DNA of 64,000 nt, taken from positions 9,616,480 to 9,680,479 of the forward strand of contig BFEA01000001.1 in NCBI GenBank assembly GCA_003427395.1. Direction: 5' to 3'. Shown here in pieces: positions 1 through 64,000 of the stretch (positions are counted from its first letter, which is position 1; the number at the start of each line of letters is the position of its first letter). The position numbers and the translations under genes are program-made. Below the pieces are notes generated by a model that saw nothing but the letters and a program-made list of their open reading frames with translations, was not told the origin of the DNA and made no database searches. Origin of the DNA: Chara braunii (lineage: Eukaryota > Plantae > Charophyceae).

Positions 1-12625: not shown

Positions 12626-15600
12626 TAGATGTCTATCTAGAAATAACCAGTCTAAATGGTCGTAAACTTTCTCAAAATCTATAAATATGGAGACTGTATT
12701 TTGTTTAGAATGACGTGATAACATAATCAACTTATTTATTAACATGACTTTATTTTGAGTATTCCTTCTTATAATAAACCGATTCAAGTTGGATGAATAA
12801 ACCCATTCAAGCTGGATTAATATTTTTTGCAATGACCTTGGTTAGTCTATTGGCTAAAGCCATCGTCATCAGTTTATATACCACAGTCAAGAGGGTAACA
12901 AGGTGATAGTGAAGAATGTTAGTTTTATATGTTTTTTTTTATAAAGAAGAGTGAATACCCTTTGAGGGCCTTAACCCACAAATTATCCCATTTGTCATGA
13001 AATCCAAACGGCACGATAGAAATCCATAAGGTCTTGTGAGAGAAAATTATATAAGACTTTCCAAACTTCCTTGGGGAAACTATCAATGCTTGAGGTTTTC
13101 TTTTCTTCCATGAACATTAAAGTTGTTCATATTTTCTCTTTTGAAACGAACATTTATAACTCATTTTCTTGTTCTTCATGTAATGTTTTAGTCAAAGGTG
13201 TAAGAAAATCTTATATTTCTTGAATTCTCTGATTCTCAGGGATACTTTTAGTCTTCGACTTAAGAAGTTAATTGAAGAATTTCTTGCTATTTTTGTACGT
13301 AACGTTGTGGACGTGATTATTGGATCATTCCTATGGAAAATATCTTTTAGGGCTTCAATAACTGTACAATCAGAGTTTATTCTTGGCATAAAAAAAAACA
13401 TTGCATTCATTTCCCATTCCATTTGGTGTTTCCTCATCTTACCTCTAATCATTATTTTTTGCCACTTATATTTCATTTGCGTCAGCAACTGATCTTCCAA
13501 TTTTCAAATTTCTTGAGCTAGGGGTTCTAAATTTCTCATTTCTTTGGATTCCTTCCCCGGTTGTTGGAGTGATTGAATTATTTGAAGCAATAGTGGTTCT
13601 TTAAAGTGTCTTTGTGAGACAAAGGATTTATAATATTTATTGCATTTACGACCTAGAAACGTTAGGCCGTTGTTGAACCACTTTATGTCATATTGGATTA
13701 GGTCCTGTTGGCTACGCCAGAAGGTCCACACATCCTTGAGATAATATATAAAGTTATCAATTTTTAAATGAGAGATATTAAGTTTATAAAAATCTACGTT
13801 GATCTTGTTTTTTTCTGAAAGAGAGAACTGCAACACACATTCTATGATCTAGTATTGGAAAAACACTTCGTGGAAAGATCGCAATAAATTGTAATGCCCC
13901 CTGTAATGCTTCATACATTAGAATGAAATCAATACGAGATTTTTAACCCGGACTAAATTGACTTTTCCTGAAACAGGAAAACGATCGCTGTGTCGGGTTG
14001 AGTCGTCTATAGTAGGAATCAAAGAGGTTGAGAGACTGACAAAGATTATTCACTATTATCTCATATGACTCAATATATGCATGACATGGAGATGAGATGT
14101 GCCATCGATAAAAATGTCGATTCGGGGCTACATTGAAATCCCCAACCACCATGACCAAGATTCCTTGTGAAAGATAAGGAAGAGAGGACTCAAAAAAAAA
14201 TTGTCTTTCACTAACATTATTAGGTCCACATATACATAAGATATATACCACCTCCAACTGGGGCATTACTAGTACAAAAGTTAATTTTCTTTCCTCCTTG
14301 TCTACTTCCGTATAAATGGGATCCACCCTGAAATTTTAGGGAGTCCAAATGGTCACCCCCCTACTACCAGGCCTCGATGAATGGGCTCTGAAGGCTTTGT
14401 GTGGCCATATTACCTTGTGTGTATGGTGATGGACATCCGTATTCATTAGATGGGTTTCCTCAACAACGATTTCGTAAAAACGAACATTTTATATTTTTTG
14501 AATGAAATGAAAATGGTCATTTTCACCATGATTTTCGTGACTTTTGATATTTTGTTAACTCAATTTTTTAAGGTACCCCACTTTTAATTGTATTTTGTGA
14601 TCCTGTTGACAACAAATTTTACATTGCTTTCCCACAAAATTCGGGGGGTGTTACAATTTCATTGCCACTATGTGAAGCTACAAGTGTCTTTATGATGAAT
14701 TTTATTATACTTTTCAAGCACATTGATTAATATTTACTATCTTTCACAATATAAAATCACAAAATTGTCGTTTTTTTTTCTTCTTCCGGCTAATGCATTT
14801 AGTTTAAAGAAACATATTGCATATCATACTCTAAAGCACATATGATTGTCAATACATATGTGGGGTGTTACAATTTCATTACCATACTCGTTAACACACA
14901 TGTATTTAATTTTTACCGATGTATTATGTTGTCCCCGAAAATACAATCTCCTTTGCCCCCTGCCTTCCTGCCCCGCGGCGTGTTTGTCTGAATGTTACAT
15001 TTACAAAGTATCATTTGAAAATAAGGGGTGGACATTTGAAATTTAAATTATGTTTAAACAACAATGTTATTTGTATTTTTTTTTTTTTAACTTGTTTACA
15101 TAGAGAGGATACCTCAGTGTCCTCGTTAGCTCTCTCTCCCTCTTTCTCTCAAAACTATCTCGAAGCTCTCTTTATGAACGTCTACAAAAGCTAGAGATAT
15201 ATGATACATGGTCTATACTACCAAAAATACAAAATCATTTGCTGAAAAATGATGGTGAATATGTAACTACCTAAAAAAATCTGCCCTGTCAATAAGGAAA
15301 AAATACTAATTAGTTAATGATAAAAATAAAAACGCCTACTCCAACTTCAATGCACGAAAAACTCCGTGGCAAGTAAATTTCACTACCTTCATAACGACGA
15401 CTAATTAACAATCTTCTGTCAAAAGGTGCAACAACGTCGTAAGTGAATGAGGTTGTTGTGTTGCCCATTTGCTCGGCGGAGTACACTGTCCATGAGGTTG
15501 AAGTTGGTTGTTAGTTTTGTTTTCTTGTATTTCCGGTGAACCCTAACGCGTCTTGCTCTTTTATGATGACTCGCGATATCTCGACTGTGATGGCACTTCT

Positions 15601-17049
15601 TCGAGCAACAAAGTCCAACACTACTTCCCATGCGTCGATACAATAATGTTTGACGTGCTACTTGTAAGCTCGCATCACAAATTTTCATCGTCCTTTCACG
15701 GTATCTTGTGTCTCTATATCTGTGTTGCATATACTGTCAACCGTTGATGATAACTTACAACAGCACATGCAACGATTGCGCTGCATTTGTGTATCACCCT
15801 GACATACACAAGCCTATAACCGTATAATACTTGTTTGTACGCCGTGATTCCTTCGTTCCTAACAGTACTGTTGTGGTCGCATACCTTCACGAAACTGTAA
15901 ATTTATCTTCTTACAGTGCGACGATATAAGTTCAATGACGGTTCGTTATAGGCAAAATCCCACGTGATAAGGCCAATGGTGTTACAATACATTTGTAGTC
16001 GCTTGGATGTCGAGTCCGCTCATTTTATCGACGTTTCCCACTTTTCTTGTCGTCTCTGCCTCAACATCCATTCTGGGTCCATACTGTAGGGGGGGGGGGG
16101 GGGGGGGGGGAACATAAACATCACAATTAGGGATGAAATATGTAACAGAACACACCGCTTGCATAAGTGGTGTGAGTCATTGTCATTCCTCACATCCATA
16201 TGCGGGTCATTAGCGAGTGATTAGTAAGGTTGAGAAACGCCAGTCAATGCGGACATTGAAACAAAAGGGACTGCAAGTTGTGTTAGTTTTCTTCAGTTTC
16301 TGTCTTTTTCCGTCTTCGTTGTGGCTTGAGATCGAAGTCGTCGCGATCCTCGACCTTTTGATGAAGCGCAACATTGCGTCTTTGATTTCGTTGCATAGAT
16401 GTTTGACATGCATCAACGCCGCCCTTTGCATGTTGTTTTTTTCATCCGTTGACGACACCTTTGTTCGTTCAATCCATGTCGCGCACCGTGTCAGGCCACC
16501 GTTTGAACAAAACGCGACCCATATCACTGATCCGTGATGCCCATTCTCCTCCCACATCTGAACAAACCTCAACCCGTAGAACGCTTTGGTCCATTTGTTA
16601 GTGCGTTGCCTTTCGTAGTTTGCATCAGGCCCAATCGCCTTGGCGAACTAGTAAGCTTTTAGTCGCCCCTCGCCGTACCACAACTCAAGCGAGGGCTCTA
16701 ATGCCGACCAGTTGACCGACACCACACTGATAACCCTCGTTTGAGTTATTGTTTTCCATGAGAGGAGGTCTTCCCATTCTACCGGTGTCCCCCGTTTCTC
16801 ATTGTGCTTCCCCTCCGACGATGCAAACATTCTAAACACAACGAAAAAAAGAGAAAAATGTAATCCAATCGAACAACTAGTGATATGCTCTATGTTGTTC
16901 GTATTGAACAAGTGATCCCCACTTAGACTCTCCATCATCACGTCTACACATATGTGTCTAAAGCAGATCTCATATCTTGCGTTGATGCAGTTATCTTGTT
17001 AGGAACGGCCAACGATAGTTATGCATTGAGAGCCTCTCGCTTATGGATC

Positions 17050-18640
17050 CACAGACCTGTCTCAGAGCGTTTATTGTTGGGCCATGCCCACACAACGGCG
17101 TCGAGGTCCCACCACCCGTCGTCAGATTCAGTTTACCCATGTGTCTGCATACAACTTTGCTAAGTCACGCTCCCTTTCGCAAGGTGTCCAGTACTTTACG
17201 TGGATGCGATTATCATCCCGCTCCATAACGTGTTCAATCGAGAATGTGCAGTCGCGTGAGCGAAAAACGAGAAAGTTATTGATGTCGACGAACTCATGCG
17301 GATCGAATTCTGGTTTTGCAAGGTTTCCTCGTCGACGAGTCGAGAACTTGCAACACAACTGATGGAAAATCTTGGTTATCCGACATTGGTGCAGGCCAGA
17401 AGACACTTTTAAGGGGCACTGTACCGCTCTCTGCTTCCGATTTGTGTTCGAATTCCTTGAGATGGCCGGTCCATATTTCATCGGCCTTGTGTTCGTCTTG
17501 CGTTTCCCATTGGATTTGCAAAATCCCACGATTTATGAAGAACATGCACCCCGACCATTCCGTTGACAAAATCGTCTGCCTGCGGGTTAGGCGACTTGCA
17601 GAAAGACTGAAAACTGATTGCGGTCCGGTCCACAGTTGTCTACCTCTCTTTTAAACCAATACACAGGGTCAGTTTCGGCTTCCCACTTTTTCTTTGTGCA
17701 AAACTCTTTGTACAACATAGTGGGGTTGTCCCCATCCATGTAAAATCGGAAGAGGTACGACGTGACATGCCCCTTGATGTTGTGATCGATGAACGGGTGT
17801 GTGGCGGTTTTCCATCAGCCAGTTCGGTGAGGAATGTGCAATCGACATCCTCTTCGGATGATGCTTTGAGGACATTGAAAAACTCGTCCATTGTATAGGC
17901 ATCGCAGCTGCTCAGTTTTTTCACCAACAAGTTGAACTTTGCGTCTATGTCTGTGTGTGTGTGCCCCACTATCATGAACCCCATTTCGACGACCTCAAAG
18001 ATACTGAATTTGACAAGCATGGCCACGAAGGCCAACACATATTTGTTTTTGTTTTGCCCTCCAAAATTGTCTGCCTGTACCCGCAACTTCGGCGAGAGCG
18101 CGCCTTTGCGCACCTGAATATCTCTCAACACTTTGGCAATGGACGTGATGACTAAGTTTCATCTGTGCGACAAGTACGAGAACCATATGTGAACAAAGAG
18201 TGGTGGTGCCCTACGGTGAACTATTATCCCAGTGAGGTTCATTTCATCATCGTGTTATTCGACATTTCTTTGGACAGTTGTCTCCTCGATGCATGGGGAA
18301 ACGTTGTTTTCACTTGATCCATACCATCAATGATGATACACATGTTTTTAGTTTTCTTACACTCGGACTCAGCCAAACTGTGACACACATAGGGTGCAAT
18401 TGCACTATCGGTTTTACGGTCGGCCTACGCTCCACTAACGAAATGAAGTTCTAGAGTTTCACTATCCACCACTTTCACTTATCTTTTCCTTTGAGAACAT
18501 GGTAGTCACATTTACACTTCATCACATCTTGTACTTTAAGTTAAAAAAAACATTGGTATATCTTGCAACACGTTTTCAAGAGGACGGCCTCGCATTTGTC
18601 CACACTGCATCTACGCTCGAATGTGGAGGTGGATGTTGAA
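17050..18640 (-). pseudogene. DDD-type (Sola-like) DNA transposase, disrupted
   Basis: Motifs IIDGMDQ (~18330), QADNFGGQNKNKYVLAF and IVGHTHTDIDAKF in order; Cys-rich segment upstream; frameshifts and stops; family assignment from recalled motifs. Confidence 0.75.
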
Positions 18641-19529
18641 GCACCTTTTTTCTGAGTCTGAATGTGTATTTTTTTTTTCTTCTCCACCGTGCAACATAGA
18701 CAAGGTGGAAACCTCGGTGTCTTCTCCGACGGGCAAGTCGATGTCGGATGAATGAGCAACCTCACCCCCATCCCCAACATTATCGTCACGTGATGGCGAT
18801 GATAGAATGTTCATGGGACATCTCAATTATCTGCGTCCGACGCAGGTGGCAGATTTCCCTGAACAGAAGGATGAGGAGACCGGCGTGCTGGACCCGTGCA
18901 GGCTGCAGAAGGCAAGATGTCAACGTCGTTTATGATGTCGTCAAGGCGAAGAAGTCGGACATCGTTGTTATTAAGAGATAGCATCAGTCGATGACGTGTG
19001 CGTCACCCAGACATGCCATCGCCTGAATGTGCATAGCCCCTATGTTTCAGTGGCATGATAGCAAATGATGGAGACCGACTCTCACACGAGTTTTTGGAAG
19101 CACCAGCCACGGGCATGCTTAAAACCTGCATAGATGGTAGATAATCGTGAAAACAACTATCCATTTTGCTTCCCATTGTGTCAGGAACGTAGATGTACAT
19201 GACCTATGGAAACACACAACGCAAGAAGGCAACACGACATAGGCGTGAGAAGGGTCCCGACGTACAGAGGAACCAAACTATAGCACGGAGTGTCGGAGGC
19301 GTCCCCTTAATGTAGCAGGCAGGGGGGTCGCTGTTCTGGAAACAGGTCACCCCATCCCGTCCCCAACTGTGAGGGAGCCGTTCGGTTCCACAAAGCATGG
19401 GGACATACCCCCCTTGACAACCACATGCTGGTCATGAAGCCCCACCCGCCCGGATCCGGCAACAACCCTTCTCATGAGGCAAGAGGTCCAGCAGTTAAGA
19501 TCCCCGTCATGGGAATGGGCACGCAATGG

Positions 19530-19875
19530 ACTCGGAACNCCNCCCTCCCCCCCCCCCTTTTCCCCGATGGGAAGGGGTCCGGCGTTTCGGGTCCACCGAA
19601 CCCCCATTCCCCTTCGAACGGTCTGGTGATCCAGGTCCGCCGGGCCCCCGCTTTCTCACGGGGGGGGATGAGGCCGACCCGGAACGCCGAACCCCTAACT
19701 GTCGGCTGAAGGGGGTCTGGCGTTCTCGGTCCGCCAGACCCTCTTCCCTTGCGGGGGTTCATTGTTGTGGAAACGCTGGACCCCCGCACGGAAAGGGGGT
19801 GTGGCGGATCGGGAACACTGGACCCCCTTTCTTCTATGGGAAGGGGTCCCGCGTTCCGGACCGCCGACCCCTCAT
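19530..19875. repeat. Array of GC-rich palindromic units GGAACRCYGGACCCC-spacer-GGGGTCYGGCGTTC
   Basis: Hairpins near 19680, 19769 and 19811, partial copy at 19570; conserved stems, variable loops. Confidence 0.7.
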
Positions 19876-20253
19876 ACGGAAAGGAGATTTCTGCAGACCC
19901 AGAACGCGGTGTCGGAGGGCGCGGTGTCCCGGCCCTCCGCTGCGTACCAGGCGCTCGTTCACTCACCTCTACGTATGGGATGCCTGCCTGCATACCTTCG
20001 CTGCAAGCTCGGTACCAGTCCACTGGGTCATGCAGAATTGACAAGCCCCGTTATTGGGCTCCCAGTGGTACTGCACAAGCTCGGTGCCCTGCCCTATAGC
20101 GGACCAGCCTGTAGCTGAAGTGATGGTCGGATTTTGCCACGCGCCGGGCTCTAATGGCCCTGTTTTGGGCTAAGTGCGAGAGTGGGATGCCGATAGTCGG
20201 CTCGGTTTTCTCAACTGCGTGTCGGATCCCTATAGTCGTGTTTTGGGATAGGT

Positions 20254-20297
<44 letters not shown>

Positions 20298-20772
20298 GAA
20301 TGAGAAAAGGTTGAGTGTTGGGCTTTGGATCTATGCTTAGATTTGGATCGCTGTCTTAGCGCCTCGGTGTTTGATGGTTTTTGGTGAGGTCGGGGCGCAG
20401 GAGAACTTTGAAGCGTCATTTTTCCTTTTTTTTTTACGGTAGTTATTATCATTATTATTATTGTTATTACTGTTATTATTATTATTATTATTTTATTTAT
20501 CAGCTCTCTTATTTTGATCTCCTCCTTCTATCGCTTTCGCGAGGAGTCGACGGTTCGTTCATGAGCCCTGAGTGCAAACTGGTGGCCTAGACTGACCCGG
20601 CCTCTCGCTTATCACATTGTGTCTGAACTATCCGGTTGGGCGCCGCGTAGTAGGGTCTTAGGGGGCAACCCGCGACCTCTTTGGTAGGAGGCTTATCACC
20701 CCCCCGGTGGAGGGTCATAAACCCCCTCCTTGCCATCGGACGCAGGTACCCAATAGGAGTAGGCCGGCGACG

Positions 20773-23700
20773 TGTTTTGAAGGGAGGAGTGTGTCCGTCG
20801 GTATCCCGTTATGGGACTACCGCTTCGGACCTTTAGTCACATCACGAGGATTAGTGATTGACCGAAGTGCAGTAAGTTCGGTTTGTGCTCTGACCGTAGT
20901 TGAGCGCATCGGCTCTTGCTTTTTCCGCAAAGGTGAGAACCCTCCCGGCCATGTCACGCAGGAGATAAATAAAACAAAACCAAGAGACAACTCAGGAACG
21001 ACGCCTAACTAATCCCGCGAGCCGCCGAGATGGCCGCAGCGGCGCCGTTCCTTCGCCGCTCTAGCTGGGTGCGCAAACTGTACTTCCCGCGATCCCCTAT
21101 GACAGGATAGGTTCCCGCGGGGCATAAGCTTTCCTTCCCTGAGGGGCTATCACCACCCTTAAGGGCGTATCCCTACCGAGCTACAGACCCACGGGCGAAA
21201 GTTTTTAGACGCAATTGCAAAGGTAGGTCAGTCGATGGCGTTTGCTCGTTCGCTGTAGTATAAATACGCTTGGTTAATGCCAAGTGGACCCGAACGCCGC
21301 CCGTTCCTAGGACGCTGATCTCCTAGGCACGGAGCAAACGCCGGTCGACTAGGACGGTCTCAACCAAGAGTGAAACCCAACATTAATCCTAGTCTCTTTA
21401 ACACACAGTCAAGTGAAAGTTACAACAACCATACATAGCTACATCGAAAGGAATCTACCGTAGTCGATAGGATGGCATGTCCAATCTGAAGTGATAACTA
21501 AAAGAAATTGAATCTTCATTTAATACATCCATTATCACAAGATTAAAATACAATCCGGCCACCTCAGGTCGAACACCACGAAACAATCAAACAACCGCCA
21601 CCAAGGAGTTGGCTTACTGAGAATAACAGTGATGCCGGCGAGGAGGTAGTCCGACTGCCTTAGTTTTGACTTGATGAGACGCGTTCCCAAAGTCATTTTT
21701 TTCAGACTACCGCTGACCTAAAATTAGACACGCACACACATGTCTCCATACTTTCTCGATCTTTTTGGATGACAAACTGCTTTGCGGATGATTCTTGATC
21801 AAAGGCATTGCTTGACGTGTTGCATGCCTCTTCCTCTAGGAAGTGGTGTGGGGTATTCCTCCTCCTCGTCCGAGCACAAGACTCGGATCTCAGAAGTCGG
21901 GCCGTCTCCAACGAATCGACAAATACGCCCCCGTAGAACGGTCCACTCTGGGTCGATAGCAGGGTCGGCTCCTTAAGCAACGAAGTGCCGCCCCAGATGC
22001 TCCCTAGAGGTAGAAGATGTGTCTACTGCAAGTAGCCTTCAATTATTTTTATTTCTCCTAAGTTCAGGGTAGCATGGACGAAAAGAATTCGAAGGAGATA
22101 AAGAATAAGAATCATTTGGACAGGTACAGGCAAATAAGGTCGTTCGGGATAGAACCGGTCAATCCTACGGGAAAGACTAAGTCCATTTGACCTTATTCTG
22201 CTTAATTTCATACGGATTTATCCTACGACACAAGTTGAATAATCTTTTTCAAAACGACAAGCTTCTTTTGACAAACAGGCAGGTGAGAGGTAAAAAGAAG
22301 ACAATCTTTTGATCTTCCCGAATAGGCATAATCAATCTCCTTTGCAAGCATCCTTCTACCTACCTGCACACCAAGCCAAGCAACAAGTTTAAAAGAAAAC
22401 AGTAGATTCCCATGCTCGAGTCAGACTTTTTTCATGCACATGCATGACTCACACAACTTTCCTCTACCTTTTCTTTCGAACATTCAAACGAACAGGGTCA
22501 AGCAAAGTGTGGGTTCACACAGGTGTGAAGGAAAATCTGAGTCATTCAACTGACCTTGAGTGAAATTTGGTCCGACTCACTCACGAAAGCCGAGTAATAG
22601 GCTAATCAAAAGAAAATGACCGCCGTAGAACATGCGGCTCACAACTCCACAAGTTGTAGTCGTTTCACTGAACGACGGTCCACCGCCTTCTCCATGTGTC
22701 TGATCACACCAAGGTTGGGTCCACTGAGATGTCTGAATGAGATAACCCTCAAATAGGGTGCTCCCATGATCCAATCTCATGCCGCTTCTACATCCTAGAT
22801 AGTCTCAACGCAGCCCCAACTTGAACTGCACCACGTCCTCCAACGATACTTCCCAACCAGCCGCAAGTCCACGCCGCCTCCAAGCACCACGTACGCTCAC
22901 AACAACCACACAATATGTCGATCCCGATCTCAAATCAGTCCTACCCGGTCCCAAAATGATCCTAGACGGTCCCATGCTACTGCCGCATCACTAGATGGTC
23001 CCAAACTCAAATCCCGCTTGCACCGCGCGCCGCAAAAAAAATAAAGGTGGCCCCCGGTGAAACCCGCAGGTGCCGCGAGCCCCAAAAAATAAAGGTGTCC
23101 TTCCGCCGCAAATCGCAAGCGCTGCAATTCCAATAGTCAGTGCTGCGTGCACCCACTCAATGATCTCTTTGTGCTGCCAGTCCACGCACCATTGTCGCAC
23201 AGTCCCAAACACACCACGTCAGTCCAGCCTCCAGGCCACCCGGGGATCCACCATAGCCGCTGCGCACCACCAAAAAAACAACGGCGGCTCCTACTTGCCA
23301 TATCGCCTAACTGGTACCATGGTCATCTAGCAGCACCGTCGCCTGCCGTGGTGCCAAACAGACAACACTTCCCCATACACCCACATGAACGCTGATGTAA
23401 AATGTTGATGCCGAGCGGTAAATCCGACGACACCTCCCTTCACAATGTTGTGCCGCCGCCAAATAAAATCGGCAGCATTTCCTCACTGAGAGCATTGCTG
23501 CCGCCGTGCAAAACCGGCAGCACTTCCGCACTCTTGCTGTTAAACCCAGTTGCCGCCGCCGCAAAAATCTGGCAGCGCTTCTGCGTCACTGCCAAAAAAA
23601 TCACAGTTGCCGCCGACCGGCAATACCGCCCTTCTCCAGCAGCATGCAGCAGCCAGCCAACATTCACTAAAGTGAATGCCCCTGCAGCACTGCCACAAAG

Positions 23701-24300
23701 TGTGAGGCTGCTGGGTAGAGTGCTGGCTTTTATAGCCAGCCGAAGGCATATGGGCAGCTGCCTTGCCCACAACCAGACAAAATCCGTGGATGCTCCTGAC
23801 CCTCGATCTAAATCAATGGCCAGGAGCCCAATGCCTTGGTTTTCTCCTAGGGGAACCAGGGTCATCAACCCCCAGGAGCACCTGGCCGCTTCCAAGGCCA
23901 TGTGCCTCTCGAAATGGCTGCACTCAGCCATTTCAGGACTGTCGGTTCAACTGAACAGGCTCTGTTCCATCAGCCCTTAGAACCTTCTAGGGGTCGCACC
24001 TAGTCCACAGCTGCGGCCACATACGTGGCCGTTACTTTTCCTCCCCCACTCTCTTTGTTTTTTCCTCGTTTTTCAAAACGAGCTGCCTCCTTCCACCATG
24101 TCATTTCACAGTGTCGAACTAGAGTCAAGCTCATAGGGTCTTCTCTCCCCCCTCTGCTGCAACACGCGCCTGCACCTGGCCGCCAACAGTGCCAGGTTCG
24201 GGCGTTGTTGAGTGCTGCAGCCCGTTACTTAAAACGAAGGGTTGCAGCACACTGCACAACGATGAAAGGGAGAGGGGGACCTGGCAAAAAAAAAAAAAAA
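20773..24300 (-). mobile_element. Long LTR-like repeat related to 1690-5493 (right boundary uncertain)
   Basis: Minus-strand end ...cccttcaaaaCA; homology to 5004-5430; gtgctgccg sub-repeats at 23450-23620 resemble those at 3140-3660. Confidence 0.45.
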
Positions 24301-24478
24301 AAAAAAAAAAAAAGTGATAAAAACTTACCTTGTGTTGCATCTGCCGCCCGTACGTAGCCGCAACCAGCGGCAGATTCATCGATCTTTGCCCATCCTCAGA
24401 TGGGCTGTCGGGGCACAGCCCCTTGATGAGTCGGTCCAAGCCAGACGAAACAGTCTGGCTGTCACATCTCCCCCTCCC

Positions 24479-24494
24479 TTCTCTCTCTCTCTCT

Positions 24495-24558
<64 letters not shown>
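24479..24558. repeat. (CT)n microsatellite
   Basis: Seen directly. Confidence 0.95.
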
Positions 24559-24562
<4 letters not shown>

Positions 24563-27500
24563 AGCCGACGGTCGCGACCGTTCGTCGCGACTGGAAACCA
24601 CCCAAAATGTGTGCAGAGAGTCCCTCGTAACACAAGTACAAGGTTCCAAAACCCAAGCCCGGAACGTGGCCACGTTCCGTGGCAGATTCATTCGATTTTG
24701 CCCATCCTACTGATGGGAAGACAACTCGTTCGTTGAAACGAACGGGTGCTCTAGGGAATTCACAAGCAGAAAGGAAATAGAAAGAAGAGAAAAGAAAAAA
24801 ATCTAAAGAATCTAAGAAGAATCCTAATAAAGAAAATCTAAAAAGTAAAAAAAAAAAATAAAAAGAAAAAAAATTAACTTACCATTGAAAAACGGTCGCC
24901 CATTCAGAACGGGCACCGTCAGAACTACTGGGGTCTTAACATTCCAGTCACTTCGGATAGCGCCAGCTGACGTGTCGTTATCAATTTTAGTTTTAGTTTT
25001 TTTTTTCCTTTTTAATTCCCGTTGGCTTATGCCAACGGCCTTACCACGTTCGTGGGCTCACCCACGGACTGTTGAAATACGAACCCGAGCTCGATCCCTA
25101 CCGGGATCGGAAAAAAAAATTTGGCCCTTTTCTCGATTTATGCATGTCATCCCTGTGCAGGCCATGCAGCCCAATCGGCGTGGCTGATTTCAGCCGCGCG
25201 ATCTCAATGATCGTGCGGCCGAAATTGGCCGCGCCATACGGCTTCGAGATCAGGCCACTCTGACAAAAGGAGCTAGCCCAATTCCGGTATGTCGGGTTCG
25301 ATGTCTGCATCTGCGGCATATGAGCCTGAAGTCTTACCTATTGGGCTAGCTCCTACTACGAGAAGAGTAGGAGCAACCCCTCTATATGAGGAGCTTGCCC
25401 AGTGCACCCCTCCTGCCCGTAGCCCAACAGGCTCTGTCCGCCTGTAGCCCTGCTGCCTCGCCTGCTTGAGGCTATGCAGGCCCTGTTCGCTGGCTTGTCC
25501 CATCAGTTGGCCCCGAGTATCGACCGCGGCGGCCCCTAGCCCTTAACAAGGCAGGCTGCTGGGTCTCACGACCACCCATCGTAGTTTCAACCCCCCATAC
25601 GGTGGTCACTATTACCCTTGTAGGCTCTGAATCACGCGTCATTATTTTAGGTAGGATAGGTTGAGCTTTAGTGTTCCCACGTCCGCGCGCCTCTGCGGCC
25701 CCGCTCTAAATTGCCGAGTACTGCCATTACTCTCAGATGCCGCAGATGTCCGGACTGGGGTTCTAAAAGTTTTAGCTTCCCGGTCATAGGTCAGGTCTGA
25801 ATAAACTTTTGACAAACGTCAGTCTCATCAAGTCCTTCATCTCAACGCGAGAGTCGGACAATGTCCGACGTTCAAAATCCCCCGGCAAATACCCTTGTCA
25901 GGGTATTTGTCAGGGTATTTGCCCCGACACTGTTGAGCCACGGTCTCCCACGTTTCTTAAATTATTTGATCTTATTTATTTTATTATTTTGGGAACTCTA
26001 AATTATTAATATGAAGAATTTAAAAGGAGGGACTATTTGAATTCTTCATTTAGAACGCAGGGATCGTGGTGAGTGGCGAGCCTATAAAGGGTGGAGCAAG
26101 CGAGTCACTGGCCACTGGCCGCTAGAAGCGCGTACGCAACCCCATTCTGCTAACGCTAGTAGTCTGAGGGAGAAGGGCAGAACGGTGAGGTACCTCGTTG
26201 GCGAGCTATTTGTGTGTGTGTGTGAGCCAGGTATTAGGCCATTGGCTATTCTAAGGGTGACTATGGCGGACCGAGATGGTCTGCATGGCTATAGGCCAAG
26301 GTACATGAGGTACTCTTGGATGTAGGAATGAGGGGATGAAAAGGTCTCTTAGTTGAGACTATACTGACCTACGGGAAGCCTGCGGGAGAGGTGAGGCTGA
26401 AGATTAACGCCTGTGGCCATCAAGAACAGGAAATGAGAAGAGGCGAGAGATTGCAGGCGGCTATTACCAAGGCGCGCAACAGGGCTGAACGGAGATGCAA
26501 GCGAGACGAGATAACTATGGGAATGCGGGTGACTGTCACTTACCACGAGGACGACTCCTCTACCAGGACTACGACCAGAGAGGTGCAGTGCATCGATCGA
26601 GACTCCGAAGGGGAGTCTGAGATGAGAGACGCCGAGGCGACCTAGTCCTGACATGGATGCGACCAGCGGCAGCGAGATCACCAGTCTGCAGAGACCGTGG
26701 AGAAGGGCCTGAAGGCGAACTCGGGACGAGGACGATAGGAATCAGAGCGCAAAGCAATTACGAGACAGTCACGGGTGGGATGGTCACGCTCAATAACAGG
26801 GAAGGTAAGGCAGACAAAAAGTCAAAGTAAGTGGTAGGGGTACCCAAAAGACTATGAGCTGCAGTTGATACTAACTTCGCCCGGTCGGGAGCGGCGAGAT
26901 CGTCTCCCCTTCAAGGGGTCTGAGTAGCTGTTTTTCTGAGGGCCACGCCATCTTCCACCTCCGGAGTGAGTCTAGTGGCAAACTAGTGCGCATGGTGAGT
27001 GGTGGCACGAATGCAAGTACATGGCGGAAGTCGGACCCTCGAGAATGTCCGTGAGCGAGTAGTCATGGTGGCACAGACTATGACTGTTTACTTCCCTTCT
27101 TTCTCCTCTCTCTCAGCCTCCGTATGATCGACGGAGGGGATTGATACTATATTCAAATTTACTCTTTTGCTTGTATCTGAGTACAAACGGCGTGCTAAGG
27201 CCACAAACATGCCTTCCGTGGACGTCATTACTGGCGCGGAGGCGATAGCTCCAGGTATGAGTTTGCGGGACTGCCACCCACTCGAGGAAATCATCATCAT
27301 CGAGTGATTAACCTGTTGCAGTGGGGAGGGGCGCACTTGTTCCTCCGGATTGACGCCTATGAAACTGCTCTCTTGAATGAGCGGATGAGGAAATATTTGA
27401 GATCCGCTTGTTTCACACTCCGTGCTTGATCAGCGTGACAACGTGCCAGTTAGTCACGCGAAAGAGAGAGATGAGGGTTACAGGTCTTCGTGGATACTAC

Positions 27501-29576
27501 ATGCCTTGAGCACGTTCTGCGCGCAGGCGAAGTAGTTGAGGTCATCAGCCCCATCCATTAACCATCTAGTGCGCGAACTCTCATAAACTGCTGTATGCGG
27601 TGGTGGTTGAACGAAAGGTCAGGTACTGGGGGTGACTAAGGACGAGATGATCATAGAGTGCTGGAGGAAATGCAACGCGTATGCTACTGTGTTGAGAACG
27701 CATGAGAGATGTGAATAGCAATCTATCAGTTGGTGCATGGCCAACTCCTAAAACATACGTGCGCATTCTAGCGGTCTGCTTTTGGGCACCACTCTCTGTG
27801 TCCATGTTGGTCGGTATGTATCCTAGTGTTTGAAAGCATCTTTACTGGAAACGGTTGTGTGGTTAGATACTGACACCTACAACGAAAGGAGTCTTGGGAC
27901 GAGGGGCATCTGACTGGCTTTGGGAACGACTAATGTTGGGGAGGTCAGTGCCACCAGGTAATTGCGAGCAGGAAACGTGACTTAGCTCGTCCTAGCGCTG
28001 ACACTACTGTGGTGACGAGGAGTCCATAAAACAGCTTGCTGATAACCCTCGTCGTCATTAGGGCACGTTTAGTGACTCGTATGAGCCATGAGTGTCGAAC
28101 AGGTCTCAAAACGGGAGCGGAACGGAATCAATCGTCTTACCGTCACTGTCATAAAAGAGGGGTTTTGACCTTTCACCATTTGTTCGTTGTTTAGCCTGCA
28201 GATGGTAACGAGCCAATCGAGTGACCTCATAGAGGAAGCTGCTACCAGTATCTGCAGGTAAATACCATCTAGAACTCTTACTTGTTGGACACTACCTCTA
28301 TAAGTTGGGAACACTGTCCACCAACTTTTCTAGAGAGTCAGTTGAGTTGGTCTAGCAGTGAGTCGTTAGAATGGTGATTGGACGCTCTCTAAGCAAAGAA
28401 AAGGAAAAGGGTGGGAAAAATAGCTGCGGCCACTGCTTGAGATACTCTTGGACTGAGGCCCCTCGAATCTGTTACGCACTCACGGTCTTCATTGAGTCTT
28501 CCTTCTCTTCGGATCGAGAAGTGATAGTACGGAAGAACTGACAGATTTCGACTGCTATGAGGATTCTGGTGAAAGTGCTGAAAGGAGCATATATGAAGAT
28601 AAAACTTTCTCTTGCGTCCTTGATTGATTAACAAATCTCTCATCTCTCCGTTAAACCTTTGTGTTCGAGGTAACTATGAGTCATCATTGCGTTTTCTCGC
28701 CAGAAGAAACGTCACGTGTGGGAGGTTGTTGATTGACTCTGACAAGCTTCGTATTGAGCACCGAGCCTTAAGCACTTACTAATGAGGCTCCAATCTGTCA
28801 GTCAGGATTCGTCTTCTCCGCAAAAGGGATGAAAACTTCGAAACAGAAAAGTCACAAAATAACCGTAACATCGGTTTTACGCACTTAATCATTTTGCCTG
28901 ATGGGAAAGAAACATGTGGTACTTAGGAGAATTGCATATTTGCTTGCAAAGTTTCTGACTGACGGAGATTAGTATTGCTCTTCGAAACATTAGGCTGCTC
29001 ATTGACAAGGGGGTTGTCGACCCGAATACTAGCTCAAAATCTCCTCTGCACGTGTCGAGATTAAGACCTTGAGAAATGAGTACGAAATATGATATTATGC
29101 TAATAAATGCCAAAAGAGAATGATTGTAAGAGGTTGAACGAGTGCTAAACTTTCGAAACATCCTGAGTAAAGCCAAAGTGAGCACTGCTAAGGAAAACTA
29201 AACGTGAGACTCAGAAGTGAGTCGAGTCCTAACTCAGAAATGAGACCAAATCCAAGTTAATTCGCACCGAGATCCTTGCCAGACCGTTTAGTAAGAACCC
29301 TGGGTTCTATAATTTGATTTGCTGTTTGCGGCAGTCCGTTTTTATACTTGAGTGCGGGGAGGATTAAGTAGTATCATGTGTGAAAATTTCCTGACGCGAT
29401 TTACTACCAGTAGTACTTCGTGTACTGTTCGAGTATAGTCCTTCGTCTGTAGCGCATTGTGCACTACTCGGGTACAGTTCCCCATTCGTAGTATGTCGTG
29501 TACTATTCGAGAGGGCCCGCCGTCTGTGGCCCTTGGCGGTTGAAGATCCACTCTTGCGATGCTACGGGTACCATTT

Positions 29577-29600
29577 AGAAGGGGTTACTGTCACTAATAC
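29577..29600 (+). other. Possible polypurine tract followed by an LTR start (AGAAGGGGTTAC|TGTCAC)
   Basis: Purine run immediately before TG; no partner LTR verified. Confidence 0.3.
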
Positions 29601-31264
29601 CCGATCAAATGCCTATATTTTTCAGCTTAGAATTCGAGTGAAAAATGCAAATGACATTCCATGGAAACTTTTGAGCAAGGGTCAGGCCTAATACCAAACA
29701 ACGCGGCTAGAACGAGGAGCTGGTCCCAAGGTCTCTCGCGTTGGACCAATCAAATCCTAATTTCATCTGATTTCTGTTTTTTTCTTACATATTTAGTTTT
29801 TCATTTCTTAAACCACTATTTAATTCAGCTTGGTCTATGCGGCTGAGTGTTAGTCTGAGTCCCACTTCGTACGTTACAGTGCTTTGAGTCGTTTACGAGG
29901 ACTGTATGCATTCGCCTGGTCGGGGAATGTACAACTAAGCTAAGTGTTACACGAGCTCCTTGGGCAGTGAAAGAGTACAGTCAGTATTTTTATATTCTCC
30001 CATCTATCATATCAATAGTGAAGAGATGTCTGGCGAACATCAACTCAAAACATGAACAGGGAGTAAGCACGTCTCTGTATTCAAGGTAGTCACTCAGAAC
30101 TTGCCCTGACTTTACACTTAAATTTGCAACGTCGGACACGGACAGGACTTGCATTCGAACTTGTCGAGCTGCGTACGGACTCGTCCCAAGCTCCGGGTCA
30201 TTGCTTTCAGACACAGAGTTTCGACTGAATGAACAACTCTTTTGAGTGCCCACACCCAAAAATCTCATACCCAACACAAGAGATTACGGGCATAACTCGT
30301 GTTCAAAGTTTTCAGAGAAAGTCATTTAAGGGAAAGCCTTGTGAGATCAGCATCATACGACTAGTGATTCATGATTAGTTGCATAGACAGTGCACTGACA
30401 GGTATACAGCTCGGTCTATCAGTTAATCGAAGAAGTTCCGACAAACCGTTTTTTCGGTCTTATCTCGCCTCACCTTAAATAGCTTCTCATCGGCGCTAGG
30501 GATTGGTGTTCAGACCGCTTCCGAGAAAGGACATCTCTCAAACCGCTCAGCCTGCATACATAGTGTATGAGTCCGTGGGTTACATTTGTATTAAGTCTAT
30601 GCAATCTCTCTGATTACCTCATTGGATCTTATTCTATGTTCAACAGCAACCCGCGCAAGTGATAACAATACACGGGCAAATATTGTGTGAAAAATTAACA
30701 GACCCTATTCCCCTCATGTCCCTACAAACCCTAGCCATAATTGTGAGAAAGGGAAGGGAGTTATGGGGACCAAAGACAAAGTGGGAATGACTTGCACCCT
30801 CCATCTGGATAAAAAAGATGGCTGGGAGGAAGAAACACTCAATGGCATTCAATACAGTCAAAACTAATGAGAGGAGGTGCTTTAACGCTAGTAAACGACC
30901 AAAATTTCCTTGAGTACACCTTCTACTTCTACAGATCAGATGGGCAGTTGCATAGCACCTTCTCCTCTATTGAAGCTGTTGATCGAGCACGGGAGGCCGT
31001 CAGGAATCAGCAGTAAGAACGAAAAGAAAGAAATATCTCGTGAGCAGCTTGCGTAACAGTGCAAAGGTGTACTAACCAAGTGAGAATCATACGACAATAT
31101 TCAGAAGCCCTGATGTGATAGGGGACATTCACTACTATAAGGAAATAAGTCGCATCCAAGCATACAGTCAAAATCTAATCAGCGAGAACAATCTGCGCAA
31201 CTGTTTTATTTGACCAGTCAGTTAAATCAGGGAATCCGTCAGAACCCAACTGTTTATTCTTCAC

Positions 31265-31768
31265 ATGAGTACGATTCAGTCTTTCCAGGTCAGTGGATCA
31301 GTTCTGGCCGGCCTCAATCAGATTGATCTCAAAGATGTTTTTTAGTATCGATATGTCAGTGCAACTGGCTTCAAGAGAGGGGACTTATCCGACTTTGCAG
31401 TTCATGTTGAGTTTGCGGGAGACGCCATTCATGACTTGAGGGTCTACGTGAAGAAGGGTAAAGAAACACATGAGCACTTTGACTCAGTCTGGATCTCGGC
31501 TGCCAGGTATCTTGAAGAAAAAAAGAAAAAGTTCGATGAGAATGGTACCAAGTTGATTTGCAGTTTTGGGCCTAAGCTTTATACCGACTATCCAGAGCCT
31601 CAAGTACCTTTCGCTCTCACTGACGGTTCTTCCTGGGGAGACTGGGTAGATCTAACCAAAAGGTACAACTTACCTGCATCGATTGACTATGAGGTAGTGA
31701 CTAAGTCATTAGAGTTCCAACATCTCAGACGAGGGATCTTCTCTCAACCATATCTTCCTATTCTATGA
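31265..31768 (+). pseudogene. Unknown ~140-aa domain protein, copy 1 (one internal stop)
   Basis: MSTIQ...DVF*YRYV...HDLRVYVKKG...SVWISAARYLEEKKKKF; resembles the repeats at 32750-34520. Confidence 0.6.
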
Positions 31769-32412
31769 GAGGAGTTTTGTGCTATGGTCGACTTCCGTAT
31801 CACGAGGCTTGGCTGAAATTGTTCGGAGCTCGCAGGCTTCAGGTGACTTTACATTCAGAGACCACAACCTCAGGGAGTAAGGAGACATGGCTCGAAGCAC
31901 AAGAAACGCACAACAAAGTGAGATATTGAGTATGTGACCTAGAGAGATGAGTGATGACTCTTGACAAGTGTTGGTTGTGCCTCTGGATGTGTACTCTCTG
32001 AGACTATTATGAGTTCTCATTCTTCCCTCACTTACCCTTGTCATTGCTCAAGTCAACCAGTCTTGCTTCTTTTGCATTATTTTTGCTTGATGATTGCGTT
32101 ATCAGATAATTCTGTCATAGTTCTCAAAATAAAAAAATTGGTAAAATTGATGCATGCATGACATCCCATAATTTTATGATTAATATTTGCATGATTCTTG
32201 TTGTTCTGAAACAAAATAAAAAATTCCTAAAACTGGGGATCGGCGAAGACCGCAATTAAAGGGTCTCGCTCGAAGCCGGACGCAAACGACAGGAAGAGAT
32301 TTACTTTAATTAATTTATTTTGTTTACTACAATCATCATCCAAATCCTGCGTGACAGCCTGTTGGCTTTGTGGTCGGCTGAAGAGGCTCGACTGGAAAAA
32401 GTTCGACAAAAA

Positions 32413-32430
32413 TGGCGCCGTTGCCGGGGA
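32413..32430 (+). promoter_or_regulatory. Primer-binding site (tRNA-Asp type, Athila-like LTR retrotransposon)
   Basis: TGGCGCCGTTGCCGGGGA four nt after an LTR-like end GTTCGACA (32408). Confidence 0.85.
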
Positions 32431-32749
32431 CATTAATTTTTTTCGTGTCCGGAACGAGCCTGGGTTAGCAACAACTTTGAGCTTTGATTAAGACTTGAGA
32501 GTTGTTGACAATGGCTGAATTTTCAGATTGACTCTGACATCTTGAGTGAATCATTATTTTGTTGGAAGTTTTGAGTTGCTAACTGGGTCTTATCTCTGCA
32601 TGTGTGAGGTACAACACTGGACTGGGGAAGGAGACAATATTCATTGGAGAGAATCAGGCTTGATCACAGGTATGCCTTATGAACCCTTGACGCCCTTGAA
32701 GAATTGAGAAAGAAGGGAATGAGTCAGAAGTCTGAGAACTCCATCAAGA

Positions 32750-34520
32750 ATGTTAACTATTGATTCACTGAAAAAACTCTCAAAATTAACTATTAAAGGG
32801 TTATTCCCCTATAAGTATGAGCACTGTTGGGCTTACCATTCTGGCAATTCGACCATCTATGTAGTGTTGACTCGCTGCTTAGAGGAAGATATCTATGATA
32901 TTCGCCCTTATGTCAAGAAGAGAGACTACAACGATGGTGAGGTTTTTAACTGACTATGGAAAATTGTCGTCCAATCTATCTACGATGAACGGGCAGAACT
33001 AATCAAGCGAAGGAAGAAACTGGAATGGGGTTTAATGTCAGTGACCTATGAAACAATTCCAATTCCCCTTATCCCTGACAACTACTGTAATGGAAGTAAT
33101 TTGTTGCCAATAATTAACGTGGTACTGAAGTGGAAAAAATGAGAAGGTTGTTATGAGAGCAAAAAAAACTTCAGCAGAGGAAACCACACGAAGAAGACTG
33201 AAATTTGACAGAGGTTTAGGTCCAAGCAAAAAAAAAATTGAGTGTCTCCTGGGATCACTGAATGCTTTAAGTGAGAAAGAAGTGTTCCCATACAAGATCG
33301 TCAAGTATAAGATGGTCGAGAGTGGATGGGTGCAAGAACGATTCTATATCCTAATATTCTACTTTACAGACTTGGATAAATATGATGTAAGAATTTATGT
33401 TCCTAAAGAAAAAAATGTTGATGTTGTGTATAAGAGATGCTAGAGATTTGCCGATGAATTTGTACTGAAAGAGAAAAAAAGACTTGAGAGAGAAAATAGG
33501 TGCTTCATTGGATCTATTCGGCTTGTTGTCTTTGAGAGATTCTCAACTCCTCCTTTACATGATATAAATTTGTCAAGAAACAACTGATCTGCTGTGATTG
33601 AGTTTTCACTGAAAGTGATAAGAGACCAACGACACAAATGAGTCAACTATACGTACCTCCAAAAGTGAGACCCTGGTTTAGGTTGGGAAGAAGACATAGG
33701 AGACTGAGTAAGGAGGATTCTGATAAACCGCTAAATTCTTTTAATTCTATAACAAAGAGAGTTGTGATTTCCTACGAGATTGTGAAGTATGGAAACTAAA
33801 GAATCTGGGATGGGAACATGATGATATGCATGTTTTTACCTGCTATTTTATTGACGTTGATGAGTTTGACATTGAGATCTACGTGCCATGACATAGGTTC
33901 AAAGAGTATAGAAGTGGTCGATGTTGGCAACAAGCATCAGATATTGTGCATGGCGAAAGAAAAAAACTTGAACAAGAAGAGGATAGTTTCTCTTGGAGTA
34001 CCTATGTCAGACCTTTCATTGGGATACCGTCCCCTCTTGTTGAAGGGCTTACGTTTTCAAGGGACAATTGGTCAGTCATGATAGATTTTGTATGGAAGGT
34101 GAAGAGGGCTCAAGAAAAACACTCTAAGCAACAAAAATAATCATTGTGAGAGACATACTTTATGAAGTAACGGGATCTGATAATCCATTTGTAATCATGA
34201 GATATGAGATCTGTGTAAGAGGGAAATTGGTATTTCACATTCCAGCAGTCGAATTCCTGAATACTGACAGCTTGGACGTGAGAATTTACGCCCTGTCATG
34301 CCTAAAGAAGGAAGTTGACTATTTGGAATGTCGGATGAGAGCTTATGTCAGTCTTATAAAGACAAAAAAATGACTTGAAAAATTACAGAGGAAAGTAACT
34401 TGGGGGAAAGGAATAAGGCAGTTCGAAAGACTCCCTAGTTTTTTAACTACTGATGATTTTTATGATAGGAGAGACTGGTTGTCTCTCCTGGAAGCTATTG
34501 CCAGTAGGACCTCTGTGGTG
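32750..34520 (+). pseudogene. Four tandem decayed copies of an unknown ~140-aa domain
   Basis: FPYK...YDIRPYVKK; FPYK...YDVRIYVPK; ISYE...FDIEIYVP; PFVI...LDVRIYAL; spaced ~485, 485 and 410 bp, each followed by a K/E-rich helix. Confidence 0.7.
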
Positions 34521-34653
34521 GCATGTTTTTTTTTCTGTAGTTTGTCATAGTAAATTTCTAAGTAGCTCAAGATTTTCTCAAAGTTCTCTCAGCCAAAGCC
34601 GGGTAATAGCCCCGGTATCTCAAACTTTCAAAATTCGATGTAAAGTTCCATAT

Positions 34654-34978
34654 GGGATGCTGGACCCGGTTCTCAGCACGTGCTGCTCCCCACGAATAGA
34701 TTGGAGCCTNNNNNNNNNNNNNNNNNNNNNNNNNNNNNNNNNNNNNNNNNNNNNNNNNNNNNNNNNNNNNNNNNNNNNNNNNNNNNNNNNNNNNNNNNNN
34801 NNNNNNNNNNNNNNNNNNNNNNNNNNNNNNNNNNNNNNNNNNNNNNNNNNNNNNGGGGAGCAGTGGCTGAGGCTCTTCCAGCCCTAATGGGAAGAGGCGT
34901 GTGGTTAAGTGTTGTAATCAAACTCGTAATTTGAGCCCTGGACACTAGGCCCTTAAAAAAAAAAAAAAAAAAAAAAAA
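34654..34978 (+). mobile_element. Short LINE 3' end (RNA motif plus poly(A)) spanning a gap
   Basis: Motif at 34654-34707; CTCTT-loop hairpin at ~34866; poly(A) at 34955-34978. Confidence 0.75.
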
Positions 34979-35179
34979 GTCCAAAAAATTTGGCTTTTGG
35001 TACAGGGCCCACAGTCTACTCTTGTGAGGCTCCAACTGAGGTCTAGAGAAAGTTTTACTGGTCAGAGGATGCTGGACCTCATTTACAGGAGAGTTTTTCA
35101 AGCCGGAGCTCTGTAAGAGCCCGGTCCTTTTCGTGTACCTTAAGCATTGATAATGCGGGCCTCAGGTACTGGGCCCTTT

Positions 35180-35430
35180 CAAAAGAGAGAACAAGAACCC
35201 TGTCTCGCCACGTGTCCGGTGCAGCATTGAAATCCCCTGCAACAACTAAGGGGACACCCTCCAGTAGGTGTGAATGTGAGGGGGAAGACACATATTTACT
35301 ATGCACACTAGAGTATGACCTCTCTGCCCTAATAGAGAGATCTTTCTCCCCTGCTCTTCATTTCTATCCTAGATTGGGAGGTCGGGGGGGAAGTGGACAT
35401 AGAGGTCATCATAAGCCCAACACACTTGGC
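35180..35430 (-). pseudogene. LINE APE endonuclease fragment
   Basis: DRNEEQGRKISLLG..VCIVNM and GVPLVVAGDFNAAPDTWRDR match the APE at ~41.1-41.3 kb. Confidence 0.7.
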
Positions 35431-35782
35431 AGCCTGTTAGTGATCTCAACTGTCCATCACACGAGCCTCCGTTTGTTACATTTTATAAGTCTTCTTGGTC
35501 TCTCTTCTCTTTGTTTCTGTCTTGGAATCATGCGTGGGTTGAATTGTGTTTTGCTTTCTGGTGGGCTTACACTCTGTCTGATTTGGTGTTAGGAGGGCAG
35601 GAGATCCATCCTTCCCTGTTCGTGGGAAGTAATCAATGCCCCCTGCTCCATAGGGAGACATGACAGATACAGGGGCAATGGGCTTGAGCTTCATACAACA
35701 TATATAAACTAGACAAACATAGTCAGACAATATTGTATACACAGTAGAGCCACACCATAGAAAGAATCTTACACAATGTACA

Positions 35783-35914
35783 GGGACGCTGGACCCAATT
35801 TCTGGCGGGTGCAGCTCCCCACCAATAGATGGAGCCTTCAACACTGGGACCCACTTAACGGGGCTGCTCTTATCACCTCATTAAACCACCTGTACCTTTC
35901 CCTGCCTGAAAAAC
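35783..35914 (+). mobile_element. LINE 3' end (RNA motif, CTCTT hairpin, short A-tail)
   Basis: gggacgctggacccaatttctggcgggtgcagctccccaccaatagatggagc. Confidence 0.7.
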
Positions 35915-36879
35915 AAATGCCCGCCGGTTAACACAGGAGGCGGGCAGGATCGGGACTACCGGTGTGAAATGGTTGGTGGCGCCAGCCAAAATGAGGCCCG
36001 CGCTGGTTCATTTTTTTTGGCACACAGGACAGTTTTAGGCTCGGCAGGGATAGCTGAGAAAAAGTGGGCTTTCCCACATACGAAGTTAACAAGAAAAAAG
36101 AAGGTCACCCTAGAGGCGCCGCTTAGCGCACGCGACGCAGCAGGCTTGCGTTGACGAACGCGCGAACATCCGCCGAGGAACGTGGCCGAAGACGGAAGGG
36201 AGAGGAAAGTTGGAGGTGGGAAAAGGGGAAGCGAGGCGGGAGCAGGAGACGACCATAGCCAAAAGCGAGCCGACATACAGAAACGGGAGTTCCGTAGATC
36301 ACGACGAGGGGCCGCGGAGAAAGGCGAGCAGCAGCATCTGCGGCATTCACTTCGTCACGACGGAAGCAGGTGCCCGAAGTCAACGAACGGAGCGCGATAT
36401 CACTCCACTTCCCTTGGGGCCCCGCGTTGGGAAACTGACTTGGTGGGGAGGCGGAGGCGATAAACCGCCCGTGACAGCGACGATCGAAATACGACAACAA
36501 CGACGACCAAGCAACCTTCGACAAGATCACCAGAAACACAAGACGATCTCAGGTAGATACAGAGCTGCAGCATCCCCCGCCACCCCGACCCGGAGTTAGG
36601 GGACTGGTGGATAGAACTGCCGCTTCCCCTGCTACCTCGACACCGACCCGATCCCGACCCGATACCGGCCCGATCCCGACCCGATCCCGACCCTTACTTC
36701 CTGACGCCCCGACCCCGCCTCTACTTGGCCACTTGCCCCCCCCCCGGCCCCCCTGAAAGCCCTCCCCCGTCGTGCAAACCTTCCCCCGCCTTGCCTCCCG
36801 CCTCAATCCCGACCCTGCATCCCGACCCCGACCTCCGACGCTGCCCCTCCAGCCCTGCCTGGCCTTCCTCTGCGAGCCA

Positions 36880-37345
36880 ATTACCCCGATCTCCGACACT
36901 GCCTTTCCACCCTCATCTCAACCTCCGACGAACCCAGCCCCCCCGTCTCCCGTCTCCCGCCTACCCCGATCCCGACCGCTGACTGCCGCCCCCACCCCGA
37001 CCTCCGACACTGCCCTTCCGCCCTGATCTCGACCTCCGACTGTACCCCTCTAAACCCCCGCCCTCATCCCGACCTCCAACGAACCCGACCCCCCCGTCTC
37101 CCCCCCCACCCTGATCCTGACCGCTGACTTCCCACCCCGACCTCCGACACTGCCCTTCCGCCCTGATCTCGACCTCCGACTGTACCCCTCTAAACCCCCG
37201 CCCTCATCCCGACCTCCAACGAACCCGACCCCCCCGTCTCCCCCCCCACCCTGATCCTGACCGCTGACTTCCCACCCCGACCTCCGACACTGCCCTTCCG
37301 CCCTGATCCCGACTTCCGACTGTACCCCTCCAAACCCCGACGAAC
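36880..37345 (+). repeat. 140-bp C-rich tandem monomers in the LINE 5' region
   Basis: ccccgacctccgacactgcccttccg at 36995, 37135 and 37275; diverged copy at ~36884. Confidence 0.9.
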
Positions 37346-37624
37346 CTAGTCCCCCCGTCTCCCGCCCACCCCGTGCCCCACCAAAACCCCGACCAGCCCA
37401 GACCTCCCCGACTCATCTTCGACAACCTTCCCGTCCTGCCCTGCCTTCCACCCATCCTCACCCCGACCTCCAAACCTCCACCAACCCCGCCCCCCGGCCT
37501 CCCACCCTGATCTCGACTCCCAACCCCACCCGGCTGACCCTCGACAAGCCTCTCGCACCTCATCCGACGTGGCCAGTTTGAGCGATAGGAAACGAAAAAC
37601 TGTTGTCGGTGAGAAAAGAGACTG

Positions 37625-39262
37625 TTGTCGTGGGCAAAAAGGGAAAAAGCGGAAATCAGAATGAGAGGTGATTACGAAGGGGCTGCAGCGACGATGCAAA
37701 AAAGGAAAGGAAAAACTAAGGTGCAGCGAGTCCACCGCAGAATGGACTCTACGTTAATCTACCGAGGGATCACCAGACACTATGCTCTGGGGAACCGTGA
37801 TAGAATGAATGGTGGGGGGCAGCACATGGCGACTGGGGGAAATGGGCATACATGTGGGCCAAACGGGAGCGCTGGGTCAGGAGTCAGGGCGGTCAAACGG
37901 AAACACACGCAGAGCCCCCCCCCCATATCATGGGCAGATAAGGCGAAAAAACCCTACTCCGACAAAACACTATCAATCCAGCGAAAACAAGAAGGAGAGA
38001 AAGGGGAATTAAACTGGGAAATTCCGTTGAGAAATCTGACGACAGCAGGGACCTTCTTCATGACCCATCTCCTCTCGGCCTCCAAGAACAAAATCCTACA
38101 CCAGGAAGGGAGATCGTCATTGGTGAGGACGCTCCCCGGGGGGATGGTTAGAATACTGGATGACCTGTATACGAGGCATGCCAGCAACTGGGTGTTTCAT
38201 GAGGACGCCGCCTTCAAATCAACGAGCAATAAGGTAAGCTGGATCAGGGAACGCCTGGGGGCCTTCAAGGGGTCAGTAGAGGGCGCCCACAAATTTTTCC
38301 TCATACAGCCTGTTTCCGCATCCGTCATTACGGTCATCTGCATGTACGGGACAGACAAGAAAACAATGGACGGATGGCGATCACTGCGCTGCGAAGGATC
38401 CGAAGTGCGGATCTACCCCTGGTTCCCTCCCAAACAACAGCGACCAGAAGATAAACGAGAGCAACTTATGAGGGAATATTTTTGGGTAGAATTTAGGCAT
38501 ATCCCGATTGAAATTCAGGCTACATTTGTACAAGATTTTGCAGAGAAGTTTGATGTAGTCGATTTCATTGACCCCTTCCCACTGTACGTCCCGAGGCGGG
38601 AGGACCACCTCATGTTAGCCATACGACTAGCGGAGGGCCAAATTTTCACCATCGACGATATAATCTCTTATTGCGTCGGTGGGAAAATCTACCGCATCCA
38701 TACTGCTCATAAGCTAAGGCCCTGGTGTGTCAAATGTCAAGCATACGGGCACTTATATTCCGACACAGCATGCACCCGTCATCCTTGCATCGCCAAAGCC
38801 ACAAGACGTCTGCAAAAAGACCCATTTGCAGATACCCGGTGGAGGCCGGTCGACCCAGGCCATGAAGGCTGGGCTTACATCGATGAACCGGGACAGGGGG
38901 GGGGGGGGGGGGGGGCTGGACATGGGAAGGGCGGGGCAATCCACGGTAGGACACCGCCGGCAGGGTGGGTCCCCCCAACAACCTTGGAATCCCACTTGCA
39001 ACAACCTTCCCAGACATCTCATGGGACGCTGGGGAAAGGGAACCCGTGGGAAAGTATCAGTAAGAAAAAGCAAGGAAAACAGAAGATGATAGAGGTGCAG
39101 CCTGAAAAAGGATCAGAGCCCGGGGCCAATATTTTCTCCCTGCTGTTGAGGGATCATAGGGGGGAGGGTGGGGACTGTCCGAGACCGGAGCAGGGTCAGA
39201 CCAGCCAGAGCAGCCAGGAGGTTCGATCCCTGTTGCGACCACCAAAGAGGACCCTGCCTTGA
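37625..39262 (+). CDS. LINE ORF1 (gag-like, CCHC zinc knuckle); start uncertain, probably frameshifted at the 3' end
   Basis: 545-aa ORF with FWVEFRHIP and PWCVKCQAYGHLYSDTAC (CX2CX4HX6C), upstream of the APE-RT ORF. Confidence 0.85.
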   Translation: MSWAKREKAEIRMRGDYEGAAATMQKRKGKTKVQRVHRRMDSTLIYRGITRHYALGNRDRMNGGGQHMATGGNGHTCGPNGSAGSGVRAVKRKHTQSPPPISWADKAKKPYSDKTLSIQRKQEGEKGELNWEIPLRNLTTAGTFFMTHLLSASKNKILHQEGRSSLVRTLPGGMVRILDDLYTRHASNWVFHEDAAFKSTSNKVSWIRERLGAFKGSVEGAHKFFLIQPVSASVITVICMYGTDKKTMDGWRSLRCEGSEVRIYPWFPPKQQRPEDKREQLMREYFWVEFRHIPIEIQATFVQDFAEKFDVVDFIDPFPLYVPRREDHLMLAIRLAEGQIFTIDDIISYCVGGKIYRIHTAHKLRPWCVKCQAYGHLYSDTACTRHPCIAKATRRLQKDPFADTRWRPVDPGHEGWAYIDEPGQGGGGGGAGHGKGGAIHGRTPPAGWVPPTTLESHLQQPSQTSHGTLGKGNPWESISKKKQGKQKMIEVQPEKGSEPGANIFSLLLRDHRGEGGDCPRPEQGQTSQSSQEVRSLLRPPKRTLP

Positions 39263-39695
39263 CGACCACCGGGAACGCCCCCCCTGTCGGTGGGAAGGAC
39301 AAGTGACAGAAGGAAGAACTCCGAGTTGAGGTCCACCACCAGGCTGCACAGACAGGGCACTCCCCACAGGCGCAACAGGAGCTGCAGCCGCAGCCAGTGC
39401 TGACACAGCACGAATCGACGCCCCCCCCCCCCCGGGACAGGTGAACCACCCGGAACTGACAGATGGGGGTCTGACACAACAGTCACCATTGGCACACCAG
39501 GTGCAGCAATCGGGCCAATCCCGGCAGGGTCAGCCAGGGGAAGAGACACAACAGTCGACACAACAGTTTCACCAATTATAACAGTTGCACCAAGGGCAGA
39601 AAACAGACCGACATGTGAATGGACAGCCTGGACAGCCTGAATAGCAGACACGACTGAAACAACAGGCACGGGCAAAGCTGCTACAATAACCGGCA

Positions 39696-40673
39696 ATGGC
39701 GCCACAGCAACACGCAGGGCACCACGGGTCAGAAGAAAGTAGCCCTCAGCACACGCAGCACACGCAGACCACGCATGCCGAACATGAACATCACATGGCG
39801 GATTTCTTTTCAGATGCCTTTGGTGCAAAACAAATGGACATTGACACTCCCCCCCCCCCTCCGCCGGAGGTTGAAATGACAGACAGCCAAATGGACCCGG
39901 GCGACCCAGACGCCCCCCCCCAAGAAATGGATCTCGATCAAAAGATGCAAATAATTACGGAATGGATAATTAAACATCTTCGTCTAGAGACCGCGAAGGA
40001 AGGAGCGACGGGAGGGGATGAATACTGGGACGCGGCGTATGTTGAACTGGTCACTCTTCCGAACAACAGTCCAACGCTTAGAGCGGCGCTGGCCACTGGC
40101 CCCCTGGCCCACTTGACGTGGGCTGAGAGTTTCCAAAGGATTCTGGCCATTGCCCGCAGCCGTTTTCGCCCCCCGCTGGCCCCGGATCACGCGCAGTCCC
40201 AACCCCCCCCTACAAGGGGGGCTACACAAGGGGAAGATGGGGAGGAAGGGATGACCTCCAGGAGACTCAAGTTACGCTCACTCATAGAACGGGGCCCATT
40301 CGAACTCCCCCTGACGGACACGAACGGCATTGAAGTACTTCCGATGCGCAAAGCCGACAAGAAGTGGGAGGTGGGGCTCTCCCCGATAGGGGAGCATGGT
40401 GGGGTCACGTTGCAAGGGTGGGACTTCCCAGGCCAGATCCTGGTTATTAAGGAAAGGGACAGGACCTTCACAGACCAAATGCAAGCCTTTGTGCCCAGAC
40501 ACTACGCTCCCGGGGCAAGGGCAGGCTTAAGATTTGCAGACTGGGACATGCAGATAGCAAGGAACGATCTCTACTTGCTGTTCGAACCCAACAAAACGGC
40601 GGACCTGCGGTGGTTCAGTCATACCGCGCTGCTCGACCTACAATGTGCAAAAGTTAAGCCTGGGGAGTATTAG
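39696..40673 (+). CDS. Extra LINE ORF or ORF1 C-terminal extension of unknown function
   Basis: 325-aa ORF between ORF1 and ORF2 with a globular-looking C-terminal half. Confidence 0.6.
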   Translation: MAPQQHAGHHGSEESSPQHTQHTQTTHAEHEHHMADFFSDAFGAKQMDIDTPPPPPPEVEMTDSQMDPGDPDAPPQEMDLDQKMQIITEWIIKHLRLETAKEGATGGDEYWDAAYVELVTLPNNSPTLRAALATGPLAHLTWAESFQRILAIARSRFRPPLAPDHAQSQPPPTRGATQGEDGEEGMTSRRLKLRSLIERGPFELPLTDTNGIEVLPMRKADKKWEVGLSPIGEHGGVTLQGWDFPGQILVIKERDRTFTDQMQAFVPRHYAPGARAGLRFADWDMQIARNDLYLLFEPNKTADLRWFSHTALLDLQCAKVKPGEY

Positions 40674-40738
40674 TCTGAGGATGATGTGTGCAGATGCCTG
40701 TGTAGAATCCTGCGCAAGAAGGTCCTGCTCCTGGATAC

Positions 40739-43700
40739 ATGGGACACCACAAAATGTCGCCCCTTATGAGTACTTCGATGTCTGATTTAGATACGCTATA
40801 CCACAGAAACCCGGCCTGGAAACAATGCGTGAAAACGGCTGACCTTGACCTCCGTTCCATCAACGTGAACGGTTTGGCAACCTACAATCCAGAGAAACAA
40901 CAGGCCATTTGGGACCAACTTAGAGGGGTGGGGGGGCGGCAATGGCCGGATGTGATATGCGTACAGGAGACCCACCTACAGGATAAACCGGCGCACAATA
41001 GAACCCACAAAATGGTATGGCCCCACACGGCTGTGACAGCCTACGCCCCCAGACCCGGTTCAGCGGGCGTGGCAATCTGGATACCCCCCGACTTCAGATT
41101 TGAGATAGTCTATACGGCGGTAGACGAGGAAGAGGGAAGATGGGTGTCAGTACTAGGGATGTTGGAGCTGGAATTACTATGCATTCTGTGCATTTACTCC
41201 CCTAACACGGTTGGGGAAAGGAGAGCATTCTTGGGCAGCTTAGGGGCGCGAGTACCGGACGGCATCCCGTTAGTTATTGCGGGAGATTTTAATGCCGCCC
41301 CGGAGAGAGGGCAGGATAGATGGAACCCTCAGGGGTCCCCCTCCTTCGCAGCTGAGGAAGACGAGCAAATGATCGCAGACCTGTGCGATAGCCTCGCCGT
41401 CTTCGACACCTTCCGACGTCTGCATCCTGCGCACCGGACCTTCTCATGTATAAGGGACAACGATCCGGCCGGGCTGTCCAAATCACGTATTGATCTGATA
41501 TTACTCTCCAATGATTTAGAAGGCGCCCTCCGATGGGCTGCTATTCTTCCTCGTAGCTCGCACCCCGGTCTGGACCACAAAACGTGTGGGATAATACTCA
41601 CTATGAGGAAAAGACTAGATCAAGGACCCGGTTTTTATAAATTAAATACCTCGTTTCTACGCGATTACCAATTCAAACAGATGATCCAGTATGAATGACA
41701 GTTTTGGTGCCAACAGAAGGATCAGTTTGACTCCTTCTCTATGTGGTTCAACAATGGCTTGATCTGCCTAGCAAGGAAATGCAAAGAATTTTCTAAAGCA
41801 AAAGCGGCTCTAAGGTACCAACAGGAATTTGCCACCCATCAGGAACTGCTAAACTTGGAACACCAGGCAGACTCGCATCTTCGCACTGCAGACATCCAAG
41901 AGGTGAAGAACCAGCTTCTCCAACATGCACAGCACAGATGGCAGGGCATCAGAATACGAGGGAAAATGACAAAGTTTACCCAGGAAACTACAATGGATAC
42001 CCATTTCTTCAGCATGGCGACAGCCCGTGCAAGACGTACGATTATTGAAACATTGTATGATCCAGGAAGAAAGAATGAGATAGCAACCACTACTGCACAC
42101 TGCACCCTGATCACACGTAGTTTCTTCAAACATCTCTATGAATCCCGGCTTCCCACCCCGCGAGGGGAGGCATGGACGCGAGAGCTGGAAGACTTCCTAG
42201 CACCCATGGACAAACAACTCTCCCCAACACAACAAGAGCACCTGGAACGTCCCCTAACAAAGGACGAGATATGGGCAGCGCTACTCCAGATGAGGGAAGA
42301 TAAGACACCAGGCATAGACGGCTTCCCCAAAGAGTTCTGGGAAACAATGTGGCTAGAACTGAGTACAGACCTGTGGGCGTTCTACCAACAAGTTTGGGAG
42401 AACGGGAAGATGGGGGAAATAGTGGGGAGAGGAGTGGTGACCCTGTTGTACAAGAAAGGGGACAAAATGAACATTAAGAACTACAGACCCATCACTCTCC
42501 TTACAGTTGTCTATAAAATCCTCTCCAAGGCCCTGGCGAACTGTATGGCAGAGATCTTGTTGGACGTGATCCACCCAGCCCAGACTGGATTTATGGCTGG
42601 TCGGAACATACAAGAGAATATCCTGCTTATAAATGAAGTTGTTTGCCTAGCGAGGCGAAACCGGGCAAACGCGGCAATTGTCTTCATCGATTTTGAGAAG
42701 GCATACGATCACGTTGACTGGATCTTTTTTGACAAGTCCTTGGAAAAAATAAACTTTGGGTCAGTTTTTAGAAGATGGGTACGCATCTTGCATCAAAACG
42801 CCACCACCTGTGTACAGTTAAATGGGTCGGTGGCACCCCCCTTTGAGCTCCAACGATCGGTCAGACAAGACGACCCCATCGCCCCTTATCTCTTTCTGGT
42901 CATCATGGAGGCTCTTTCCGCTAACCTAAGGAAAAACAAAGACCTAACCCGAATTAAGATCCCCAATATTCCGGAGGAGGCGGTGCCCATCTGTTCCTTG
43001 TTCGCGGACGATCTTACTATCATGGTTGAAGCGACAGCACCGAATACGAAAGAAATCCAGACCCTCATGAACCGTTTCAGCCGTGTGTCGGACATGATGG
43101 TTAATTGGGGACAGAAAACAGTGGGGTGGTGGCTACACCACCATGGGGGTAGACCGCCAGAAAACCCACGTATAACTGGGCTCCCTCCGGATGACCCCCT
43201 TAGGGTCTTAGGCTTGTCACTCACAGCCAAAGGGAAACCTGTTACAAATGACGAGTGGCTGATGGGATCGGCACGGGCTAAGTTGCAGCAATGGAACCAC
43301 AAGCACACTTCAATCTTTGGGCGGGCCCTGGTCATAAATAATGTCGTGCTGGCAACCCTTTGTTATCGAGTTGTTCTTTGGCCCATCAGTAAAGGAGGGC
43401 TGAAGGCGCTCAAACAACAACTAGCAGCCTTTTTATGGAGAGGGGACAGCAGTAACACCCATGTCATTAGTAGGGTGGCATGAGATTCGGTGGTTCAGCC
43501 CAAGGTGGGGGGAGGGCTTGGGATAGTGGATCCCTCCACGCAGTTTCAGGCCCTGAGTGTCCACTGGATCCAACATATTATTTTCGAGACATCCTCCCCT
43601 TGGGCTCCCCTGGCGCTCGCGCAAATTGCGGCCATGGCCCTGGAAGCCCCACCAGAGGTAGACCCCCTCATATGGCTGGAGGACAGATATTGGAAACTCC

Positions 43701-45322
43701 CCAGGAAATACGCGAATGGCGACCCAGTTAATGAACACTGGACATGCCTTCTGCGTACATGGAGGAGACTTCCACTCCCCGACCTCCCCGGCCCGGACAG
43801 ATGGGAGGAGATAATTAGGCAACAGCTGTTCGGAAATTGGTTAATTACAGATTCCCTCGGACAGGTTAGGAATAACTCAGACTCCCCTAGGAAAATCTGG
43901 GTGAAACATGGGATGTTGATGGTGGGGGATTTATGGGATCAGGAAAAAGGAGAATGGAAAAGCGCGGCGACGTTAAAAGGTTGTTTGCGTTACTGCCGCT
44001 CCCTCGAGTCTTCAATCGAAGAACTCATTGAAAGCTTCCCTATCCAATGGTACACTAAGTTCAAGAAGGGCCCCACGGTCGAAGCGGCGGACTGGGTGGG
44101 GCTTCCTGGCCGAGGATTACGAGTGGGTCAAGTGCTCCTGGTAGACCAGGATCAAGCCCTGATTGATTGTCACACTATGGCCGAATCAGGGCGACTACTC
44201 CAAGGGAACAGACGACCCACCATTTGGGAAAGAACATAAGGGGTCTACAGGATTAGGGTGATTGAGGATGGGAAGGGTTGGAGAGCATATCGTGCAATGA
44301 CCCCAATTGAGAACCTCCCCTTTGACCCGCAAGAGTGGCAATGATCATGGAAGGGCAGAAGAGGCAAGAGAGGGCGGGTGGGGGGGGAAGGAAGCACAAT
44401 CCAATTAGCTGCTCTAAAAACCAAGACCGTTTACCGGATGCTCAGGCCCAAACTTGGACTGCGAGATGTGGTAGAAGACAGATGGCAGCGCCATCTAAAC
44501 GTGGACCGGAGCGTACTCAAACCGGTGCAATGGTTTGGCAAGTACCAAAAGAGGCCGGCAAAAATTTCTGCGCTACAATGGCAAATTAGTCACCGTTGCC
44601 TGCCGACCAATAACTAGATCATCGATCACACACAGCTCAAACAACAAGGAAGGGCACTTCCCTGGTGCCAGTGATGCTTTCAGAACTTCCCCGGGAGAAA
44701 GTGCCCGGAGACGATCGAGCACATCTTCCTGCAATGTCCGGCGGCCGTCCTGCTCTCGAGCTGGTGGGACAGGATCTGGCGGCACATCGTTCCAGGCTCA
44801 TTATGGCCCTGGGACTGGCGGGCAATCCTGTTGGGACACTGCCCCCACCTCCGCGACAGCACCTTCGTAGCAAACATGTTCTCCCTGGGACGGCGTACAA
44901 TCCTCTGGACCATATGGTGGCGAAGATGTACCCTGGAACTCGAAGGGGGAAGAGTGGAGGAGGGGGAGGTTACAGAGCAGATCCGGCTGCTCTTCCAACA
45001 GGAGATCATGGCTCAATGGCACAGCGTAAAAGAAAAACTGAGTCAGACACACAGCAAGGGGGATATTAAAAATATTATCTCCCGGTTCTGTGAAAACTGG
45101 CTGGGGGGGGAGAGGGAAGGCTGGGTTGCAAGGGTTACTTGGTCAGGAGACAGGCGGGACTGTGGAGAAGGGCAGGAGGGGGTTCTGGAAAGAGACTACC
45201 AGCTCCTATTTAGAGATTGGACAAGGGTGGACCCCGGGGAACAGCTGAGACCCGCGCAGGAGTTCGGCGATCCCTTTCCCCCTCACGCCGGGGCTCTGGA
45301 AGAATACTTGGGGACCACCTAG
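40739..45322 (+). pseudogene. LINE ORF2: APE endonuclease, reverse transcriptase, C-terminal CCHC finger; single frame with 6 premature stops
   Basis: SINVNG, VQETHL, AGDFN, SRID, DH; KTPGIDG, NYRPITLL, DFEKAYD, RQDDP, LFADD, GGLGI; CQ*C...ETIEHIFLQC; ORFs at 40739, 41741, 43490, 44378 and 44831 share one frame. Confidence 0.96.
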
Positions 45323-45896
45323 ATTACTCTGCCGACAGTCTGCATTCTACTGTGAACAGTTTTTGTTCTACGCCAAGAATGCTAGAAGGTCAGTGGGCAC
45401 TAAAGGAAGTTTACATACGGGACGCTGGACCCGTTTTCCAGCACATGACCTTCTTCATGTTTTCAGATTTTTTAGCCTCTTTTCAGGAATGTTCAGACAT
45501 TTGGATAGATATTTTCAGATATTTTTAGATAATTTTCAGACATTTCAGATATTCCAGACCAGGGATATGGAGAGGTTACAGGGGTAGGCTTGCCGACTTG
45601 ACCCTTCCAGCTGGGCCCGGTTCCCAGTAGATGAGGCTGTATTTTTCATAAAAGATTTCGGCTGATTCCCTTTTTTCTTCTCTTTGCTTTAACAGGCGCC
45701 ATGAGAGTAATGGGTGGATGGCAGAAGCAAGGGGATGGAGGGAGACTCCACCGGTGCCCCCCGGTGGGTCACCCCCCAACACCCGACCCTGATGCAGGTT
45801 AGGGATGGAAGAGTAGAGTGGATATGGGACGCTGGACCCGTTTCCAGCATTTTGGCGTCACCTCATTGATGTACTGTGTGGCAAAAATGTATTTTT

Positions 45897-46023
45897 GGGA
45901 CGCTGGACCCGGTTTCCAGCAGGTGTTGCTCCCCACCAATAGATGGAGCGGCCCGCTAGGCAAAGCCTCAATCCCGGTGGTTCTCTTACCACCACCAGGA
46001 TAGAGGTCTTGCACAAGGGCCTT
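45897..46023 (+). ncRNA. Conserved LINE 3'-terminal RNA structure (two pseudoknots plus long hairpin)
   Basis: GGG-AC-GCTGG-A-CCC-N5-CCAGC-A-GGTG-NN-GCTCC-C-CACC-AATAGAT-GGAGC; covariation across six LINE ends in the window. Confidence 0.7.
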
Positions 46024-46288
46024 AAAAAAAAAAAAAAAAAAAGAGTTAACAAGAAAAAGAAAAAAAAAGGAAAAGGAATCATGACCTACAGCTCCTTCAC
46101 AGCCTAGCTGCCTTTACAGGATGCATGTTTATTTATTTATTTATCTATCTATTTATTATTTCTAAAGGGTGACAGCCTTGAGGTGTCATTGTCCAATTGA
46201 GCAGCCCATGGTAATTCAGAATTATTTCATTACATTTATTTACTTCTTCTGGGGCCAGGACCCACTAGCGCACTTCATGTGTGGCAGA

Positions 46289-46771
46289 GGGCGTTGTTAG
46301 ACACTCCTTTTGAAATCCTCGAGCAATAGGAAAAATTCCTAATGGTTCAAAAGGAAATTTGGGCCTTCTTTCCACCTGTCCTCTGGACGTCGCCCGAGGA
46401 CATTCCCTAAGACTGATGTCAGAAAAGAAAAAAGAAAAGAAAAAAAGGAAGGAAAAAAAAAAAACCAGTTGTGCTTCAGGCCGTCAGCCAATAGGGTGCC
46501 GCCACGAACCGGATTCTCGGAGGTAACGTCTCTCTACGCATGTGTCCCCTCCTCTCAGGTGTCCCCTCCTCTCAGTCAAACGAGGATTCCTTGTGCCCAA
46601 GGGACCTCGGGTCCCTTGGGCAGTAGGAAGAAATGGCTGGGGAAAATCTTATTGCCCGAGGAATTTCCTTACGAGTGTTTCAACTTTTTTTTTTCGATTG
46701 CATCCCCGAGGATAGGTGGAAAGAACAATTCCTTGGGGATTTTGTGTCCCCGAGGGGTGTCTAAAGAGCCC
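46289..46771. mobile_element. Candidate MITE
   Basis: Imperfect TIRs gggcgttgttagacactcc / ggggtgtctaaagagccc; CAGA on both flanks. Confidence 0.55.
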
Positions 46772-46923
46772 CAGAGTTGGATTGCTACATGCCATAGATG
46801 GAGGAGAAATAGTGCGGCATTCTAAGTTTTGAACAGATTCAGCAAAAGCGAAAAAGTTTTGGCCTGTACCCTACGCACTTTCGCCATTTGTTCCTTTTCA
46901 TTTTATTTCAAAATCACTGTAGC

Positions 46924-47590
46924 AGCGTCGTGTTTTCCAGAGTTTTTTTTTTGGGGGGGGGAATATTGTGACCTTGCTAAAGTGCTTCGGCACAAAAAAA
47001 GGCCCACAAAAAAAAAAACGAAGTCATGTGTACTGCCAAATCCCTGAAGGCTATCAGGCCACCCTAAGGCTATCAGGCCACCCTGGGCTGAAAAGGCCAC
47101 CGTTGTCAGATTAGACACAAGATTGAATTTACCTGGGCTGGTTAGTCAGATGATAATACCTCAAGGCCGTCGCCCTTTAAAAAATAAATAAATAAATAAA
47201 TCATAATGACCTGACAGCAACGACCTTCAGAGGACCCAGCCCATTGGCTGAGTGCAGCACACACCCAGAAAAAGCGGCGACGAATTCCATGGCTCGCGTC
47301 CTGTTTTGCAGACTTTTTTTTTGGGGGGGGGGGCAATACTGTGACCTTGCTACAGTGCTTCACGTGCACAAAAAGGCCAACAAAGAAAAAACAAAGTCAT
47401 GTGTACTGCCAAATATCATAATGACCCGACAGCGACGACCTTCAGAGGGCCCAGCCCATTGGCTGAGTGCAGCACACACCCAGAAAAAGCGGCAACGAAT
47501 TCCATGGCTCACGTCGTGTTTTCCAGAGTTTTTTTTTTGGGGTGGGGCAATATTGTGACCTTTCTGCAGTGCTTCGCGTGCACAAAAACT
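46924..47590 (+). repeat. ~215-bp tandem repeat (about 2.5 units) with a SINE tail inserted in the first unit
   Basis: gtcatgtgtactgccaaat...gcccattggctgagtgcagcacacacccag recurs; 47042-47200 interrupts unit 1. Confidence 0.85.
47042..47200 (+). mobile_element. 5'-truncated SINE copy with (TAAA)n tail
   Basis: Reverse-complement match to 48118-48240; a further decayed copy lies at ~46125-46225 (-). Confidence 0.8.
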
Positions 47591-47708
47591 TACGCGGGAG
47601 TCACAAAAACGAGTTATAATTGCAGTATGGCCCAAGATACAGTTTTTGCCAGTTCCCGAAGAAATCGGGGATGGGACACACGGTTGGCAATGTCCCATAA
47701 ATCTGAGT

Positions 47709-48084
47709 TTTTTTTTTTTTTTTTTTTTTTTTTAACTACACTATATTCCTCCCTCAAATTCTTTTTGCCTTCCACTACCTTCCTACCACTACTCCTAAGA
47801 CTATATAGAAGGGACACCTGCAAGCATAGGGCCTCGCAAACGAGGTAATTCATGTTGCCCCCCGCCCCAACAGCGCTAGTCAGAGATGGGGTGGGCCCGC
47901 CGGTGGGGGTCCGGCTAACGCAAAGACCGACCATTTTGCCAGCAGCTGCGCCTCCCTTTCTCATCGTCCCCCAGTAGCAGCAGAGGCTATGGCCAACACT
48001 CTCCCGCGCAACCCACTCGCGCTCGCACTCACACCCGTGTTGGTCATTGGCCCCGCTAATACGGATCAGGGGTATCCAGAGGAC
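47709..48084 (-). mobile_element. Poly(A)-tailed retroposed element of unknown family
   Basis: T-run at ~47708-47732; flanked by ATAAATCTGAGT at 47697-47708 and 48085-48096. Confidence 0.7.
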
Positions 48085-48096
48085 ATAAATCTGAGT

Positions 48097-48514
48097 GTTT
48101 TTTTTTTTTTTTTTTTTTTTTAAAGGGCAATGGCCTTGAGGTATTATCATCGGACTAACCAGCCCAGGTAAATTCAACGTTGTGTCTAATCTGACATCGG
48201 GTGGCCTTTTCAGCCCAGAGTGGCCTTGATTGCCTTCAGAGAACCCCCAACGGGGGACACCGGCCAGGGGACAGCCGGTGGCAGAGGGACCGAGCATCAT
48301 CTGAGTGGCCAGTCGCTGTGCCTCCACGATTACCCCTCCCCATATGAACATCAGCAGAGACTGCTTTTTAATGCGAATTGGGGGGACCAACGTGCTATCT
48401 CTAGGTGGCAGGCACCAAGCATGCCCAGGAAGGTACATGAGGCCAATGGGGATTGAACCCAAGACCTCCTGAATGCCACTTGCGTGCCTTACCAACTGAG
48501 CTAGGCCGCTGGAT
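48097..48514 (-). mobile_element. tRNA-derived SINE
   Basis: Head has A-box TAGCTCAGTTGG and B-box GGTTCAATCCC (48512-48441); acceptor stem unpaired; poly(A); TSD ATAAATCTGAGT at 48085-48096 and 48515-48526. Confidence 0.88.
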
Positions 48515-49723
48515 ATAAATCTGAGTTTATAATGCGCGTGAGTGAAAAGAAAAGGGAAAAAAAGAAAATGCTTTCTCTACTGCAATGATGTCGGGCAGGG
48601 TAGTCTAGGAGGCCGTGGTCACAGTCTTTCTCCACATAACGGACCTTACAGGTAGGGCGGTCACATTCTGAATGTTACTGTTTTCTTTTTTTTCTGTGTC
48701 GTGTGTTTCTCACGAGTCCCCTGCCAAAGAGGCAGGGTCTGCTCAAGCTGTGTTTCGTCAGAGGATTGTAACTCTCATCACACTGACACATAGGGGAATG
48801 CATCCAGCCATTTTCATGGCCGCATCCGTGTGCCCGTTTTTTTTTTTCCTTCTATTCTCTTTTTCGGATCTCTCAACCCGGCCAACGGGCTGAGATGCCC
48901 TCACTGAGGGCAAACTCACACTACCACTTCCAAGAATGTATACAACTGCAATCAGGGCCAAAGCTTTTTTTTTTTCCTGAGTTTCACGACCGCAACTTTT
49001 GTTTTTTTTCTGAGTTTCACGACCATAAAAAAAAAAGAAAAAAAGAAAGAAAGAAAGAAAGAAAATGGCTGGAGCATGCGGGATGCTGCTTTCCTTGGGA
49101 AAAATGACTCTTGTGGAGAGTCTGTGATGGAGCTGAAGCCGTTGTTTGTTGGAAGACGCTTACATGGACTGCTGCGACTCTGGTCTTAGTCCCCCTTGCT
49201 GTTGTGAAAGCGTGGGCGACTTCGGCACGATAGGGTTGCTTCCAGTGAGGTTTTCAGCACTTCTGTATCTGCTGGCCCACCAGTACCTCTCCCTGCTTGA
49301 AGAATTCGACGCGGCCGTGAACGCACCCCGTCGTGCGGGGTACCCACCGACGTGCAACCGATAGTCCCCAAAAAACGCACCCCCCCCCAAAAAAAAAAAA
49401 AACGACAACGAAAATGAAAAGTAACAACCTAAAAGGAACAGGCGCGGCGGGGCGGGGGAAGGGGGGGAAGAACGCGCGCGNNNNNNNNNNNNNNNNNNNN
49501 NNNNNNNNNNNNNNNNNNNNNNNNNNNNNNNNNNNNNNNNNNNNNNNNNNNNNNNNNNNNNNNNNNNNNNNNNNNNNNNNNNNNNNNNNNNNNNNNNNNN
49601 NNNNNNNNNNNNNNNNNNNNNNNNNNNNNNNNNNNNNNNNNNNNNNNNNNNNNNNNNNNNNNNNNNNNNNNNNNNNNNNNNNNNNNNNNNNNNNNNNNNN
49701 NNNNNNNNNNNNNNNNNNNNNNN

Positions 49724-49795
<72 letters not shown>

Positions 49796-50018
49796 CGTCA
49801 GCTAGTGTCAGACAATGGCTTTGGTGGGCGTCAGCTAGTGTCAGACAATGGCTGACGCCCTCTCTCTCTCTCTCTCACGAGAATGAATCTTCCTCTTTAT
49901 CGAGGACGATTCATTCTCGTTGGAAAGCTCGGATTTCGTTTTGTTTTGTTTTGTTTTTTTGCAAAATGTTGTATGTTTTTTTCGTTTTTTTTTTCTATTT
50001 TTTCTTTTTCCGTTGTGT

Positions 50019-50112
50019 CCTACCGGTTGTCAGAGGCTCGACAATAAAATCCGAGGCTCGGGAATGGCCGGGCTACCGGTAGCCTGAGCCACGAGCCTTA
50101 ACAACCGGTAGG
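50019..50112. repeat. ~90-bp inverted-repeat element (possible TA-flanked micro-MITE)
   Basis: cctaccggttgtcagaggctcg ... cgagccttaacaaccggtagg. Confidence 0.6.
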
Positions 50113-50209
50113 TACTGGTGGTTTAATGACTCTCTTTCTCCAGAGAATGCATCTGCTGGCAAACTTCTTCCTCTTCATACACAACGGTTGTCCCTAGCCC
50201 GACAAACAA

Positions 50210-51728
50210 TGCTCCAACATCTTCCAACAATATTATCATCAAATCAAAAGGAACAGTTGGAGGAGCCACTAACCACAGACGAGTTGTTGGAGGCCCTTAA
50301 AGGGATGGAGGACGAAAAAACCCCAGGTCTGGACTCATTCCTGAAGGACTTCTGAATTTAGTACTGGGACATCTTCCAAAAAAACATGCATAGATTTGTG
50401 CAGGCGGTACAGGAGGAAGGATCGTTTGGGGGCCTAATCAGTCAAGACGTTACCACAATGCTCTACGAAAAAAAGGGATAAAGCTGACATTAGGAACTAC
50501 CAACCAATCACACTCCTCCCCCTTCCCTATAAAATGGTTTCAAAGACACTGACAAACCGCCTGCTCCCACAGATGAACCACCTTATCTTCCAAGACCAAA
50601 CCGGATTCATGCCACAAAGAAACATTTAGGACAACGTGCTCCTAGTGAATGAAACCATTAAATATGTTCGTCAACATTGCAAGGAGGCTGCAATCTTGTT
50701 TATAGACTTTGAGAAAGCATATGACCACGTAGATTGAGACTTCCTGGACTGCTGCCTAGAGAAAATGAATTTCGGATTGGGCTTCAGGGCATGGGTCACC
50801 ATAATGCACAAATTTGTTGCCATGAACATCGTGGTCAACGGTCATTTGTCTCCTCCATTTGCGCTCCAGCGGTCGGTCCGCCAAGGGGAACCGGTGACCC
50901 CCCTCCTCTTTGTGTTGATAATGGAGGCATTGGCCGTAATGATAACGGTCAGCCCTGCGATAGGACGCATAGATATCCCAAAATTGCCCCCACATATGGT
51001 CCCGGTCACATCTCTATTTGCAGATGACCTTACAATCCTCATTAAGGCCTCAACTGCATCTCTCAAAGCGCTCACAGAAACCATCCAGACATTCGTAGTG
51101 GCGGCAAATGGGGCTTGAACGACACTTGGCCCACCACGACATAGTTGGGATGAAACGGCCTGAAACAATGTTCAGTGGGATCTAAAAAACGACCCGTTGT
51201 GGGTCAAAATGCTGCACCTATGGAGGCTGATGGGGCCAACCAAAAAGTCCCCTCCCCTCAGATAGCAAGAAATATGGAGATAATCGATATTTGGGAACCC
51301 CGAAGTGTGTAATGGAAATAGGAAGCCCTTCTCCCTAGCAGCTAACTCTCAATGGCTTACATGAGTAAGGAGTGGTATTTACACGGTGGACGACCTTTGG
51401 GATAGTTAGAGGGGTGACTGGAAAACAGCCGAATTACTGCGACCAATCTTGACACGTATTAAGCAAAGTCACGAGAAGTTGGACCGAATCCACAGGGCGA
51501 CCTCGCCCACGTGGGTAACCGCCCTGCAAAACGGCCCATCAACCCGTAGTATGGACTGGGTCATACACGGCATCAGGAACACCATACCAATGACTTTGTA
51601 GGTCAATGCACTGGTCAAGAGGCGCAATTGCAAGTTTACATACCAAACATGACCAAGGCACGGTGGGTGCTGCTGAAAAGGGATAGTGATCAGGACCGCA
51701 CACTCCCGGTTGAAGGATTGACTACTAG
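50210..51728 (+). pseudogene. Decayed LINE reverse-transcriptase fragment
   Basis: EKTPGLD, FIDFEKAYDHVD, QRSVRQGEP, SLFADD; stops, frameshifts and an internal deletion; cut by the LTR at 51729. Confidence 0.9.
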
Positions 51729-52049
51729 TGTAGCGGACCTCTGGTTGGTCTGTGAGACCACCCCCTTGGCCTGTTCTCACAGGCCTGTGTTGTATTCGGG
51801 GTAGTCCAGTCCAAGCCAGTACCTCTGTCGGTACCAGCCAGTCCAGTCCAGTCCAATCAGTCCGCTGGGGTATACCCTAGCCAGAGTCTGTACTTGGATT
51901 CATTCTGCAGTCGCACAGTTTGGAGTACGTGCATTGAAGTCTGCATGGAAGCTGCGCTGTGCAATCTTGCTCCACCCTCATCCTTCCTTTCCATCTCTAT
52001 CCCAGGCGGAGCACCTCACCCGGTGGGTCCGCCACACTGGTATCAGAGC
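51729..52049 (+). mobile_element. 308-bp LTR plus tRNA-iMet PBS
   Basis: Termini TGTAGCGGACC...GGTCCGCCACA (51729-52036); TGGTATCAGAGC at 52038-52049. Confidence 0.85.
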
Positions 52050-52094
52050 GGGAACATTCCCCGCTCCCCCCCGCCACACCGCACAGTGGGGAAA

Positions 52095-52345
52095 CTGTGT
52101 AAAACCCGATAGCGGGTTTTTTTGGTGTTTTTTGCTACTTTCAGCGGAAAACAGCAGGAAAAAGTGACGAAACATGCAGCCGTGAAGAAGTGACATGTGG
52201 CGAGAAAAGAGAGACAGTGTTCTGTGTAAAACCCGAGTAGCCGTTTTTTTTGGGTGTTTTTTGCTGTTTTCAGCGGAAAACAGCGGCAAAAAGTGACGAA
52301 ACGTGCAGCAGCGAAGAAGTGACACGTGGCGAGAAAAGAGAGACG
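52095..52345 (+). repeat. ~125-bp tandem duplication downstream of the PBS
   Basis: tgtgtaaaacccga...tttcagcggaaaacagc...gtggcgagaaaagagagac occurs twice. Confidence 0.85.
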
Positions 52346-53385
52346 TGCAAGCACCAAGGCCAAGGCCGCCGCACATGCACACGCCACGTGCCCACGCTGC
52401 CCCGCCCCCCCCCCCCCCCCCCCCCCCCCCGCCCCGCCCCGCCCCGCCCCGTCCCGCTCCCGAATCACTTATATCAATATCCGGGATGCATGTTGCTGCC
52501 AAGGTTTGAATCTGGGCAGCTGTTCGCTATGCACGTGCGGAGCTGCTACCATAACACACTGGCCGTAGTGTGTGTATGGCTTAGCAATGCGGCATGCTAG
52601 TGTTGAAGAAGTGCTCTGCCAACTATTTACCCCCCTCCTCCCCCCCCCCCCCCCCGCGGCGAGCGGCAAGAAGCGGCCAGCAGGGCAGTAACGGCCGGGC
52701 TGCTACACCCCCCCCCCCTCATGGCTGCTGCTACCTGCGCACGTGGCCATCTGCAGTGCCACGTGCCAGCTTACTGTGGACCTGAAGACCCCTCCCTTGC
52801 CTAGGGTGCTGGTGTACAGGCCAATCTGAGTGGTTGATCAAAATCTCAGCACACCCAGCTGTTGATGATGATGCTGACCATTATTTTTTGTACTGCTGCA
52901 CCAGCAGTTTGCCAACAGTGAAGACCCCCGTGGCTAGGGGGCTGCGAGTCAGGCAACCAGGGTGGGCCTGGGTGGCTGATCAAGATCTTAGCGAACCCTT
53001 GATTACTCCCAACATCATTTCTGCTGCAGCAGCAAGCTGCCAGCATCTTGAAGGCCAAGATCTAGTGGATCTTGGTGATCTTGTTGCTCTTGGCCAACCA
53101 AGAGCTTGGTATCATCACTCCCCACTAACCTACTCCCCCACCCCCCTCTCTCTTTCCTCCCCACTCACCATCTTCTTCTAATCTCTTCTACTCCTCTCCA
53201 CCTTTTCCATCCCTTTCTCTCTCATTCTCTCACCCTTGTCTCCCTCAACTACAACCTCATCATGCCCCCACCTTCCACTTCCACCTTTTTCTCTTTCTCA
53301 CCTTTTTCTCTCTTCCTTCTTCACTTTTTCATCCCCCTCTCCCCCCAACTTCAATTTTTTTTGCTTTTTTAATTTTTTCTCATAC

Positions 53386-53605
53386 TTGCAAGCGGACGTC
53401 GTCCGGGCGGTTCCGCACGTGCGACGGACCGTCGGACCAGACCCGCGCGGCGCACGAATGTGCGCCCGACAACCAGTTACCCCCCAACCCNCCCCCCCCC
53501 CCAAAAAAAAAGGCCCCGTCCGGTCCGGGGGGAGGGTGCCGCACGAGGCAAAGCGGACCAGACCGGACGCTCGTCCGGTCGCTCGTCCGGTCCGTCCGCT
53601 TGCAA
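53386..53605. mobile_element. Candidate MITE (13-bp TIR, no clear TSD)
   Basis: TTGCAAGCGGACG...CGTCCGCTTGCAA bounds a GC-rich island in T-rich DNA. Confidence 0.5.
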
Positions 53606-54227
53606 TTATTTTTCTTCGTTTTGTCTTTCTTTTTGATTTAAATTTCCTATTTCTTCAAAAATTTGAATTTTTTTCTTCTTTCTACTTCCTTTTTCATTTT
53701 CTGATTTATTTTATTTTATTTTTATTTATTCTAAAATTTTGATTTTTTTTTTTCCTGTGGCATCTCTAGATCTGGTAGGACTTAGTTATTTCAGCTCTCG
53801 GCGCACATTTTGACCCCATGGGGGTAATGAAGTGCTGCCGATTTTTTTTCCTTTTCTCCCTACTCTCTCCCCTCTTACTTAGTCATATCTTTGCTGACAC
53901 ACTTCGAAATGCTGCCGAATTTTTTGAAAAGTTCAACACTTAGCCTCTATTCACTCTCCACCACCTCATTTATTATTTATTTATTTATTTATTTGAAATT
54001 TATAGTTTGCGGCATTTTGAAACTTAGTGTGCTTATCTTGGTCGCTCCTTCCTCTTGGCACATTCTTGACCCCATGGGGGGTAAGAACATGCTGCCGAAA
54101 ATTCAAAAAAAATGAATATTATTTCTCTCTTCACATTTTGTTTACTTATTTCTTTAATTATTTTCTACATAGCATCGCGCTCGGGATCAGTGATCGAGCC
54201 CGAAAGTGTCCGAAAATCGACCAAGCA

Positions 54228-54512
54228 CTAGGCTACCAGAGTGGCCCGGGGTCACTTGCCCGGCCGGGCCAAAAAAAATAAGAAACATTAAAATAAAAAA
54301 TATAATTTTTAAATTATTTTTTATTTTAAATTTGGTGAAGAATTTCGATCTGACCTTGAGGCAAAAGTTGTTCAGCTTATTTTTATGCATCACATAGTTG
54401 TTTTTTCCGATTTTTTGGAATTTTTTTATTTTTTATTTTTTTTGCTGGGACCTTCCTTGGTCCTTGCACGGGCTGGCCACCCGGGACCCGGGCGGCCCGG
54501 CTGGTAGCCTAG
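54228..54512. mobile_element. hAT-type MITE
   Basis: TIR CTAGGCTACCAG/CTGGTAGCCTAG; 8-bp TSD ACCAAGCA at 54220-54227 and 54513-54520. Confidence 0.9.
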
Positions 54513-54744
54513 ACCAAGCATGAATGCAGGAATCAACGAAATCATGAGAATGCAGAAATCCACGTCTCGCACGGGAACGCCGATCACAGGACCTGGTAGG
54601 TCGTCCGTTGTCCGCTCACTCGCACTCGCACCGCACCTGCACACACCAAGAGATGTTTTGGTGTGAGTGTCAAGTAATAAACCCCCTCTTAAATCCTCCT
54701 CGCCTCAGGGGTTACAGGCGAACTGAATTCCCAAGAGCCAACCT

Positions 54745-56050
54745 TCCCCGGCAACGACACTACTGTCGACCGGTAGAACTGTAGAAGGGTTCTACCAACA
54801 CGCCGATCGCACCCTATGTGTCGCTCCACGTCTGTCACCCGTGGGAGGGGCAATCGGGGCTCCTGTAACCTGCAAGAAAAATGGTTAGTCCAAAAACCAC
54901 TCGATGAGCACTGGAGTTGACTGCTGACGCAAAAACAAGGCACGCACAGACCAGTGTTTGGAAGGAACAAAATGTGTATTTCCATTTAATCCAAAATGAT
55001 AGGGTTCAACTCGCTACTCCTGACCCCAGAGACAGATCTTATGTCCAAGTCAGGGAAATCGGTCTCAGTCCCAACCGATCTCACCATCAACCTAGGGCAA
55101 ATCCTCCGCCCGATAGTGTGTCACCTATAGCGAGTCCGCTGATCCCATGGAACTGCGCTGGAGCTCTCCGTATCAGAGCTAGACTCTCGGGCCCACTGGG
55201 GCCACAACTCCAGATCGAGTTTCACCATAAGCCCCGTTCGCATGAGAGTCTTTCTTGAATAAGGTCTCTGGCGTTTTCCCACCTGGTCTCAAATGTCTCG
55301 TCCAGAATCAAGGAAAGCACCGGTCCGATCTCACAATTCCCTGTTCGACTGTCGAGTCCCGCAGCCGGGCCCCAAACACTTCCCTTGGCCTCAAAGGTCC
55401 TTGGTGGGCTCGAATGTCCCGTCCGACCCAAAGTTCCGGCCTGTGTCCTGAGTCCCGACTGGTCTCCAAAATCCCGACAGATGTCGTAGGCCCAGTGTCG
55501 TCCAGGTCCCGGCCTGGTTCTGGAAATCCCAGCCTGTTCTCAAATGCCCCTTTGGATCCGAAAGTCCTCGCTTGAGTTCAGAGTTCCGGCCCCATCCAAG
55601 GCCTATGCCTCGTCTGGTCTGAGTCGCTTGGCCCCGTCAAATTCCAGGATCACATCCGTAATTCCCGGTTAGACTGTCGAGTCCCGCAGCCAGGCCCCAA
55701 ACACTCCCCCTGGCCCCAAAGGTCCTTGATGGGCTCGAAGGTCCCGTCCGACCCAAAGTCCTGGTCTGTGTCCCGAGTCCCGACTGGTCCCCAAAATCCC
55801 GACAGACGTCGTAGGCCTGGTGTCGTGTCCCGGCCTGGTTCCGAAAATCCCAGCCTGTTCTCAAATGCCCCTTTGGATCTGAAAGTCCTCGCCTGAGTTC
55901 GGAGTTCCAGTTCCATCCAAAGCCTAAAGGTCCATGGTGGTCTCGAAGGTCCCGTCCGACCCAAAGTCGCGGTCTGTGTCCAAAGGCCCTGCTCGTCTCC
56001 GAAAGCCCTGTCTGCGTCGTCGAAGGGCACGCTTGCATGTGCGCTCGAGT
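54745..56050 (-). mobile_element. Athila-like LTR remnant with degenerate tRNA-Asp PBS (far boundary uncertain)
   Basis: Minus strand reads ...GGTCGACA G TAGTGTCGTTGCCGGGGA; ~330-bp internal tandem duplication at 55330-55980. Confidence 0.65.
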
Positions 56051-56515
56051 TCCCGGCAACGTGCGAGCTCAAGCACTGCTTGTTGATGTCACCTTGGTTG
56101 CGCGATGCTTACACATTGTCGAGCGTCCGTGCCCACAGCCTTCCCTGTCTGTGTCACAACTGCGCACCCGTCCGAGCAAGGTTTTCCCAGCTGTGCGCGG
56201 CTTATCGCTGTTGCGCGCCCGTGCGCGCGACCATCTGACCGTGCGCAGGGTTACCTGCGGTTGCGCGCCCATGCACGTGGGCTGTGCATAGCTTATCGTG
56301 GGGTTACCCGCGGCTGTGCCCCGACCCTGACTACGTGCGGTTGCACACTGACGCGGGCGACTGCCGCGCGCTCCGATCCGATTGCGCTCCTTACTTCTTG
56401 CCTGTTCCACTTGACTCGGATTTTCACTATTCATTTGCATGATGCTTCTTTTTTTTGCCATCCAATAAGATCTTGGATCTGTTATACGCTCTGATCTGGT
56501 AGTTGACGTGTCAAA

Positions 56516-58379
56516 ATGGATCCACACAGAGATCAGTTGTGTGATATGATTCGGCATTGTTTCCTTTCTGGAGAAGAAGATGACGATGTAGCGGGGAGAT
56601 ATCTTGCTGCCTCACGGGAGGAAGGCTCTGACACGGTCATTATCGATCTTAACCCAATGGCCTCAGATGCTACAGTTGAGTATCTGAGACTCCATGCAGT
56701 TTTAGCTCTATTTCAGGGCCTCAAAAACAACGTGCCTTTTGCACACAAAGAATCATGGATCCGCTCGGTGGAAGTTGGATGGGATGCTACCATGGAAAGT
56801 GGACACAGGGGTAGAGTTAAGCCCGAAGGAGCTAATATGGTTTCCTATCTAGCGGTTAATCATGCCCTCAGAAATTGGTCGGTAGATACAGTGCAAAAAG
56901 AGGAACAGGTGACTGCTGGGGGAAAAATTTGTAGAGTGTTATACAAATCTTGCGCTACCCCTGCTGAACAAGCGAAAGTCAGAGAGGACGCTCAGGCTTC
57001 AGTATATTGGATTATGGTTCTCAGAGTGTCACTCATTGCAATGCCCTTTTTGAAAGCATCGGTTACTAAAGCGTTTGGGGAGGTCCTCAAAGCTTATCCT
57101 CCGGAGCAGAACAAACTGGAACCTCAGCCGGTCAATCGAAGATATGATCTTCACCCTCGGGCTAAACCTCGGATCAGTAAATATCTCAAAGTTCAATCAC
57201 ACCATGACTGGCATAAAGTTGAAGTTGTGACCCAAGACATTCCCTGGTCAACACTCAGAGCAGATGATCTTTCATCTCCCGAAGACAGCGTTCACCCTTT
57301 TGAGGTCAACACATATCTCAGTCAATCTCTACCACAGCCTGCTCAGTGGCAGGTCTTTTTCTGGTTCCCTTCTATCTCTGCCAACGACCTGCTCAGTCAA
57401 TCCCCTGGAGTCCAGGGTTATCAATGCTGGCAGGGACCCTCGAATTTTTTCTGAGTTCAGTTTGTATACGGGACGCTGGACCCGCTTTCCAGCAGGTGAC
57501 GCTCCCCACCAATAGATGGAGCCTCTCCCCAACTGGTAGTGGTGTCTGCTCTTATCAGCATCACTACCATCGGCGGGGGTGTTTTTTGTCAAAAAAAAAA
57601 AAAAACAAAAAAAAAAAAAACATTCCCTGGTGCATAGAGTGCAGATGGTATGGTCACAAATCGGGTGACTCTCAGTGCCCAAAAAAGTCTGTACAGACCT
57701 CGACAGGCCAGACATCTGGTATGGGTCCTTCTTCTGGACCCCCCCCCCACCTGTGACTGGACAGGACACATTATCAGGAATAGCTCCTTCCGGACTTGGG
57801 AGAGGTTCGACCAGTGGAGGCCCAGCTTCTGGTTCTCCCTTGGCTGCATTTGGTATGGGTGGGCCCTCATTACCAGCCGCAGTTGTTTTGGATTCAGAAA
57901 AATATGTTGGTCAGTCCCCTGTTGCATCAACAGTTGGTGCTACTCTAAACCCGCCTCCATCGAATATGCCCTTGGGAGAACAAAACGTGCCGAACCTGCA
58001 GACTGAGTCTATACCAGTGATTGATAATGAGACTGCAAAACACACCGATGATGCTACTCGTTTGGCTCCTGAGTCCCCTCTCTCATATGGAGGGCCAGAA
58101 GAGTTCATGTACCCTCAAAAAGCCCCTTTGCCAGTGCAGAGAACAAAGATACTTGCTGGCGGACCCAAAACACAGGCCCAAAAACCATATGCAAGACCTG
58201 ATCATGGTGGTAGTGCTGATACTCTGAAGAATGACAGTGATAAACATGTGTCATGGGCTGATATGGCAGAACACGAACGGTTGAGACCGTCTGAACAAGG
58301 TGAGATACAGATTGATGCAGAGAGTATTGCTCGCCAACAAGGTGATATAAATCCTGCTATGCCAGCCTCAATCCTTTGA
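56516..58379 (+). pseudogene. LINE ORF1 of a second family, interrupted by a retroposed insert
   Basis: YWIMVLRVS; removing 57249-57631 rejoins QDIPW|CIECRWYGHKSGDSQC (CX2CX4HX6C); frameshift in a C-run. Confidence 0.85.
57249..57619 (+). mobile_element. 5'-truncated LINE 3' end (or LINE-tailed SINE)
   Basis: TSD ACATTCCCTGGT at 57237-57248 and 57620-57631; RNA motif at 57470-57522; hairpin; poly(A). Confidence 0.9.
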
Positions 58380-58388
58380 GCATGTACT

Positions 58389-58963
58389 AAGAGGATGACC
58401 AGCCCTAAGTTAAAGTCTGGTATCGAACACAGGACCTTATGTGAATCGTGCAAGTGACCTAATCTATTGACCTACACGGTGAAATAGTCTGTAGCTGTGC
58501 TCTACTGGGCTCGAGTAAACCGGACTATGCAAGCCATCCAGCAGTCTCATGACAGCCCTGTAGACCAAGAACATCAGCACTGGTTGGAAATGCGCATTGT
58601 GGTATGAGCTTGTGGGTTCAAAACTCCACAGCCTTGCAGGGCGTTAGAATGATGCACAGCTGGACACACACACCCTTGGGATGATGCAGGTAAGTTATTA
58701 CAGACACTGCCTGCACACCAACCAATGGATAGTCCATGGTTGTTGTATGTGGGGACTGGGCGATGGTGGGTATCCTGATGTTCTTGGTCTACGGGGTTGT
58801 CATGAGACTGTGGGGTGGCTTGCATAGTCCGGTTTACTCGAGCCCAGCAGAGCACAGCTCCAGACTATTTCACAGTGTAGGTCAATAGGTTAGGTCACTT
58901 GCACGATTCACATAAGGTCCTGTGTTCTATACCAGACCTTAACTTAGGGCTGGTCATCCTCTT
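58389..58963. repeat. Inverted repeat, 189-bp arms, 197-bp spacer
   Basis: 58389-58577 versus 58775-58963, about a dozen differences. Confidence 0.95.
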
Positions 58964-61900
58964 TTGCAAGGAAAATAAGCAACAGCGAGATGACAATTCC
59001 AGTTCACACCATCACATTGAAAGCCAGATAGTCACAATGTGTCCAGAGAGCAGCATTGCACCAATAATACACCAATGGAAGTTCGTAGCACTTAAAACCA
59101 ATGTTCATGGAGAGCAAACTCTCTCCCCTCAACACGAGTCCAGTTCCTTCACACTCACACTTGGCGCTCAGCGCCTGCTCCTACACAGCTACTAGAGACT
59201 TCAAAAAGACAATGCAACTGTTGACATCAGCGGCAGCCCGAAGTACTTGAAGATGTCGCCCATGCAGACCATCTTCAATACAAGGTAAGTGCCCTCACAT
59301 CATCATCATCATCATCATCCTTCACCTATCCCCTGACTACACCCACACCTGTCCTCTCTTTTACCTGAAGACCACCCCTGCGCTTCACTGTAGTCCAAGC
59401 CCACCAGCTATGATGGCTGGGCTATGGCGCTGCCCTCAGCAGCGCCTTCCTCCTCTGCACGACCACACGTGCTGCACCCCGCCTCTCAGCGCCAGCCAGC
59501 AGCCGCGAGCCTTTGCTCCAGCAGCGCTGCTGCTAGCATGCGAGTGCCTGAATGAGGCTGCCTGGCCAGAGCTCTTTCCTTTATGGAAAAGAGCTGGCCT
59601 GTGATAAGCTCAGATCCGTACCGCGCGGCTTGCCGTATCCCTGAGGAAAAATCCCGCGGAAGCCCCGAAGTACGGACGCGGATAGAAAGGGGTTTTTCCT
59701 TCTTTTTGCTTTTGTTTTCTTTTTGAAACGACTTTTTCGTTTTGTTTGGTTAATAACTCCCGCGGGCGAATAGCGGCCGCGGTATGAAAACCAAGAAACG
59801 GGTGTGGTTGGGACTTTTTGAATTTTTTGCGTGCACGCCCAAGCTCCGATTTCTTCGCGAGTCTCGCATCCCCGTTTCTTGCTTTGCATCCTCACGCCAT
59901 CTTCCCTTCTTGCTGCGCGCATTTTTCCCATGCAGGACTCTTCGTCTCCCCCTACGCCCAGCTTGATCCTTACCCCGTCTTCCTCTGCGAAGCGACTGGC
60001 TGCGTAGTTGGGATGCTCGGATCAATGTGGAAAGCGGGAAACCGCGCACCACTGGGACGAACACCCCAATCATGTAGCCATGCAATCCCGCGGGTCGAAC
60101 CCTCTAACTCCCCACCTCTCTCTCCTGTCCTGCTCATCTACACCCTGCGCTGCCCGCACCTCGCGCTGTTAACCCGCCGCCTCCCGCGCTATAAATTTGC
60201 GCAACCCTCTCCTCTCCTCCTCTTTGATCTCGACTGCAATGTTGCGCGAGCTATGCGCGAGAGTCCGCGGCGCCGAACAGGCTCGACGAGCCCAAGGACG
60301 GGCGGAGTGACGACGTGGGGTGGACCCCGCGATAGTCTCGGGGCGAAGCAGTCAGAGGGACGGAGCAGTGGTGGGGATTGGACGCCGGCCGGGGCAGGGC
60401 CTTGTGGCTATGGTGGTCGGTGGTCTTGGGAAGTTTTGAAGGCTGCGCCTGGGGGCAGCGGTTAATTGAATTTTTTGTGTACAAGAAGGACTCGCTTTTA
60501 TCTCCATTGCTGCTTTGTCCATGCATGTCGTGTGTGTGAAGCCCCGAGTGATGGGAGCTGGTTATACGCATGAGTGACGTCAAAGGTTCATGGATGATTA
60601 GATGTCCTGTCAAGGATTGTTGATTGCATGCATGTATGGGTGTATGTACTCGTCCGGGCGGGGATGGGCAAACTGAACTGGGGGACCGTCTGCTTAGGAC
60701 TATGAGTGTGTTGATCCGGTTGTTCCCCTCCCCTCCGCGGCCTTTCGTGCGCTCTCGTGCGGTCTTGGTGTAACTCTCTCTCTCTCTCTCCCTCTCTCTT
60801 TCTCCCTTTTTGATCGCCTTCCTTTTGAACTAACAGTCATCGCCTTTTAGAGCTTCTCGTCCCCGTACCGGTGACGTCAACCGCCTGCGTCCACGCGGAC
60901 GGTTGACGCCCCCGCCAAGGGTAGAAAGCTTAGATTCCGTCATCCTCCCCCTACGCACCCACTTTCGAGAGAGAAGAATGGCGACGATTGTTGCATGGAT
61001 TCGGTGTTGGTCCGGATGACCGGGAACGGGGGATCTTGCCCGTGTTCATCACGTACCTCCAATCGTCTCATCTCGCTACCGACCTTCCCCATCACAGATG
61101 ACGACAGCGTCTATTGCGATGCGGACGTACGGCGCGCGCTGAGGCGGACGGAGCAAGTGTGTTGGCAAGACCCGCCTCGAGCTTGTGAGATAAGGGGGAA
61201 CCGGTTTGTTCTGATTGATTGGTTTGATTCCCCGACTCTAATATTGCCTTATACGGGTTTGATGGTGTTGCCCTGGTCGGCCGCTCACGCCGCGTGGCAG
61301 CCGCAGTTTGATTGTCGCTGGTGTCGCCAGGGGGACTCGTGTTCTTGGCGGCGGCTGGTCCTGGGTTACGAGGGAGCGACACGTTTCCCCGAGCTTTCCA
61401 GTAGTGCGGGGGCGCTGCCCGCGCAATTTCGAATTCAGATGCCCGCGAGTCCTCCCGCCACTTTACCCTCCCAGAAACTTTCGCGCGGACTCTGTGAGTT
61501 CGACGCCGAGGCCTGAAGGCCTCGAGCCAACCACCTCCACAGCAAAGACCCGAGGGTTCGTCCACTTCGTGAGGTCGATGATGAGGCCTGAAGGCTTCGA
61601 ACCCACCTCCTATCCCCCAAACCCCTGACGGTCGAAGTTTGTCTTCCGCCGCCATGGCCCTCTCCCCTTGATGCCTTTTTCCGTCCCGATGCATGACGAG
61701 AATTCATTTTTGCGGAAACCTTTTTGATTTTATCGTTTTGGAGTGATCCGACCCCCACAGGACTCCGTGACGACAGTTCGACTCCGAGAAAAACCTCGGC
61801 CAAGAAACGAGAGCCTCCCGTTCCGTCCGGGAAACTCAACACTTACGGCCAAAAATCCTCGGCCATGCCCCTACTAGAACTCTGATCGGCCACCCCGTAC

Positions 61901-62120
61901 GGGGAGCCGCGAGGGGGCGTGAGGTTGGTATCCGAGCTGATTCGTTTCGGCTCCGAGGTTTTCCTAGGACGATTACCCTGTTTTAAAGTTTCTCCTTTTT
62001 CTTTTTGATCTTTTCACTAGAATTTTCGCATTTTTGAGTAGGCTGGCTCCCCATCGTCGGAGGCCCGTGACTAGCAATCAGAACCGGGCGAGAAGCCGGG
62101 CTTGAAACCCGCCTCCTGCG

Positions 62121-63392
62121 ATGGTGGAACCCGGAATCGGGGGTGAAAACGACGGCGACAACCACGCGGGGATGGCCAATCATCCCCTATACTTTGTACC
62201 TCCTCCCTCCGAAGTTCCAATTTTTTATGAAGATGACACCGATCCTCACACCTGGCTAGCTGCCTTGAAAGCCCAGGGCTGGTCAGACCAATTGCTCCAA
62301 GAACGAATTCTCGGAAGGTTAGCCGGAACCGCTTTTGAGTGGTACGGACAAAACCCCTTCACTAATTGGGCAGCCTTCCAGAGGAAATTCCTCGATAGAT
62401 TTGATCACATCGCACCAGGTCAATGCCTCCGTTTAATAAAGGAATACACACAGCAGCCTCGGGAGACCTTGGCTAGATATGCTGAACGTTTTACGTACCT
62501 AGCCGAACGCTCCGGGGTGGATGAGAAAATGGTACAGACTGATTTCATCAGAGGACTGTCAGATTCTCGTCTGCGGAAAAAGATCCGCAAGAAATGCAAC
62601 CCTATAGAACATACCCTGACGGAGCTAATTCAGTACGCAATTAAGTACGGGAAAGAAAATTACGATGTGGGCCTGGACTCAGAATCCGACGAAGATGACC
62701 CTTCGGGTGTTCGACGCAATAGCTACTCCGCTACGGCACGAATGTTCGAAGATCGCTTCGGGTTGGGTCCGGCAAAAAAAGGCTCGGATCGGAAAGCTTC
62801 TTCCTCTGCTTCGGCCTCCCGACGCCCTAGTCAAATGCAAGGAGGCCAGGGCGAGAAAGAAATATCCATGAAAGAGGTCGCGGCCCAACTAGTTACGGTA
62901 GTAGCCCCGTTGACGGAGTTTGTTCAAGGTCTGCAACGACAACGCATAGCCGCCGCACAATGGCAACAGGCGGCTATGGCTGCCGGAGCCCCTATGATAA
63001 GATTGGCCGTGGCCGGGGCTGTCCCACCCCTACGCTGTTATAATTGTAATCAGCCAGGCCACCTTGCGAAAGATTGTCCGAAACCTCGAATTCAGGGCGG
63101 GCCCACCGGACCTTCCCAAATCCCGCTGGCTGCTCCCACCGCTGCAGGACAGGGGAGGGTAGCCACGGTAATGGACACAGGAACGACGGAGATGGTGACC
63201 CCTGCGGCCACTGAGATAGGACCCGATGAGTATATGGTGGCAGCGATGTTCGAACCCGGGACCATCGGAGTGATATGTCACGTCCAATGGATTACCGAGG
63301 AAAGCGACCTCGGGCCGTGGCGACCAGGATTCGAAGATCTTGCGGCACCTGGTCCTGAATACATGGCCATATCGACGTATCGGATGCCTTGA
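62121..63392 (+). CDS. gag: Retrotransposon Gag (capsid plus CCHC zinc knuckle)
   Basis: LAGTAFEWY, WAAFQRKFLDRF, QQPRETLARYAERF, FIRGL, CYNCNQPGHLAKDC. Confidence 0.93.
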   Translation: MVEPGIGGENDGDNHAGMANHPLYFVPPPSEVPIFYEDDTDPHTWLAALKAQGWSDQLLQERILGRLAGTAFEWYGQNPFTNWAAFQRKFLDRFDHIAPGQCLRLIKEYTQQPRETLARYAERFTYLAERSGVDEKMVQTDFIRGLSDSRLRKKIRKKCNPIEHTLTELIQYAIKYGKENYDVGLDSESDEDDPSGVRRNSYSATARMFEDRFGLGPAKKGSDRKASSSASASRRPSQMQGGQGEKEISMKEVAAQLVTVVAPLTEFVQGLQRQRIAAAQWQQAAMAAGAPMIRLAVAGAVPPLRCYNCNQPGHLAKDCPKPRIQGGPTGPSQIPLAAPTAAGQGRVATVMDTGTTEMVTPAATEIGPDEYMVAAMFEPGTIGVICHVQWITEESDLGPWRPGFEDLAAPGPEYMAISTYRMP

Positions 63393-64000
63393 AGGCTCTT
63401 GATCTTCGGATCCCCATCCCTATTCCATATCTGCTAACAATTTTCGAAGCGGCTAACGAAAAGTTGATCGAACGGTGCCTCAAAAACAGGCGCCGATTCG
63501 AGGAAAGTCGAAAGGGCAAAAAGCCGGTCGTACGGGGCCCCTCCACCAACGAGGAGTCACAGCCCTCGACCTCAGAGGTGCACGAAGCCAACCGGATAGG
63601 GATGATCCAGACCGTAGATTCCGCCTCGGAAAAACCCGAGGTATTCCTCCGGGCCTATCCTATAACCCGTAGAGTGTGACTGTGAGGTCTGGGGAAGCCC
63701 CTCGGCCGCCATCCTAGACTCGGGATCGTCGGCGGTCGCCATTTCTTGGAGATTGACAAGACAGTTGGGAAGGGAAGGACAGGTTCAGCCCCTCCGACCG
63801 GATGAGCTGTATATATCTGCTACAGAAGACAGTATTCATTGTAAAGGGCGAATAACGGACGTGCCTATACGGGTGGGGCGGGTGCATTGTTTGTGTGACG
63901 TGATCGTGCTGGATGTACAGGCGTATGATGTTCTGCTAGGTATTCCGTGGCAGGCGGCGGTCGGAGCGCGAATGCATTTTGACAGCTATAAGGTGGTGCT
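63389..64000 (+). pseudogene. Gag-pol linker and aspartic protease, frameshifted, running off the window
   Basis: AILDSGSSAVAIS at ~63710 and YDVLLGIPW near 63925; frame changes near 63390 and 63670. Confidence 0.85.

Follow-up and report, generated by a model that had tools for sequence, protein, structure and literature searches.

A conserved pair of predicted pseudoknots in the 3' tails of Chara braunii LINEs, a possible core of a composite 3'-end signal

LINEs and motif copies in the window

The stretch of Chara braunii DNA analysed here (64,000 nt, called the window below) contains a full-length LINE of the L1 clade, about 9.95 kb long (36099..46043, plus strand), which was delimited by its target site duplication (TSD), Pfam matches and translation. 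In this element an ORF1 with a zinc knuckle is followed by another open frame, then by ORF2, a 3' UTR of about 700 nt and an A-tail (46024..46042), and the whole is bordered by a 15-bp TSD (36084-36098 and 46044-46058). ORF2 is interrupted by stops and frameshifts and carries an endonuclease (EN), a reverse transcriptase (RT) and a C-terminal zinc motif (Pfam matches Exo_endo_phos and RVT_1). Assignment to the L1 clade is based on the ORF1 zinc knuckle, the APE endonuclease, the RT, the C-terminal zinc motif, the poly(A) tail and the TSD, all of which were found; the closest relatives of the RT are C. braunii proteins, at 62-63%. The frame between ORF1 and ORF2 (39690-40670, plus strand) encodes 327 aa without a Pfam match and has a 28% relative at the equivalent place in L002, one of the further sequences cited here by L numbers. 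A second L1-clade LINE occupies the minus strand (8905..14470), its ORF2 being about 38-45% identical to that of the main LINE. A third LINE RT fragment (50197-51562, plus strand; 49% to the main LINE), the 3' end of which is absent, and an LTR-retrotransposon gag with a zinc knuckle (62121-63392, plus strand) were also noted.

A preliminary description of the window had reported a motif of about 53 nt at six places, and it was recovered at all of them (45897, 57470, 35783, 34654, 8974 on the minus strand, and 8732), together with every compensatory and G.U stem variant named there; the 8732 copy is degenerate, as had been stated. Five copies agree without a single mismatch with a degenerate pattern of 47 nt, for which 100 shuffles gave an expectation of 0.00, and this pattern, having been derived from the same copies, demonstrates recurrence rather than independence. 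The mean pairwise identity of the six copies is 0.81 in the motif, 0.46 in the 53 nt upstream and 0.51 in the 53 nt downstream, the two latter values being the level of unrelated sequence with the aligner used. The flanks had been called unalignable, which holds for their sequence but not for their structure, since a long hairpin with a conserved loop is common to the downstream flanks.

Attribution of the motif to six divergent LINEs could be maintained for the copies at 45897 and 8974, which are joined to ORF2 in the window, but not for the other four. The 57470 copy belongs to a 5'-truncated retro-insertion of about 370 nt (57249..57620, plus strand) within ORF1 of another LINE, with the module at 57470-57522, a hairpin at 57525-57579 and a tail at 57591-57620; it is flanked by a 12-bp TSD (57237-57248 and 57620-57631), after which the host frame resumes in a zinc knuckle, and this TSD rules out an ORF1-only, HAL1-like element. 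No ORF2 was found within the window upstream of the modules at 8732, 34654 and 35783. The first of these (8732..8867, plus strand) combines the degenerate module with an intact hairpin (8786-8855) and a short A-tail. The second (34654..34707, plus strand) is the CGUG/CACG variant, and the third (35783..35875, plus strand) carries the G.U variants and a conserved hairpin loop (35866-35875) on a decayed stem. The statement that the motif always stands shortly before an A-tail must be restricted accordingly: 35783 is without a clean tail, and 34654 precedes an N gap, the next A run lying 301 nt further on. In the minus-strand LINE the module (8974-8922) is followed by the A-tail directly after its second half, without a hairpin.

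Upstream of the 34654 module (31300-34450, plus strand) lie decayed tandem repeats of a protein domain that was not recognised, with a D-x-R-(V/I)-Y-V-like word. They have no Pfam match and suggest an RT-less unit bearing the LINE tail. An apparent partial seventh copy at 8481 was rejected as an assembly artefact, as it lies inside a 100% identical 251-bp duplication beside a Nextera junction adapter. The affected segment (8303-8776) contains the mate-pair junction adapter at 8535-8553, and such adapters also occur in L001 and L009.

Structure and covariation of the pseudoknots

In the main LINE, the first predicted pseudoknot, PK1 (45897..45920, plus strand), consists of a 3-bp stem 1 (GGG/CCC), a 2-nt loop 1, a 6-bp stem 2, no loop 2 and a 4-nt loop 3. 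The second, PK2 (45922..45949), consists of a 4-bp stem 1 (GGUG/CACC), a 2-nt loop 1, a 5-bp stem 2, a single C as loop 2 and AAUAGAU as loop 3 (45938-45944). Stem 2 of PK1 had earlier been drawn with 5 bp and is corrected here to 6, the extra pair being A11-U19, or G-C in five copies. Loop 1 of PK2 had been given as a fixed 2 nt with four variants; the length stands, and nine different letter pairs were found. Loop 2 of PK2 is C in 39 of 40 copies.

A 27-copy alignment gave pairing in 92.6% of the cells of the four stems and double changes in six pairs against 1.5 in shuffles; it misplaces PK2 stem 2 in copies with longer loops, and a structure-anchored alignment was used later. Eight double changes were kept, two of ten being discounted as products of a misparsed decayed copy, with a maximum of three in the re-pairing null; independent compensatory events are few, about eight. 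In stem 2 of PK1, C-G is replaced by U-A on two occasions, each in a different RT clade, and A-U by G-C on five. In PK2 stem 1, the first pair changes from G-C to C-G in one subfamily and once from G-C to A-U, and the second from G-C to C-G in four of the tails described below as type B, where stem 2 also changes (G-C to A-U and U-A to C-G). Stem 1 of PK1 showed no double change in 51 copies, in about 90% of which it is complementary and conserved.

Both PK2 stems are thus compensated and its loop lengths are sterically normal, which supports PK2 as an H-type pseudoknot; PK1 is likely to be one as well, its crossing stem being conserved without covariation. The earlier drawing of two adjacent H-type pseudoknots is supported for PK2 and probable for PK1, and the proposal of a conserved cis-acting RNA structure that is more strongly constrained than its flanks finds support, with covariation in three of the four stems. 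PK1 and PK2 may each be regarded as a unit, because either occurs without the other. When 396 kb were searched for neighbouring pairs of H-type pseudoknots with these dimensions, irrespective of sequence, the matches were the copies of the motif, simple repeats and some five isolated others.

One might instead suppose that there are just two ordinary hairpins, a ribozyme, or a neutral likeness due to recent common descent, which even taken together are highly improbable in our estimation. The plain hairpins find some support in PK1 stem 1, which lacks compensatory change, and in ViennaRNA predictions, where nested alternative folds are the minimum free energy structure in some copies. On the other hand, PK2 stem 1 covaries across stem 2, and a nested long hairpin between the PK1 and PK2 strands was rejected on finding 0 double changes and 36 broken cells. 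The ribozyme function suggested earlier is unsupported, as no catalytic core of a known ribozyme is present; hammerhead and twister readings of the motif and of the upstream modules were discarded by eye, the core residues being absent. Recent descent is contradicted by the comparison of the window LINE with L001, where the motif is 98% identical and the RT DNA 65%. A search of the window against Rfam yielded no family matching the motif, with 0 matches at the gathering score and only chance matches at E up to 10.

The compact, G+C-rich pseudoknots also bring to mind an exonuclease roadblock, of the Xrn type (5'-3') or against the exosome (3'-5'), protecting the 3' part of the RNA. Flavivirus xrRNAs show tandem redundancy, to which the doubled module bears a likeness, and three short insertions have their start 55-61 nt ahead of PK1, while another two start within the module. 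This reading is nonetheless very unlikely: there is neither a three-way-junction ring fold nor an Rfam xrRNA match, short 5'-truncated copies are normal for L1, and no pile-up of read starts was seen in a fragmented library that could hardly reveal one. Stalling of the RT at the knots might likewise be considered, and the five short truncations near the module are too few to judge it.

Elements flanking the pseudoknots

The preliminary description left out 3'-end formation and overlooked two flanking elements, an upstream UGUA and the terminal hairpin. In the main LINE, UGUA stands 5' of PK1 (45888..45891, plus strand) as a candidate far-upstream or CFIm-type element; across the copies it occurs at most 20 nt upstream in 21 of 33, against a shuffle mean of 4.5 and maximum of 12, at varying offsets in unalignable flanks. 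After PK2, most copies fold a hairpin of 55-75 nt (z -4.9 to -6.4) with a free stem sequence and a conserved UCUUA loop; that of the main LINE (45950..46021; z -6.4) has the apical loop (G/U)CUCUUA(U/C)CA, as seen from the loop consensus and the folds of all copies. Of 25 tailed copies, 6 have no hairpin, and no hairpin was found that had a tail while lacking the pseudoknots; the pseudoknots are taken as the constant part for this reason. Hairpin-only SINE tails and tRNA heads were not found in 10 loci.

The hexamer in loop 3 of PK2 reads AAUAGA, or AAUGGA in type B. Its distances to the tail form two groups, 7-26 nt for the six hairpin-less copies and 66-87 nt for the 19 copies with a hairpin, and the latter collapse to 10-24 nt when the hairpin is looped out.

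Internal duplicates of the motif behave differently from terminal copies. PK2 with its loop is intact in none of 12 internal duplicates versus 22 of 30 terminal copies (Fisher p 1e-5, the copies not being independent), 6 of the 30 counted as terminal consisting of PK1 only, and PK1 is retained exactly in the internal duplicates. Inside the main LINE, a stand-alone PK1 without PK2 is located at 45419..45442, another with a loop shorter by one letter at 45826..45848, and a decayed PK1-like remnant with the sixth pair in the G-C form at 45610..45627 (all on the plus strand). PK1 alone was also observed shortly before A-rich tails in L001 (49623 and 22888, minus strand) and in L007 (20306, plus strand), where an inverted PK1-like copy comes after it.

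As many as four PK1 units can occur in one series, with spacers that are unrelated to one another, and the motif is independent of RT lineage; both observations would suit a host-protein platform raising translation or stability, like the upstream pseudoknot domain of tobamoviruses. Consecutive small H-type pseudoknots in the 3' UTR are common to both systems, and the TMV domain stimulates translation (PMC5382211). However, tobamovirus RNA ends in a tRNA-like structure without poly(A), and poly(A) can replace the TMV domain (PMC5382211), while Chara LINE RNAs already have poly(A). There is no sequence match in Rfam or in viral contigs, where PK1 was not found, so that an origin from viruses is unsupported. 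The spacing rule is also left unexplained, and we regard such a platform as unlikely.

Tail types and relation to the RT

The RT-domain tree divides the Chara elements into two well-supported clades; it contains no named references and does not separate Tx1 from a plant L1 subclade. The motif occurs on clade I and, in clade II, on the P0141 family (two loci), the RT of which is 31% identical to the window RT and 43-48% to kin whose conserved tail is another one, type C. When the window LINE is compared with the P0141 element by blastn, the motif is the sole match, 96% over 47 nt (45 of 47 letters). A single clade of motif carriers is rejected by the AU test (p-AU 6e-5), applied to a group defined after a first tree had been seen. 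The motif may have been inherited from an ancestor and then frozen, or entire 3' UTRs may have been exchanged; in neither case does it co-evolve with one RT.

Type C tails of RT clade II (L006 ~17118 and ~20418, L007 ~6854, L009 ~14756 and L010 ~17236, plus strand; L001 ~6681, minus strand) consist of a hairpin, GAUAA, another pseudoknot-like fold (CCGG..GAGG..CCGG-CCUC), a linear A/U-rich stretch of 30-45 nt and the A-tail, and are 88% conserved. They are without PK2, and linear A-rich words like AUGAAU or AAUGGA precede the tail. Type B tails (L001 47393 and 5317, L003 6412 and L008 54689, minus strand; L002 21529 and 28603, plus strand) carry PK2 with compensatory changes after a different 5' unit, a CCGG/CCGG stem possibly crossed by CUU/RRG.

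These relations bear on a reading of the module as a docking site of ORF2p for the choice of template in target-primed reverse transcription (TPRT), the pseudoknots and hairpin holding the A-tail in the RT site. The module adjoins the tail, the tail is present on a unit without ORF2 (34654), and one RT clade has a tail type of its own. In vertebrate A-clade R2, a pseudoknot, hinge and stem-loop lie, as in Chara, at the extreme 3' end of a non-LTR retrotransposon RNA (PMC11601368); R2 differs in its single pseudoknot of divergent sequence, the lack of a poly(A) signal and its RLE endonuclease, whereas Chara has two classic H-type knots of near-invariant sequence on an APE-type L1 with a poly(A) tail. 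A conserved structured tail is also common to Chara and the stringent LINEs, such as eel UnaL2, zebrafish ZfL2-1/2, monocot-1a L1 and Chlamydomonas L1-1_CR (PMC4176376, PMC3472496). A monocot L1 lineage keeps a 3' hairpin with a variable stem and a conserved UCU loop, UCU being contained in the Chara loop as well, and the ancestral plant L1 has been proposed as a stringent type (PMC3472496).

Known stringent ORF2p proteins, including those of zebrafish LINEs, read only their cognate loop (PMC4176376), whereas the Chara motif hardly differs between elements whose RTs are 31% alike and is lacking in closer relatives. The Chara tail is thus conserved and structured without being specific to one RT family: the pseudoknot pair is common to RT clades, and the hairpin is dispensable. 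Docking also predicts neither the UGUA excess nor the loss of PK2 in internal copies. The family-specific form proposed earlier is weakened by the RT tree; in another version, a common element would be read by several Chara RT families and could coexist with a 3'-end signal. On balance, docking of ORF2p is the main rival explanation, although less probable than not.

Abundance and expression

Ten loci of C. braunii, together with two contigs from metagenomes, yielded about 27-30 further full copies and many partial ones; these two were the only contigs returned by the metagenome search, and both contain Chara-like LINE pieces. The density in the sampled LINE-rich loci, roughly one copy per 12-14 kb, suggests about 100,000 copies per Chara genome by extrapolation from this biased sample. 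DNA matched to 57230-57640 at 80% likeness comprised 13,323 contigs, with maximum depth at 57468-57523, where it exceeds that of the hairpin region about tenfold and that of the upstream spacer by far more; the sequence differences listed are located in loops (PK1 loop 3 and PK2 loop 1). Poly(A) RNA reads cover the module with a strand bias of about 3:1, in the sense direction if the protocol was of the usual stranded kind. According to read data, a second species carries the same 53-nt motif with different flanks. The motif is absent from one Closterium LINE locus, a single locus that proves little.

A possible structured signal for 3'-end formation

The explanation that we consider best, with a probability of about 0.4, is that the double pseudoknot forms the core of a composite signal fixing the 3' end of the LINE RNAs. 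The RNA would be arranged as UGUA (the upstream element), PK1, PK2, the optional hairpin, a short, often U-rich stretch and poly(A). Loop 3 of PK2 (AAUAGA/AAUGGA) would act as a plant-type near-upstream element (NUE), and the hairpin as a spacer looping out 50-75 nt, placing the cut at an effective 7-26 nt from the hexamer. The resulting poly(A) end would prime TPRT, as in other L1s. The presumed reader is the slowly evolving host 3'-end machinery rather than the ORF2p of each family, with CPSF- and CFIm-like factors recognising the hexamer and UGUA, and PK1 probably has a separate, additive role in protein binding or RNA protection. The narrower proposal of a polyadenylation signal presented by a pseudoknot, in which the Pol II hexamer lies in the loop, is brought to the cut by the looped-out hairpin and is portable between distant LINE clades in on the order of 100,000 Chara copies, is more tentative.

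Formation of the 3' end is favoured because the hexamer spacing falls in the plant near-upstream range after collapse of the hairpin, because the UGUA excess fits upstream elements, and because internal duplicates never keep an intact PK2 loop; an intact internal copy would end the transcript there, so that loss of the loop is to be expected in them. The linear A-rich words before type C tails and the presence of the motif on distant RT clades also speak for this reading. In plants the NUE is situated at 10-30 nt from the cleavage site, AAUGGAAAUGGA is the mutagenesis-verified poly(A) signal of pea rbcS-E9, and the upstream element of CaMV is made up of TTTGTA repeats (10.1101/2020.06.08.140475). 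One type B loop reads AAUGGAAAUGGA letter for letter. The plant signal, composed of a far-upstream element, a NUE and a cleavage element (10.1101/2020.06.08.140475), is thus matched by the UGUA-type word and the AAUGGA/AAUAGA hexamer at an effective 10-30 nt before the tail, but plant signals are linear, and the Chara hexamer lies within a pseudoknot loop with a hairpin spacer behind it. In mammals, folded spacers bring the poly(A) signal and the cut together (PMC5859970, PMC11535156).

Several points speak against a 3'-end signal. Plant-type spacing is reached only as an effective distance with the hairpin folded, and the mRNA signal of Chara itself may differ. Any H-type pseudoknot needs an A-rich loop 3 for minor-groove triples, and CPSF may have no access to a loop that is occupied in this way. 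A clear A-rich NUE is missing from three streptophyte algae, Chara not among them (PMC1868727). A fixed distance to the tail is equally expected under docking of ORF2p, UGUA accompanies 15/30 terminal and 3/12 internal copies and so does not distinguish the two groups (p 0.18), and the reads over 57230-57640 gave no evidence of non-templated poly(A) at the predicted site.

Among the papers listed by our literature search there is no description of the Chara motif and no report of a pseudoknot in an L1/Tx1 3' UTR. Structured LINE tails are already known; the near-invariant tandem pseudoknot common to L1 clades is new. Should the loop prove to be a poly(A) signal, its structured form would be unusual and would also reveal Chara's own signal; should it prove to be an ORF2p site, RTs only 31% alike would have that site in common. 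Either would be new for L1 biology. Chara, being close to land plants, provides a precise and abundant test object for Ohshima's stringent-ancestor model of plant L1, and its copies include naturally occurring deleted and duplicated forms. For RNA-templated gene insertion, too, a compact and portable 3' module may be of interest.

Two further conserved modules lie upstream of the motif in some of the tails. The U module, with variable stems around the conserved internal loop UYAAUC / YAAUCAAUG, was found in nine full copies and belongs to some tails of type A and some of type B (window 57388-57434 and 35612-35645; L005, L001, L002 and L012). Upstream of the 57470 module it forms an internal-loop hairpin (57388..57434, plus strand; z -2.6) that coincides with a second read peak at 57384-57439. 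The V module consists of CUGGCGCC, a variable hairpin and GGUGAAGAGG and is probably a three-way junction, a hammerhead having been rejected for want of a GAAA strand. It occurs in the window at 9045-9023 (minus strand) and in L012 (18725 and 19118), L005 (263), L008 (47769 and 40647) and L002 (15087).
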